Shown one piece after another: positions 1 to 56,342 of a stretch of DNA of 56,342 bases. The DNA is taken from assembly GCA_023267045.1 (NCBI GenBank), contig JAHFOB010000004.1, positions 1 through 56,342 on the forward strand. Reading direction: 5' to 3'. Positions within the stretch are counted from its first letter, which is position 1, and every line of letters starts with the position of its first letter. Under the pieces are notes generated by a model. That model searched no databases, was not told where the DNA came from, and was given only the letters and a program-made list of their open reading frames with translations. A program made the translations under genes and the position numbers. The DNA is from Candidatus Zambryskiibacteriota bacterium (GTDB taxonomy: Bacteria > Patescibacteriota > Minisyncoccia > Phycocordibacterales > DATDWN01).

Positions 1-1637
1 CCATTTTGGAAAAAAGCGATTGCTGTAACATCTTTGCCGTCATTTTTTCTAAATTTCAACTCTAAATGATTCTTTTCTTTGCCAAAAAGTTTTATGGCAT
101 CGATTTTTATATTTTCAAGGAGAAATAGTGGTTTGGGGTTACCAAGTCCAAACGGCGCAAACTTTTCTATCTGGCTGTATGTATTCCAATTTACATCTTC
201 GAGGGAAAGTTTTTTGTCTACCAAAATGTCAAAGGGCACCTTTGACATTTTAGATAACTCCAGAAAAGCTTCATTTAATCTGTCTTCAAGGGTGTGAATA
301 TTTTCCTGGGAAACTGAAAATCCTCCAGCCCCTTTGTGCCCACCGTATTCAACGAAAACATCCCCAGAAATATTATTGGCTTTTTCCATAAGGGCAACAA
401 CGTCCGTATCTCCTCCGGCCCGACAGGAACCTTTTATCACAGAACTTCCGTTACTACCTTCCCTGCCCCAGAAAAAAACTGGCCTTTGGTGTTCATCGCT
501 AAAACTATTTGCAACTAAACCCAAAAGGCTCGGTTTCCATTCTGGATTTCCGAAAACTAGTACGTGCCTCATCCCTTCATCTCTGTCTTTAATTTTCTTT
601 TTTATTTCTTTGACATAACTTGCCACAACTCCTTTGCGCTCATCATTTTTGTTATTCAAATGCTGTGCCAAAACTCCGGCTTCTACTTCATCAACCGTCG
701 ACATCAAAGTAAATGCATCTTTTGGAATACCCATGCGCGATGCAGCGTTAATACGCGGTGTGATCATAAAACTAATATCATCTTCTGTTGCCGTCGACTT
801 GTTTATATTTAGAAGTGAAAACAATTTAAGCAGTCCCACTCGTGGACTTTTTTGGAGGACTTTCATTCCATAATATGACAGGACACGATTTTCGCCTAAA
901 AGTGGAACCATGTCGGAAAGTGTTGCTAAACCAACCATGTCTAGTAACCATTTTTCCCAACCTAAAGGAGGAATGACCAAACCCCAATGACCAATGTCCA
1001 ATTCAGAACGAATTTTTAAAATAAGAGCTTGAATAACTTTGAAAATAACTCCTGAGCCACAGAGCATTTTTTCTGGATACTCATCGCCTTTTTGTTTTGG
1101 ATTTATAATGGCAAATGCTTTGGGTAATTTCTTTCCTGGGATGTGATGGTCGGTAATTATTACGTCAATTTTATTTTTATTTGCAAAAGCAACTTCTTCT
1201 ACATCTGTAATACCACAATCAATAGTGATAATCAGTTTCACACCTTGGTCAACCAAACTTTGTATCGCATCGACATTGAGACCAAAACCTTCTTCGTTTC
1301 GCAGTGGAATATAATTTACAAAATTTTTATACCCAATTTTCTGAAAAAAATCATGCAGTGCCACCGCCCCAGGAATTCCATCGGCATCATAGTCACTAAA
1401 AATTCCAATCTTCTCATCTTTCTGTATTGCTCTCACGATTCTCTTAACCACCTTGTCCATATCTTTCAGTAAAAAAGGGTCATGCAATTTTTCATATTCT
1501 GGATTTAAGAAAAGATTTGCTAACTCAAGGTCTTTTATCCCACGAGAATATAATAGAGATCGAACCAGAGGATCATAGACTTTCAAAGCTTCGCCTACAT
1601 CGACCGGAATAGGATTTCGGAGTGCATATTTTTTCAT
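1..1637 (-). CDS. recJ: Single-stranded-DNA-specific exonuclease RecJ, N-terminal ~545 codons; the ORF continues past the left window edge
   Basis: Absent from the ORF track because it is open at the window edge. Own translation from the ATG (rc of 1635-1637) gives MKKYALRNPIPVDVGEALKVYDPLV... The DHH-family motifs FSDYDADGIPG, TIDCGIT, ITDHHIPG and GGHKGAGGFS occur in the expected order. Confidence 0.85.
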   Translation of the reverse strand, partial: MKKYALRNPIPVDVGEALKVYDPLVRSLLYSRGIKDLELANLFLNPEYEKLHDPFLLKDMDKVVKRIVRAIQKDEKIGIFSDYDADGIPGAVALHDFFQKIGYKNFVNYIPLRNEEGFGLNVDAIQSLVDQGVKLIITIDCGITDVEEVAFANKNKIDVIITDHHIPGKKLPKAFAIINPKQKGDEYPEKMLCGSGVIFKVIQALILKIRSELDIGHWGLVIPPLGWEKWLLDMVGLATLSDMVPLLGENRVLSYYGMKVLQKSPRVGLLKLFSLLNINKSTATEDDISFMITPRINAASRMGIPKDAFTLMSTVDEVEAGVLAQHLNNKNDERKGVVASYVKEIKKKIKDRDEGMRHVLVFGNPEWKPSLLGLVANSFSDEHQRPVFFWGREGSNGSSVIKGSCRAGGDTDVVALMEKANNISGDVFVEYGGHKGAGGFSVSQENIHTLEDRLNEAFLELSKMSKVPFDILVDKKLSLEDVNWNTYSQIEKFAPFGLGNPKPLFLLENIKIDAIKLFGKEKNHLELKFRKNDGKDVTAIAFFQN

Positions 1638-1697
1638 TAAAATAGTGTAACACGAATGATACTTTATACATTATACTTTATACGTTATACTGCCATT

Positions 1698-2084
1698 ATG
1701 GAGAACTGTATTTTTTGCAAAATAGTTAAAGGAGAAATCCCATCTTACAAAGTTTATGAAGATGAAAACTTTATGGCGTTTCTCGATATAAATCCAGAGT
1801 CTCCCGGTCATGTTCAAGTTATTCCCAAAAAACACTACCGCTACGTCTGGGACGTGCCAAATGCTGGAGAACTTTTTGAAGTCACAAAAAAGATAGCAAA
1901 AGCCCAACAGAAAGCATTTAATACGGATTGGATACTTTCAAAAATAATCGGTGACGAAGTCCCTCACGCTCACATCTGGGTTTACCCAGGAATCAAAGAC
2001 GGTGACACTGCTTCGCTAAAGCTACGCAGTGCCAGCAAAAAAGATTTTGAATGTAATGCTCAAAAAATAAGAAATAATTTGTAA
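1698..2084 (+). CDS. HIT-family (histidine triad) protein
   Basis: Track ORF 1656-2084; the likely start is ATG 1698 (MENCIFCKIVKGEIPSYKVYEDENFMAFLDINP...). A C-terminal histidine motif PHAHIWVYP is present. Confidence 0.8.
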   Translation: MENCIFCKIVKGEIPSYKVYEDENFMAFLDINPESPGHVQVIPKKHYRYVWDVPNAGELFEVTKKIAKAQQKAFNTDWILSKIIGDEVPHAHIWVYPGIKDGDTASLKLRSASKKDFECNAQKIRNNL

Positions 2085-2087
2085 AAT

Positions 2088-2255
2088 AAAACCCCCCCCC
2101 TCACAAGTTTTTGAAGACCGTCCACTCCGCCAGCGCTACGTTCACTTAATTCTCGACCCAAATCCGTCAAGAGCCCCTCGACAAGCTCGGGGTCATTGAC
2201 GGAACCGGCTTTGGGTCTGCGAGGTCTCCAAAAACTTGCGACTCAACGGGATTTT
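2088..2255. repeat. Long imperfect hairpin element, family 1a, copy A (AAAA...C9...GGGATTTT)
   Basis: It exactly fills the gap between the HIT stop (2082-2084) and the pgk stop (2254-2256). Its reverse complement matches 21384-21553, with the first 64 nt identical. Arm pairs include caagtttttgaagacc/ggtctccaaaaacttg and ccaaatccgtcaa/ttgacgg..tttgg. Confidence 0.85.
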
Positions 2256-3399
2256 ATTTTTCTAACGCCTGTATACCTGGCAATGTTTCATTGACAAGAT
2301 AATCCATCATCGCGCCACCACCGGTAGAAATAAAGCTGAATTTGTGATTAAGGTTTAGTTTATTTATTGAAGCGATTGTGTCTCCCCCGCCGACAATACT
2401 TTCTGCGCCGTTTTTTGTAGTTTGTTCTGCAATGATTTCAGCAAGCTGTTCAGTCTTGTCCTGAAAACCAATTTCGTAGTTTCCAAGTGGTCCATTCCAA
2501 ACAATTGTTTTTGCATCTTTCAAAATATCTTTTAGTTCATCGATGGTTTTAGGACCAGCATCTGCTATGTAGTCATCTTTTGAAACTTCGTCTAATGTTT
2601 TAAATTCTGTCTTACCATTTTCTTTTTTGACTGTTACATCAACAAAAGTTTTGAGCTTTGGATTTTCTAATATATCTTTTGAAATCTCCCCTTCTGAAAT
2701 AAGTGATACTCCAACTTCAAAACCTCGAGCTTTGAAAATATCGTTGGCCAAAGCACCAGCAACAAACACGACATCTGCCTTATCCAAATATTTTTTGATA
2801 AGTGGAAGTTTGGTTTGAAATTTCGATCCACCCAAAATAAAAACGAAAGGGTGAACTGGTTTGAATGCTCTGGAAAGATGTTCTATCTCCTGTCGCAAAA
2901 GTAAGCCACCATAATGCGGAATAAATTCTGGCACCCCGACAATCGAGGCGTGTTTTCTGTGCGAGACACTGAAAGCATCGTTTACATATATATCAGCCAT
3001 ACCAGATAGCTGTTTTGCAAAGACCGGATCATTTTCTTTTTCTCCAGGATTTATACGAAGATTTTCAAAAAGCAAAACCCCTTTATTCTGAAGTTTTAAA
3101 ACTTTTTCTACTGCCTCTGACGTAAAGTATGTTGAACAAAAATCTAACGGAAAATATCCCTTGAGATAATCGAAAACGGGAAGAAGTGTGGTTGTCTCCC
3201 CATTATTATCTTCAATATGAGCAACGATAATAGTTTGCGCTCCCTTGTGACGCAAAAAATCAACCGTCTCGACTATTCTCTCTAGTCTGTATGTATCACC
3301 TACTTCCCCGTCTACAATAGGAACATTCAAATCAAGACGAAGCAGAACTCGTTTACCTTCCAAATCTTGTTTATCTAATTCGTCTAAGTAGTGAACCAT
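2254..3399 (-). CDS. pgk: Phosphoglycerate kinase
   Basis: 381-aa ORF with typical PGK blocks: RLDLNVP, AHIEDNNGE.., FLLENLRINPGEKEND-like, STGGGAMMDYL. Confidence 0.95.
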   Translation of the reverse strand: MVHYLDELDKQDLEGKRVLLRLDLNVPIVDGEVGDTYRLERIVETVDFLRHKGAQTIIVAHIEDNNGETTTLLPVFDYLKGYFPLDFCSTYFTSEAVEKVLKLQNKGVLLFENLRINPGEKENDPVFAKQLSGMADIYVNDAFSVSHRKHASIVGVPEFIPHYGGLLLRQEIEHLSRAFKPVHPFVFILGGSKFQTKLPLIKKYLDKADVVFVAGALANDIFKARGFEVGVSLISEGEISKDILENPKLKTFVDVTVKKENGKTEFKTLDEVSKDDYIADAGPKTIDELKDILKDAKTIVWNGPLGNYEIGFQDKTEQLAEIIAEQTTKNGAESIVGGGDTIASINKLNLNHKFSFISTGGGAMMDYLVNETLPGIQALEK

Positions 3400-3405
3400 A
3401 CTTTT

Positions 3406-3434
3406 ATTGTAAGTGATTTGACATTGATAATCAA
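3406..3434 (-). promoter_or_regulatory. Putative promoter TTGATT-17 nt-TACAAT ending 6 nt before the pgk ATG (possible leaderless mRNA)
   Basis: The minus strand reads ttgattatcaatgtcaaatcacttacaataaaagtATG. No Shine-Dalgarno sequence lies between the -10 box and the ATG. Confidence 0.4.
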
Positions 3435-3460
3435 TTTGCTATCATGTTTGTATCACCACG

Positions 3461-3500
3461 AAAAGTCCCCTTGTAGGCTCGTCCTACAAGGGTCCTTTTT
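3461..3500 (-). terminator. Hairpin terminator downstream of the NYN gene
   Basis: cccttgtagg(3468-3477)/cctacaaggg(3483-3492) form a 10-bp stem, flanked by an A-run and a T-run. Confidence 0.6.
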
Positions 3501-3975
3501 ATTTTAAACCTATCTTAAGCTTCAAATCATTCATAAAGGCAATATTTTTCTTTGCAAATTTCTTAAGAAGTGCCGAATATTTATTTCTATTTGGAACTAA
3601 TACTGTTTGAAGTTTATGTTGCTCAAACAAATACTGTACTAAACAATAAAAATCACCGTCGCCAGTTACTATTATAGCTTTATCAAAATTTTGGAATTGT
3701 ATCATTGTATGCAAAACCATTTCTGCATCAACATTTCCTTTAACAGTTCCATCTTTGTAGGTCAATACAGGTTTAAATATACAAATGAATCCTGCTTTTT
3801 GTAATTTTATATAGACTCCATTATTTCCTTCAATATATCCTATAAAAAGGTAGGCTGTACTAACTCCATAATGTTCTTTCAAATAAACTCTAAATCTCTC
3901 CCAATCAACACCCCAACCTTGAGATTTTATTGATAAATAAACATTTTGGCTATCTATAAAAGCAAAATTATTCAT
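3499..3975 (-). CDS. NYN-domain (LabA-like) protein, paralog 1
   Basis: 158 aa with N-terminal FIDSQNVY and the TGDGDF motif (IIVTGDGDFYCLV). The start codon is 2 nt after the tpiA stop. Confidence 0.8.
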   Translation of the reverse strand: MNNFAFIDSQNVYLSIKSQGWGVDWERFRVYLKEHYGVSTAYLFIGYIEGNNGVYIKLQKAGFICIFKPVLTYKDGTVKGNVDAEMVLHTMIQFQNFDKAIIVTGDGDFYCLVQYLFEQHKLQTVLVPNRNKYSALLKKFAKKNIAFMNDLKLKIGLK

Positions 3976-3977
3976 TT

Positions 3978-4736
3978 TTATATTGCGTCAATAGTTTTTA
4001 TTATTTCTACAAAATCTTTACTGTATAAACTCTGTCGTCCGATGAGGAGCCCCGAAACATTGCCATCACGAACCAGCATGTCAGCGTTTACTCTATCAAC
4101 CGATCCACCGTACAAAACTCTGACGCCATCAGCCATGATTCCATACAAATCTTTCAAAATTTTTTTTATGTAAATAGACATCTCATACAAATCTCTCGGG
4201 CTCATAGCTTCTTTGGCACCAATAGTCCAGATCGGTTCATATGCAATGACTACTCGATCTATTGATTTTTTGTTTACATCTTTCAAAGCAGAAACTAGTT
4301 GGTGTCGTATAAAATGAAAATAATCACCGTTTCCATCTCTCTGACTTTCACCAACACAGATGATCGCATTCATACCACCAGAAACCACTGCTTTAACTTT
4401 TTTATTAACCATTTCATCTGTCTCACCCATTTTCCGCCTTTCTGAATGTCCAACAATGACGTAACTCACACCAAACTGGTAGAGCTGACTCCAACTAACC
4501 TCGCCCGTAAAAGACCCGAGAGTTTCAGCGTTTGCATTCTGGGCACCAAGAAAAATAGAATTACCAGGAATATGTGAAAGTGCAGACAAATAAACAAAAG
4601 GCGGACAAAGAACAACATTAGTTCTTTGAATTCCACGAATTGATCTTTTTATGCCCGTTGCTAGTTTCTTTGCCTCCTCAAGTGAAACCGGATTCATCTT
4701 CCAATTTCCGACAATAAGTTTTTTCTGTTTTTTCAT
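3978..4736 (-). CDS. tpiA: Triosephosphate isomerase
   Basis: Motifs GNWKMN, VGHSERR and YEPIWTIG. The track start (4778, GTG) lies inside an upstream terminator hairpin, so ATG 4736 (MKKQKKLIVGNWKMN) is preferred. Confidence 0.9.
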   Translation of the reverse strand: MKKQKKLIVGNWKMNPVSLEEAKKLATGIKRSIRGIQRTNVVLCPPFVYLSALSHIPGNSIFLGAQNANAETLGSFTGEVSWSQLYQFGVSYVIVGHSERRKMGETDEMVNKKVKAVVSGGMNAIICVGESQRDGNGDYFHFIRHQLVSALKDVNKKSIDRVVIAYEPIWTIGAKEAMSPRDLYEMSIYIKKILKDLYGIMADGVRVLYGGSVDRVNADMLVRDGNVSGLLIGRQSLYSKDFVEIIKTIDAI

Positions 4737-4763
4737 CTCCTTATTGTATCCGGTTTTGTGTAT

Positions 4764-4970
4764 AAAAAAAAGCTGCACCGAGTTGATGCAGCTTTGCCAG
4801 TCCCTAGGGACCGGCCGAGCGAGCTTGCAAAGCTCTGCGTCCCATGCAACCCCCCCTGTAAGAAAGGGACGGTATAAGGAGAGCGGTTTCCAGTGATCGC
4901 GCTGGCGCTAACTCAAGGTCGCGTCGAGCGGCGTCTTTTTCCTGGCACCATTTCCCTCCCCCGTCTAGTT
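4764..4970 (-). ncRNA. Candidate GC-rich structured sRNA (R1), family unknown
   Basis: A minus-strand TTGACA (4998-5003) is followed by a weak -10 box (GATAGT/ATAGTC) about 16-17 nt downstream. About 190 nt of visibly GC-rich sequence has no ORF. It ends in the hairpin gctgca-N9-tgcagc (4772-4792) plus a T8 run. Confidence 0.35.
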
Positions 4971-5214
4971 ACTAGACTATCATACTCTATATTAATCTGT
5001 CAAGCTCTTTTATCAAAATCATCAAAAAACCTTACAGGTTCTGTACACCTTTCGCTTTCTGATTACAGAACGCTCAAGGTCTTGCATTTGGGTCCCTTAT
5101 CCCAAATTCACCTCAAAATAAGGGTTTTTTGAATCCGTATTGGGATGGCGTAAGCCATACCTGGCTCAGAGGATTTTTGGCGAAGGTCGCGTATAAAATT
5201 TGGAAATGTAAAAT

Positions 5215-5239
5215 CCCCTTGAAGACCGTCTTCAAGGGG
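5215..5239. terminator. Palindromic hairpin CCCCTTGAAGACCGTCTTCAAGGGG (repeat; second copy at 10847-10871)
   Basis: A perfect 11-bp stem flanked by aaat/attt. The 25-mer is identical at 10847-10871. Confidence 0.7.
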
Positions 5240-5429
5240 ATTTCCACGGTTGTAGAACGAATTAAATTGCCTCAGATGCTAGGCGCGGAAAAGTTTGCGA
5301 GCGAGCCTAGAACTGCTGAAACTGGATGCAGTTCTAGGCGGAAAGGTGAATGGGCGAGGAGCCGTACAACTCGTACGGTGACGAGAACATTTGCCTTTCC
5401 AACAACGAAATGCGCCAGTTTCAGCAGTT

Positions 5430-6896
5430 CTATTGTGTTTCGTCCCAGGAGACGATAGAGTACTGGTCAGAAGTCAACGGAAAACTCGGTGGCGGAGCAT
5501 AAAGCAAATTGGCATCGTAATTTATAATTCTAGTCTGATAACCACTATTATCTGAATAACCGAAACCGTAACGCTGATTTGAAACTATTATGCCAAAAAG
5601 AGTAATCGTCTGTCTTTGGTGATAAGGATTACACTGTGGTTCATAATAAAGTCGCCCGACACGACCATTTTGAGCAATCAGAGCAGCATCTATAGTTATA
5701 TCATTAAGTGAATCCATGCCAACATTAAAATTATTTTGAGCAATAAGACCAATAACATCCTGACCATCAAAATATGTATATTTAAGATTACTATTTACCG
5801 TAATGGAAGTTCTTGTCGATGGATTGTCCGGGAAACGACCAGAAGCAATAGTTACGCGAGCTGTAGATATTTGACCATCCACCCACACATTATCTTCGAC
5901 AAAAATCAAACCATTTGCTGGCAAAGGAAAATTCCCTTGCGATGTTTCATTTTTTATACTCCATGATCCCCAACCGTCTTGGTTCAAATCATTTGTACAA
6001 TTTTTTGGCACAGCTTCTAGTTGAGTGACTTTATACAAATCATATGTGTCGTTTGTTTTTAGAACAATATGATAGCCTTGAGCAGATGATGCCGAAAGAT
6101 ATTTTCCTCCGGACTGTGCATCACTTTTTATTTGAGATAAGTTTGAAGTAAAACCGGTAAAATCAACAGCTGGAACAGGAAACTGTCTGCCTGCTTGAAA
6201 AACATCATTTCTGTTAGGCACTGGATTCGGTGGAGCTTCGGCTATTCTGAAACTATCATCGGTTATACCACTGTTTGGCGGAGGAGGTCTGACATGCGTA
6301 TGAACACCAAACTCTTCATTGCCAGAATGATCGGGATCATCATACTTGTCTTTTGCACTGGTAACTACATTGTGAGCAATACCGTCAAAACGCACACCGC
6401 CGTTGGCATGTATTGGACCGAAAATTTCTGTTCCCTCTCCGAAACGCATAGCATCGTTTGCCACGACAGCAAATCTAGCCAGTGATGGAATAGCTAGTTG
6501 AGCGGAAATGACTCTTTTGACACTAGAGTCTGACAAAACTTTTCCTGTTGATTTAATTTTAACTAATGTCGAACCGGTCGGAGGAGGAGTGATCTCAAGA
6601 GTAAAAGTGCCAAGCATTGTCCCGTCTTTGTCATAAAAAGAGTGAACAAAAGGACCAGTCGATGTTCCTGTTCCATCTCTATAATCCGTGTGATCGTGAG
6701 CCAAATGCCACCTATAGTAGTCAATGCCCGCCTCGGAGATTTGTAGGGCTTGCTCACGATAAACTCCAATGCGTGAAGCTTTTATATTAGTTCCAGCCCA
6801 AGAAATAAGGGCACCTATTATAACAATAGAAATAACTGCGAAAACAAGGGTTTGTATTAACATACTGCCAGAATTTTTTCCAAATTTTTTGATCAT
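5430..6896 (-). CDS. Pilus-associated membrane-anchored protein (PilX-N-like N-terminus), function unassigned
   Basis: 488 aa with an N-terminal hydrophobic helix (SMLIQTLVFAVISIVIIGALISW). It is the last gene of the pilin-like gene run. Confidence 0.5.
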   Translation of the reverse strand: MIKKFGKNSGSMLIQTLVFAVISIVIIGALISWAGTNIKASRIGVYREQALQISEAGIDYYRWHLAHDHTDYRDGTGTSTGPFVHSFYDKDGTMLGTFTLEITPPPTGSTLVKIKSTGKVLSDSSVKRVISAQLAIPSLARFAVVANDAMRFGEGTEIFGPIHANGGVRFDGIAHNVVTSAKDKYDDPDHSGNEEFGVHTHVRPPPPNSGITDDSFRIAEAPPNPVPNRNDVFQAGRQFPVPAVDFTGFTSNLSQIKSDAQSGGKYLSASSAQGYHIVLKTNDTYDLYKVTQLEAVPKNCTNDLNQDGWGSWSIKNETSQGNFPLPANGLIFVEDNVWVDGQISTARVTIASGRFPDNPSTRTSITVNSNLKYTYFDGQDVIGLIAQNNFNVGMDSLNDITIDAALIAQNGRVGRLYYEPQCNPYHQRQTITLFGIIVSNQRYGFGYSDNSGYQTRIINYDANLLYAPPPSFPLTSDQYSIVSWDETQ

Positions 6897-6902
6897 ATAC
6901 TT

Positions 6903-7526
6903 TTAGAGATTGCCTTTTAAATTTCTTATACTTACTTGAGATGTAACTATAATCGGAGCTGGAGATTTATTTGGGTCTTTATCAATTATAACTGTGATTT
7001 TAACTAAACGCACTGTAGAAATATCGATAGGGTCAGAAAGTGGAGCTCCTGTACCAGAATAAGTTTCTGGAAAATACTGAAAAAGAGGTTGGGTTGAACT
7101 AGAAACAAAAGAGTTTATGACTGTGGTCAATTTTTCATTAGCGTCATTATATGTAAGAGGACTTCCGCTAGGAGCTACTACACCTTGTTTTACAGTACTA
7201 CCACTGACAAAATATCTGATTTTGTCTTTTGTCCCATTGTTGTCTATGTCACTGTAAAAAGTAATGCTTGTCGAACTTGCTATAGCAATCGGATATGCTC
7301 CTAGGGCTGATTGAGTCGCCTCTCTAATTTCAGTAACCATTAGTTTGACAACATGACGAGCGTCAATTTGGGCGTTGAGACTTCCCTGTAAAGAAAAACC
7401 TAAAGAAAAAATATCTTTTTGAAAGGTGCTGATGGTTACGGTCAAAAGAGCCAGTATAGAAACACTTATCAGAAGCTCAACTAGAGTGAAACCAGAATTT
7501 AATTTTTTAGAAAAATTATTTTTCAT
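6903..7526 (-). CDS. Prepilin-type N-terminal cleavage/methylation domain protein (minor pilin-like)
   Basis: MKNNFSKKLNSGFTLVELLISVSILALL carries the class III signal G/FTLVE. The track start at 7592 lies inside a hairpin repeat, so ATG 7526 is preferred. Confidence 0.75.
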   Translation of the reverse strand: MKNNFSKKLNSGFTLVELLISVSILALLTVTISTFQKDIFSLGFSLQGSLNAQIDARHVVKLMVTEIREATQSALGAYPIAIASSTSITFYSDIDNNGTKDKIRYFVSGSTVKQGVVAPSGSPLTYNDANEKLTTVINSFVSSSTQPLFQYFPETYSGTGAPLSDPIDISTVRLVKITVIIDKDPNKSPAPIIVTSQVSIRNLKGNL

Positions 7527-7642
7527 CCCGTTAGAAACAGATCGCAATCTGAAAGTTTTTTGATTATTATTTTTTAAAGATACTTTTAACATTTCCTATT
7601 CATTATACTAAAATTCAGAGTGATTGCGGTTTCTAACGGGAT
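7525..7642. repeat. Hairpin with ATCCCGTTAGAAAC...GTTTCTAACGGGAT arms that embeds the start codon of the pilin-like gene
   Basis: The left arm is 7525-7555 and the right arm is 7611-7642. The same arm motif occurs at 43572-43680. Confidence 0.7.
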
Positions 7643-7660
7643 TCATTTTATCTTTTTATT

Positions 7661-9469
7661 TTAACTCGGAACAAATATTATTTCTTGTGATGTCCAGCTT
7701 GAATTTATAGGCACAGTTACATCTTGAGAAATATAACCAGTTTTTGTTAAATGCATAGTGTAAGTGTCTGAAGAAAGTCCAGTGAAAAAAACTTGTCCTG
7801 GCGGAGTACATAAAGAAGTAAATGTGAAAGAAACGTCTGAAATATTTGGTGTAGAAGTTGATAGAGCGGTATCGAGAAATATTTTATAGCGTATATATTG
7901 TTTACCGTTGTTACTTGCTGATATGTTTTTATTTGAAACAGTATAGTATGTACTAGCTGTGCCATCCGGACCAGTAAAATTCCATGTTACTGTATCGTTG
8001 TTTGTGGCTATTTGTAGACGAACGTTTGGAGAACCTGTTTGCACTGGCTGGTCAACAGGATTCCAGTTTATTTGTTGAAAATTGACTTGTGAACCAATAT
8101 CAAAAGTCGATGATGTTAGTGTGCCACTTGGAACGTAATCTCCAAATATTGATTTTAGTACAACATCACCGACAGGATTTTGGTTTTCAATATTTCCATC
8201 AGAGGAAAGATATTTGGTAGGGTCAGTTGATGTCGCTTGTCCCCCCCCACCAGACCAGTCTGTCTGACCGAGAAAACCTTGACCAGTGATTTTTGTAGAA
8301 TCAAACCCAGTAGTGCCGACCAACTCTACTGAAACTCCAGAAAGAGGAAGACTGGTGACACTATCTTTAACAGTAATCAAAAGAGTTTTGGGATTTTTTG
8401 CCGTAACTATAAGTAAGACATTTTGACCGCTATTTGGCGTTAGAGAAACTGGTGAAATCGGACTTATACCAACTAAATCATATGCAGTGTCTATGTTTGC
8501 GAAAGTATATGAATCCCATTCGAGATTTGATAAAGAAAGAGCGCCGTTTGAATCAGTTATTTTGTTTTGGCTGTATTTATAAACACTTGGTAAAGTGCCG
8601 ATAAGTTTTGCACCAGTCAAAGAAAAATCTATACCAGGAACCGGAGCACAAGTATCTGAAGAAGATGTGACAGAAAATGAGCTAAGTTTGTCAATAATAA
8701 AACTAGTTTGTGTGACTTGTTGCAAAACAACCGTGGCGTGTGGTTTTGTCGGATTTGGATTGTTAATGGTCGCAGTATAAGTTTTGTCTGTTGAGTATCC
8801 TGCTTTTGTTACGGTGATTTCATAAGCGTTCACTCCCGGTGGAGCATCAACTATTTGTAAAACTCCGCTATTGTTCGTAACGTCATCTATAGTAATGGCA
8901 GGATTTACTGCGTGATTTTCCACATGAACGTTAGCTTCAGTAACGGGATTGCCGTTTGCATCAAAAACTCGAATAAAAAGCGCCCCGTTAGTCGAAGCTG
9001 TCTCTAGGTTTTTCGGAGAAACGCGCGTGGTGACGATCATCGGTTTGAAATTTTTGCACGTTGCACAAGTCACATCAATCTCAACTACTTTTGAATCTGC
9101 TGGCGAAAGATCGTTTGGTGTTCCGCCCAAAGTTCCGTCAAAAGGGTCGTCATAATTTCTGACCGTTGTAGTCACGGCATATGAGGTGCTGTTTCTTACC
9201 AAGTTTTGTATGTGAGTTAGCTTTCCGTTCGGTATTCCCCCAGAAATACCAACGTCAGAGTACGGCATATTTCTGACGATTTCTAACTGTTCGTTTACGA
9301 GACTTATAGCTTCTATTTTTGCTCGACTAGTTGAAACGACGTTGAAAATACTGATGTAAGCTCCGTAAACAGAAACAACAAGTACAGTCAGAACTGCGAC
9401 CGAGACGACAACCTCAACAAGAGAGAAACCATCAGAGAATTTTTTTTTGCTAAAAGTATTATAGTGCAT
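7661..9469 (-). CDS. Large pilin-like protein with a prepilin-type N-terminus
   Basis: 602 aa; the N-terminus KKKFSDGFSLVEVVVSVAVLTVLVV contains G/FSLVE. The long Thr/Ser/Asn-rich body suggests a beta-rich fold. It overlaps the pilC stop by 11 nt. Confidence 0.75.
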   Translation of the reverse strand: MHYNTFSKKKFSDGFSLVEVVVSVAVLTVLVVSVYGAYISIFNVVSTSRAKIEAISLVNEQLEIVRNMPYSDVGISGGIPNGKLTHIQNLVRNSTSYAVTTTVRNYDDPFDGTLGGTPNDLSPADSKVVEIDVTCATCKNFKPMIVTTRVSPKNLETASTNGALFIRVFDANGNPVTEANVHVENHAVNPAITIDDVTNNSGVLQIVDAPPGVNAYEITVTKAGYSTDKTYTATINNPNPTKPHATVVLQQVTQTSFIIDKLSSFSVTSSSDTCAPVPGIDFSLTGAKLIGTLPSVYKYSQNKITDSNGALSLSNLEWDSYTFANIDTAYDLVGISPISPVSLTPNSGQNVLLIVTAKNPKTLLITVKDSVTSLPLSGVSVELVGTTGFDSTKITGQGFLGQTDWSGGGGQATSTDPTKYLSSDGNIENQNPVGDVVLKSIFGDYVPSGTLTSSTFDIGSQVNFQQINWNPVDQPVQTGSPNVRLQIATNNDTVTWNFTGPDGTASTYYTVSNKNISASNNGKQYIRYKIFLDTALSTSTPNISDVSFTFTSLCTPPGQVFFTGLSSDTYTMHLTKTGYISQDVTVPINSSWTSQEIIFVPS

Positions 9470-10673
9470 CGGCGAGTGAATATGTTGGACCTAACATTGA
9501 AATTGCGAAAAATCCTACACCCACACCGATAAAAATCATAAGCAGTGGTTCTATTATAGATGACATATCTTTGGTTTTCTGGTCGACCTCATCTTCATAA
9601 AAAGTCGAAACAGAAAGTAACATCTCGCCTATTTTGCCTGTTTCTTCACCAACTGAAACCATTTCACCAACAAAAAGCGGATAGAGTGTTGAGTTGTTTG
9701 TAAACACAGCCGATATCGGATCACCTTTTTGTATTGTGGCCTGAACTTCTTCCAAGACATCTTTATAATACGAATTTTGTAGAACATCTCTAGTCACGCC
9801 AATAGCCACAACAATATCAACTCCGGAAGAAAGAAGGGATGAGAGTGTTCGAGCTGTCCGAGCAGAGTTAATTTGTTTTACGATTTCACTTATGATTGGC
9901 ATATGCAAAAGAGAAAAGTCGGCTATTCTTTTACCCCGAGGTGTTCGGAAAAAAACTGTAGTTAGAAAAACGCCAATAATTGTTCCCAGAATAACAAAAA
10001 CGAAATATGATTTTAGAAAATCACTAACAGCAATAATAATCCGAGTAGATAATGGTAGTTTCACCCCAAGTCCAACGAAAGTAGCAGTCAGTGTCGGCAC
10101 CATATAGACCATCATCAAAACTCCAATAGCAATCATCAAACAAAATATAACTGTTGGATACATCAAAGCCCCGCGAATTTTCTTAGTCAGCTGATAGGAT
10201 TTTTCCATCTGTTCACCGACGTTTTGTAAGGCTAGTGATAGATTACCCGACTCTTCACCCGCTCTGACCATTGAGACGAAAAGTGTTGAGAAAACTCGTG
10301 GATAGGCTTTCATCGAATCACTAAATGTATTTCCTTTACTTAGCGATTCATTTAATCCGGCCAAAACTTTTTTCAAAGGCCCGCTTGATTGGCGCTCCAT
10401 GATAGAAAGCCCTCGAGTAACAGGTAACCCTGCATCAATCATTTTAGAAAGATTTTTTGCAAAAGTGATTTTGTCGTGAGCTTTAATGCCATTAAGAAAA
10501 GGCAACATTGCTTCAATAGAAAATTTTCTTTTAGTCCCAACTTCATCTGCCGAAATAACAGTTGAGCCGTCTTGTTTCAAGATGTGGTACAAAGCAAACT
10601 TGTCTTTGGCATCCATTGTGCCCTGTTTGACGTTACCGTCTTTATCTAAAGTTTTGTAATGAAATAGTGACAT
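9459..10673 (-). CDS. pilC: Type IV pilus platform protein PilC (GspF/T2SS-F family)
   Basis: 404 aa with two repeated T2SS-F-like halves and three hydrophobic segments. It lies in a pilus gene context. Confidence 0.9.
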   Translation of the reverse strand: MSLFHYKTLDKDGNVKQGTMDAKDKFALYHILKQDGSTVISADEVGTKRKFSIEAMLPFLNGIKAHDKITFAKNLSKMIDAGLPVTRGLSIMERQSSGPLKKVLAGLNESLSKGNTFSDSMKAYPRVFSTLFVSMVRAGEESGNLSLALQNVGEQMEKSYQLTKKIRGALMYPTVIFCLMIAIGVLMMVYMVPTLTATFVGLGVKLPLSTRIIIAVSDFLKSYFVFVILGTIIGVFLTTVFFRTPRGKRIADFSLLHMPIISEIVKQINSARTARTLSSLLSSGVDIVVAIGVTRDVLQNSYYKDVLEEVQATIQKGDPISAVFTNNSTLYPLFVGEMVSVGEETGKIGEMLLSVSTFYEDEVDQKTKDMSSIIEPLLMIFIGVGVGFFAISMLGPTYSLADAL

Positions 10674-10846
10674 ACGAATTATACAAATGTAATCAAATAT
10701 ACGAATTGATCAGATTGAATTTGTATTTATTTGTAAATTCGATCTCATTCGTATTATTCGTAATTATTATAGCAAAATTTCTCCGTCTAAGAATAAAATG
10801 TGTGTATAAAGAATTTGTCATAACAAAAAATGTCCCCTTGAAGTGT

Positions 10847-10871
10847 CCCCTTGAAGACCGTCTTCAAGGGG
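10847..10871 (-). terminator. Terminator hairpin of the GC-rich gene (same 25-mer as 5215-5239)
   Basis: The minus strand reads ccccttgaagacggtcttcaagggg followed by ...acatttttt. Confidence 0.7.
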
Positions 10872-10973
10872 GTTGAGGACATAGTAAAATCCCGTGGTGA
10901 TAAATCACCACGAGATGTGTCGGAAGAGTCCAAGTGTCCAAGAGATAAAGTTCTATTCCAAGGACACAGAGCC

Positions 10974-11606
10974 TTAGTTCTTGATGCGAACGACGAGGAA
11001 CCGAAAGTGACCGAGCCAGACGTCATCAAACCGGTACAGATACAAGCCCCGCCCGGAAAAGTACCCGCCGAGGATCGGAACATGACGCTCCCAAAGCAGA
11101 AAGCAGGATGAACCGAGAGCGACGATGGGAAACTGCCTCTGAAGCTCGGGGTTTTTGGCTCCGAAAGCCAGAAGCTCCCATATCGTCGCTGGTCGGAATC
11201 CTTGCTTCTTCATGTTCGCCAGAGCAGAGTCTGAAGAGATGCTCCCGAAGTGCAGAAGCTCGGCTTCCACTGCTTGAGTGGCCTGCTGAACTCCAGCAAA
11301 CAGAGTAGGCTTCAGGAATTTCTTCTCGGTGATGTTATCAGACACACAGTCGTACTTACCGAGCGCGATCGTCTCCGACAAGCTCATGGTGTAATCCACG
11401 ATGAATCGGAAGACCATCGTGACGAGACCGAGAAGCTTGCGGAACTCTTCCCTTGTCGGGATCGTCCCGTGAACGATTGCCTCGGCGATGTCCGCGAGAA
11501 TGCCCTTGCCGAGGAGGTCGTTCTGAACCTGTTCCGAGCTGAGACCTTTTTCATCAAGAGTCTCAATCACTCGAACGAACTGACGCGGGGTAACAGAGGT
11601 GCTCAT
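10974..11606 (-). CDS. GC-rich hypothetical protein, distant paralog of the DGR target protein
   Basis: 210 aa with SD aaggag upstream. G/C-ending codons contrast with the neighbouring genes. The C-terminal PILGG...DDVWLGHFRFLVVR resembles the target's PFLLGA..DDGQWL...GFAFVVSQ. The promoter is identical to that of the DGR target gene. Confidence 0.6.
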   Translation of the reverse strand: MSTSVTPRQFVRVIETLDEKGLSSEQVQNDLLGKGILADIAEAIVHGTIPTREEFRKLLGLVTMVFRFIVDYTMSLSETIALGKYDCVSDNITEKKFLKPTLFAGVQQATQAVEAELLHFGSISSDSALANMKKQGFRPATIWELLAFGAKNPELQRQFPIVALGSSCFLLWERHVPILGGYFSGRGLYLYRFDDVWLGHFRFLVVRIKN

Positions 11607-11691
11607 GGCATTCTCCTTTTCCGTTCTGCATTTGCAGGCGGATTTGGTGCGACAGAATTGTCGCTAACCAGTCAAAGAACCTTACCACGGC

Positions 11692-11721
11692 ATTATACCA
11701 CCTATGATAGGTAGCTGTCAA
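11692..11721 (-). promoter_or_regulatory. Consensus sigma70 promoter TTGACA-18 nt-TATAAT
   Basis: The rc reads gcTTGACAgctacctatcataggtggTATAAT. The 32-nt block 11692-11723 is identical to 20099-20130. Confidence 0.7.
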
Positions 11722-11821
11722 GCATTTTGTAAATCTCAAAATATGCCTAAAAATAAAGAGTTTTGGAACTATTTTTATTTATCTATACTAGATTTATGAA
11801 TATTCTGCTAAAATGTAGTTT

Positions 11822-12307
11822 ATGTATAAAGTTAACATATATGTGGATGGGAATAACTTATATCGCAGTGCCAAAGAATTAGGATTTGAAATTGATTATA
11901 AAAAATTCCGTGGTTGGTTAAGACAGAAATACAAAACAACTAATGTATATTTATTTATAGGATTAGTACCAGAGAGAGTAAAGTTTTACCAGTATCTACA
12001 AGAATCTGGTTTTATTTTAATATTCAAACAAACTGTTTCAGTAAGTGGAACTATAAAAGGAAATTGCGATGCTGAACTTGTTTTGAAAACTACTTCTGAT
12101 TTTTATACTAAAGCTTTTGACAGATGTATTTTGATAACTGGAGATGGTGATTTCGGATGTTTAGTAGAATTTTTGGAAAATAATTCAGCTTTGAACTGTG
12201 TTTTGGCCCCAGATGAAAATAAGTGTTCAATATTATTAAAAAACAAAAATATTGAGATTACATTTATGAATGAACACTATCATAAATTCTCAAAAAGATT
12301 AGCTTAA
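11822..12307 (+). CDS. NYN-domain protein, paralog 2
   Basis: 161 aa with IYVDGNNLY and ILITGDGDFGCLV. It is collinear with the 3499-3975 product. Confidence 0.8.
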   Translation: MYKVNIYVDGNNLYRSAKELGFEIDYKKFRGWLRQKYKTTNVYLFIGLVPERVKFYQYLQESGFILIFKQTVSVSGTIKGNCDAELVLKTTSDFYTKAFDRCILITGDGDFGCLVEFLENNSALNCVLAPDENKCSILLKNKNIEITFMNEHYHKFSKRLA

Positions 12308-12405
12308 AAAGAAAAAGCCCCCGATGCATACGTATATGCATAAGGGTCTTTTTCATAGTGATATATAGAGTATATACTGTCTGGTTGTAAAGTCAATGCC
12401 TAAAT

Positions 12406-14160
12406 CTACTCTGATATAACTCGGAGGACTTCTTCGACTGTGGTGACTCCTTGAACCGCCTTGAAAATCCCATCCTCAAACATAGTCATCATCCCCTCCG
12501 CTTCGGCAATCTTCTGTATCGAGTCAGTTGTGCCGGACTTTAAAATATCTTCTTTTATTGCTTGTGAAACTTTTAGTATCTCATGAATTCCAGCTCGGCC
12601 AGAAAAACCATCATCAGGTTTCACATTTTTTTTCAGCCTATAAAACGGAACTTTTTCCCAAGTATCGCCTTTGCCGACTATTTTCTCTTCTTTTAATATC
12701 TCGAGAACCTTATCTAGATTTATTGATTTACCTAAAGTGGCGATTTCAGGCTTGGTCATAAAATATTTTTCTTTTTGTTCAGAAAGTCGACGAACCAAAC
12801 GCTGTCCAATAATAATATTGACAGTCGAGACAATAAGAAATGGTTCTACTTTCATATCAATAAGCCGAGGTATTGCTCCTGCAGCCGAGTTTGTGTGGAG
12901 AGTCGAAAGAACAACGTGACCTGTGAGCGATGCGTTAATAGCTAGCGAAGCTGTTTCATTGTCTCGAATCTCACCAACCATAATAATATCTGGATCTTGT
13001 CGAACAAGAGTTCGCAATCCGTTTGCAAAAGAAAAACCTATTTCTGGACGAACCTGTGTTTGGTTTATTCGTTTCATCTGGTACTCGATAGGGTCTTCAA
13101 TCGTTGAAATGTTTACATCTGCTGTATTCAAAATATCGAGAATAGTGTAGAGAGTTGTGGTTTTTCCAGAGCCTGTTGGACCAGTGGTCAGTATCATCCC
13201 AGTTGTAGACTTTACTGCCTTGTGAATTTTCTCCAACCCTTCTCCGTGAAAACCCAAGTGCTCCAGAGTAAACCCAGAAACATTTTCTCGCAAAAGTCTC
13301 ATAACGATTTTCTCACCGTAATATGTCGGCAGTGTAGAAACACGGAAAGAAACTTTCTCGCCATCGGAGTCGATTTTGAAACGACCGTCTTGCGGAAGAC
13401 GCTTTTCGTCAAGTTTCAAACTTGAAAGGACTTTTATTCGAGCAGCGATACTTGCTGCTGTGTTTCTTGGTAGAACCATTGCATCATGGAGAATTCCGTC
13501 TATTCGGTAACGAACGAGAAGCTGGCCGTCCTGCGGTTCAATGTGAATATCAGAAGCATTTTGAAGTATTGCGTGTTTTAAAAGTGTGTCTACAATACGA
13601 ATCATTGGTACATCCTCTGCCAGTTTTTTCAAATCTTGTTCGCCTAGTTCTGATGCAGAACTTTCGTTTGGAAGATTTTTTATTGCTCCAATATCTTGTT
13701 GAATGAGATCACCAAACTCTGCTTTCAAACTTTTTTGATACTGCAAGATAGCGCTTTTCATCGAATCGGCGTCAGTAAGACGAGGCAATATTTTCAAACC
13801 GACTTTTTTCTTTATGAAATCAATAGCGGTCAGATCCTCGGTGTCGAGCATAGCAACTTCGAGTGCTGTGTCTGACTTTTTGAAGGCAACAATGTTGTGA
13901 TTTCGTGCAATCGGCTCTGGGATAAGAGAAAGAACGTCAAATGGAAGTTTCTCACCTTTCAAATCAACAAAGGGAATGCCGAGGATGTATGCCTGCATCC
14001 GACGAAGATCGTCTTCTGTTAGTTTGCCTTTGTTGACTAGGATTTTGCCAACATTTCCACCTGTCTCGCTAGACTCTTTTTCAGCAACATCCAAATCCGC
14101 TCGAGAGACAAGACCCGAGTCTAAAATGAAATTTTTTAATTGAGATTCTTCAATGTGCAT
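12406..14160 (-). CDS. pilB: Type IV pilus assembly ATPase PilB (GspE family)
   Basis: 584 aa with Walker A GPTGSGKTTT, the GspE blocks RQDPDIIMVGEIRD and TGHVVLSTLHTN, and an N-terminal GSPII_E-like domain. Confidence 0.92.
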   Translation of the reverse strand: MHIEESQLKNFILDSGLVSRADLDVAEKESSETGGNVGKILVNKGKLTEDDLRRMQAYILGIPFVDLKGEKLPFDVLSLIPEPIARNHNIVAFKKSDTALEVAMLDTEDLTAIDFIKKKVGLKILPRLTDADSMKSAILQYQKSLKAEFGDLIQQDIGAIKNLPNESSASELGEQDLKKLAEDVPMIRIVDTLLKHAILQNASDIHIEPQDGQLLVRYRIDGILHDAMVLPRNTAASIAARIKVLSSLKLDEKRLPQDGRFKIDSDGEKVSFRVSTLPTYYGEKIVMRLLRENVSGFTLEHLGFHGEGLEKIHKAVKSTTGMILTTGPTGSGKTTTLYTILDILNTADVNISTIEDPIEYQMKRINQTQVRPEIGFSFANGLRTLVRQDPDIIMVGEIRDNETASLAINASLTGHVVLSTLHTNSAAGAIPRLIDMKVEPFLIVSTVNIIIGQRLVRRLSEQKEKYFMTKPEIATLGKSINLDKVLEILKEEKIVGKGDTWEKVPFYRLKKNVKPDDGFSGRAGIHEILKVSQAIKEDILKSGTTDSIQKIAEAEGMMTMFEDGIFKAVQGVTTVEEVLRVISE

Positions 14161-14412
14161 GGGTAGAAAATTTTTAATTTTTAATTTCCAATTTTTAAAT
14201 AATTTTCAATGATCTAATTTTTAAAAAGGAAACTTAATTAGTCTTAATTATAGCAAAATAAAAAATATCTGGCACAAATTGTGTGTACAAAAGCAGAAGT
14301 TGACAAACAGATTCCCTCTGTGATACTATAGAGACATTGAAGTTCGGCGTCAGCCGGGCTAATTTTTTACCCAGAATGGTAAAATAAGAAAAAGTTAACA
14401 TTTAGAAACTAG

Positions 14413-14537
14413 GACTTTCACAATTTGAGACAAGGTCGCGTATAAATTTTAAAAATAATTCGAGCCTTAGTTGGTGCTAAGGTGAGAAGAATTTTTAAAA
14501 TTTAGACGATGAGATTGTCCAAATTTGGAAGTCCGTA
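14413..14537. repeat. ~125-nt imperfect hairpin upstream of nusA
   Basis: The arms are ggactttcacaatttgagacaaggtcgcgtataaatttt... and ...aaaatttagacgatgagattgtccaaatttggaagtcc, with an apical ccttag/ctaagg stem. The motif aaggtcgcgtataaa recurs at 5184-5198. Confidence 0.7.
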
Positions 14538-14550
14538 ACACACAATAATT

Positions 14551-15702
14551 ATGATAGATCTAAAAGTAGTGAGCTCTGTATTAGCTCAACTAGAGGAAGA
14601 GCGTGGCATACCTCGAGAGAAAATTCTTGAGGCTATTGAGCTTGCCCTAGCTACTGCCTATAAAAAAGAGTATGGAAAGAAAGGACAGATTGTTCGAGCA
14701 AAATTTGATATGAATACTGGAAAATCTGAAATGTTCCAAGTAAAAATCGTCGTTGATGAAAGCACAGTTTTCATGGATGAGGATGAATTGTTAGAAAACG
14801 AAAGTGAACCTATCGTAGAAGGAGTTCCGGAAAAAGAACTATATAACTCTGAAAAACATATTTTGCTCTCCGATGCTCGTCGTATAAAAAAAGATGTAAA
14901 GCTCGGTGAAGAAATGATATTTCCCCTTGAAGGTCAGGAGGACTACAGTCGTATTGCCGCTCAAACAGCAAAACAGGTTATCATGCAGAAAATTCGTGAA
15001 GCAGAAAAAGTTTCTATCATGGCTCAATATGGACAAAGAGAGGGTGAAATAGTTACTGGAACTGTCCAAAGAATGGAGCGAGGAAATATTTTTGTTGATC
15101 TGGGAAGAGCCCCCGGCATACTGCCATACGAAGAACAAATTCCTGGAGAGAGATTTGGCCAAGGTGAGAGACTTCGATCATATCTATACAGAGTAGAGGA
15201 ATCAGGAAAAGGTGTCTTCCTACGACTTTCTCGTTCACATCCAAAGTTTTTGGAAAAACTTTTTGAAGTTGAAACGCCAGAAATTGCAAACGGAACTGTT
15301 GTCGTAAAAGCCGTTGCTCGTGAAGCCGGTAGCCGAACAAAAATCGCTGTCGCCTCAAAGGACTCTCACATCGACCCAGTTGGTTCAATGGTGGGTCAAC
15401 GTGGAGTGCGAGTTTCTACTGTTATGTCAGAATTGGGTGGAGAAAAAATAGATATTATTGAATGGTCTGAAAATCCAAAGAAGTTTATTGAGGATGCTCT
15501 CTCTCCTGCTAAAACAATCGAAGTTACAATAAATGAAGCGGAAAAACAAGCCACTGTCTTGGTTTCTGAAGATCAACAGTCACTTGCTATAGGAAAAGGT
15601 GGTCAAAACGTGCGACTTGCTGCAAAACTAACTGGTTGGAAAATAGATATTCAGTCTACAAATCCTAGAAAAGAAATTGCAGAAGAAACTCCTACTGAAT
15701 AA
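14551..15702 (+). CDS. nusA: Transcription termination/antitermination factor NusA
   Basis: 383 aa with an N-terminal NusA domain, S1 and two KH regions (GxxGxxV, IGKGGQNVRLA). Confidence 0.95.
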   Translation: MIDLKVVSSVLAQLEEERGIPREKILEAIELALATAYKKEYGKKGQIVRAKFDMNTGKSEMFQVKIVVDESTVFMDEDELLENESEPIVEGVPEKELYNSEKHILLSDARRIKKDVKLGEEMIFPLEGQEDYSRIAAQTAKQVIMQKIREAEKVSIMAQYGQREGEIVTGTVQRMERGNIFVDLGRAPGILPYEEQIPGERFGQGERLRSYLYRVEESGKGVFLRLSRSHPKFLEKLFEVETPEIANGTVVVKAVAREAGSRTKIAVASKDSHIDPVGSMVGQRGVRVSTVMSELGGEKIDIIEWSENPKKFIEDALSPAKTIEVTINEAEKQATVLVSEDQQSLAIGKGGQNVRLAAKLTGWKIDIQSTNPRKEIAEETPTE

Positions 15703-15823
15703 AACTTCTTTCTCCTCATATCTTTTTTGGAAACAGAATAAATTCTTGCTAGAATTTTTCTTCGCGCTCGTCTCTACACGGACTCCGCGATGTTCCAAAA
15801 AAGTCATGAGTCAACGAAGTTTT
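15701..15823. repeat. Long hairpin element, family 1b, copy F
   Basis: It starts at the nusA stop. The outer arms are aaacttctttctcctcatatctttttt / aaaaaagtcatgagtcaacgaagttt. The conserved core gaataaattcttgctagaatttttcttcgcgctcgtctctacacggactccgcgat is shared with 21247-21369 and 41957-42081. Confidence 0.8.
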
Positions 15824-15861
15824 ATAGATGTGCTATAGTTATAAAAAATAATAATCACAAT

Positions 15862-16377
15862 ATGAACTTAATAAAAGAAATCTCACCAGGAACAGCCGAA
15901 GAAATGAACGTCATTGTTGAAATAAACAAAGGCTCAAAAAACAAATACGAAATAGATAAAGAAACCGGACTTATCGCTCTGGATAGAGTAATGTACACTT
16001 CCCAAGACTATCCATACGATTATGGCTTTGTCCCCCAAACACTTTGGGACGACGGCGATCCGCTAGACGTCATCATACTAACAACTACTCCTCTCTTCCC
16101 TGGACTTTTAGTCAAGGTTCGCCCTGTTGCAATGATGGACATGGTGGATGACGGTGAAAGTGATGTCAAAATAATTGCCGTTCCAGTCAAAGACCCTCGC
16201 TGGGATGACGTTAAAGACTTGGTGGATGTAAATAAACACACCATAAAGGAAATGGAACATTTCTACAAAACATACAAAAACCTACAGAATAAAGAAGTAG
16301 TTGTTAAAGGTTTTTCTGGAAAAGACGAAGCAATGAAAGCCTTTAATAAGGCCATAGAATCCTACAAGAAAAAATAA
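15862..16377 (+). CDS. ppa: Inorganic pyrophosphatase
   Basis: MNLIKEISPGTAEEMNVIVEINKGSKNKYEIDKETG..., plus DGDPLDV. The track start at 15790 lies inside the hairpin repeat. Confidence 0.92.
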   Translation: MNLIKEISPGTAEEMNVIVEINKGSKNKYEIDKETGLIALDRVMYTSQDYPYDYGFVPQTLWDDGDPLDVIILTTTPLFPGLLVKVRPVAMMDMVDDGESDVKIIAVPVKDPRWDDVKDLVDVNKHTIKEMEHFYKTYKNLQNKEVVVKGFSGKDEAMKAFNKAIESYKKK

Positions 16378-16495
16378 AACTCTCTTAACATTTTCTCTGG
16401 TAAATAAAGACACCATCGAAAATCCTTGTCTAGTTGCTGGACAAGGATTTTCTAGTATATAATGCCAGTATTACTATAATAAAAACTAAAGCAAG

Positions 16496-17170
16496 ATGAA
16501 GAAAATAATATTGAATATCCTTGTGGCGACTATGGTGCTTGGTCCTGTAGCTGTAGCCTATGCTGAAACAGAAGGTGGTGTCGGTGAAGGAAAAAGAGAA
16601 GCTTCAACCACCAAACCTTTGCCTGGATTGATCCAAGCTAGGATGGATGCTCAAGAACAAATAAAAAATCTAAAACAAGAGACTAAAGATGAAGTGGAAA
16701 ATCTCCGAGATAAAGTAGCCAGCACAACAGCAGAAATAAGAGATAGACTGAAAGAGGAAGTGAAGAATAGAGCAGAAAATAGATTTACAAAAATGTTGTC
16801 ACGATATCAGGCAACAATAGACAGAGAAGAAGCTATCATGACACGAATAAACTCTCGAATAGCTAAAATAACATCAAACGGCGGAAACACCACAGAAGCT
16901 GAAGGACTAGTACTTAAAGCAAAATCAGAACTTGATCTAGCCAGCACTTCACTTGCTTCACTTAAAACACTTGTGGGCACGGAAACTGCTCTAGAGATAT
17001 CCTCTACTACAGCAAAAACGACTAGAACCGCTCTAGAAAATATGAAAAAAGCTGGAGCTGAAATAGACAAGCATTTGCGTACAGCTCATCAAGCTCTACA
17101 GAAAACTATAGGCAGTTTAAGGGGGGTTTCTCAACTACACAATGCCACATCTACAAAAGAAAATAATTAA
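16496..17170 (+). CDS. Secreted coiled-coil hypothetical protein
   Basis: Signal-peptide-like N-terminus MKKIILNILVATMVLGPVAVAYA followed by a charged helical repeat-like body. Confidence 0.6.
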   Translation: MKKIILNILVATMVLGPVAVAYAETEGGVGEGKREASTTKPLPGLIQARMDAQEQIKNLKQETKDEVENLRDKVASTTAEIRDRLKEEVKNRAENRFTKMLSRYQATIDREEAIMTRINSRIAKITSNGGNTTEAEGLVLKAKSELDLASTSLASLKTLVGTETALEISSTTAKTTRTALENMKKAGAEIDKHLRTAHQALQKTIGSLRGVSQLHNATSTKENN

Positions 17171-17180
17171 ATAAAAAAAT

Positions 17181-17459
17181 ATGGAACAAAATAAATCATC
17201 TATAGGTTCTATCATCGGAACAATAATCATAATTTCAATTATTATTCTTGGTGGTTTGTATTTCTGGGGTAAAAGAGTTGAGGAATCTAAAATAAAACAG
17301 GATTTAGTAAACAGTAGCACTTCTACAACAACTGGAGACAATGAAGCGGCGTCGATAAGAAGCACAAGCCAATCTGATGATCTAGATTCTATTAACGCAG
17401 ATCTAAATGCAACAAATCTAGACAACCTCGGAGCGGAGATGAATACAACCACACCTTAA
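17181..17459 (+). CDS. Small N-terminally anchored membrane protein
   Basis: 92 aa with one TM segment (IGSIIGTIIIISIIILGGLYFW) and a Ser/Thr/Asp-rich tail. Confidence 0.55.
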   Translation: MEQNKSSIGSIIGTIIIISIIILGGLYFWGKRVEESKIKQDLVNSSTSTTTGDNEAASIRSTSQSDDLDSINADLNATNLDNLGAEMNTTTP

Positions 17460-18438
17460 TAGAATTTCTTAATTCATACGTATCCCCATGACTCAATAAT
17501 CCAAGACATGATTGGATTGTTTCTCTCGTTGGACTACCCCGTAACCCCTTCAGCATCCCCCTCTTCGCCACCGTCCGTAATACTCTATGATGCGGAAAGT
17601 GTACCCACCCAAGAAAATCTACACCAGAAGAGAGAGTTCTGATGTGGATTTTATTTGGATGAAGTGTCAGATTTAATCTCTCTTTCAGATTTACTACAAT
17701 ATACTGTAGTAAATTATGTAACTCATGTTTGTTGTGTGAGAAGAAGACAAAATCATCTGCGTAACGGATGTAGTACTTTTGATGTAGTCTGTGTTTAACA
17801 TATTGATCAAACTGGTTCATGTAGATGTTCACTAGGAGTTGTGATGTCAGGTTGCCCAGAGGCAGGCCTTTCTTAATATACGATATATCGTATATTAGTG
17901 GAGATGAGGAAAAACTTGAGATGACTTGGTTCAATAGCCAGAGTGTGTCTTTGTCTAGTATGTGATATGTCAATATTTCTAGAAGTATTTTGTGGTCAAT
18001 AGAAGCAAAGAATTTCCTCACGTCACATTTTAGTATCCAACACTGTCGTGTGTTGTTCTTACTTACTTTCCTTCCAAAATCTTTGAATCTGTTGAGAGCT
18101 CTGTGAGTTCCCTTCCACTTTCTACATGAATACGAGTCGTGAATGAATTGAGTGTCGAAATATGGATAGAGTATCCTGTAGATAGCGTGATGGAGTAGTC
18201 TGTCTCTGACAGTAGCTTTATGGATGTTTCGTGGTTTAGGGTCGGAGATGTTGAAAGCTGTGTAGCCTCCGTGGGAGTAGGTTTTGGAAGTGAGGTCATT
18301 TTGAAGTGAAATGATATTATCCATCAAATTCATTTGAAATTCTTGTACATCTTTTTTATTTTTCTTTCCTTTTAGAAATTCTTTCCAAGCAAGAAGTAAA
18401 TTGTCGGTAGAAATGATAGTATTGTATGAAATATCCAT
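17392..18438 (-). CDS. DGR-type reverse transcriptase
   Basis: RT motifs include GLPLGNLTSQLLVNIYMN (the DGR-typical xGNLTSQ) and IRYADDFVFF. The likely start is ATG 18438 (MDISYNTIIS...). The 3' end overlaps the convergent ORF 17181-17459 by 68 nt. Confidence 0.9.
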   Translation of the reverse strand: MDISYNTIISTDNLLLAWKEFLKGKKNKKDVQEFQMNLMDNIISLQNDLTSKTYSHGGYTAFNISDPKPRNIHKATVRDRLLHHAIYRILYPYFDTQFIHDSYSCRKWKGTHRALNRFKDFGRKVSKNNTRQCWILKCDVRKFFASIDHKILLEILTYHILDKDTLWLLNQVISSFSSSPLIYDISYIKKGLPLGNLTSQLLVNIYMNQFDQYVKHRLHQKYYIRYADDFVFFSHNKHELHNLLQYIVVNLKERLNLTLHPNKIHIRTLSSGVDFLGWVHFPHHRVLRTVAKRGMLKGLRGSPTRETIQSCLGLLSHGDTYELRNSIKVWLYSSPLRGCLDLLHLDLR

Positions 18439-18496
18439 ATTAGTTAATATTAAAACACACAAATGACACCCTTGATGCCCCCCCCCCGCAAAACTG

Positions 18497-18859
18497 TTGC
18501 CTGTTTTGGAAATAATTAAATCAGCATATATTACATGGCAAAGTTATATAAACATAGCCCCAAAAACTTCACGCTATACGCTGGTAGAAACGATAGATAA
18601 ATACTTTATACAAACAATAGAGAGTATTTTGATCGCAAGTTTTTTGGAGAAACAAGAAAAACAACCTTTTGTTAAGAAAGCTATTATTTCCTTAGACACA
18701 TTAAAATTTCTTTTGTATATATTATGGGAGATAAAAGCATTAGAGAATAAAAAATATATAATCTTGTCAGAAGCACTGGCAAAAGCAGGACAACAACTCG
18801 GTGGTTGGCATGGACAGATCCAAAAAAATCAACAGAAACAAAACCCGCCTAAGTTTTGA
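18497..18859 (+). CDS. avd: Four-helix-bundle protein (23S rRNA IVS / Avd-like accessory variability determinant)
   Basis: 120 aa with the pattern ...PKTSRYTLVETIDKYF...LKFLLYILWEIKAL...AGQQLGGWHGQIQK typical of the Avd/S23-IVS family. It has a TTG start and lies on the strand opposite RT, TR and the target. Confidence 0.7.
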   Translation: MPVLEIIKSAYITWQSYINIAPKTSRYTLVETIDKYFIQTIESILIASFLEKQEKQPFVKKAIISLDTLKFLLYILWEIKALENKKYIILSEALAKAGQQLGGWHGQIQKNQQKQNPPKF

Positions 18860-18889
18860 TTACAAAATTTTGGCGGGAAATGAAGTGAT

Positions 18890-19017
18890 TTGCGAAACGA
18901 CAAACGCGAAACCGTTGTCTCTGTTCCACCTGTTGTCGAGATTGCCCCAGTACGTGTTCAGCCACTGACCGTCATCGTTACGGCTAGCACCGAGCAAGTT
19001 CGGATTGCCATCGGAAT
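18890..19017 (-). other. DGR template repeat (TR)
   Basis: 128 nt aligning without gaps to 19382-19509. It is rich in AAY codons in the minus sense (NSDGNPNLLGASRNDDGQWLNTYWGNLDNRWNRDNGFAFVVSQ). Confidence 0.88.
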
Positions 19018-19301
19018 TTGTATAAAGTGTTTTCCATACCACCACTCCTTAAATATTTTTTAGAGTTGAATTTTATTTCGCATCATAATGCGCTAACACA
19101 ATATACCAAGTATCTCCATTTTTTGACCCTTCGACGGACTCAGGGTCATCCTGAATTTTGTTGAAGGATGAAGTGTCTACGTAGATCCTCCGTACAAAAC
19201 CATGATCTTGCACGCTCTCAATCTACGGATACTGGATTCGGCAGAAAGAAACCGTGATCTCTTTCATACTCACCTACTACCGTAATTTATTATATGTAAA
19301 A

Positions 19302-19328
19302 CCGCCCACGATATCCAATCGTGGGCGG
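19302..19328 (-). other. GC-rich hairpin downstream of VR (terminator and/or DGR target-recognition hairpin)
   Basis: ccgcccacgat-atcca-atcgtgggcgg has an 11-bp stem and is followed by TTTT on the minus strand. Confidence 0.65.
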
Positions 19329-19369
19329 GGAAAAGGTCAAAGGATCGAAAAGATCACAGTGACTCAAAT

Positions 19370-19990
19370 CTAAGCGCTAACTTGCGAAACGACAAATGCG
19401 AAACCGTCGTCCCTGAACCACCCGAAGTCGAGACCGCCCCAGTCCGTGAACAGCCACTGACCGTCATCGTCACGGCTAGCACCGAGCAAGAACGGATAGC
19501 CATCGGAATCTTTGATCGGTTCGTGCATGGCAATGACCCACCACAGACCCATCGATTCGATCTCCTTGTCCGTGAACTTCTCACGGATGAGGCAGGCAAC
19601 TTCAGCGTTCGGCTTCGAGAGCTTGCGCTTGTTGGCCTCGGCGCGGATCTTCGAGGTGATGCGATTCTCGTCAGAGAAAAGCTCTCCTTTGAGGACCGCC
19701 ATCTCGTAAGTCACGCCGTTGGTCAGCTTGAAATCCGACGAACGGAGTACCGACTTGGCGTAACTGCTCAAACGGAATCCGAGCTTTTCCAGACGTCCGA
19801 TCCAGTCCTCGCCGGTCGTGCCGTCGCTCGTGATGGAAAAGTAGATCACTCCGTTCTTTTCGTGCCATGAGCGAGCAGGTTCGAAAACGATAGGCTCATT
19901 GCGCAGAAAGCGTCTTGCGCCATCCACACCACCGAGTTTGTCGAAAACCGCTTCAACGCTAACGTCTTCGACGTAGAGGTTGTACTTCAT
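19370..19990 (-). CDS. DGR target protein (GC-rich, no signal peptide seen), VR at the C-terminus
   Basis: The likely start is ATG 19990 (MKYNLYVEDVSV...), preceded by ggaagg. The C-terminal 42 codons form the VR. Confidence 0.85.
   Translation of the reverse strand: MKYNLYVEDVSVEAVFDKLGGVDGARRFLRNEPIVFEPARSWHEKNGVIYFSITSDGTTGEDWIGRLEKLGFRLSSYAKSVLRSSDFKLTNGVTYEMAVLKGELFSDENRITSKIRAEANKRKLSKPNAEVACLIREKFTDKEIESMGLWWVIAMHEPIKDSDGYPFLLGASRDDDGQWLFTDWGGLDFGWFRDDGFAFVVSQVSA
19382..19509 (-). other. DGR variable repeat (VR)
   Basis: There are 17 mismatches to the TR, and 15 of them fall at TR adenines (coding sense). Confidence 0.88.
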
Positions 19991-20098
19991 GTTCTTATCC
20001 TTCCGACCGCTGGTCGGCATTTTTCTTCTACCCGTTGAGCAGAAGGCCACGGAATGTGGCTATGTTTCGCAAGTAGTTACAAAGAGCCTTACTCGACA

Positions 20099-20128
20099 AT
20101 TATACCACCTATGATAGGTAGCTGTCAA
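20099..20128 (-). promoter_or_regulatory. Consensus sigma70 promoter of the DGR target gene
   Basis: The 32-nt block is identical to 11692-11723 (TTGACA-18-TATAAT). Confidence 0.7.
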
Positions 20129-20180
20129 GCTAATTTGTGAACTTGTTAAAATAGAGCCAATAATATAGACTTTATGAATT

Positions 20181-21248
20181 GTGAAAAAACACTATAAAGA
20201 CATCAAGCTCAATTCCCTTCCAGAGAGAGAATTAGAGATTATTGGAAGTATTACTGCTGAGAAAATGGCCGTGATGCGAGAGAAAGCTCTGGCTAAAATA
20301 AAAGCCGAATTTGAAGCTCCAGGTTTTCGTAAAGGCAACGCACCCGATTCTATTATTATTCAAAAAGTCGGCGAGATGAGACTGTTAGAGGAAGCAGCCG
20401 AGATGGCGCTCTCTGAAGAATATCCAAATATTTTAGATGAACATAAAATAGATGCAATCGGTAGACCAGAAATAAACGTCACAAAAATAGGTGTCGGAAG
20501 TGACATGGAATTTAAAATAAAAACGGCTCTGTATCCAGAAGTAAAACTTGCTGATTATAAAAAGATTGCCAAAAAAGAAAATAACAAAGAGAAAAAAGTT
20601 GAAAATGTAACCGAAAAAGAAGTGGACGATGTTATAAAAAATATTCAAGAAAACATTGCTCACCAAAAAGTGCACTCTGAGTCCGGAGCGCCTGACCACA
20701 TGCACAACCACAGAAAAATTACGGATGAGGATCTACCAGAGGTTAACGATGAATTTGCAAAAATGATAGGCGGGTTCAAAGACGTTGCCGACATGCGACA
20801 AAAAGTAAAAGAAAATATTAGCGCAGAGAAAGATCTGAAGGAAAAAGATTTGGGGAGAACAAAAATCCTTGAAGCTATCATGGAAACTTCTACAATAGAT
20901 TTACCGAAAATTCTTGTTGATGGAGAAACAGAGAAAATGTTAGCACAGTTCAAAGACGATATAAGTAGAAGTGGTATAGCATTTCCAGACTATTTGAAAC
21001 AGATAAAGAAAAGTGAAGATGATCTGAAAGTCGATTGGAAAGATACTGCGACAAAGAGAGCAAAATCACAGATTATTTTAAACACAATCGCAAAAGATGA
21101 GGGAATAGTTGCAAAAGAAGATGAAGTAAAAAAAGAAATGGAAAATATTTTATCTCAACATAAAGACGCAGATCGTTTCCGTGTCAGAATGTATGTGGAG
21201 ACTTTTTTAACTAACGAGTTAGTTTTTCAGTTTTTGGAGTCACAATAA
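20181..21248 (+). CDS. tig: Trigger factor (short form)
   Basis: N-terminal ribosome-binding signature APGFRKGNAP. It lies in a tig-clpP neighbourhood and has a GTG start. Confidence 0.85.
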   Translation: MKKHYKDIKLNSLPERELEIIGSITAEKMAVMREKALAKIKAEFEAPGFRKGNAPDSIIIQKVGEMRLLEEAAEMALSEEYPNILDEHKIDAIGRPEINVTKIGVGSDMEFKIKTALYPEVKLADYKKIAKKENNKEKKVENVTEKEVDDVIKNIQENIAHQKVHSESGAPDHMHNHRKITDEDLPEVNDEFAKMIGGFKDVADMRQKVKENISAEKDLKEKDLGRTKILEAIMETSTIDLPKILVDGETEKMLAQFKDDISRSGIAFPDYLKQIKKSEDDLKVDWKDTATKRAKSQIILNTIAKDEGIVAKEDEVKKEMENILSQHKDADRFRVRMYVETFLTNELVFQFLESQ

Positions 21249-21369
21249 AATCTCTCACTCGTCACAACTTTTTCCAGTAACAGAATAATTTTCTGCTGAA
21301 AATTTTCTTTCTGCTCATGCTTCACGCATTCCGCAGATACTAGAAAAAGTTGTGACTCGACGAGATTTT
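21247..21369. repeat. Long hairpin element, family 1b, copy G
   Basis: The arms are aaaatctctcactcgtcacaactttttc / gaaaaagttgtgactcgacgagatttt. The core is homologous to copies F and E. Confidence 0.8.
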
Positions 21370-21383
21370 GTTAGTGCTAATAT

Positions 21384-21553
21384 AAAATCCCGTTGAGTCG
21401 CAAGTTTTTGGAGACCTCGCAGACCCAAAGCCGGTTCCGTCAATGACTCTGAGTGAAACGAAGAGCTCTTGACGGATTTGGGTCGAGAACAAAGTGAACG
21501 TAGCGCAGGCGGAGTGAACGGTCTTCAAAAACTTGCGAGGAGAAAGGGATTTT
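21384..21553. repeat. Long hairpin element, family 1a, copy B (inverted relative to copy A)
   Basis: It matches the rc of 2088-2255 except for the apical ~18 nt and a few arm positions. It ends at the rsmE stop codon. Confidence 0.85.
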
Positions 21554-22253
21554 ATATTAATAGTAAACTAGAAACTGCTATTGCTGCTGTTTCAGCACGG
21601 AGAACATTGGGACCAAGAGAAACGCTGGAAATATTTTTGGAAGAAAATTTTTGGATTTCTATATCACTCCAACCACCTTCTGGACCGACAAAAACCACTA
21701 ATTCTTTTGGTTTTTTGTCGTTAAAAGTTTTCTCTAGTGTTTCCCCTTCAAAATTCAAACAAATAACATTATCTGGTAATAGATCGCTTTCCAAAAGATC
21801 GTCGAGTGGAGTAATCTGATGAATAACTGGCACATCTCCCCTGCCAGACTGCTCCGAAGCTTCTGTAGCAATTTTTTCTAACCGTTCCATATTTAGATTT
21901 TTCTTTTCGCTTCTTTCACACAAAACTGGAATGATGTGAGAAACACCAATTTCGACTGCTTTTTGTACGGCAAGTTCGAAATTATCTTTTTTTATAAGAG
22001 CAAGGCAAAGCCAGAGATTTATTTTTGGTTTCATTCTTTCGTTCATTTTTTCTATTACACTGACCGTCGCACCAAGGTTTCGCAAAGATGTAATCATCAC
22101 AAGAAAATCATGTCCGTTGCCATCAAATAAAATAACTTGACTGCCGACGTTATAACGAAAAACACTTCGCCACTGATGTATCAGTTCTCGATCGGTGACA
22201 TCAAAGGTCTTGCCAGAAATAGGGGTTGTTATATAAAACCTGTGTAATCTCAT
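21552..22253 (-). CDS. rsmE: 16S rRNA (uracil1498-N3)-methyltransferase RsmE
   Basis: MRLHRFYI... start, with GPEGGWS near the C-terminus. Confidence 0.85.
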   Translation of the reverse strand: MRLHRFYITTPISGKTFDVTDRELIHQWRSVFRYNVGSQVILFDGNGHDFLVMITSLRNLGATVSVIEKMNERMKPKINLWLCLALIKKDNFELAVQKAVEIGVSHIIPVLCERSEKKNLNMERLEKIATEASEQSGRGDVPVIHQITPLDDLLESDLLPDNVICLNFEGETLEKTFNDKKPKELVVFVGPEGGWSDIEIQKFSSKNISSVSLGPNVLRAETAAIAVSSLLLI

Positions 22254-22305
22254 GGCAAAAATATACCACATTTTACAAAAATAGACTTTCTGTTATACTC
22301 TCCGT

Positions 22306-22878
22306 ATGTTAATACCAACAGTTATTGAGAAGTCGCAATTCGGTGAGAGAGCATACGATATTTTCTCACGTCTTTTGCGTGATAATATTGTTTTTCTTGA
22401 TGGTCCAATAGACGACCATACTGCAAACCTAGTTATTGCACAACTTTTATTTCTTGAATCAGAAAACCCAAAAAAGGATATTTCTTTTTACATAAACTCC
22501 CCCGGTGGAGTGATTACAGCGGGCATGGCAATCATAGACACTATGAATTATATAAAAAATGATGTTTCTACTGTTGTTGTCGGACTTGCAGCATCTATGG
22601 GAGCAGTTATTCTTTCTGCGGGAGCAAAAGGTAAAAGATTTGCCTTACCAAACGCTGAAATTATGATTCACCAACCACTCGGTGGAGCAGAAGGTCAGGC
22701 ATCTGATATCGAAATCTCAGCAAAACACATATTGAAAAACCGCGAAAACTTGAATAAACTACTGGCTAAAAATACAGGTAAGTCAGTTGCCCAAATAGAA
22801 AAAGATGCTGATAGAAACTATTTTATGTCCGCTCCTGAAGCAAAAGCTTATGGTATCGTAGACAAGGTTTTGTCGTAG
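22306..22878 (+). CDS. clpP: ATP-dependent Clp protease proteolytic subunit
   Basis: 190 aa with [20 protein letters not shown] (active Ser) and IHQPLGG. Confidence 0.95.
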
Positions 22879-22883
22879 TTTGA

Positions 22884-22955
22884 CCCTGTAGTGAATTTTG
22901 GCATTGTGCTTCGCACAGCAAGGTAATCCTTGCAATGCCAAAATCTACTACGGGG
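22884..22955. repeat. Family 2 palindromic element (long form)
   Basis: ccctgtagtgaattttggcattg...caatgccaaaatctactacgggg. It belongs to the same family as 38409-38477 and 51608-51676, in inverted orientation. Confidence 0.8.
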
Positions 22956-23189
22956 TTTTGACTTATTTCCCCCTTTCTTATATAGTGTCAATATTACTTA
23001 TTTAATATAAATTAATAGTAATTTTTGTTTTTCTTGCCCGATCTTCCTGAATATTGACCGAAATACTGCAAAACAGACTAAAAATATGATCTTCTCACAA
23101 AATACCTATACGAATACATCCAGTAGATTCTACGTTTAGAAATTGCTTGTCAAAAAGCAAGAAACAAAAATGACTGTTACACGCACAAC

Positions 23190-24719
23190 ATGTCATTAAA
23201 AATAGTCGCGCTGTTACTTTCCGTCGCTTCGCTCATATCACTCGGACTCGGTTATTATTTACGCCTCATCATATCTCTCGGTAAAAAGGGATCTATGGAG
23301 CTGGATTTGAAACGAATGATGCTTGAAGCTCAGAGCAAAGGAAAAGCCATAACAGACGAAGCAGAGAATAAAGCTGAAGAAATCCTCAAAGTAGCTCGAA
23401 CAGAAATAAAGCAAAAAGAGGAGGATAATAAAAAAATGGAAGATCGCCTCGTCAAAAAAGACGAGCTGTTGGATGGTAGACAAAAAGATATTGATAAAGA
23501 AGTTGAGGAAATAAAAAAAAGAATAGAAGAAATAAAAGCTATACGAGAAAAAGCAGATAATATTGAATCACAAAAAAGAGAAGAGCTACAAAAAATAGGC
23601 AAACTGACACCGGAGGAAGCTAGAAAGGAGATCATGGACTCGGTCGAGAAAGAAGCTGAGGAAGACATTTTGGCTCGAATGAAAAAACTGGAGCAAGTTG
23701 GAGCAGAAAAACTGGAGGAAAAAGCCAAAGGAATTTTGGCCACATCTATACAGAGACTTTCTAATTCTGTGACATCGGACATGCTGACAACCCATGTCAC
23801 TATTCCAAACGATGAACTCAAAGGAAAAATAATCGGCAAGGAGGGACGAAATATAAAAGCCTTTGAGAGAGCAACTGGTGTTGAAGTCATAGTCGATGAC
23901 ACACCTGGCTCTATTACTATTTCTTCGTTTGACCCTGTTCGCCGACAAATAGCTAAAACTGCACTAGAAAAACTTATTGCCGATGGTCGTATTCAACCAG
24001 CAAAAATCGAAGAAATGGTCAAAGTATCTGAACAAGAAATAGCTAAAACTATAAAAGAAGAAGGTGAAAAAGCAGTCTACGAAACTGGTGTGTTAGGACT
24101 TGACCCACGAGTGGTTTCTATTTTGGGCAGACTTCACTTCCGTACCAGCTATGGCCAGAATGTATTGGCCCACTCAATAGAGATGACGCATATAGCTGGA
24201 ATGCTTGCTGAGGAGATCGGAGCAAATGTGGCTGTGGCAAAAGCTGGAGCACTTGTTCACGACATTGGAAAAGCCCTTGACCACGAAGTTGTCGGAACTC
24301 ACGTTGAGATTGGACGTAGAATTTTGCAAAAATTTGGCACAGATGAAGCCATAATCAAAGCAATGCAAGCTCATCACGAAGAATATCCATACGAAACAGT
24401 CGAGTCTATGATTGTTCAGTCTGCAGACGCAATCTCTGGCGGTCGCCCAGGAGCAAGACGAGACAGCGTTGAGAACTATTTGAAACGACTAAAGGATTTG
24501 GAGGCAGTAGCTATCTCTTTCAAAGGTGTTGAAAAAGCCTATGCTCTACAAGCTGGACGTGAAATACGAATATTTGTAACACCGACAGACGTAACTGACC
24601 TGGAAGCAACAAAAATGGCTCGAGATATTGCCTTGCGGATAGAAAAAGAACTAAAATATCCTGGAGAAATTAAAGTGACAGTCATTCGCGAGTCAAGAAC
24701 GATTGAATTTGCCCGTTAA
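23190..24719 (+). CDS. rny: Ribonuclease Y
   Basis: 509 aa with an N-terminal TM segment, a coiled coil, KH (GKIIGKEGRNI) and an HD domain (HSIEM..., VHDIGKA). Confidence 0.92.
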   Translation: MSLKIVALLLSVASLISLGLGYYLRLIISLGKKGSMELDLKRMMLEAQSKGKAITDEAENKAEEILKVARTEIKQKEEDNKKMEDRLVKKDELLDGRQKDIDKEVEEIKKRIEEIKAIREKADNIESQKREELQKIGKLTPEEARKEIMDSVEKEAEEDILARMKKLEQVGAEKLEEKAKGILATSIQRLSNSVTSDMLTTHVTIPNDELKGKIIGKEGRNIKAFERATGVEVIVDDTPGSITISSFDPVRRQIAKTALEKLIADGRIQPAKIEEMVKVSEQEIAKTIKEEGEKAVYETGVLGLDPRVVSILGRLHFRTSYGQNVLAHSIEMTHIAGMLAEEIGANVAVAKAGALVHDIGKALDHEVVGTHVEIGRRILQKFGTDEAIIKAMQAHHEEYPYETVESMIVQSADAISGGRPGARRDSVENYLKRLKDLEAVAISFKGVEKAYALQAGREIRIFVTPTDVTDLEATKMARDIALRIEKELKYPGEIKVTVIRESRTIEFAR

Positions 24720-24722
24720 ACC

Positions 24723-24832
24723 AATAAAATCACCTTATCTGCGTTGTTGTCGTTCAATTTTTCTCGTTCACTGTATTTTTATACCGCTCACTCGAAAAAT
24801 CTCCGACGCCTAGCATCTAAGGCGATTTTATT
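24723..24832. repeat. Long imperfect hairpin downstream of rny (family 1-like, copy H)
   Basis: The arms are aataaaatcaccttatctgcgttgttgtcg / cgacgcctagcatctaaggcgattttatt. Confidence 0.6.
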
Positions 24833-24977
24833 GTTTTAAACATTTTGTGTAAAATCACCAATTTACAACACATTTTTCATTATCTGAATAGATGTTGCGT
24901 TAAAAAAGCCTTGTTATATACTTCTTTCATAGTAGGTAGTGTAGTCAAGTTCAGTTAATATTAACAACATCAATATT

Positions 24978-25250
24978 ATGAATAAAGCAAGCATAGTAGA
25001 CGCCGTCCACGAAAAACTCTCTGGCACAAAAGTCCAAGCTGAAGAAGTTGTAGACCTTGTCATAAGCTCAATCGTCGATACTTTGAAAAAAGGTGGGGAG
25101 GTTTCAATAGCAGGTCTCGGCATCTTCTCAACAAAGACTCGAGCAGCGAGACAAGCTCGAAATCCACGAACAGGAGCAACTATCTCCGTTCCATCGATGA
25201 AAGTACCAAAGTTTCGCGCGGCTAAGGCATTGAAGGAGGCTGTGAGATAA
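24978..25250 (+). CDS. hup: DNA-binding protein HU
   Basis: 90 aa with MNKASIVDAV... and RNPRTGATISVPSMKVPKFRA. Confidence 0.92.
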   Translation: MNKASIVDAVHEKLSGTKVQAEEVVDLVISSIVDTLKKGGEVSIAGLGIFSTKTRAARQARNPRTGATISVPSMKVPKFRAAKALKEAVR

Positions 25251-25328
25251 TCTTTTTCTCTAGAGGAAAGCACAAAACGTCCTGAGCTTGTCGAAGGACG
25301 TTTTTTGTTTGTAGAAATTTTCGATAGG

Positions 25329-25508
25329 AAAAAGGCACCGAGTTGGTGCCTGTTGGTGAGGACGATGCGAGTGAGCAAAAGTCTTATGGGGCAAACTAGC
25401 CCACACATGGCCTTTTTAGTGGCAAGTTGATGTCGGATTTGCAACTTCCGACGCAAACGCCTACTGTGCTATGGCCGTGAAGATATCTCCCACCCACTGC
25501 ACCGTCCT
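25329..25508 (-). ncRNA. Candidate GC-rich structured sRNA (R2), family unknown
   Basis: Minus-strand promoter TTGACA(25538-25543)-17-TAGGAT(25515-25520). The 5' aggacggtgcagtg can pair with the 3' cactcgcatcgtcct. The terminator is ggcacc-gagtt-ggtgcc (25334-25350) plus a T-run. The terminator core gcaccgagttgRtgc is shared with R1. Confidence 0.35.
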
Positions 25509-25700
25509 AACTAAATCCTATACCTACTGATTTTTATTGTCAAATTTATAGGTGTGGGATAGTGAATGACGTTAGAACCTATTTGGAAGCAAATCCTAGT
25601 CCTTTTTACATACCAAGTTTATATTTAACGGAAGCGAAAATCAAATAAAATTTGACACAGTAATATTACCGTGATATTGTCCTTCTAGGAAGGAGACGAC

Positions 25701-25964
25701 GTGGCAAACTCAGATATGGTGGTTTCAGTTCGTATCCCCGAAAAAGACCTTCGTGAACTTCAGCTCCTAGCAAGAGTTCACGATGAGTCTGTCGGCTCTC
25801 TCATCCGAGCAGGGGTCAAGAGGTATGTCTTTGAGCTCATCAACGCTCCTGGATTTCGTGAAAAAGCGACCGAAATGCAACGGAGATACAACGACACCCT
25901 CAAGGAACTCTTCAACACCGACGACCCCACTCGTGCACCAACTCGCAAGAAGAAACGCAAGTAA
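25701..25964 (+). CDS. GC-rich small protein, ribbon-helix-helix (CopG-like) candidate
   Basis: GTG start after aggaaggag. The N-terminal beta-strand-like VVSVRIPEKDLRELQLLA and the basic tail TRKKKRK support the call. It has its own TTGACA-17-TATTGT promoter (from 25654) and a downstream hairpin. Confidence 0.5.
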   Translation: MANSDMVVSVRIPEKDLRELQLLARVHDESVGSLIRAGVKRYVFELINAPGFREKATEMQRRYNDTLKELFNTDDPTRAPTRKKKRK

Positions 25965-26047
25965 CACCCGTCACCGAACGACAGAACCTGTCGGCATCGG
26001 TCGGCGGGTTTTCTGTTTTTATTTACATTTCCCCACACTTCAACTCA

Positions 26048-26557
26048 CTATTGTTCATCATTTGTATTATGTAAAATTTCATCCACCACTTCATTAACTG
26101 GTCTAGTAGCATTAATGATTATTGCTCCTTTTTCTTCAGCATTTTTATATGCTTTAGCATTCCATTCTAACTGCATAGCTAGCTCATCTGGATGTTTACC
26201 AAAATCATTATTTGTTCGGTTTGCAAGTCTATGTTTCAAAGTTTCGTCGTCAATATGAAGTATAAATGTTTTTTTAAAGTATTCAGCAAAGTGTTCAAGA
26301 TTCATTGTTCCACCGCAAAAAAATGTTGGATTATCACTTTTTTTATTTAACTCTAGTAGAGTTTTTTCTTTATCCCATATCCAATTTTTTGCAAAATCCT
26401 TTCTTTCTGTTTTTTCGTCAGGTTCTCCAGTCTTTGGATTGCCGAAATAAGCAAGTTCTTCATCTGCATCAATTGTTTGATAACCTCTTCTTTTCAGTTC
26501 TTTGCAAATAGTTGTTTTACCTGAACCTGACACTCCATCAATATGATAATTATTCAT
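26048..26557 (-). CDS. P-loop NTPase / kinase-like protein
   Basis: Walker A GVSGSGKTT at the N-terminus; 169 aa. Confidence 0.7.
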   Translation of the reverse strand: MNNYHIDGVSGSGKTTICKELKRRGYQTIDADEELAYFGNPKTGEPDEKTERKDFAKNWIWDKEKTLLELNKKSDNPTFFCGGTMNLEHFAEYFKKTFILHIDDETLKHRLANRTNNDFGKHPDELAMQLEWNAKAYKNAEEKGAIIINATRPVNEVVDEILHNTNDEQ

Positions 26558-26561
26558 AATT

Positions 26562-27152
26562 TTATTTTTGGAGTAAAAAATGCAAGTAGTTTTTACTTTT
26601 TACTTGATGTTTTTCAAAATAAATCTTATTAAGATTAAATTCTTTCGCAATATTTTCAACTTCTTCTTTGTTGTAATAAGTAAATAACCTAGGAAAATCT
26701 TCTCCCATACTTTTTCTATCTTCTTCTCCTTCTCCATCAATCAAACCAAGACCAAAAATACCTCCATCCACTAAAACTCTGTTTATTTCCTCAAATGCTT
26801 TTTTAATTTCAGATTTATGAATGTGAAGGAGTGAGGTATATGCCCAAACTCCATTAAAAGTTTTATCTTCAAAAGGAAGACTAAGAAAATTTCCTAAGAC
26901 TGAATTGAAACCTCTTGATTTACTGATTTTAATCATAGATTCCGAGGCATCAAGGCAAGTGATTTCTAAACCAGCATCAGTAAAAATCTTTGCATCTCGT
27001 CCTGAACCACTTCCTATATCTAAAACTTTCCCTTTAACTAATTTAATAAAATCTTGAGGAAAGGTGGACGGAAATCTCTGCCAAAAGTCATCTGTTTCAG
27101 CAGTATATTCATCAGCTTTCTCATTATAAGTTTTTACTGTTTTTTCATCCAT
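26562..27152 (-). CDS. Class I SAM-dependent methyltransferase
   Basis: Motif I VLDIGSGSGRD. The likely start is ATG 27152 (MDEKTVKTYNEKADEY). Confidence 0.8.
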   Translation of the reverse strand: MDEKTVKTYNEKADEYTAETDDFWQRFPSTFPQDFIKLVKGKVLDIGSGSGRDAKIFTDAGLEITCLDASESMIKISKSRGFNSVLGNFLSLPFEDKTFNGVWAYTSLLHIHKSEIKKAFEEINRVLVDGGIFGLGLIDGEGEEDRKSMGEDFPRLFTYYNKEEVENIAKEFNLNKIYFEKHQVKSKNYLHFLLQK

Positions 27153-27382
27153 ATTTTTTTGAGTTGAGGAATTGAAAGTGTTGAAAGTATATAACCAGCT
27201 GTTGGAACTATAGCCTTGAGTAGAAAACTTGGTTCGTTTATATTCCACAACCAGATACTAGCCACAATATAAGTAACAAGTGAAATGAAAAGCTTACGAG
27301 TAAAACTTACTTCCCAAGCTTTATCTAATTCTACTCTTTTGTTTTTTTCGTTTATTTGATTGAGCTGTTCTTGAATTTCCAT
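27134..27382 (-). CDS. Small membrane protein (2 TM), hypothetical
   Basis: 82 aa with two hydrophobic segments. It overlaps the methyltransferase start by 19 nt. Confidence 0.45.
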   Translation of the reverse strand: MEIQEQLNQINEKNKRVELDKAWEVSFTRKLFISLVTYIVASIWLWNINEPSFLLKAIVPTAGYILSTLSIPQLKKIWMKKQ

Positions 27383-27458
27383 TTGTTTAATATTATCAAA
27401 AACAGAAAGTCCTGACGATGAGCCAGAACCTCTGCTTGAGGTGAGACAATCCGTCAGG

Positions 27459-27617
27459 ACTATTTTGCGAACTTGAGAACAACGAAGGCGACGGCAAACA
27501 TTGTTGCACCGCCACCCCAGACTTGTGGACCAGTTGGTGCGCCGTGAAAGAGTGACAGAAGAACCACCGATACTGCTGTCACTCCCAGAGCGAGCCCCAG
27601 AGCCTTTCCAGTTTTCA
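27459..27617 (-). CDS. GC-rich 52-aa membrane peptide (below the ORF-track cutoff)
   Basis: Own translation: MKTGKALGLALGVTAVSVVLLSLFHGAPTGPQVWGGGATMFAVAFVVLKFAK. SD aaagggg lies 6 nt upstream. A long hairpin (27410-27460) follows the stop. Confidence 0.4.
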
Positions 27618-27694
27618 TTGTTAACCCCTTTCTTGAGGTTCTACTGCCTATGCAGAAGACTACAATAATTGTTTATAAAAGTAAAATATTTTTG

Positions 27695-27765
27695 TGCGGG
27701 ATGCCGGAATCGGACCGGCGCGTGCTGCTTGGAAGGCAACCGTTCTACCACTAAACCAATCCCGC
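27695..27765 (-). tRNA. tRNA-Gly (anticodon UCC)
   Basis: Hand-folded cloverleaf: acceptor GCGGGAT/ATCCCGC, anticodon loop CTTCCAA, T-arm GCCGG-TCCGATT-CCGGC. Confidence 0.9.
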
Positions 27766-27840
27766 AATACAAGCCATGTTATCAGAAAAAATGACCTGGA
27801 GCAATTAATATTTTAGACTTTGTGATGATATAATCGTGGC

Positions 27841-28944
27841 ATGTGGCTCAAAACCATTTTCTCTTTCATAGTGGCACATTTATTTTTATTTGGTACAACA
27901 AGTCCAAAAGTTTCTACAATACCAGTATCGACTTCAAGCACACCAATCGTCTCCGCGATTGCTACAACAAGCACAAAAATAGCAACGTCCACTCCATTAA
28001 AAACAAAAATAGTTGCTAAAATTGCAGTAAAACCTGTCTCAAAAACTATAGAAACAAATCAATCAACATCGACACCAAACACATATGTAGAACCCACTTA
28101 TGATTTTGAACTGATAAACACGTTCGCTAGAAAAGCCATCGTCAATATTCTCTGTACTGCAAAAGGCGGTGAACTCTCCCCTATTTCAGGTACTGGAATA
28201 ATCATAAATCCAAACGGTCTCATCCTAACAAACGCGCACATCGCGGAGTATTTTCTTTTGCGTGATTTTCGACAAAAAGATTTCCTAGAATGTGTTATTC
28301 GTACAGGCAGTCCAGCTTATCCAAAATATAATGCTGAAATAGTTTATATTTCCCCAACTTGGGTAGAAGACAATAAATCTCTATTGAAAGAAGCTGTGCA
28401 GAAAGGTACGGGAGAAAATGATTTTGCTTTTTTGAGAATCGTGAGCGCTATAAACGGATCAGACCTGCCTCAGACTTTTTCTTACATTCCGATGAATGTC
28501 AGTGAAATCATAAACAAAAATGAACCTGTATTGCTCGCTTCTTATGCCGCTGGATTTCTGGGTGGACTTTCAATTTTACAAAACTTAAGCATCGCTACGG
28601 CTGTAACAAATGTTCAGGATTACTTCACATTTAAGCAAAGTACTATTGATTTGCTATCTGTGGGCGGAACAATTGTCTCTCAAAAAGGTTCATCCGGTGG
28701 TGCAGTGGTAGATAGCGGAGCGACAGTTATTGGCATGATTTCAACAAGTTCTGACGGAAACACAACGAGCAACAGAGAATTAAATGCTATTACTTCGGCA
28801 TATATAAACAGAAGTTTGCAAAACGAACTTGGCATGACACTCTTGGAATTTGAAAATCAGGATATTGCCAAATTTGCAAAAAAATTTCAGGAAATAAATG
28901 TACCGAACCTGACAAAACTTATCACTGACGAACTAAGCAAATAA
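27841..28944 (+). CDS. Secreted trypsin-like serine protease
   Basis: His (LTNAHIAEY), Asp (NDFAFLRI) and Ser (QKGSSGGAVVD) triad contexts, plus an N-terminal hydrophobic anchor. Confidence 0.8.
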   Translation: MWLKTIFSFIVAHLFLFGTTSPKVSTIPVSTSSTPIVSAIATTSTKIATSTPLKTKIVAKIAVKPVSKTIETNQSTSTPNTYVEPTYDFELINTFARKAIVNILCTAKGGELSPISGTGIIINPNGLILTNAHIAEYFLLRDFRQKDFLECVIRTGSPAYPKYNAEIVYISPTWVEDNKSLLKEAVQKGTGENDFAFLRIVSAINGSDLPQTFSYIPMNVSEIINKNEPVLLASYAAGFLGGLSILQNLSIATAVTNVQDYFTFKQSTIDLLSVGGTIVSQKGSSGGAVVDSGATVIGMISTSSDGNTTSNRELNAITSAYINRSLQNELGMTLLEFENQDIAKFAKKFQEINVPNLTKLITDELSK

Positions 28945-28974
28945 TATTTTACTACAATATACTGTAGTAAAATA

Positions 28975-29280
28975 TTATTTAGAATTCTCAGCAGAGACTT
29001 GGATTAACATTTGAAAATTGTCATCAGAAACCGCTTTATTTGGTTTTTCAAAACCACACTTCACGCATTTGTGAGTAATAATATATTCCTCGCCTTTTTT
29101 CTTTACACCAATCGGTTCCATCATTCCCCCACAGGTATTTAGTCTATCGCCTGGTGAAATATCAACATGCTTTGACCACAAACATTCTGGACAATGGTTC
29201 GTATACCCATTCCCAACCACAATAAAACCGCACCTCTCACACTTAAAGTTCTCGACATTTTTTATAAATTTACTAGACAT
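28975..29280 (-). CDS. RNHCP-domain zinc-ribbon protein
   Basis: FKCERCGF...GYTNHCPECLWSKHVD. Confidence 0.75.
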   Translation of the reverse strand: MSSKFIKNVENFKCERCGFIVVGNGYTNHCPECLWSKHVDISPGDRLNTCGGMMEPIGVKKKGEEYIITHKCVKCGFEKPNKAVSDDNFQMLIQVSAENSK

Positions 29281-29292
29281 AACACTTTCTTG

Positions 29293-29323
29293 CCCCGTAG
29301 TGAGCTATGCTCTACTACCAGGG
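29293..29323. repeat. Family 2 palindromic element (31-nt short form)
   Basis: ccccgtagtgagctatgctctactaccaggg. Confidence 0.8.
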
Positions 29324-29363
29324 TTACAGACAAAATTTTCTGTTGTTTTAGTGAAAGGCATAT

Positions 29364-29996
29364 TTAAAATTCTTTTTCATCACCTTCTAGCATTACAACA
29401 AACTCAATACCTTGTGGGGACAACAATTTCAAAGGAAGATTATGTGCTGTACCAAATCGTGTTCCATCATGTACAGGAAAAGCTTTTTTTGGTTTAAGTA
29501 ACAAAGCATAATCGATTGCTTCACTTATTTTCATCCAAGGTCCAGAAACTGGAAGTGCTAAAATTTCTACACTTCTCTGAGGATCAGTGAAACTATCACC
29601 CGGATACCACAATTTACCATCTATAAAAAATCCTGTATTTGAAGAAACCGGAATAGAACTGTGCATCATGGCGTGTTTTTCGCCTATTCCCACTATTGAA
29701 ACCCCACCAAGCGAAACTGTGTCTTGATTATTAATAACTGTATGTTTTATATCTTCGTCATTCAAAAGTTCTCCGACAGATGTATTTGTAAATATTTCTA
29801 CTTTAGGATTGTTTTTTAAAATAGTTTTAAGTGACTCTATATGAAAATGATCCTGATGCTCGTGAGTAAAAAGAATATAATTTAGGCCTGTAAGCTTACT
29901 GTGTTCCTCTACTGTGTAACTGCCAGGATCAGTTAAGATAACTTTGCTACCAACTTCTATCCTCAAACAACAATGCCCAAGTTTTTTTATTTTCAT
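29364..29996 (-). CDS. MBL-fold metallo-hydrolase
   Basis: THEHQDH motif; 210 aa. Confidence 0.85.
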   Translation of the reverse strand: MKIKKLGHCCLRIEVGSKVILTDPGSYTVEEHSKLTGLNYILFTHEHQDHFHIESLKTILKNNPKVEIFTNTSVGELLNDEDIKHTVINNQDTVSLGGVSIVGIGEKHAMMHSSIPVSSNTGFFIDGKLWYPGDSFTDPQRSVEILALPVSGPWMKISEAIDYALLLKPKKAFPVHDGTRFGTAHNLPLKLLSPQGIEFVVMLEGDEKEF

Positions 29997-29998
29997 AA

Positions 29999-30502
29999 TT
30001 AATATTTGTTAGAAATTTCCAATATTTTTTCTAAAACAATAGGAACTTTTGTTACACCGTCAGATTTATTGAAATGACCTTTACCTTTTTGAATAATAAC
30101 TTCTGCTCCAAGTTTTTTCTCAAAAACATCTGCGTTTGAAATATCAACTACTTCATCATTGTCAGATAAAATTACCACAAATTTTGCTTTTGTTTTAATT
30201 TTATCAAAATTAATTGGAGTTTCCTCCCAAGGTTTTGCGATTATTTCTTCCTCTTTTGTTTCTAAATATCGCAAAATAGTCTGGCATCCAATACTGTGAC
30301 CAACTAAATATGTTTGCTCATCTAAAGTTCCTATCTGTCTCGACAAATATGACACCCACTCTTCAAGGATTGGGGTCTCGGTATTTGGCATATCTGGAAC
30401 ATACACATCAAATCCTTTATTTTTTAATTCTTTTTTAAGCCATGGAAACCAATCCTCGTTTGAATTAGCGCCCCATCCATGAATAATATAAACTTTTTTC
30501 AT
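29999..30502 (-). CDS. Alpha/beta hydrolase (YdeN/RBBP9-like serine hydrolase)
   Basis: Nucleophile elbow GHSIG; 167 aa. Confidence 0.75.
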   Translation of the reverse strand: MKKVYIIHGWGANSNEDWFPWLKKELKNKGFDVYVPDMPNTETPILEEWVSYLSRQIGTLDEQTYLVGHSIGCQTILRYLETKEEEIIAKPWEETPINFDKIKTKAKFVVILSDNDEVVDISNADVFEKKLGAEVIIQKGKGHFNKSDGVTKVPIVLEKILEISNKY

Positions 30503-30633
30503 AAATTTATTTATTAAAATTTGTCGGGGTCACTGTCCTGGGAAACCCACGGTTTTCCCAATCCTTCCTCCACGGGAAACTCCCGTTTCCCGACCCCTTC
30601 CCACTCGGCACCTCGAAAAGACCTGCGGTCTTG

Positions 30634-30704
30634 TCGGGGTGCCGAGGATCGAACTCGGGCCTCATGATCCCAAATCATGAATACTACCGCTATACTACAC
30701 CCCG
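30634..30704 (-). tRNA. tRNA-Pro (anticodon UGG)
   Basis: Acceptor CGGGGTG/CACCCCG, anticodon stem CATGA/TCATG with loop TTTGGGA, T-arm CCGAG-TTCGATC-CTCGG. Confidence 0.9.
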
Positions 30705-30913
30705 TATATATTTTTCAAATAATTACCTATTTTCTGTATGCTTATTACGTTCTATACTCCTCCTTACAGGAGCTGTACACCTTTTCTGTTTTTTATTTCA
30801 CTACATTCATAAAAAACCATCAAAGGTCTTGCGAAGTGATAACATCACTTCTCACCCCGAAATAACAAAATAACTCTAACACAAAAAGATTAAAAACGAA
30901 ATTATAAATTTTC

Positions 30914-31459
30914 TTATAGGACAATATCCTCTAGTAGAAAAACTCTCGATAGTCTTTTATTCATATCAATATAAACAGTTGCAAGGTCAAATTGCCAATC
31001 AATGTCATCGGAAATGTCTTTTTCCAGTAAATACGACTGAACTGCACGACCTAGCCTCTTTAACTTCCAAGGATGCATATTATCTTCCGCTCTGTATGAG
31101 TCATTATTCTGGCGCATTTCTTTGTTGGAAGGCAAAATATTCTCGTCACCGTACTCTTGTACGCCTCCTCGCTTATTTTCCCTTCCGCCTCGAACTGCAT
31201 CCAGAATCATGCCTCCTATCCCCCTAGATGTTTCACGAATAACACTATCACTCAAATCCCTTGAAACACTTTTTACTTCCACAAAATGAATCATTTTGCC
31301 TTTCTTAGCCACAATATCTATCTCTCCCCACTTTCGTAAATAGTTTCTATCTATCACCTTGTATCCGTTTTTCTCTAGATACTGGCAAACAGCATCCTCC
31401 CCTATTTGGCCAATTTTTTGCTTTTCTGTAGGTTCTTTTGAAAATTTCTTACCAAACAT
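30914..31459 (-). CDS. yraN: YraN-family (UPF0102) endonuclease with an internal insertion
   Basis: GEDAVCQYLEKNGYKVIDRNY..GEIDIVAKK...HFVEVKS, and a C-terminal FDLATVY. Confidence 0.8.
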   Translation of the reverse strand: MFGKKFSKEPTEKQKIGQIGEDAVCQYLEKNGYKVIDRNYLRKWGEIDIVAKKGKMIHFVEVKSVSRDLSDSVIRETSRGIGGMILDAVRGGRENKRGGVQEYGDENILPSNKEMRQNNDSYRAEDNMHPWKLKRLGRAVQSYLLEKDISDDIDWQFDLATVYIDMNKRLSRVFLLEDIVL

Positions 31460-31761
31460 GTTCAGATTATACCACCAAGTTTGACTTTGTTACATGTGTA
31501 ACCCTTTATCAAGTTGTAAATGTTACACATGTAACCTATTTATTCATTTCACGTGAAACGTTTTAGACTTTCCATCAAAAACAGACATCCGAGAGACATG
31601 TCTCATTATAAAAAGTCATAATATAAGCCATATTTTTAATACAGACAGAATAAAGTCTCTAAACTTGACGAAAGTCAAAGACCTGTCCTTAATACACATG
31701 TCCACTGACTTATCCACAGTTTTATATTTTATACTACTTTACTCTTGTTATTATTATAATA

Positions 31762-32436
31762 ATGATAATACCCGAGTTAAGACAAAAGGCTTTAGATCTA
31801 AGAAGAAAAGGACATAGTTATAATGTTATCTCAAGAGAGACTGGCATTTCAAAGGGAACCCTTTCCTATATTTACAACAGAGTTAACCTACCTGAAGAAA
31901 TTCTATTAAACAATAAGAAAAGAAACAGGGAAGAATCTGGAAAAAGAATAATGATTGTAAATGCTGTAAGAAAAGCTGTACTAGAAAATAAATACCATCA
32001 AATTGAGCATGAAGCTGAAAAAACCTTTCAAATTTATAAAAATGATACTATTTTTATTGCATCTTTAATGCTTTATTTGGGTGAAGGAGACAAATCAGAT
32101 ATAGGACACAGCTTAAGAATATCCAATACTGATCCGTATGTTCTAAAGATTTTTATAGAGTTTGTAAAAAAATATTGTCATATTCCAAGGGAAAACATTA
32201 AATTTTGGATGTTGGGTTACAAAGATCTTGATATAGATAAATGTATCTCTTGGTGGAAAAAAGAGTTAGATCTGAAAGAAACCAATATGTATAAAACACA
32301 AATAATCACAGGTAAACATAAATCAAAAAGATTGCTTTATGGGGTAGGAAATATTACAATACTAGGCGGAAAAACAATAAAAGTTGGGGTTTTAAGGTGG
32401 ATCAAGCTAATGTGTGAATACTTAACGCGACCATAA
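31762..32436 (+). CDS. HTH protein with a possible single-motif LAGLIDADG-like endonuclease core
   Basis: N-terminal HTH (GHSYNVISRETGISKGTLSYI). The segment LMLYLGEGDKSD...ISNTDPYVLKIFIEFV resembles a LAGLIDADG core. The stop lies 10 nt inside tRNA-Gly(GCC). Confidence 0.4.
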   Translation: MIIPELRQKALDLRRKGHSYNVISRETGISKGTLSYIYNRVNLPEEILLNNKKRNREESGKRIMIVNAVRKAVLENKYHQIEHEAEKTFQIYKNDTIFIASLMLYLGEGDKSDIGHSLRISNTDPYVLKIFIEFVKKYCHIPRENIKFWMLGYKDLDIDKCISWWKKELDLKETNMYKTQIITGKHKSKRLLYGVGNITILGGKTIKVGVLRWIKLMCEYLTRP

Positions 32437-32497
32437 TTTAGTGGTAAAATACGTCTTTGCCAAAGACGAAATTCGGGTTCGATTCCCGATGGTCGCA
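32427..32497 (+). tRNA. tRNA-Gly (anticodon GCC)
   Basis: Acceptor GCGACCA/TGGTCGC, D-arm ATTT/AAAT, anticodon stem CGTCT/AGACG with loop TTGCCAA, T-arm TCGGG-TTCGATT-CCCGA. Confidence 0.9.
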
Positions 32498-32522
32498 CAA
32501 AATTGTGTTATAATCTCTTTAT

Positions 32523-32594
32523 GCTCCCGTAGCTTAATGGATAAAGTAGCGATCTTCGGAATCGCTGATGTGGGTTCGATTCCTGCCGGGAGCA
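32523..32594 (+). tRNA. tRNA-Arg (anticodon UCG)
   Basis: Acceptor GCTCCCG/CGGGAGC, anticodon stem GCGAT/ATCGC with loop CTTCGGA. A TATAAT box sits 8 nt upstream. Confidence 0.85.
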
Positions 32595-32603
32595 CATAAT
32601 GAA

Positions 32604-34112
32604 ATGAAATCTTTCTCTATACCAAAAGAGGTGATTGACGTCACAGAAAAGCTGGAAAAAGCAGGCTTTGAGGCTTTTGTCGTGGGCGGATGTGTTAGAG
32701 ATTTGATACTCGGTAGGGAACCAAGAGATTGGGACGTTACAACAAACGCTACACCAGACGAGATTATAGCCTTATTTACAAAGACTTTTTACGAAAACAC
32801 CTTTGGAACAGTTGGGGTAGTCGTAGGCGATGAAGCCGGAGATCCTGAGACAGTAGTCGAAGGAGATAGGGAGTTGCCTAAAAGTTTGAAAATAATAGAA
32901 GTTACTCCATATAGACTAGAAGGGGACTATTCAGACAATAGACATCCAGATAGTGTCAGTTTTAGCCAAAAAATAGAAGATGATCTGAAAAGGCGTGACT
33001 TTACTGTGAACTCTTTGGCATATTCTATATCAAAAAAAGAGGTGATTGACCTTTATGAAGGCCAAAAAAATCTAAAGGACAAAATCATTCGCACAGTAGA
33101 GGATCCGGTCAAACGTTTCACTGAAGATGGTCTGCGAATGTTGCGCGCAATCAGGTTTTCTGCTGAACTTGGCTTTGAAATTGAACCACTGACAGAAAAA
33201 GCTATATCTGACAACTCTGATCTTTTGAAAAACATCTCTCTAGAGCGTATTCGTGATGAGTTTAGCAAGATGATTATGTCTCCAAACCCTATGAAGGCCT
33301 TACTTTCTCTAAGAAAACTAGGTCTGCTCTCGTATGTCATACCTGAACTTGAAAAAACTGTTGGTGTAGAGCAGGGGGGAGCTCACTCATACGATGTCTG
33401 GGAGCATTTACTTCGTTCTGTCCAAGGTGCAGCTGACAAAAATTACCCCCTTGAGCTCCGTTTAAGCGCTCTATTTCATGATATTTCTAAACCAGAGTCC
33501 CGAAGAAAGGGGATGGGAAACAAAGAGTGGTCTTTCTATGGCCATGAAGTTATTGGTGCACGTGTAACCAAGAAAATATTAGAAAATCTTAAATATTCAA
33601 ATAAAGTAATAGAAAAAGTAGTCAAAATGATTCGTTGGCACATGTTCTTTTCTGACACCGAGCAAATTACGCTCTCAGCGGTCCGTAGAATGATCGTAAA
33701 TGTCGGACAAGAGAATATATGGGATCTCATGAATCTACGCATCTGCGACCGTATAGGGACTGGTAGACCTAAAGAAGACCCGTATCGTCTCCGCAAATAT
33801 CATTCAATGATAGAAGAGGCACTTCGCGACCCAGTTTCTGTTGGAATGTTAAAAATTGATGGTAAAAAAATAATGGAAGTTACTGAAATACAGCCTGGAC
33901 CAAAGATTGGTTTCACATTACACGCACTCTTAGAAGAAGTTTTGGATGATCCGAGAAAAAATACCCCTGAATATCTTGAAAATAAGGCTAAGGAGCTGGT
34001 TAATCTGCCAGAAAATGAATTGAAAGCACTCGGAGAGAGTGGAAAACAAACTAAGGAGGAGGTGGATGAAGAAGAAATCAAAAAAATACGCTCAAGCCAT
34101 TGGGTAAAATAG
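32604..34112 (+). CDS. cca: CCA-adding enzyme / poly(A) polymerase-family tRNA nucleotidyltransferase with an HD domain
   Basis: GGCVRDLILGREPRDWDV, RRDFTVN and an HD region (LFHDISKP). The track start at 32568 lies inside tRNA-Arg, so ATG 32604 is preferred. Confidence 0.85.
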   Translation: MKSFSIPKEVIDVTEKLEKAGFEAFVVGGCVRDLILGREPRDWDVTTNATPDEIIALFTKTFYENTFGTVGVVVGDEAGDPETVVEGDRELPKSLKIIEVTPYRLEGDYSDNRHPDSVSFSQKIEDDLKRRDFTVNSLAYSISKKEVIDLYEGQKNLKDKIIRTVEDPVKRFTEDGLRMLRAIRFSAELGFEIEPLTEKAISDNSDLLKNISLERIRDEFSKMIMSPNPMKALLSLRKLGLLSYVIPELEKTVGVEQGGAHSYDVWEHLLRSVQGAADKNYPLELRLSALFHDISKPESRRKGMGNKEWSFYGHEVIGARVTKKILENLKYSNKVIEKVVKMIRWHMFFSDTEQITLSAVRRMIVNVGQENIWDLMNLRICDRIGTGRPKEDPYRLRKYHSMIEEALRDPVSVGMLKIDGKKIMEVTEIQPGPKIGFTLHALLEEVLDDPRKNTPEYLENKAKELVNLPENELKALGESGKQTKEEVDEEEIKKIRSSHWVK

Positions 34113-34526
34113 GAACTTACACTTCGCCTTACCTCAGTGTTCTCAATTTTTGATCCACAGATTACTGTGGCAAAAATTGGAATAAAAAAACAGCCCGGAC
34201 ATAGCTATCTTACGACGGCGAGTCAACGGACTGTTGGGGAGAAGAACATCCCAGCAAGGGATAGAGCGGGCATGCAATATCCTAAAACACAAATAAATAG
34301 TAGATAAGTGGTGATATTTTGATCGCCCACAATATCCTAACCAAAATGTCTTCTAAGAGGAGGGCCGGCCGACCCTCATAAGTACAGGCCTCAAAGAACA
34401 ATTTGCAAATTTCTTACCCAACACGGGGTTTATCGTATCGGACATTCTAATTGCGTCTGAAATTATTCTATGTCTTTTATAAAATTATGTAAAGGACATT
34501 TATTACAAAACTGTGGATAAGTGACA

Positions 34527-35327
34527 CTATAAGTCAATATCTAGAGTAATAGGGCAGTGATCAGAACCGTAAACTCCAGGCATAATTTTTGCTGATTTTA
34601 CTTTTTCTTTTAGTTTTTTGCTTACAAAAATATAATCTATTCTCCATCCAATGTTTCTGTCTCGTGCTGCAGCGAAATGGCTCCACCATGTGTAGTGACC
34701 ATTACCTTTTGTAAATAATCTGAATGTATCGATAAAACCTGCGTCGATATATTTTTGTAAACCTTCTCGTTCTTCCGTAGTAAAACCTTTTTTACCTACA
34801 TTTTCCTTTGGTCGAGCAAGATCGTCTGGGGTATGAGCGACATTTAGATCTCCACCAAAAATAACAGGCTTTGTTTTCTCTAGATCTTTCATGTATTCCA
34901 AAAAAGCCGGGTCCCAGTTCTTGTGACGAAGGGGAATGCGAGTTAAATCATCTTTTGCGTTGGGAGTGTAGACAGAGACTACATAGAACGTCTCGAATTC
35001 AAGAGCAATAATACGGCCTTCGGTCAGGGGATCGCCATATTTGTCGGCAAATTTGTATTTTTTGCAAATCTTGTCAGGAAAACCGAGTAAAACTTTTTCC
35101 GGTTTATGTTTGGTAAAAATAGCCACTCCACTGTAACCAGCTTTTTCTGCTGAATTCCAGTATTCCTCATAGTCAGGCAAATCAACCTCACTTTGATCTT
35201 GCTTCGCCTTCGTCTCCTGCAAAAAGAGAATATCTGGCTTGTATTTATCCACAAAAGGCACAAAAAGCCCTTTTTTGTGAACTGCACGGATACCGTTTAC
35301 ATTCCAAGACATAATTTTCATATTCAA
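34527..35327 (-). CDS. xth: Exodeoxyribonuclease III
   Basis: SWNVNGIRA, LQETK and SDHCPI. The true start may be one of the ATGs at 35321 or 35312. Confidence 0.92.
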   Translation of the reverse strand: MNMKIMSWNVNGIRAVHKKGLFVPFVDKYKPDILFLQETKAKQDQSEVDLPDYEEYWNSAEKAGYSGVAIFTKHKPEKVLLGFPDKICKKYKFADKYGDPLTEGRIIALEFETFYVVSVYTPNAKDDLTRIPLRHKNWDPAFLEYMKDLEKTKPVIFGGDLNVAHTPDDLARPKENVGKKGFTTEEREGLQKYIDAGFIDTFRLFTKGNGHYTWWSHFAAARDRNIGWRIDYIFVSKKLKEKVKSAKIMPGVYGSDHCPITLDIDL

Positions 35328-35338
35328 AGTGTAACAGT

Positions 35339-36259
35339 TTAATTTTTATTGTGAAATCGCTTATGGATATCGCGGAGGTGTTTGTCAGTCACATGTGTAT
35401 AAATCTGCGTTGTGATTATGCTTGAGTGACCGAGCAGAGCTTGAACGGAACGAATATCAGCACCGTTTGAAAGTAAATCTGTAGCAAAAAGATGTCGCAT
35501 TGTGTGCGGAGTAACTTTTTTTGAAATGCCAGCTTTAACAGCATATTGTTTTACTATTCTTTCGATAGTTCTTTTTGTTAGATGACCGACTTCTTCTTTT
35601 TTGACTTCGTTTCCTGTGTGAACAAATAGAGCATCACTCATATCTTTGCGGGCAGATAAATAATTTCTTAAATGTTTTTTTGCTTCTTCAGAAAGAAAAA
35701 CTACGCGAACTTTGCCTCCTTTTCCTCGAATAGAAAATTCGTCAGATCTCAAATCTAAATCTCGAGTCAGAGAACAAAGCTCGGAGACACGAAGACCAGT
35801 TGAAAACAAAAGTTCTAGAATTGCTCTATCACGAAGAGATTTCAAGTCGGTGCCTTTGGGAGACTCCAGTAATCTTTTTAATTCAGTTTGAGTTATAAGA
35901 TCGAGAGATCTTTCATTTACTTTGGCTAACTCTATTCTTTCAGCTGGTAAAGTTTTTATTTCTTGTCGGGCAAGATATTTCAGAAAAGCTCGCAAAGCTA
36001 TCAAATAATAGTTCTGTGTTTTTTTTGAAAGTGTTTCACTTTTGTCTGTTTTATTGTTTCCTGTAAGTTTGCGGTTGAGCCAAAGTCGAAACTGACGAAT
36101 GGTCTCGGCATTAACATCAGATGGATTGTCTTGTTTTAAAAATTCTAAAAAAACAGAAAGATAGTGGTCATAGTTTTCAACAGTTTTGAGAGAGCGACCA
36201 CGTTCTATTTCAATATATTCTAGAAATTGAGTTTTGAGTTCCTTAAGTGACACCATCAA
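35339..36259 (-). CDS. Tyrosine site-specific recombinase, XerC/XerD-like
   Basis: An N-terminal SAM-like core-binding domain, plus the catalytic contexts RVSEL, HTMRHLFAT, LLGHSSIITTQIYTHV. Confidence 0.88.
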   Translation of the reverse strand: MMVSLKELKTQFLEYIEIERGRSLKTVENYDHYLSVFLEFLKQDNPSDVNAETIRQFRLWLNRKLTGNNKTDKSETLSKKTQNYYLIALRAFLKYLARQEIKTLPAERIELAKVNERSLDLITQTELKRLLESPKGTDLKSLRDRAILELLFSTGLRVSELCSLTRDLDLRSDEFSIRGKGGKVRVVFLSEEAKKHLRNYLSARKDMSDALFVHTGNEVKKEEVGHLTKRTIERIVKQYAVKAGISKKVTPHTMRHLFATDLLSNGADIRSVQALLGHSSIITTQIYTHVTDKHLRDIHKRFHNKN

Positions 36260-36349
36260 AAAATTATATCATTTTTTGAATAATATTGTGCGACATTAAG
36301 ATTTTACAAAAAGGTCGCTTCCCCGAAGAAATGGGAAGCGACCTTGGCT

Positions 36350-36472
36350 TCAGCGTAGGCGGTTCTGGTTCTCTCGACGCTTTTGTCGTAAAGCGAAGGA
36401 GAGCTCCAAACCAGCCTTAACCCCCAAAAGAACCACAACGAACTGGAAGAAAACTAGAAACTGTTCCTGCAT
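36350..36472 (-). CDS. GC-rich 40-aa membrane peptide candidate
   Basis: Own translation: MQEQFLVFFQFVVVLLGVKAGLELSFALRQKRRENQNRLR. SD gagaggt lies upstream. The terminator is aaggtcgcttccc...gggaagcgacctt (36311-36345). Confidence 0.35.
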   Translation of the reverse strand: MQEQFLVFFQFVVVLLGVKAGLELSFALRQKRRENQNRLR

Positions 36473-36561
36473 GGTTACCTCTCTTCTAGTGTTATATCAT
36501 AGAAAATTACTTGTGGAAATAATTCAGGCCACCTATCGAATTGCAATAGGTGGCCTGAGAG

Positions 36562-36786
36562 CTACGACGCGCGGCGACGAAGAGCTTCGTCCATGTACTC
36601 CTCGGCCTCTTTCTTCTGACCGAGTTGCCAGAGATAGCCGGCGTGACTGAGAATCGCGCTGTCCGTCTCCGGACGCGACCAATAATCCCGACGACTTGTA
36701 CCCTGCCAGACCAATCGAGCGCCATTGGCCCAGGAGCTCTGAACAACAACTGTCCCGACCCCACGAACTTGTGAAAACTGTGGCAT
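36562..36786 (-). CDS. GC-rich 74-aa hypothetical protein
   Basis: GGAGGT lies 5 nt before ATG 36786 (MPQFSQVRGVG...YLWQLGQKKEAEEYMDEALRRRAS). A hairpin terminator aggccacctat...ataggtggcct follows. Two other overlapping frames in the track are taken as GC artefacts. Confidence 0.45.
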   Translation of the reverse strand: MPQFSQVRGVGTVVVQSSWANGARLVWQGTSRRDYWSRPETDSAILSHAGYLWQLGQKKEAEEYMDEALRRRAS

Positions 36787-36803
36787 AGCCACCTCCGATG
36801 TAT

Positions 36804-36832
36804 ATGATACCATATGTAAGATTAGCTGTCAA
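36804..36832 (-). promoter_or_regulatory. Promoter TTGACA-17-TATCAT
   Basis: The rc reads cTTGACAgctaatcttacatatggTATCAT. The -35-proximal part (ttgacagcta) matches the promoters at 11.7 kb and 20.1 kb. Confidence 0.6.
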
Positions 36833-36965
36833 GTGCTTTTCTAGCTAAAATAGGCTTTAAAAAAATGCCTAAAAAGGCTTGCAAAGTAAAGGGTTTTGTG
36901 ATATCCTGATAAGAATCATAACGAATGAGATCGGATATACGAATAAATTCTTAAAATTATAAACA

Positions 36966-37232
36966 ATGCTTACGAAGACAAAGAAATCAAAAATAATGAA
37001 AGATGTCCAGACACATGAGAAGGACACTGGTTCTCCTGAAGTTCAGATCGCTATTTTGACTAAGAGAATAGACGAGCTAGCCTCACATTTGAAGAAAAAT
37101 GCAAAAGATAACCATTCAAGACGCGGGCTTTTGCAAATGGTTGCCACAAGAAAGACTCACATGAAGTATTTGGAAAAGAAAAGTCCAAGACGTTTTAATG
37201 CTCTCAACAAGAAACTTGGTTTGAAGAAATAA
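36966..37232 (+). CDS. rpsO: 30S ribosomal protein S15
   Basis: 88 aa with TGSPEVQIAILTKRI..L..HLK.N.KD.HSRRGLL. Confidence 0.95.
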   Translation: MLTKTKKSKIMKDVQTHEKDTGSPEVQIAILTKRIDELASHLKKNAKDNHSRRGLLQMVATRKTHMKYLEKKSPRRFNALNKKLGLKK

Positions 37233-37239
37233 GAACCAC

Positions 37240-37441
37240 AAAATCTCGTTGAGTCATATTTTCGCAAAATCTCTTTCTCCCTGTATCTCTCGAAGAGACC
37301 GTTCACTCCGCCAGCGCTTCGTTTACTTAATTCTCGACCTTGATTTGTCAATTTAACCCTTCACTTCGTTCAGGATCAATTGACAAAACCATGCTCAAGG
37401 TCTGCGAGGTCTCTTCTCGAGACACAGCTCGACGAGATTTT
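37240..37441. repeat. Long hairpin element, family 1a, copy C (with an extra partial left arm)
   Basis: It shares gaccgttcactccgccagcgcttcgtttacttaattctcgacc and tctgcgaggtctc with copy A. The outer ends are aaaatctc...gagatttt. Confidence 0.8.
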
Positions 37442-37537
37442 GCTACATTATCTTTTTACTTTATCATTTAGTATAATTAGAAAAGGTAGATTTTTTATAA
37501 ATTGAATTTCTTAATATTTAAATAATTTTTATATAAT

Positions 37538-38095
37538 ATGAGTGTAATTAAACACAAAAATCAAAGGGTTGGGATCTTTATTGATACCCAAAACTTGTAT
37601 CATTGCGCCAAAAATATTTATGGCGCAAAAGTAAATTTCGGCCAAGTAGTCAAAGATGGTTTGGCGGGAAGATCGCTCACCAGAGCTGTGGCCTATGTCA
37701 CTACAACAGAATCAGGGGAGGAAAAAAACTTCTTTGAAGCTCTGGGAAAAATGGGAATCGAGACTAAAACTAAAAACCTCCAAATTTTCTCTGGAGGTGC
37801 AAAAAAGGCAAATTGGGATATAGATTTGGCGATTGATGCTATTAAACTTGCTCCGAAACTCGACGCTGTAATATTGGTCACAGGAGATGGAGACTTTGTA
37901 TCACTTGTTGAATATTTGCAAAATGTGGGGTGCCAAGTTGAAGTGATTTGTTTTGGTAAAGCAACATCAGCAAAACTAATAGAAGCCAGCGACGACTTTA
38001 TTGATCTAGATGAAAACCCACGAAAATATTTACTCGGCTTTAGGGGAGAGGGAAATCGTCGTGGACCAAGACCTGCCCAGAAAGAAGAGGAGTAA
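37538..38095 (+). CDS. NYN-domain / LabA-like protein, paralog 3
   Basis: VGIFIDTQNLY and ILVTGDGDFVSLV; 185 aa. Confidence 0.8.
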   Translation: MSVIKHKNQRVGIFIDTQNLYHCAKNIYGAKVNFGQVVKDGLAGRSLTRAVAYVTTTESGEEKNFFEALGKMGIETKTKNLQIFSGGAKKANWDIDLAIDAIKLAPKLDAVILVTGDGDFVSLVEYLQNVGCQVEVICFGKATSAKLIEASDDFIDLDENPRKYLLGFRGEGNRRGPRPAQKEEE

Positions 38096-38163
38096 AAATT
38101 TACAAAAACCGCCAAGAGGCGGTTTTTGCTTGACTCTAAAAATGTTGGGTATAAAATAATAAG

Positions 38164-38376
38164 GTCCTGTCGGAAGCAATGCGAGTCGATAGCTTACCAG
38201 GCGGTAAGCGTCGAAAACAGAACACCTGAAAGGGCAGTGGGGGAACTTCCGCGTGCTGATCACCCACCCCCACTGTCCCGATCGGGTTAGTTCTTTAGAA
38301 AATTCTGGTGATTCCATTACAATTCGCTCTGCGAGCGAACAACCGATTCTCATTTTTTGGGAATTCGGTTTTTTAT
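38164..38376 (+). ncRNA. Candidate GC-rich structured RNA (R3), strand uncertain, family unknown
   Basis: Plus-strand TTGACT(38130-38135)-16-TAAAAT. Hairpins: tcgatagcttacc/ggtaagcgtcga, gggcagtggggg/cccccactgtccc and ttcgctc/gagcgaa. The terminator hairpin aaccgattc...gaattcggtt is followed by TTTTT (38341-38375). Confidence 0.3.
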
Positions 38377-38408
38377 TTAGCAAAACTTTGTTACAATTAG
38401 TCTAAATG

Positions 38409-38537
38409 CCCCGTAGTAGAAGTTGGCATTGCAAAGTGTACTTTGCTAGAAAACCAAATGCCAACTTCACTACAGGGCTTAGCCCTGTAGTGAGCTAGGC
38501 TCTACTACCACGGGCTATCCCGTAGTGAAAATGACAT
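38409..38537. repeat. Composite of family 2 palindromes: 69-nt long form, nested 32-nt short form, then the arm atcccgtagtgaaaatgacat
   Basis: 38409-38477 matches 51608-51676 with only 3 substitutions. 38483-38514 is a short form absent from the 51.6-kb copy. Confidence 0.85.
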
Positions 38538-38620
38538 TTGAAATAAAATTATGTATATAAATATAAAATGGTCGATATTAGTGATGAATAATAAAGAAAA
38601 AATGGCCAGCTCTTTGAGCT

Positions 38621-39505
38621 ATGTCATTTTCTACTAACGGAATGCCCCCTGAACAAAAAGATCCTAGAATTCCTATAAAATCTCTTCGAACATACCAGGG
38701 AGATGTGGAAGAAGCGCTACACAAAAACAATCTTGGCACTACAAATATATTTGTTGCTGAACAAAAAAGAAAAGAGAAAGAACCTGTTGATCTAAAACAG
38801 CAAGAAGTAAAAACTGAAAATAGAAATAAATTTTTTGTGACTATCGGTATTTCTCTATTTATACTTGGGATAATCGCCGTTGGTGGTGTTTACTATTTAA
38901 AAAATAAAGAACAGGTTGTGGTTATCCAGAAAACCAAAGCCCTGATTAGTTTTTCGCAAGAAAAGGATTTTGTGATTGAAAATTCTACCCGAGCAAAACT
39001 TTCATCTGAAATATTGTCGGAAAATAAATCTTTCAAATTGCCACCGAATTCTGTTCTGTATATAAACACCACAACAGCAAAAGGCGATAAAGCTGATGTC
39101 TCGAGTGTTCTCACCACACTTGCACCAGCTATGCCGGCTTCACTTGAGCGAGCTTTTGAAGGCGAGTACATGATAGGAGTGTATTCTTTTGATAAAAACT
39201 CACCGTTTATTATTCTTTCTACAAAAGATTTTGGCAGTAGTTGGAGTGGAATGCTCAAATGGGAAAAAGATATTGTTAGTGATTTAGGAAAAATATTTGA
39301 AGTTCCAGAAGACAGCTCAACTGTAAGCGGAGTCTGGGCTGATAAAGCTTTGAAAAATAAGGATTTGCGAATTTTGAAAGATAGTAACAAGAACACGGTT
39401 CTATTGTATTCGTTTATAGATAAAAACACTTTGGTCATAACAAGAAATGAGGCTATTTTCAGTGCTGTTTTGGGTAAATATGTAATAAGTCAGCAGGAAA
39501 GATAA
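38621..39505 (+). CDS. Membrane-anchored hypothetical protein
   Basis: 294 aa with one TM segment (FFVTIGISLFILGIIAVGGVYYL). The start is ambiguous between ATG 38621 and ATG 38642, because the first 21 nt form a hairpin arm. Confidence 0.6.
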   Translation: MSFSTNGMPPEQKDPRIPIKSLRTYQGDVEEALHKNNLGTTNIFVAEQKRKEKEPVDLKQQEVKTENRNKFFVTIGISLFILGIIAVGGVYYLKNKEQVVVIQKTKALISFSQEKDFVIENSTRAKLSSEILSENKSFKLPPNSVLYINTTTAKGDKADVSSVLTTLAPAMPASLERAFEGEYMIGVYSFDKNSPFIILSTKDFGSSWSGMLKWEKDIVSDLGKIFEVPEDSSTVSGVWADKALKNKDLRILKDSNKNTVLLYSFIDKNTLVITRNEAIFSAVLGKYVISQQER

Positions 39506-39507
39506 AC

Positions 39508-39572
39508 CCGCACACTAACTCTGTTATGGCGCTAAAGCGCGTGATGAAATCAATAACAGAGTTAGTGTGCGG
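39508..39572. terminator. Perfect 20-bp-stem hairpin
   Basis: ccgcacactaactctgttat pairs with ataacagagttagtgtgcgg. The loop contains the mini-hairpin gcgctaaagcgc. Confidence 0.7.
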
Positions 39573-39612
39573 ATAAATTTGCCTAAATAAGACAGTTTGC
39601 TACAATGCAGGA

Positions 39613-39975
39613 ATGACAGTAGACACCAAAAAATTTGAGAAAATCCTGAAGGGGGAGATGACTAAACTCGAGAGTGAACTGACTACGGTTGGCCGAAAAA
39701 ACCCTGACCAAACATCTGACTGGGAAGCGACGGAGGGAAATGTGGTCACAGACACTGCAGAAGAAGGTGATGTGGCAGAGGGAATCGAAGAATATGAAAA
39801 AAACAGCGCTGTTTTAGGACAACTTGAAGCTAGACTAAATGAAGTTAAGTCGGCACTACAAAAAATAGAAAAAGGAAATTATGGTGTTTGTGAAATCGGT
39901 GGAGAAAAAATAGAAGAGGATAGACTAGAAGCCAACCCGGCAGCGAAAACTTGCAAGAAACACATGAACTCCTAA
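39613..39975 (+). CDS. DksA/TraR-like protein with a degenerate zinc finger
   Basis: A coiled-coil N-terminus. The C-terminal GVCEIGGEKIEEDRLEANPAAKTCKKH lacks two of the four Cys residues. Confidence 0.65.
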   Translation: MTVDTKKFEKILKGEMTKLESELTTVGRKNPDQTSDWEATEGNVVTDTAEEGDVAEGIEEYEKNSAVLGQLEARLNEVKSALQKIEKGNYGVCEIGGEKIEEDRLEANPAAKTCKKHMNS

Positions 39976-39979
39976 AAAT

Positions 39980-41557
39980 ATGGCGGTTTCAAAAATATAT
40001 TCTGCACAGGCGACACTACTTAACGCTCAAATAATAGATATTGAGGTGGATCTCTCTAAAGGGCTCCACTCTTTTTCTATCGTAGGTCTAGCGGACAAAT
40101 CGGTTGATGAATCAAAAGATAGAGTGAGCGCGGCCATAAAAAATTCTGGTTGGAAATCGCCGAAAAATAAAAATCAGAAAGTGGTAGTCTCTCTCGCCCC
40201 AGCAGATGTCAAAAAAGAAGGACCATTGTTTGATTTACCAATAGCACTGGCTTATCTCATCGCTTCAGAAAATATTAAAGCTGAAACAGAAAAAAGATTA
40301 TTTATTGGAGAATTGTCACTCGACGGAAAACTCCGACCTATAAAAGGAGCCCTGCCTATCACTCAAAAAGCTAAAAAGGAAGGTTTTAGGGAAATATTTT
40401 TACCAAAGGAAAATGCAGGGGAGGCTTCTGTAATTTCTGGCATCAAGATTTATGGTGCTGAAAATTTGCTAGAAGTTGTGAACCATATAAACACAAAAGA
40501 GCTGAGTGGGGAAGAAAAAGAAAGTGGTGGGTTGGAGAAGAAAGAAATTCCTGTTTATATTAACAAAAAGAAAAAAATTAAAAATCGAGAAGTTGAAATC
40601 GATTTTGCTGATATAAAAGGTCAGGAATCGGCAAAAAGGGGGTTGGAAATCGCCGCTGCTGGTGGACACAACATAATCATGTACGGACCACCAGGAACTG
40701 GAAAAACTATGCTGGCCAGAGCGTTTACACATCTACTCCCAGGACTTTCTTTTGACGATATGCTTGAAGTTACTTCTATTTATTCTATTGGGGGAATGCT
40801 TGGCACAGGACTTATTGAACATCCACCATTTCGCTCACCACATCACACAGCATCATACGTTTCACTGGTTGGTGGTGGAGCAAATTTAAAACCTGGGGAA
40901 ATTACTCTGGCTCACAAAGGTGTTTTATTTTTGGATGAATTTCCAGAGTTTGATAAAAAAGTTTTAGAGAGTTTGAGACAGCCACTGGAAGACAGGGAAG
41001 TGACAGTCTCACGAGCAAAAGGTTCTGTAAAATATCCAGCTCATTTTATTTTGGTTGCCACAATGAATCCGTGTCCGTGTGGAAATTATGGAGTGAAAGG
41101 TAAAGACTGTGTTTGTTCTGCACAAGCAATAGAAAGATATAAAAGAAAATTGTCTGGACCGATTGTTGATCGCATAGACTTGTGGGTAGAAGTTTCAAAA
41201 GTTGAACATGAGAAACTAACTGACGCTCGTGAAATGCATGAAGGGACGACCAAAATGAAACCTCGTGTGGAAAACGCTCGAAAAATACAAGAAAAAAGAT
41301 ATGCAAAAGCAAAACTGAAAATAAAAACGAATGCAGAGTTGACAGCAAAAGATTTAGTCAAACAAATAAAACTTTCGGACAAAGTCAAAGAAACTTTGAA
41401 TCGCTCGGCAAAACAGCTCGACCTTTCGGCACGTTCATATCACCGAATCATCAAACTAGCACGAACAATTGCCGATATGGAAGGAAGTGAGGATATTTCC
41501 GAAAACCATATTTTAGAAGCACTGCAATACAGACCTAAGAAGTACCAGTCACTGTAA
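39980..41557 (+). CDS. YifB/ComM-family Mg-chelatase-like AAA+ ATPase
   Basis: A Lon-like N-terminal domain, Walker A GPPGTGKTM, VLFLDEFPEF and a C-terminal ChlI region. Confidence 0.9.
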   Translation: MAVSKIYSAQATLLNAQIIDIEVDLSKGLHSFSIVGLADKSVDESKDRVSAAIKNSGWKSPKNKNQKVVVSLAPADVKKEGPLFDLPIALAYLIASENIKAETEKRLFIGELSLDGKLRPIKGALPITQKAKKEGFREIFLPKENAGEASVISGIKIYGAENLLEVVNHINTKELSGEEKESGGLEKKEIPVYINKKKKIKNREVEIDFADIKGQESAKRGLEIAAAGGHNIIMYGPPGTGKTMLARAFTHLLPGLSFDDMLEVTSIYSIGGMLGTGLIEHPPFRSPHHTASYVSLVGGGANLKPGEITLAHKGVLFLDEFPEFDKKVLESLRQPLEDREVTVSRAKGSVKYPAHFILVATMNPCPCGNYGVKGKDCVCSAQAIERYKRKLSGPIVDRIDLWVEVSKVEHEKLTDAREMHEGTTKMKPRVENARKIQEKRYAKAKLKIKTNAELTAKDLVKQIKLSDKVKETLNRSAKQLDLSARSYHRIIKLARTIADMEGSEDISENHILEALQYRPKKYQSL

Positions 41558-41729
41558 AAAATCTCTTTCTCACCACAACCTTTTCAGAGACACAAACTTT
41601 TCCAGCCAAAAGTTTGTTCTAGTCCTCGGTCGCAACTTGTCAATCTAACTCGCTTTGCTCGTCGTTTGACAAGTCCATGCTTGCGACCTGCGGGTGCTCT
41701 GAAAAGGTTTTGGTTCGATGAGATTTTTT
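41556..41729. repeat. Long hairpin element, family 1a-like, copy D
   Basis: The outer arms are aaaaaatctctttctcaccacaaccttttcagag / ctctgaaaaggttttggttcgatgagatttttt. The inner ttgtcaat...ttgacaag..ccatgct..ctgcg is homologous to copy C. Confidence 0.8.
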
Positions 41730-41736
41730 ACAAAAT

Positions 41737-41895
41737 CTATTTTGCTCTAATATAAATAGCCAATTCGTAAAAAATTACTACCACCCCAAAACCAAAAAGT
41801 AAATTTCCAAAGACACCTCCTGACGTGATACCGTCATTAACTGCAATCAAAGCTAATAATGTTGTAACCAAAATATCTGAATGTTTATTTTTCAT
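41737..41895 (-). CDS. 52-aa membrane peptide candidate (below the track cutoff)
   Basis: Own translation: MKNKHSDILVTTLLALIAVNDGITSGGVFGNLLFGFGVVVIFYELAIYIRAK. Confidence 0.35.
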   Translation of the reverse strand: MKNKHSDILVTTLLALIAVNDGITSGGVFGNLLFGFGVVVIFYELAIYIRAK

Positions 41896-41956
41896 ACTTT
41901 AATTGTATCATCTTTGGAAGATTTGCAATATAGACTGAAGAAGTGCCAGAGTTTTT

Positions 41957-42081
41957 AAAAAATCTCTTTCTCACCAATACTTTTCTGTCGCCGGAATAAT
42001 TTCGTGCTCGAAATTTTCCTCGCACTCGCCTCTACACGGGCTCCGTGATGCGCCATAAAAGTATTGGTTCGACGAGATTTT
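41957..42081. repeat. Long hairpin element, family 1b, copy E
   Basis: The arms are aaaaatctctttctcaccaatacttttc / aaaagtattggttcgacgagatttt. The core is ggaataatttcgtgctcgaaattttcctcgcactcgcctctacacgggctccgtgatgcg. Confidence 0.8.
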
Positions 42082-42229
42082 GTAAAAGAAAAGCTGTTTG
42101 AAACTAGCTCAGAGGATTTTTGTCTGAGTTTGAGGCGCGAATGAGTATCGTGACCAAGGTGTAGTAAACCTACTCCGCGGGAACGAACGGAATGAGCAAC
42201 GAAAAAATCGGACAAAAAGACCGCAAATA

Positions 42230-43231
42230 CTAGAATGGGTTGCGTGCTCCGCGGATTTCAAAATGGAGGTGTATGCCAGTATGCCCCGTAACCTGTCCGC
42301 TATTACCCATTTTTCCTATAACTTGGCCTTGTGTAACGTGATCACCAACATTTACAAGAGTTGCGCTCAAGTGGCCATACAAAGTCTGTGTACCATTTCC
42401 GTGTCTTAATACGATATAGTCACCATAACCACCATTCCAACCAGAATCTTTTGAAATAATGACATCACCATCAGCTGAAGCTAGAATATTTGCTCCGTAG
42501 CTTGAGGCTAAATCCACACCGTTATGACCATGAATACCCTGGGTTTTTATACCACCGATAATTGGTCGCATATAGTAACCTTCATAAACCGGATATGATG
42601 GCGCTGGTCTACCTACACCAGATGAAGTTCCGCTTGTAGCTGCTGCTTCACCGTCAGGAATAATAATAACGTCACCAATAGATAATTTAGAATCTTTTGT
42701 CAGGTTGTTGTATTGCAAAATTTCGTTTAAGTCACCTTTGTGGAGCTTAGCGATACTTTGGAGAGTATCTCCAGATTTAACGATATGTTGAATGCCAGAA
42801 ATAGGCAGAATGACCAAGGTTTGGCCAATAGAAAGTGTGTCATTTTTCAAGTCATTGCCCCAACGAATAGTATTTACTGAAACGCCAAACATTTTGGCGA
42901 TAGCTGGCAGAGTATCGCCCTTGTGAACAACATACAAACTGATTTGGTCATCATCTGCAGTTTTAACTTCTGGCGTGCCGGTAATAACGGAAATAGAAGT
43001 ACCGCCAATTATAGAAATGTTGTCTTTAGTTGATGATGAATTTGGATCGGGGGAAATAGTAGCTTGTAACAAAGGCATATTTTGAGAGTTTGTGTCAGGA
43101 AGGGTGTCTTCTTCTGCTGAAACACTCCCACCAGAAAACAGACTTGCTATATATGAAAAAACGCTCGCTTCGGCCTGAAAAGGGAAGAGTATTGTGATGA
43201 GGAGAATAGGGCTTAGAACCAAATTCACCAT
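42230..43231 (-). CDS. LysM-domain M23-family peptidoglycan metalloendopeptidase
   Basis: Two LysM repeats (YVVHKGDTLPAIAKMFGVSV..., HIVKSGDTLQSIAKLH...) and M23 motifs HNGVDLA and HLHFEI. Start options are ATG 43231 and GTG 43261. Confidence 0.88.
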   Translation of the reverse strand: MVNLVLSPILLITILFPFQAEASVFSYIASLFSGGSVSAEEDTLPDTNSQNMPLLQATISPDPNSSSTKDNISIIGGTSISVITGTPEVKTADDDQISLYVVHKGDTLPAIAKMFGVSVNTIRWGNDLKNDTLSIGQTLVILPISGIQHIVKSGDTLQSIAKLHKGDLNEILQYNNLTKDSKLSIGDVIIIPDGEAAATSGTSSGVGRPAPSYPVYEGYYMRPIIGGIKTQGIHGHNGVDLASSYGANILASADGDVIISKDSGWNGGYGDYIVLRHGNGTQTLYGHLSATLVNVGDHVTQGQVIGKMGNSGQVTGHTGIHLHFEIRGARNPF

Positions 43232-43571
43232 TATGTTCACCGCATTAACGCCAGATCCCACCTTTCGAAATTTCGCTATAAGCGCTCGAATTGTGCTTTT
43301 AAGACCTGATTTTGATTGCGGATCCTGTAGTAAACCTAAAATAAGCTAAAATTAAAATACATTCTGACTATCTGCAATAAAATATGGCTCTGTACAGCCA
43401 TATTTTATATATTCATTTCAGTACCATTACATTATATAGTCTTACATTTTTGGGTCAATAGAAGTTACACACAGACCATAGCATAGTTATAAAGTCCATA
43501 AAGTTTATAAAGTTATAAAGTTTTGACTTTTTTAAGTCAGAAATTATTTTAATGTTATACTTTCACAGTGA

Positions 43572-43680
43572 ATCCCGTTAGAAATAACGGAAACTAGTAC
43601 GTATGAAAATAGAATTATTACAAAATAATCGCTCTAGGGTCTTCGGAATCAAAACTGAAGTTTCCTATTTCTAACGGGAT
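43572..43680. repeat. Hairpin atcccgttagaaataacggaaact...agtttcctatttctaacgggat that embeds the pcrA start codon
   Basis: The right arm ends in cgggATg (ATG at 43679). The terminal motif is the same as at 7525-7642. Confidence 0.7.
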
Positions 43681-45670
43681 GAATTATCTAGAAAACCTGA
43701 ACGAAAACCAGAAAAAAGCTGTTTTAACTACTGAAGGACCCGTTTTGATCGTAGCTGGTGCTGGAGCTGGCAAAACCAAGACTATAACTCACAGAATTTT
43801 ACATCTAATACTGAACGGGATCTCACCGGAGAGAATTTTGGCTATAACTTTTACAAACAAAGCAGCTAAAGAAATGCGGGATAGGGTTTTACAATTGCTC
43901 AGATTCGAATATGGAGAGCGCTCGCCCCGTAGCGAGCTCCGCTCTGCTACCGGGGTGCCATTTGTCAGCACATTTCACTCACTAGGAGTACAAATTCTGA
44001 AAGAAAATGCCGAATTGTTAAAACTGCCACGACATTTCAATATTTTTGATACAGCCGACTCAAAAAAAGCTCTGAAAGAAGCAATGCTCCACCTCGGCAT
44101 AGACCCGAAAGAAAATTTGGATAAGGTCAGGCATATTATTTCTAACGAAAAAGGTAGAGGAGTGACTGTATCTGAATATCTAGAAAGGGGGGCTTTTGAC
44201 TTTACATCAGAACTTGTAAAAAAAACGTGGGCAAAATACGAAGAGATATTGAATAAAGAAAAAGCTTTGGATTTTGATGATTTACTATTAAAAACTTTGA
44301 AACTCCTACAAAAATATCCTGATATTTTGGAGAAATACCAAGAAAGATTTTTATACATACACGTAGACGAATACCAAGACACAAACAAAGTCCAGAATTA
44401 TATTGTTGACCTTTTAGCTAGGAAATATAGAAATCTGTGTGTTGTTGGAGATACAGATCAAAATATTTATAGTTGGCGAGGAGCAGAAATAAAAAACATG
44501 TTGCATTTCGAAAAAACCTACCCGGAAGTCCAGACTTTTTTTCTCGAACAGAACTATCGTTCGACAAAAAACATCTTGGCCGTTGCAAATGAAATAATCG
44601 AAAAAAATAATTTTCGCATTCCGAAAAAACTTTTTACAGAAAAAGAAGCTGGAGAAAAAATTGGCCTGTTTGAAGGAAGAAGTGAAGTAGATGAAGCACA
44701 TTTTATCGCTTTAAAATCAAAGGAGTTGATAGATGGTGGGGAAAAAGCAGAGGAGATAGCCGTTCTATACAGAGCCAATTTTCAGTCACGCGTATTGGAG
44801 GAAGCTTTTTTGGCCTACGGTGTTCCATACCAAATGCTAGGCACAAAGTTTTTTGAAAGAAAAGAAATCAAAGATGTTTTGAGTTTTATAAAAGCATCGC
44901 TCAATCCAGAAAGTCTGAGTGACTTGACTCGAATTATAAATATTCCTGCTAGAGGTATCGGAAAAACTACTTTACAAAAAATTATTTCTGGAAAAGAATC
45001 TGAATTGCCAGAAAGTATGAAAATAAAAATAAATAATTTCCGAAATATACTTAATGATTTCAAAAATGTCTTGACCAGCCAAAAACCAAGTGATGCTTTG
45101 AAATATATTATAAAAACTTCTGGAATGGAAAATATGTACAACACTGGATTGGAAGAAGATACTGATAGACTAGAAAACGTCATGGAACTTGTGACCCTTG
45201 CCACAGGATACGATATATACCCAGCAGAAGACCCCGAAGTAGAGCAAGCTCACTACGGGGCAAGCGGAATTGAAAAATTTTTGACTGACTCGGCCTTGGC
45301 TACGGACCAAGACGCTCTAGATCAACCAAAAAATGGTGTGAAACTGATGACTGTCCACTCATCAAAAGGTCTTGAATTCGACTACGTTTTCGTCTCTGGT
45401 ATGGAAGCTGATCTTTTTCCCCATACAAAAATGAATCGTGTAAAAAAATCTGGTGAAGAGGCTGAAGAGGAGAGACGACTTTTTTATGTTGCGGTCACTC
45501 GAGCCGGTAAAAAACTTTTCTTGACCTATGCCAGAGTACGGACTATATTTGGGACAATGGAAGTAAATTCTCCATCAGAGTTTCTAGACGATATCCCTGC
45601 AAAATACACAGAGCAAGAATCTTTTGTTGGAGAAACGCCAAGAAAAGCCATATTCAGTATAGATTTCTAA
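43679..45670 (+). CDS. pcrA: ATP-dependent DNA helicase PcrA/UvrD
   Basis: 663 aa with motifs AGAGAGKTKT, TFTNKAAKEM, VDEYQDTN, GDTDQNIYSWRGA, QNYRS, MTVHSSKGLEF and YVAVTRA. Confidence 0.92.
   Translation: MNYLENLNENQKKAVLTTEGPVLIVAGAGAGKTKTITHRILHLILNGISPERILAITFTNKAAKEMRDRVLQLLRFEYGERSPRSELRSATGVPFVSTFHSLGVQILKENAELLKLPRHFNIFDTADSKKALKEAMLHLGIDPKENLDKVRHIISNEKGRGVTVSEYLERGAFDFTSELVKKTWAKYEEILNKEKALDFDDLLLKTLKLLQKYPDILEKYQERFLYIHVDEYQDTNKVQNYIVDLLARKYRNLCVVGDTDQNIYSWRGAEIKNMLHFEKTYPEVQTFFLEQNYRSTKNILAVANEIIEKNNFRIPKKLFTEKEAGEKIGLFEGRSEVDEAHFIALKSKELIDGGEKAEEIAVLYRANFQSRVLEEAFLAYGVPYQMLGTKFFERKEIKDVLSFIKASLNPESLSDLTRIINIPARGIGKTTLQKIISGKESELPESMKIKINNFRNILNDFKNVLTSQKPSDALKYIIKTSGMENMYNTGLEEDTDRLENVMELVTLATGYDIYPAEDPEVEQAHYGASGIEKFLTDSALATDQDALDQPKNGVKLMTVHSSKGLEFDYVFVSGMEADLFPHTKMNRVKKSGEEAEEERRLFYVAVTRAGKKLFLTYARVRTIFGTMEVNSPSEFLDDIPAKYTEQESFVGETPRKAIFSIDF
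43925..43955. repeat. Family 2 short palindrome located in-frame inside pcrA (copy 1)
   Basis: ccccgtagcgagctccgctctgctaccgggg encodes PRSELRSATG between helicase motifs Ia and Ib. Confidence 0.75.
45232..45260. repeat. Family 2 short palindrome located in-frame inside pcrA (copy 2, inverted)
   Basis: ccccgaagtagagcaagctcactacgggg encodes PEVEQAHYG. Confidence 0.75.
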
Positions 45671-45672
45671 AA

Positions 45673-46455
45673 ATGCAAACAAAAAAATCACTTGGACAAC
45701 ATTTTTTAAATTCTCCGCAGACACTACAAAGTATTGTTGTTTCTGGGAAAATCCAAAAAGAAAATGTTGTTTTAGAAATAGGACCAGGTGAAGGAGTTTT
45801 AACTGAAGTCTTACTTAAAACAGGAGCTCGGATAATTTCTATAGAAAAAGATGATCGTTTGATACCATATTTACAAAAAAAATTTGAAAAGGAAATTGAG
45901 AAAAAACAACTTAATTTAATTCATGCAGATATTTTAAAGATTGGATTGGCAGATATTACAAATGGAAAATACAAAGTTGTAGCCAATATCCCATACTATA
46001 TAACAGGACAGATTTTGAGAATGTTTTTGGAAAGTGATAACCAACCAGAGTCTATGACCCTGCTTGTACAAAAAGAAGTAGCTGATCGGATCGCGGCAAA
46101 AGACGGAAAGGAAAGTTTGCTTTCTCTGTCTATCAAAGTTTTTGGCAATCCGAAATATATAAAAACTGTCGGTCGAAATGCTTTCAAACCGCAACCAAAC
46201 GTAGACTCAGCAATTTTAAATATAGAAAACATTTCTAAGAAAAAACTTTCTGGCTTGTCAGAAAAAACTTTTTTTGAAATTCTACATCTAGGATTTGCTC
46301 ATAAACGCAAACAGCTTTTGCCAAATCTATCGGCAAAATACGACAAAATTATACTTATTAAAGCTTTTGAAAAATGTCATCTAAACCCTAAATGTAGAGC
46401 GGAAGATATCTCTATCGAGACATGGATAAAACTCTGTACTATAATAGCCAAATGA
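45673..46455 (+). CDS. rsmA: 16S rRNA (adenine1518/1519-N6)-dimethyltransferase RsmA/KsgA
   Basis: KSLGQHFL, EIGPGEGVLT and NIPYYIT. Confidence 0.92.
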   Translation: MQTKKSLGQHFLNSPQTLQSIVVSGKIQKENVVLEIGPGEGVLTEVLLKTGARIISIEKDDRLIPYLQKKFEKEIEKKQLNLIHADILKIGLADITNGKYKVVANIPYYITGQILRMFLESDNQPESMTLLVQKEVADRIAAKDGKESLLSLSIKVFGNPKYIKTVGRNAFKPQPNVDSAILNIENISKKKLSGLSEKTFFEILHLGFAHKRKQLLPNLSAKYDKIILIKAFEKCHLNPKCRAEDISIETWIKLCTIIAK

Positions 46456-48104
46456 TAGAAAAGGTATTGGGCTATGTTAGAAAAACTCCTATTACCATAA
46501 CGGGGTGGGGGTTGAGTTTCATTGGAATACTTTTTATACGTTTCTTTTTTGAATCAATATCAAGCCCGACATCATCTGGCATAATTCCATCTGACCCATA
46601 CACTTTGATCCATTATGGGTTATTTTTCCTTCTACTTACACTTGTTAGCTCTTTGATTGTCGGATATTTTACAAAAGATTATGCGGAGGCACCAAAAATT
46701 CTTTTGTTTGGACTTCCATTACTTTGGCTTGCTCCATTTATCGATATTATCTTGAGCCATGGCAGAGGATACAAGATGCTCTATCTTTTTGATACTGGAA
46801 ATAAACTGATTTTTGATTTTCTGACATTTTTTGGTAGAAGTCTAACTTATGGCGCTACATACGGTATGAGAATAGGAATTGGCATAGCTATTTTGGGTCT
46901 TGGTTACTATATCTGGCTCCAAAGTAAAAATGTATTGCGTGGTATTCTCGGAGTATTGTCTTTATATTTAATAATATTTATTATCGGCAGTTTACCAGGA
47001 GTATTTTATACATTGGCACATTTGAACAACTCTGTTAGTACACAACCAGAAGTTGTAAACTATTTTGAAAAAATAATTACACAGTCAACAATTGCTCATA
47101 ATACACTGCATGATGGAATTGCCTCGGTATCTCGAGCACGATTTATAGAATTGGGTTTTGATAAACTGCTTTCACAGATACTTTTTATCATCTCTTGTAT
47201 TTTCGGAACACTACTTTTTTGGAAAATCGACCAAAAAAGATTTCTCGCTGTCGTAGGAAACTGCAGGAGAGAACGTTTGACCTTTTATACTATCTCTCTT
47301 CTTTGCGGAATGGCTTTTGCGTATATAAACAATCTTGGGGATTCATTTGTTTTCATAGATTTGTTTGGAGTTTTGTGTTTGGTCATTGCCTGGGCAGGAC
47401 TGTGGATGCACGCCGTGCATACAAACGACATTATTGATATTGAGATAGATAAAATATCTAACAAAAATAGACCTTTGGTAAAAAAAGAATTGGATGAAAA
47501 AAATATGACTGACATAGGAAACCTGTGGCTTGCCATAGCCCTTCTCGGAGCGTGGTCAGCAGGATTTTACCCATTTTTTATGGCCCTTGTTTATGTTGCT
47601 GCTTCTTACATATATTCATCTCCACCACTTCGTCTAAGACAAATGCCACTCGTGCCTTCATTTATCATAGCTACAGCATGTCTTTCGACAATTTTGGCTG
47701 GGTTCTTTTTTATATCTGTAAATAAAAATATTCAAACATTTCCTGTCTTTCTGGCCTTGGGTATTGTCATTATGGTCACACTTGCGATAAATTTCAAAGA
47801 TATAAAAGATATAGAAGGGGATAAAGCAAACGGAATAGTTACTCTACCGATATTGTTTGGAGAAAATGGTGTGAAAATTGTCGGACTTTGTTTTGCTTTG
47901 AGTATTTTATTTGTTCCTTTTTTCCTTTCTTTTTATATTTTGTATATTATTTCCATTCCGTGTGCTTTTATTGGTTATAGATTGGTTACAAAAAAACCTT
48001 ATAAAGAAAAACCTATTTTTATTCTGCGTTTTGTTTTTCTAGCAGGAATTGCTTTGTTTTATTTGATAATATACTACTTGGCTCATATTTATAATCTAGT
48101 TTAA
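46452..48104 (+). CDS. Polytopic membrane protein with a C-terminal UbiA-type prenyltransferase domain
   Basis: NDIIDIEIDKISNKNRPL (NDxxDxxxD) and a second Asp-rich motif KDIKDIEGDK. There is a likely ATGA overlap start at 46452. Confidence 0.75.
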   Translation: MIEKVLGYVRKTPITITGWGLSFIGILFIRFFFESISSPTSSGIIPSDPYTLIHYGLFFLLLTLVSSLIVGYFTKDYAEAPKILLFGLPLLWLAPFIDIILSHGRGYKMLYLFDTGNKLIFDFLTFFGRSLTYGATYGMRIGIGIAILGLGYYIWLQSKNVLRGILGVLSLYLIIFIIGSLPGVFYTLAHLNNSVSTQPEVVNYFEKIITQSTIAHNTLHDGIASVSRARFIELGFDKLLSQILFIISCIFGTLLFWKIDQKRFLAVVGNCRRERLTFYTISLLCGMAFAYINNLGDSFVFIDLFGVLCLVIAWAGLWMHAVHTNDIIDIEIDKISNKNRPLVKKELDEKNMTDIGNLWLAIALLGAWSAGFYPFFMALVYVAASYIYSSPPLRLRQMPLVPSFIIATACLSTILAGFFFISVNKNIQTFPVFLALGIVIMVTLAINFKDIKDIEGDKANGIVTLPILFGENGVKIVGLCFALSILFVPFFLSFYILYIISIPCAFIGYRLVTKKPYKEKPIFILRFVFLAGIALFYLIIYYLAHIYNLV

Positions 48105-48136
48105 CCCTAGGTTTGTGTTCGTGTTACAATAAAGCT

Positions 48137-48967
48137 ATGCCGAGTCGTAAAATTTTCTCTATTTTGATAATTTGTATTGCCATTGTTACTTCAACATGGC
48201 TACTTTTAGGAAAATCATCTGGGACAACCGGTGCAGAAAATGCAAACTCTAACACTCTTTCGGTCAGGTCATACTCAACTACAACAAACGATGATTGGAA
48301 AAAAATGATTGCAAGCGTCAACACAACAACTGAAATTGCACCAAACTTGATAGATAGTGGCCAAGACACTCCTGATGATACAACTCTAACATCGCAACTA
48401 TCTATAGACCTTATGTCTAGATATTTACTTATGAAAAAGGGTGGGGCGACTATTTCAACAGACGATGCAACAAATATTGCTAAAAGTGTCATGTCCTCTC
48501 CACAATATAGTCAAATAAGTGCGGCAGTATATGTGGAATCAAATTTACACACAACAAACGCTAACGATACAAAGACATTAACGAGATACAGGGATGGAAT
48601 TAACCTGGTACTAAAAAATAGATCCGCCCAAGTTGACCAAAATTCGTTTGTCTCTTTAAGCAAATCAATAAAATCAGGTGATTTTAGCCAAATGTCACAA
48701 CTAAACCCTCTTATTGAAGCGTCAAAAGGATTAATTTCAGACCTTCTTTCTATAACTGTACCGAAAGATGCACTGAAAGTTCACTTAGACCTTCTAAACG
48801 CGACCAGTAATGTTTTAGAAAGTATAAAAGGAATGCAAGAAACTTTTGTAGACCCTGTAAAAGGCTATATTGCTTTAAATCAATACACTAAAAACATGGC
48901 TGATTTTCAAACAGCACTTGGAAACATGAACTTATATTTCACTCAAAGATTGGGTTCCAGTCAGTAG
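48137..48967 (+). CDS. Membrane-anchored hypothetical protein
   Basis: MPSRKIFSILIICIAIVTSTWLL anchor; no recognisable motifs. Confidence 0.55.
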   Translation: MPSRKIFSILIICIAIVTSTWLLLGKSSGTTGAENANSNTLSVRSYSTTTNDDWKKMIASVNTTTEIAPNLIDSGQDTPDDTTLTSQLSIDLMSRYLLMKKGGATISTDDATNIAKSVMSSPQYSQISAAVYVESNLHTTNANDTKTLTRYRDGINLVLKNRSAQVDQNSFVSLSKSIKSGDFSQMSQLNPLIEASKGLISDLLSITVPKDALKVHLDLLNATSNVLESIKGMQETFVDPVKGYIALNQYTKNMADFQTALGNMNLYFTQRLGSSQ

Positions 48968-49041
48968 GCATTTAGACAAATACTTTTCAACAGAAATATT
49001 AGTATTTGAAAGGTTTAATAGTATATAATTACTATACCTTT

Positions 49042-51603
49042 ATGTCTTTTTTAAGCCGAATAAACCGCACTAAAAAACTATTCGTAGGAAGTATGATTTT
49101 TCTGTCTGTTTTTCTGATTTTCCCAAATAAAACCCACGCGCAATACGTAGATATAGCTAACAATATAAAAGAATACGTTGCAGACCCATTTGCATATCAA
49201 GTTGCAAATCAACTTTTAAAAAAAATGACGGCTTCAACTATAAAATGGATCAATGGTGGTTTTAAGGGTAAACCTGCCTACGTCCAGGACCCAAGCCAGT
49301 TTTTTCTAGACACTGCAGATGACGCAGCTTCTTTGGTGTTATCTAACACTAGCCTAAATCGTCTTTGTGCTCCATTTAACCCACAGGTTAGGTTAGCCTT
49401 AGTTAAAAACTACATAAATCAAGACCAGAATTTCTGTACATTAAGCAAAGTGAAAGATAATTATGATCAATTCACCCAAGATTTTTCTCAAGGTGGTTGG
49501 GACGGTTGGTTTGAGATAACTCAAAATAGCAGCAACAATCCATACGGAGCGTATTTAAACATCCAATCTGAAATAAATAAAACGATTGATTCTCAAACAA
49601 AAAAATACAGCGATCAATTGCTTCAAGGTAATGGAGTCTTGTCATTTGAAACATGCAAACCAGGCACCCAAATCACCCAAGCAGAAGTTGACCAGGGTTA
49701 TGTGGTGGACACGCCAGGTCATCGTCTTTATATCACTAACCAAAAAGCAGGTGATTGTTTTATCCAGAATAAACAGACTTCAACTCCTGGAAGTGTCATA
49801 GAATCCCAACTAAATGAAGTTCTTGGTAGTGCAAACGGAAAATTGAAAGTCGCTGATGAAGTAAATGAAATTATAGGAGCAGCTCTTAGTGAAGCAGCTA
49901 CCCTTGCTCTAGGTAAAGCCGGTGGTCTATTTGGAGGAAGTAAAAAAACAAGCGGAAGCCAAACATTGGCAGACAAGTTGGCTACAGAACCTCAAGACCC
50001 ATTACCAAATTCAAGTGCGGGAAATGTTGGGTCTGTAACAGGTAGTATGACTTGTGTACAACAACCAGATAAAACTGACAATAATGGAAATACAATTCAC
50101 GGGCAAATGTCTTGTGTTATCAACACAGGAAAAGCTGACCTGTGCCCAGTCTCACCAAACGCTCGTGGCAATGACCCTGGAGCACCAAACTCTGTCGATG
50201 TAACAAAAGTAGTTTGGAATCAAGCCAATCTATCAACATGGATAGGGCCAGGACTTGTTGCAGGCGTTGGGGCTAATTTAAATAATGTTGGTGCTGATCA
50301 AAATCTCATACACTTCGACTATACAACTCCAAACTGGCCTGCTTTTGATATTGGGAACGGTCCATCAAATCCTGCTTTAGCTAGTACATGGGTTTTTGTC
50401 TGGAGAAAAGATACTGCTACAACCATTGCAATAAATGATGATGTAAGAAGTAAACTTATAGACTTAGAAAATGCTCTTTCTGTTGATGTTGCAAGTCGCC
50501 CGGGTTTTCTAAGTTCAACTTCATTAAGAACTTGGTTCCTCAGCCCTAACATCTGGCCACAAGTTGGAGATAATGATGGGGGATTACTTGGTTCTAACTC
50601 TGTCAAACCAAAAACAGATAGGTATCAAAATATTCTTAATGCTGTCTCAGACGCGGAGGATTTTGTTAAATTTTATACAATAGATGACCCAAATCAAGAC
50701 CCGAAACCATGGAATTTTATTTCTGGTGAAATTGCAAATTTAGAGACAGAAACAGATAAAACCACGACTTTGTTTAATGATATTAGAAACAATAATGGTC
50801 ACACAAACCAAACTGTAAAAGCTATAGATTTCGCAAAAATGGAAGGCTATGCAAAAACAACTATCCCTGCAATTGATGCTTTGCTAGCCAAAATCGATCT
50901 TCTATTAAACCCTCCACCTGCTGGAACAGGAAAGTGGAATGCCTATCCATTTAGTTATCTATTCCAAAACAGACCGAACGACGTTAGTACTGGAGATATT
51001 TTCTGTTCACCTCCTGATTTCAAACCAACTGCTGGTGAAACTTATGGATTTATGATTTCAACCCCAGCAGGAAGCCAAGCTGTTATAGATGACCAACAAA
51101 ACTTGAAAGAAAAAAGTAATATTATTCAGTATGTTTGGCCTGATGGAATAAAAAAGCCAGCACCTGGGACTCCAACACTACCTGATATTACTATCCCCCC
51201 AGATTTTGGAACTGGGGGTGGTGGCACGTACGCAACGTGTGCAGATACACCTACAGCTTTGGCATGTTCCGCATCAAACCAGACTGCTTTAGTTGACAGA
51301 GTTATAAATTATGTTCGATCGGCAGGTATTTATAACTTTATACCAAAAACAGCAGACTGGTGTGGAAAATATGAGATTGTTCGACGTGTAGCCTGTACGC
51401 TAGGGACTGGGGTACTTGTTTCCTACCATAGCAGTAGTTGCAACGGTATAGATGGCAGATATATTGCTTTTTCAGATAATTCTGAACTGAAAGTTCTTAA
51501 TGACAATGGGTCAACATGGGATCCTGGACCCCCTGGGACGGAGTACCCTGGAGTACGTTACCAAGCGCCAGATTGCCCTAATGATCCACCAGGAAGTTAT
51601 TGA
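49042..51603 (+). CDS. Large secreted hypothetical protein (T4SS-like cluster)
   Basis: Signal peptide MSFLSRINRTKKLFVGSMIFLSVFLIFPNKTHAQ; 853 aa from ATG 49042; Cys- and Pro-rich C-terminal part. Confidence 0.6.
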   Translation: MSFLSRINRTKKLFVGSMIFLSVFLIFPNKTHAQYVDIANNIKEYVADPFAYQVANQLLKKMTASTIKWINGGFKGKPAYVQDPSQFFLDTADDAASLVLSNTSLNRLCAPFNPQVRLALVKNYINQDQNFCTLSKVKDNYDQFTQDFSQGGWDGWFEITQNSSNNPYGAYLNIQSEINKTIDSQTKKYSDQLLQGNGVLSFETCKPGTQITQAEVDQGYVVDTPGHRLYITNQKAGDCFIQNKQTSTPGSVIESQLNEVLGSANGKLKVADEVNEIIGAALSEAATLALGKAGGLFGGSKKTSGSQTLADKLATEPQDPLPNSSAGNVGSVTGSMTCVQQPDKTDNNGNTIHGQMSCVINTGKADLCPVSPNARGNDPGAPNSVDVTKVVWNQANLSTWIGPGLVAGVGANLNNVGADQNLIHFDYTTPNWPAFDIGNGPSNPALASTWVFVWRKDTATTIAINDDVRSKLIDLENALSVDVASRPGFLSSTSLRTWFLSPNIWPQVGDNDGGLLGSNSVKPKTDRYQNILNAVSDAEDFVKFYTIDDPNQDPKPWNFISGEIANLETETDKTTTLFNDIRNNNGHTNQTVKAIDFAKMEGYAKTTIPAIDALLAKIDLLLNPPPAGTGKWNAYPFSYLFQNRPNDVSTGDIFCSPPDFKPTAGETYGFMISTPAGSQAVIDDQQNLKEKSNIIQYVWPDGIKKPAPGTPTLPDITIPPDFGTGGGGTYATCADTPTALACSASNQTALVDRVINYVRSAGIYNFIPKTADWCGKYEIVRRVACTLGTGVLVSYHSSSCNGIDGRYIAFSDNSELKVLNDNGSTWDPGPPGTEYPGVRYQAPDCPNDPPGSY

Positions 51604-51607
51604 AATG

Positions 51608-51699
51608 CCCCGTAGTAGAAGTTGGCATTGCAAAGAGTACTTTGCAAGAAAACAAAATGCCAACTTCACTACAGGGCTATCCCGTAGTGAAAATGACAT
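51608..51699. repeat. Family 2 long palindrome plus the arm atcccgtagtgaaaatgacat (paralogous to 38409-38537)
   Basis: It starts 4 nt after the stop codon at 51601-51603. Confidence 0.85.
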
Positions 51700-51802
51700 G
51701 AAGAAATACAAAAAATAAAAAATGAATGAGTCAGTAACAAAAAAACATAGTGGTGATAAAAAATATTCCGTTCTACGAACTATGTCATTTTCTACTATCG
51801 GG

Positions 51803-53905
51803 ATGAAAAAGTTTTTACCCTACATTTTAATGTTTGTAATAGCAGTCGGGTTTTTTAATCCATCATTAGCTGGTGCAGCTTCAGCATACGAAAACTGTGT
51901 AGCTGAAAATAGAGTGCTTGCGGAAACTGCAAGTGATGGCACTGTATACCAAGACTGTAGCCGTTTGCCCGGAGCACCGTCAGATGCATATAAACCAACA
52001 AGTTTAGGGTCGGCAATTTTTGGTGGAAGTGGAGCCGATTGTGGGTTATCTCCCACAACATGGGCTACGTGTTTCTCGCATCTTTTTGTCTGGATCTCCT
52101 ACTTGATTTTAGGACTCGTATCTCTAGTACTTTGGATGGCAGGCGTTCTACTGGATTATGTTTTGAAATACACCATACTCGGAATGTCAGAAAATATAAA
52201 AAATCTAGCTGGAATAAACATTGCATGGAAAACAATAAAAGACTTGATGAACATATTGTTTATATTCCTTTTAGTATACGAAGGAATACTGCTCATAATA
52301 GGCCAAAGTGATGTCGGTAAAATCAGAAAGTTTATTACAGGAATTGTGTTAGCTGCTCTTCTCATAAACTTCAGTTTATTTTTTACAAAAGTTTTGATAG
52401 ATGCTTCAAATATAGTAACTATAGGATTTTATAATTCTATCATTGCTCAATCTTCGGAAGTCGTTAATCCATCAGCAAATTACAACAGCACAACTGGTAA
52501 TATTGACCAAGCTATAAGTACTGGAACGATAAGCGGGCTTTCAGTACCTTTCATGAAAGCTCTTGGAGTTTCTAGTTTCTTTTCAAAAGAAAGTATTAGC
52601 CAGATGAGTTCAAACTCTGGTGGTGATACAAACCTTATAATAATAGGCCTTGCAGGATCAATTCTATTTCTCATTGTCTCTTTTGTTTTTTTTGCAGTTT
52701 CTATGATGTTTATAATAAGATACATCGCTCTTATTGTGCTTCTAATGCTGTCGCCAATCGCATATATGGGGATGGCTCTGCCTTTCATGCAAAAATATGC
52801 TAAGGAATGGTGGGAATCTCTCCAAGGACAGTTACTCTTTGCCCCAGTGTATATGCTCATGACTTGGGTTGTATTAACTTTAATGTTTAGCGGTGGTTTT
52901 ATAACTCAAGCTGGACCAGACGGTTGGTCAAAACTGCTTGTAGGGAGTAATGGAGCCGGAAGCCAAGGTTCAATTTCTCTTTTATTTAATTTTGTTGTAA
53001 TTATTGGGCTCATAATAACAACTCTGGTTATATCAAAAAATATAGCCAAAAAAGGCTCTGACCTCATATCAAGTGCTACAAAAAATCTCACGGCATTTGC
53101 AGGCGGAAAAATTGTCGGTGGAGCTGCAAAAATTGGTAGAAGTACTGTTGGAGCAGCGGGCCAGGCTGTTGCTAACAATCAGTGGCTTCGAGAAAGAGCC
53201 CCTGATAGTAGACTGGCACGTACAGCACTTTCTCTTGGATCAAAAACGGGATCAGCAAGCTTTGATGCTAGAGCAACCAGTAGTTTTGGAGCATTAACAG
53301 ATAAAACAGGTGTAAAAGTTGGTAAAGCTGGAGGAAAAGGTGGGTATCAGAAAGATAGAGAGGATAAAATAAATAAAAGAATGGAATTCTTCGAGAAAAA
53401 TGTTATGGCAGATACCATAACCGGTAACAATGTTGAGAATGAAATGACTAATAGAAGGTGGAATAGTCTTGCAGATTACAATTACTTACAAAATACTGTT
53501 GGATTGAGTGGTGCACAAATTGCGTCTATTAATGCTACTGGTACAAGTAAAAATCAGATTGAAGCACTCGGTATAAACGCACGCCAAGCTGAACTTATGA
53601 GACGAAGAGTACAAACAGATCTCAACCGCGCTTCAGAACAAGAGAACTTAAACAGAAAAGATAGGTATCTACATAATCTTAGTCAAACACATTGGTATAC
53701 ACCTAATTTGTATAGTGGAGTTTCTGAAGATGCTGAAGCGGCGAAAAGGATGAGGGATAATAAAAAAGCTAAAAAAGGAGGCAAGGATAAGATCCTAGCA
53801 GATCTTGCGGCAGTGTTAAAAGAAGAGGAACCTGAGACGACCCCACCAACAGGAGGAGCACCGACAACTCCAACACCTCCCGCAGCAGGAGGAACAACAC
53901 CATGA
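51803..53905 (+). CDS. Polytopic membrane protein, VirB6/TrbL-like by architecture and context
   Basis: A signal or anchor MKKFLPYILMFVIAVGFFNPSLAGA, at least 6 hydrophobic segments and a hydrophilic C-terminal tail ending in PTTPTPPAAGGTTP. The stop overlaps the next ATG (ATGA). Confidence 0.5.
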   Translation: MKKFLPYILMFVIAVGFFNPSLAGAASAYENCVAENRVLAETASDGTVYQDCSRLPGAPSDAYKPTSLGSAIFGGSGADCGLSPTTWATCFSHLFVWISYLILGLVSLVLWMAGVLLDYVLKYTILGMSENIKNLAGINIAWKTIKDLMNILFIFLLVYEGILLIIGQSDVGKIRKFITGIVLAALLINFSLFFTKVLIDASNIVTIGFYNSIIAQSSEVVNPSANYNSTTGNIDQAISTGTISGLSVPFMKALGVSSFFSKESISQMSSNSGGDTNLIIIGLAGSILFLIVSFVFFAVSMMFIIRYIALIVLLMLSPIAYMGMALPFMQKYAKEWWESLQGQLLFAPVYMLMTWVVLTLMFSGGFITQAGPDGWSKLLVGSNGAGSQGSISLLFNFVVIIGLIITTLVISKNIAKKGSDLISSATKNLTAFAGGKIVGGAAKIGRSTVGAAGQAVANNQWLRERAPDSRLARTALSLGSKTGSASFDARATSSFGALTDKTGVKVGKAGGKGGYQKDREDKINKRMEFFEKNVMADTITGNNVENEMTNRRWNSLADYNYLQNTVGLSGAQIASINATGTSKNQIEALGINARQAELMRRRVQTDLNRASEQENLNRKDRYLHNLSQTHWYTPNLYSGVSEDAEAAKRMRDNKKAKKGGKDKILADLAAVLKEEEPETTPPTGGAPTTPTPPAAGGTTP

Positions 53906-55023
53906 TTACAGAAACAGAAAAAATAATCAAAGAAAGAGTCAATAAATTACCATCTGGAGTGTTAATTGCTATTAAGAGTATTTCTTTGGAAGAAAAAATG
54001 AAAGTCGTAGCAAAAAATAATAATTTAAATGAAGAACAGGAAGAATTATTCGCAACAGAAACTACCCTTGTAATATTAGGAATTGAATCGCCAGAAAAAT
54101 ACCCTGATAACCTAGCAGATAATGTTGGCTTAGATGATAAAACAGTTGTAAAAATCGCCAAAGAAGTTGATGAACAAATTCTTACACCAATACTGGAAAT
54201 GGTTGAGAAAAATAAAAAAATAATTTCTCAAAAGCCAAATTCTGAAAAATCTTACGGAAATACACAAAATATCTCCACAGGAGTTAAAGAAAGAGTTATT
54301 GAAATTGCAGTAAAATATGGACTAGATAAAAACCAAGAAAATGCTTTGGTTACGCTTGCCCTATCTGTAATTTCAAACCCAGAAGAAAAAGGTCTACTGC
54401 AGAATAATATATCTCAAACTCTAAAAATATCTGGCTTGATGGCGGAACAAATAGTAAGTGACTTAGAAAAAAGAGTTTTCAGTCAACAGGTAAAATTAGA
54501 AAAAATTCCCGACAAAAAACCAACAGAAAATAAACCTGTTGAAACAAAAATTCCTGAAGTGAAACCCACAAACTTGCCTATGGTTGAGAAAAATGAGGTA
54601 GCACATGATGTAAAAAAAGATAGTAGCGAGGGATCAGTAGCTAGTAGCAAGGAAAATACTACAGAACCAGATATGTCAAAGAGACACTTTGACATTGAAC
54701 AAACACCGCCTCCTGTGCCAAAACCTGTTATGCCAGCTCCAGTATACAAACCTGATATTCCAGAGCCAGTACAAAGACCTTTTTCTGTGCCTAGAATAAT
54801 CCCAGTAGTAGAGCAAAGCTCACTACGGGACACGGTTACAATGCCAAAAGAAGAAGAAATGACCAAACCCCAAAGCCCAATGACCAATGAGGATGCGAAA
54901 CCTGTTCAGAATATGATGAATGATAAAATGACAAAAGTAACAACGGGTATGTCAGAAAAACCCAAACCGGACGAACCACCAAAGAAATACAGTGCTGATC
55001 CATATAGAGAACCGTTGGAGTAA
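53902..55023 (+). CDS. Hypothetical protein with a Pro/Lys-rich C-terminal half (T4SS-like cluster)
   Basis: 373 aa, translationally coupled to the upstream gene. Confidence 0.55.
   Translation: MITETEKIIKERVNKLPSGVLIAIKSISLEEKMKVVAKNNNLNEEQEELFATETTLVILGIESPEKYPDNLADNVGLDDKTVVKIAKEVDEQILTPILEMVEKNKKIISQKPNSEKSYGNTQNISTGVKERVIEIAVKYGLDKNQENALVTLALSVISNPEEKGLLQNNISQTLKISGLMAEQIVSDLEKRVFSQQVKLEKIPDKKPTENKPVETKIPEVKPTNLPMVEKNEVAHDVKKDSSEGSVASSKENTTEPDMSKRHFDIEQTPPPVPKPVMPAPVYKPDIPEPVQRPFSVPRIIPVVEQSSLRDTVTMPKEEEMTKPQSPMTNEDAKPVQNMMNDKMTKVTTGMSEKPKPDEPPKKYSADPYREPLE
54801..54829. repeat. Family 2 short palindrome located in-frame inside the 373-aa ORF
   Basis: cccagtagtagagcaaagctcactacggg encodes PVVEQSSLR. 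Confidence 0.7.
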
Positions 55024-55128
55024 ACCGCGATACGAATATACGAAACATGCGAATAAAACGAATAAATTCAAAACATAGCATCCATTCGTATCATTCGAAT
55101 AATTCGTAGATTAGTATCGATAACATTT

Positions 55129-55563
55129 ATGAGATACCAAGTTCCACAATTTATAGAAATAGAAGATAAAATAATTGGTTCACTTACCATAAAGCAGTTT
55201 GTCTACGTCGTCGGTGGAATTGGTATGTCTTTTATTATTTATACTTATATAACTTTTTATATCGCTCTTATACTTATCGCTATAATTATTCCTCTTTCAC
55301 TGGCTCTAGCGTTCTACAAAGTAAATAACAAACCGTTTATAGATTTTATGGAATCAGCTTTTATGTACTACACAAAACAAAATCTATATATTTGGAAAAA
55401 AGAGAATAAAGTAGCAAGTAGCAAGGAACAAGTAGCTAAGGAACCAAATCAAGTCTATGTACCGAGACTGTCAGATAGCAAACTAAAAGAGCTTTCATGG
55501 TCACTTGATATAAACGAAAATCTCAATCCTCTGACGGGAAGCGACGGAAAAACGACGAAATAG
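55129..55563 (+). CDS. PrgI-family (VirB3-like) T4SS membrane protein
   Basis: MRYQVPQFIEIEDKIIGSLTIKQFVYVVGG followed by two TM segments; typical PrgI/TcpE-like N-terminus. Confidence 0.65.
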   Translation: MRYQVPQFIEIEDKIIGSLTIKQFVYVVGGIGMSFIIYTYITFYIALILIAIIIPLSLALAFYKVNNKPFIDFMESAFMYYTKQNLYIWKKENKVASSKEQVAKEPNQVYVPRLSDSKLKELSWSLDINENLNPLTGSDGKTTK

Positions 55564-55662
55564 TTCATAAAGTTATAAGGTTTATAAAGTTTGTAAAGTG
55601 TATTATAATAAGGTCATACTGAATTTACTTTATGAACTTTAAAACTTTAAGAACTTTATAAC
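55564..55662. repeat. Hairpin built from ATAAAGTT-type word repeats (family 3)
   Basis: The left arm is ttcataaagttataaggtttataaagtttgtaaagtg and the right arm is tactttatgaactttaaaactttaagaactttataac. Confidence 0.75.
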
Positions 55663-55669
55663 TAATTCA

Positions 55670-56311
55670 ATGGCTGTATCTTCAAAAGCAACACAAGAAT
55701 TTGTTCCTATAAAAGAAGTACGCGACGGCGTAGTTATGTTGAAAGATGGCTCAATGCGAGGAGTTATTCTGTCATCTTCTCTAAACTTTTCTCTAAAATC
55801 AGATGACGAGCGCAACGCCATCATTTTACAATTTCAGGATTTTCTAAACTCTTTGGATTTCTCTGTTCAGATTTCGATTCAATCAAGAAGGCTGGATATA
55901 CGGCCATACATAGCCCTTTTAGAGGATAGATACAAAGAACAGACAAATGACTTGATGAAAATCCAGACTCGTGAATATATAGAGTTTATAAAGAAATTTA
56001 CAGAAACGACAAACATAATGACAAAAAGTTTCTTTGTCATTGTCCCGTACGACCCAGCAATAATAAATGTTAAAAGTGGAGTAGCTTCAGGACTTTTCAA
56101 AAGACAATCAGAAAGTCAGAAAAATATAAACAAACAAGCAAGTTTTGAGGAAAATCGAACACAGTTGGAACAAAGAGTTTCTGTTGTTGAACAAGGTCTA
56201 TCACGATGTGGCATACGAGTGATACGGTTGGGAACAGAAGAAGTGATAGAGCTCTTCTACAAAATATTTAATCCTGGGGATACGGAAAAGCCGATACAGA
56301 TGAGTCAGTAG
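55670..56311 (+). CDS. VirB4/TrsE-type T4SS ATPase, N-terminal domain only (stand-alone 213-aa ORF)
   Basis: TQEFVPIKEVRDGVVMLKDGSMRGVILSSSLNFSLKSDDERNAIILQFQDFLNSLDFSVQI matches the N-terminal pattern I recall for Gram-positive/CPR VirB4-like proteins. No Walker A motif occurs before the TAG at 56309. Confidence 0.55.
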   Translation: MAVSSKATQEFVPIKEVRDGVVMLKDGSMRGVILSSSLNFSLKSDDERNAIILQFQDFLNSLDFSVQISIQSRRLDIRPYIALLEDRYKEQTNDLMKIQTREYIEFIKKFTETTNIMTKSFFVIVPYDPAIINVKSGVASGLFKRQSESQKNINKQASFEENRTQLEQRVSVVEQGLSRCGIRVIRLGTEEVIELFYKIFNPGDTEKPIQMSQ

Positions 56312-56342
56312 TTTGTAAAGTTCATAAAGTTTTTAAAGTTAT

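Follow-up and report, generated by a model that had tools for sequence, protein, structure and literature searches.

A bulged hairpin located at 45229-45264 (minus strand) within a pcrA gene is probably a copy of a non-autonomous, short REP-like repeat, which entered the gene as DNA and was tolerated in a permissive loop. The gene (43679-45670, plus strand) is part of the 56,342 nt of DNA that were analysed as a whole (the window). It encodes a UvrD/PcrA-type helicase of 663 amino acids with the Pfam domains PF00580, PF13361 and PF13245 of superfamily-1 helicases, and it aligned with PDB entry 1PJR over residues 4-647 (E 5e-142). Its close homologues have 639-650 residues. The hairpin, termed type A here, was recognized by a covariance model with 41.4 bits (E 2e-11) and reads CTTG-CCCC-GTAGT-GAGC-TT-GCTC-T-ACTTC-GGGG-TCT on the minus strand. 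It is the second of two copies in this gene. A sequence-only reading had pointed out the 29-mer CCCCGAAGTAGAGCAAGCTCACTACGGGG at 45232-45260 of the plus strand; it was present letter for letter, with zero chance matches expected from 100 shuffles. As had been proposed, it encodes PEVEQAHYG, in the frame D518-PEVEQAHYG-A528-S529 about 30 residues N-terminal to the motif MTVHSSKGLEF, and copy 2 (minus) is oriented opposite to copy 1 (plus). The plus-strand string had also been taken for the reverse of a quoted family consensus. This was incorrect: the two have the same orientation, and the quoted consensus corresponds to the 29293 copy read on the minus strand.

The window pcrA was aligned at the DNA level with its syntenic orthologue from locus L118. 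A single clean gap of 33 nt was observed, corresponding to 45232-45264 of the window, with the borders GAAGA|CCCC...GGGGCAAG|(C/T)GG. A target-site duplication was absent from this alignment at site 2. At the protein level 35 homologues were compared, in an alignment of 36. Most of them have YDxY-xxE-(E/D)-GIEKF at this position, and the window protein has YDIY-PAE-DPEVEQAHYGAS-GIEKF, i.e. a net gain of 11 amino acids in a variable loop. Copy 2 is in frame and keeps the pcrA reading frame open. A second assembly, independent and made from a different sample (L121; 99.97% identity over 12 kb), contained the same sequence; therefore copy 2 is not an assembly artefact. The hairpin folds on both strands (-7.9 and -8.2 kcal/mol, z about -4).

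Copy 1 is located at 43921-43957 (plus strand, 51 bits) and reads CTCG-CCCC-GTAGC-GAGC-TCC-GCTC-T-GCTAC-C-GGGG-TG, with a compensatory change from T-A to C-G in the middle stem. PcrA residues 83-93 (PRSELRSATGV) are encoded by this copy. Here the net gain is 6 amino acids in a second variable loop; the insert borders are ambiguous because this loop is too diverged from the orthologue. Whether both segments are dispensable loops in a predicted structure had been named as a check in the first reading. In an AlphaFold model they were non-helical and of low confidence, with a pLDDT of less than 50 for residues 81-90 and 518-525. Compared with PcrA from G. stearothermophilus (1PJR), both inserts are opposite gaps or in a variable loop, and in relatives these two PcrA loops carry unrelated GC-rich palindromic inserts. 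In 45 kb from the three closest syntenic relatives (L118, L129 and L130) no type-A copies were detected. Because of this absence, comparison of the loci favours a recent gain in the lineage of the window. Tolerated insertion had been preferred to chance similarity in the first reading, and the 33-nt gap against L118, the gain of 11 residues, the low-pLDDT loops and the copy-free relatives support this choice.

The type-A unit is a bulged hairpin of 35-37 nt with the consensus CYTG-YCCC-GTAGT-GAGC-TNN-GCTC-T-ACTAC-T-GGGR-T. An unpaired CYTG tag is followed by three stems, a loop of 3 nt and, on the 3' arm, two conserved single-T bulges. GTAG is paired with CTAC in the middle stem, and C-Y-T-G is conserved as the unpaired tag at the 5' end. 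The 14 base pairs were well maintained over 114 copies (95.6% of the cells paired). Position-wise counts in 120 copies showed a random base composition of the flanks outside the unit. In the outer stem pair 5-35 was CG in 65 and UA in 28 cases, pair 8-32 was CG in 71 and UG in 19, and pair 4-36 was GU in 57, AU in 18 and GC in 14. The covariation score was 0.142, a value equalled by none of 500 shuffles. Covariation, G.U pairs and the fixed bulges together point to a constrained fold. The structure is asymmetric with respect to the strands, with 60 bits in the covariance model on one strand versus 7.6 on the other. G.T pairs and the two fixed T bulges occur on one strand only, and it is the G.T pairs that make it the better hairpin.

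Scanning the window with the covariance model yielded five type-A copies (41-60 bits, E 1e-11 to 1e-17) and nothing further of significance; three of the five are intragenic and all fold (z -2.6 to -6.5). In addition to those in pcrA, one copy is intergenic at 29289-29325 (plus, 55.9 bits), between a gene for an RNHCP-domain protein and one for a metallo-beta-lactamase-fold protein, both on the minus strand. Another (54798-54834, minus, 60 bits) is in frame in the ORF 53902-55023, where it encodes IPVVEQSSLRD in a linker rich in Pro, Glu and Lys. The remaining copy (38479-38515, plus, 42 bits) is positioned between two related elements. One is the 69-nt type B (38409-38477, plus), which has the type-A stem base, CCCCGTAGT...ACTACAGGG, and a different interior; a further copy is at 51608-51676 (plus) and a variant at 22884-22955 (minus). 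The other is type C, about 124 nt long (TCCCGTAGTGAAAATGACAT...ATGTCATTTTCTACTAACGGA; 38518-38641, plus), located in the 5' leader of the ORF starting at 38621, with a second copy at 51680-51803. Thus, 5 type-A, 3 type-B and 2 type-C elements are found per 56 kb of window, and the stem base CCCGTAGT/ACTAC-GGG is common to all three types. The window even supplies a filled and an empty site: 38469-38520 contains the type-A unit, which is missing from the paralogous junction of B and C at 51668-51690. At this junction a CT dinucleotide is the most that could count as repeated. The window copies have mixed orientations and do not reveal a replication-strand rule.

Outside of the window, a collection was scanned for exact 20-nt cores of type A only. 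More than 117 genome stretches carried the core; by our own estimate about two would be expected by chance. Most belonged to many different classes of Patescibacteria and a few to Flavobacteriaceae, where hairpins occurred in pairs. One genome assembly of the Kazan group had at least seven copies over five contigs, and 387 kb of other Patescibacteria DNA had none, versus 5 in the 56-kb window. Most family members are intergenic, and many are located in short spacers at a distance of 5-30 nt from a start or stop codon. The neighbouring genes of 121 copies in other genomes were unidirectional in 54 cases, convergent in 11 and divergent in 8; 25 copies were at the end of a gene block and 23 within a called ORF. 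Manual and Pfam checks left about 12 of these 23 as real genes. About 10% of the copies elsewhere are in frame in genes for housekeeping proteins, namely TopA (three times, at two different sites), IleS, TrmD, a MurD-like protein and HsdS; GT1, an FNR-like protein and DUF4012 were further hosts of intragenic copies. The intragenic copies used at least three reading frames, and in housekeeping genes these were hydrophilic. A literature search with the hairpin sequence returned chance primer matches only. Among 2.9 million contigs of a viral collection a single core match was found, and a phage origin was dropped.

In-frame REPs have been described in other phyla, including insertions in UvrD/Rep and, twice in one gene, in uvrA or uvrB (Di Nocera et al. 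2013, PMC3733652). In-frame REP insertion is thus already known from other bacteria, and the present repeat family seems to be undescribed. Type A resembles the REPs and REPINs of the GTAG superfamily (PMC3733652) in several respects: it is a short imperfect palindrome of 20-40 nt that forms a stem-loop; in the DNA covered here it is dispersed, mainly extragenic and near gene ends, with unidirectional or convergent neighbours; it occurs in clusters or dimers (here the B-A-C cluster and the paired hairpins of Flavobacteriaceae); it contains GTAG and is without target-site duplication; and it occasionally enters genes in frame, notably those of replication and repair, some of them twice. However, REPs carry GTAG unpaired at one end of the hairpin, whereas in type A it is in the stem with CTAC. 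The two fixed single-T bulges are also different. Further, REPs are genus-specific, yet the type-A core is common to many classes of Patescibacteria and some Flavobacteriaceae.

How might such a repeat have entered pcrA? We suggest that it moves as a folded single strand, by means of an enzyme acting in trans which would recognize structure and sequence. The ends of IS200/IS605 elements are single-stranded hairpins recognised by Y1 HUH transposases, and an HUH/Y1-type transposase would be the obvious model for the mobilising enzyme. With these ends type A shares a strand-specific imperfect hairpin, extrahelical bases, an adjoining unpaired tag and the absence of target duplication; it differs in being a single hairpin instead of a pair of left and right ends, and a Y1 transposase was not found within or beside the copies. 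The insertion would have added 33 nt, i.e. 11 codons without a stop, to a loop which terminates domain 2B, is exposed to the solvent and varies in length. Copy 2 would survive in pcrA for exactly these reasons. Within genes presumably only copies of a length divisible by three persist, in permissive loops, and the inserted peptide itself probably has no function.

An autonomous partner was searched for in several ways. The window contained neither a Y1 nor a RayT gene. Among 117 type-A loci (0.87 Mb) one had a Y1 gene, 3 kb from the copy, which is about chance level. When every ORF of the window and of the loci was compared with RayT from E. coli, a single weak match resulted, at L011, which Pfam confirmed as Y1_Tnp; a different hairpin flanks this gene and it was discarded as a linked transposase. 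The recurrent neighbours at the 117 loci were housekeeping families only (GTPases, aminoacyl-tRNA synthetases, glycosyltransferases), none a likely mobilising enzyme. Long versions with the same ends and an ORF were represented by the sole case L081, where a sigma-70 gene is between two composite-repeat copies and a transposase is absent; it was rejected as an autonomous element.

Could type A be mobilised specifically by the conserved single-copy RayT of Patescibacteria, a Y1 HUH enzyme, and thus be a true REP of a REP-RAYT system? We consider this possible, though rather doubtful. Proteins similar to RayT (Pfam Y1_Tnp, E 8e-11) are frequent in Patescibacteria, with 5791 matches. Among the best 120 clusters of these matches they are 70-100% identical. 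Their gene neighbourhood is conserved. So conserved a factor, acting in trans, could keep a repeat sequence constant. GTAG/CTAC, present in type A, is a motif typical of RAYT substrates (PMC3733652). The unpaired CYTG tag also resembles a CTTG which, in roughly one locus out of three, precedes the 5' RayT hairpin by 2 nt; yet this resemblance comprises four bases only, and GTAG in type A is base-paired, not an unpaired tag. Moreover, nearly all Patescibacteria-type RayT loci examined had GTCAARG-N5-CYTTGAC on both sides, never type A. Around 80 RayT-family genes (742 kb) the covariance model detected zero type-A copies, in contrast to a REPtron, in which the RAYT gene is between its own repeats. 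Two of the RayT-flanking palindromes are present in the window at 228-246 and 54675-54693, which may speak for this mobiliser even though the window itself is devoid of the gene. Because of these palindromes the genome probably has a RayT system. As far as can be judged from the loci compared, this shows that Patescibacteria carry a classical RayT gene with its own flanking palindromes and that type A is not its cognate repeat. As a mobiliser of type A this RayT is a candidate by analogy only. No paper in the searched literature tied REP or RAYT to the candidate phyla radiation or Patescibacteria.

A second possibility, to which we assign a low probability, is that the hairpin is a functional element of the host under selection, either in protection or processing of RNA 3'-ends or as a protein-binding DNA site, and that intragenic copies are incidental. 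Selfish repeats do not usually have an identical 20-nt core in hosts that are very divergent, and a host function could account for it. The constrained fold, the many copies close to stop or start codons and the types B and C with the same stem base in 5' leaders are in line with a function, as is the observation that in L025 and L092 one and the same TopA site has kept the element, at no more than 82% identity between the two proteins. On the other hand, the spread is patchy, as is evident from the copy-free syntenic relatives and the 387 kb mentioned above. Orientation relative to transcription was 31 against 23, i.e. without clear bias, and no neighbouring gene recurs. Rfam at the gathering threshold reported four tRNAs only in the whole window and no family matching the hairpin; permissive scans of 38090-38660 and 2080-2270 yielded nothing credible. 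Nesting, as in topA of L025 where one type-A copy is in the loop of another, and clustering are typical of mobile repeats. About equally improbable, in our view, is that types A, B and C represent an ancient element of many Patescibacteria lineages, constant over hundreds of species, which has its own partner in trans other than RayT and possibly a host role connected with genome-maintenance genes.

That the similarity is due to selection of a peptide motif, to chance or to an assembly artefact is in our judgement already excluded by the present results and has next to no probability: P-x-V-E-Q in the same frame is indeed shared by copy 2 and the copy at 54798-54834, but the peptide of copy 1 is unrelated and read from the other strand, the family is mostly intergenic, at least three frames are in use, chance matches are not expected and the sequence is present in two independent assemblies.

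Other known repeats were considered as well. A CRISPR repeat was dropped since the copies are single and not in arrays, a DNA uptake sequence since the copies are much too sparse, an integron attC site since cassette arrays are absent and a tRNA fragment since there is no resemblance. From the MITE of a DDE transposon type A differs by the missing target-site duplication, both in the pcrA alignment and in the random flanks of 120 copies. Rickettsia palindromic elements (RPEs) are mentioned in PMC3733652. As in these, type A is inserted in frame in protein genes and the ORF stays open; the type-A unit is 33-37 nt long and occurs in many Patescibacteria, so that the two differ in length and host. 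RPE-1 is roughly 100-150 bp long and limited to Rickettsia, a small-genome bacterium. Reportedly, RPEs were presented by Ogata and colleagues in 2000 as selfish palindromic DNA, in frame in essential genes and adding peptide segments at the protein surface. Fungal mitochondria contain GC-rich palindromic clusters and double-hairpin elements; these hairpins spread in a compact, AT-rich genome, and some are located in frame within coding genes. The likeness to type A, a GC-rich hairpin that is partly in frame, goes no further than analogy: the sequences are unrelated and fungi belong to another domain of life.

The genomes of Patescibacteria are tiny and streamlined and are usually called poor in mobile DNA. 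If the REP-like repeat is mobile across classes, some of the lineage-specific insertions which proteins of this group often show would stem from it, and it would be a handy marker for recent genome change as well as a substrate for finding its mobilising enzyme. With a RayT that has its own palindromes and a type A that is non-cognate, the question is which enzyme mobilises type A. For annotation, hairpin inserts can account for strange loops of low complexity or low confidence within proteins that are otherwise conserved. The loops of essential enzymes such as PcrA, TopA, IleS, TrmD and MurD would then have been lengthened by a hairpin repeat. Two of these belong to genome maintenance: TopA was hit at two independent sites, at one of them with a nested second copy, and PcrA was hit twice.

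The 29-mer CCCCGAAGTAGAGCAAGCTCACTACGGGG is located at 45232-45260 on the forward strand, with 0 matches expected from dinucleotide-preserving shuffles. Its host ORF (43679..45670, +; 663 aa) has Pfam UvrD-helicase, AAA_19 and UvrD_C domains and matches PcrA from G. stearothermophilus (PDB 1PJR) with an E of 5e-142 over residues 4-647. As the sequence-only reading had claimed, the 29-mer encodes PEVEQAHYG upstream of MTVHSSKGLEF, in the frame ...YDIYPAE-D518-PEVEQAHYG-AS-GIEKFLTD.... The same sequence recurs in L121, an assembly made independently from another sample, which is 99.97% identical over 12 kb. The claim on orientation was half right. This copy 2 is indeed inverted relative to copy 1 of the same gene; however, it is not the reverse of the family consensus, as the quoted consensus was the minus strand of the copy at 29293 and both strings run alike.

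Was the segment inserted, or is it a chance similarity? A homologue search with PcrA returned at least 8000 matches. Among those listed, the best non-identical homologues were about 78% identical, and those with a named source were Parcubacteria, Paceibacterota or Minisyncoccia. In an alignment of 36 homologues most read YDxY-xxE-(E/D)-GIEKF at site 2, where the window protein has 11 additional residues; at site 1 it has 6. The contig L118 encodes a 78%-identical orthologue in the gene order of the window (LysM-M23 peptidase, PcrA, RsmA, UbiA, onward to PrgI and a TraC-like gene). Alignment of the two DNAs left one clean gap of 33 nt, CCCCGAAGTAGAGCAAGCTCACTACGGGGCAAG, between GAAGA and (C/T)GG. 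Read from the opposite strand, the insert is CTTG-CCCC-GTAGTGAGC-TT-GCTC-T-ACTTC-GGGG, i.e. the entire family unit including the unpaired 5' tag. A target-site duplication was absent from this alignment. The boundaries of site 1 were less clean because the loop has diverged from the orthologue. Both the initial observation and its interpretation as a tolerated insertion rather than chance similarity hold. The syntenic relatives L118, L129 and L130 had no copy of the 35-37-nt bulged hairpin, termed type A, in 45 kb, whereas the corresponding region of the window has three; therefore, a gain in the lineage of the window is the parsimonious reading. A further pair of filled and empty sites exists within the window: the junction ACTACAGGG-CT-ATCCCGTAGT between a type B and a type C element (51668-51690) is interrupted by a 37-nt type-A unit in its counterpart at 38469-38520.

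In an AlphaFold2 model of the window PcrA (36-sequence alignment, mean pLDDT 77) both inserts, at residues 81-90 and 518-525, had pLDDT values under 50. Helices 492-509 and 526-542 enclose the loop in which insert 2 lies. Compared with 1PJR, insert 1 is aligned to a gap that separates the helix following motif Ia from the STFHS motif, and insert 2 falls into the variable stretch ahead of FLTDLAL and motif V. In relatives the same two loops contain other, unrelated GC-rich palindromic inserts: CCCCAAGGTCGAACCTTGGGT, encoding PQGRTLG, in L130 (7634-7690), and those in L129 at 10229-10285 and 11543-11653, including a structured one of 90 nt. Both loops generally accept insertions of this kind, and more than one hairpin family seems either to target them or to survive there.

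Motif search, repeat finding and a covariance model of the family agreed on exactly five type-A copies in the window, scoring 41-60 bits; nothing else in the window was significant in the covariance-model scan, and the opposite strand of each copy scored only about 7 bits. Two copies are intergenic (29289-29325, + and 38479-38515, +), two are in pcrA (copy 1, 43921-43957, +, peptide PRSELRSATGV; copy 2, 45229-45264, -), and one is in frame in ORF 53902..55023 (54798-54834, -, peptide IPVVEQSSLRD). All fold into the bulged hairpin, and copy 1 shows a compensatory change from T-A to C-G in the middle stem. Repeat finding also yielded type B (about 70 nt; 38409-38477, 51608-51676 and 22884-22955) and type C (about 124 nt; 38518-38641 and 51680-51803), which have the stem base CCCGTAGT...ACTAC(n)GGG in common with type A and differ in their interiors. 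The hairpin clusters B-A-C (38409-38641) and B-C (51608-51803) follow a promoter-like TTGTTACAAT..TAAATG and precede the coding starts of ORFs 38621.. and 51722... For both ORFs the annotated ATG probably falls within type C; translation may really begin near 38642 and 51803. The clusters are absent from L129 and L130.

One genome per GTDB species was scanned with the pattern GTAGTGAGCT-N(1-2)-GCTCTACTAC. At least 117 stretches had the core, against about 2 by our own chance estimate; as the inner 20 nt were preset by the search, their conservation across species is ascertained, not measured. Among the matches listed nearly all were Patescibacteria of many classes (Kazan group, Paceibacterota, Saccharibacteria, Nomura-, Zambryski-, Uhr-, Falkow-, Magasanik-, Taylor-, Nealson- and Liptonbacteria), along with a few Flavobacteriaceae (isolates or MAGs) and a handful of MAGs labelled otherwise. 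A viral collection gave one match to the core. In 120 aligned copies conservation ended sharply, at left with c-y-T-R-Y-C-C-C and at right with T-G-G-G-R-T, and the flanks beyond were random. The outer stem, which the search had left free, covaries: pair 5-35 is CG in 65 and UA in 28, pair 8-32 is CG in 71 and UG in 19 (also AU, GC and UA), and pair 4-36 is GU in 57, AU in 18 and GC in 14. None of 500 shuffles reached this covariation. Lineage variants of the outer stem are CCAA/TTGG in Flavobacteriaceae and CAGG/CCTG, GGGGA/TCCCC and TCAT/ATGA elsewhere. Because of the G.T pairs and two fixed T bulges the fold is strand-specific. In Flavobacteriaceae (L070 7000-7080; L015 2040-2230) the core with the CCAA/TTGG stem is accompanied by another, related hairpin and comes right after terminator-like hairpins, and these pairs are like REP doublets. 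In a Kazan-group genome a sigma-70 family gene is enclosed by two inverted copies of a composite repeat of about 110 nt that contains the type-A core (L081 297-1407); the composite also occurs on four other contigs of that genome.

Among 121 listed copies in other genomes 54 were between unidirectional, 11 between convergent and 8 between divergent genes; 25 adjoined a block end and 23 were within a called ORF. Once ORFs that were short or extended too far at the N-terminus had been discounted, about 12 of these 23 were truly intragenic, i.e. about 10% of all copies. Relative to transcription, orientation was antisense for 31 copies and sense for 23. TopA was hit at one site common to L025 and L092 and at another in L047. 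In L025 (2346-2406) an inverted type-A copy holds another in its loop (peptide KSRSDPGSRAELTTGSTTG); at this site the orthologue L092 carries the outer one alone. The other intragenic hosts were a class I aminoacyl-tRNA synthetase (IleS-like), TrmD, a MurD-like ligase, HsdS, a GT1 glycosyltransferase, an FNR-like reductase and a DUF4012 protein. Three of the four open frames of the unit were used (PRSEL-STTG, PSSRAKLTTG and PVVEQSSLR); the hydrophobic fourth occurred once, in an ORF stretch which is probably not coding.

Which enzyme might mobilise type A? At the listed loci neither a recurrent neighbour gene family resembling a mobilising enzyme nor an autonomous long version of type A was found. 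With E. coli RayT, a Y1 HUH transposase, as a query one Y1_Tnp gene was detected in 0.87 Mb of type-A loci (L011 392-1028, -), about the background for genomes of about 1 Mb with one such gene. Its product belongs to a very conserved Patescibacteria RayT family (best 120 clusters of 5791 matches, 71-100% identical). We examined L011, L123 (10001-10627), L125, L126 and L132-L169. In the fixed neighbourhood, genes for a methyltransferase, a solute-binding protein and T4SS pilins flank it at one end, those for GyrA and a metallo-beta-lactamase-fold protein at the opposite end. The gene appears to be single-copy, and the locus looks like a vertically inherited (domesticated) REPtron. Nearly every locus with a closely related gene had a GTCAARG-N5-CYTTGAC palindrome with lineage-specific loops on both sides, hence this hairpin is the cognate REP of RayT. 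Together they constitute a classical REPtron with a repeat other than type A, and the 742 kb surrounding 80 RayT-family genes gave no match to the type-A covariance model. The window has the palindrome (AT)GTCAAAG-N5-CTTTGAC(AT) at 228-246 and 54675-54693. The second of these is read in frame as MSKRHFDI within ORF 53902..55023, with the type-A copy 105 nt downstream. In about one third of RayT loci a CTTG precedes the upstream hairpin by two bases; by sequence it would resemble the type-A tag CYTG.

REPs tagged with GTAG or CGTC have been described in eight phyla, with no Patescibacteria among the hosts and, for the GTAG type, no Bacteroidetes either (Di Nocera et al., 2013; PMC3733652). Our literature search found no paper tying REPs or RAYT to the candidate phyla radiation. 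Type A behaves like a REP, yet it is without the unpaired GTAG tag and without a cognate RAYT gene flanked by type A. Because these two defining features fail, we describe it as REP-like and do not class it as a GTAG REP. Its abundance is patchy, and no enzyme linked to it was found at the loci examined. That a helicase loop tolerates a selfish hairpin is an event of known kind. The novelty lies in the family: its hairpin is strand-specific and bulged twice, and many classes of Patescibacteria and some Flavobacteriaceae share its one core sequence.

The window is unusually repeat-rich for a small genome. A repeat of about 160 nt without an Rfam match occupies three intergenic places (2099-2260; 21379-21540, inverted, 91%; 37296-37351), two of them between convergent genes. 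More intergenic families are at 15701-15826, 21247-21371, 41558-41585, 41703-41729, 41959-42084 and 2231-2257, e.g. AAAAGTTGTGACTCGACGAGATTTTGT. Between an NYN-domain gene and the next gene (about 38165-38400) there is a GC-rich, structured-looking stretch, again without an Rfam match. Similar GC-rich stretches exist at the matching position in L129 and L130, and the one in the window may be an unannotated small RNA.
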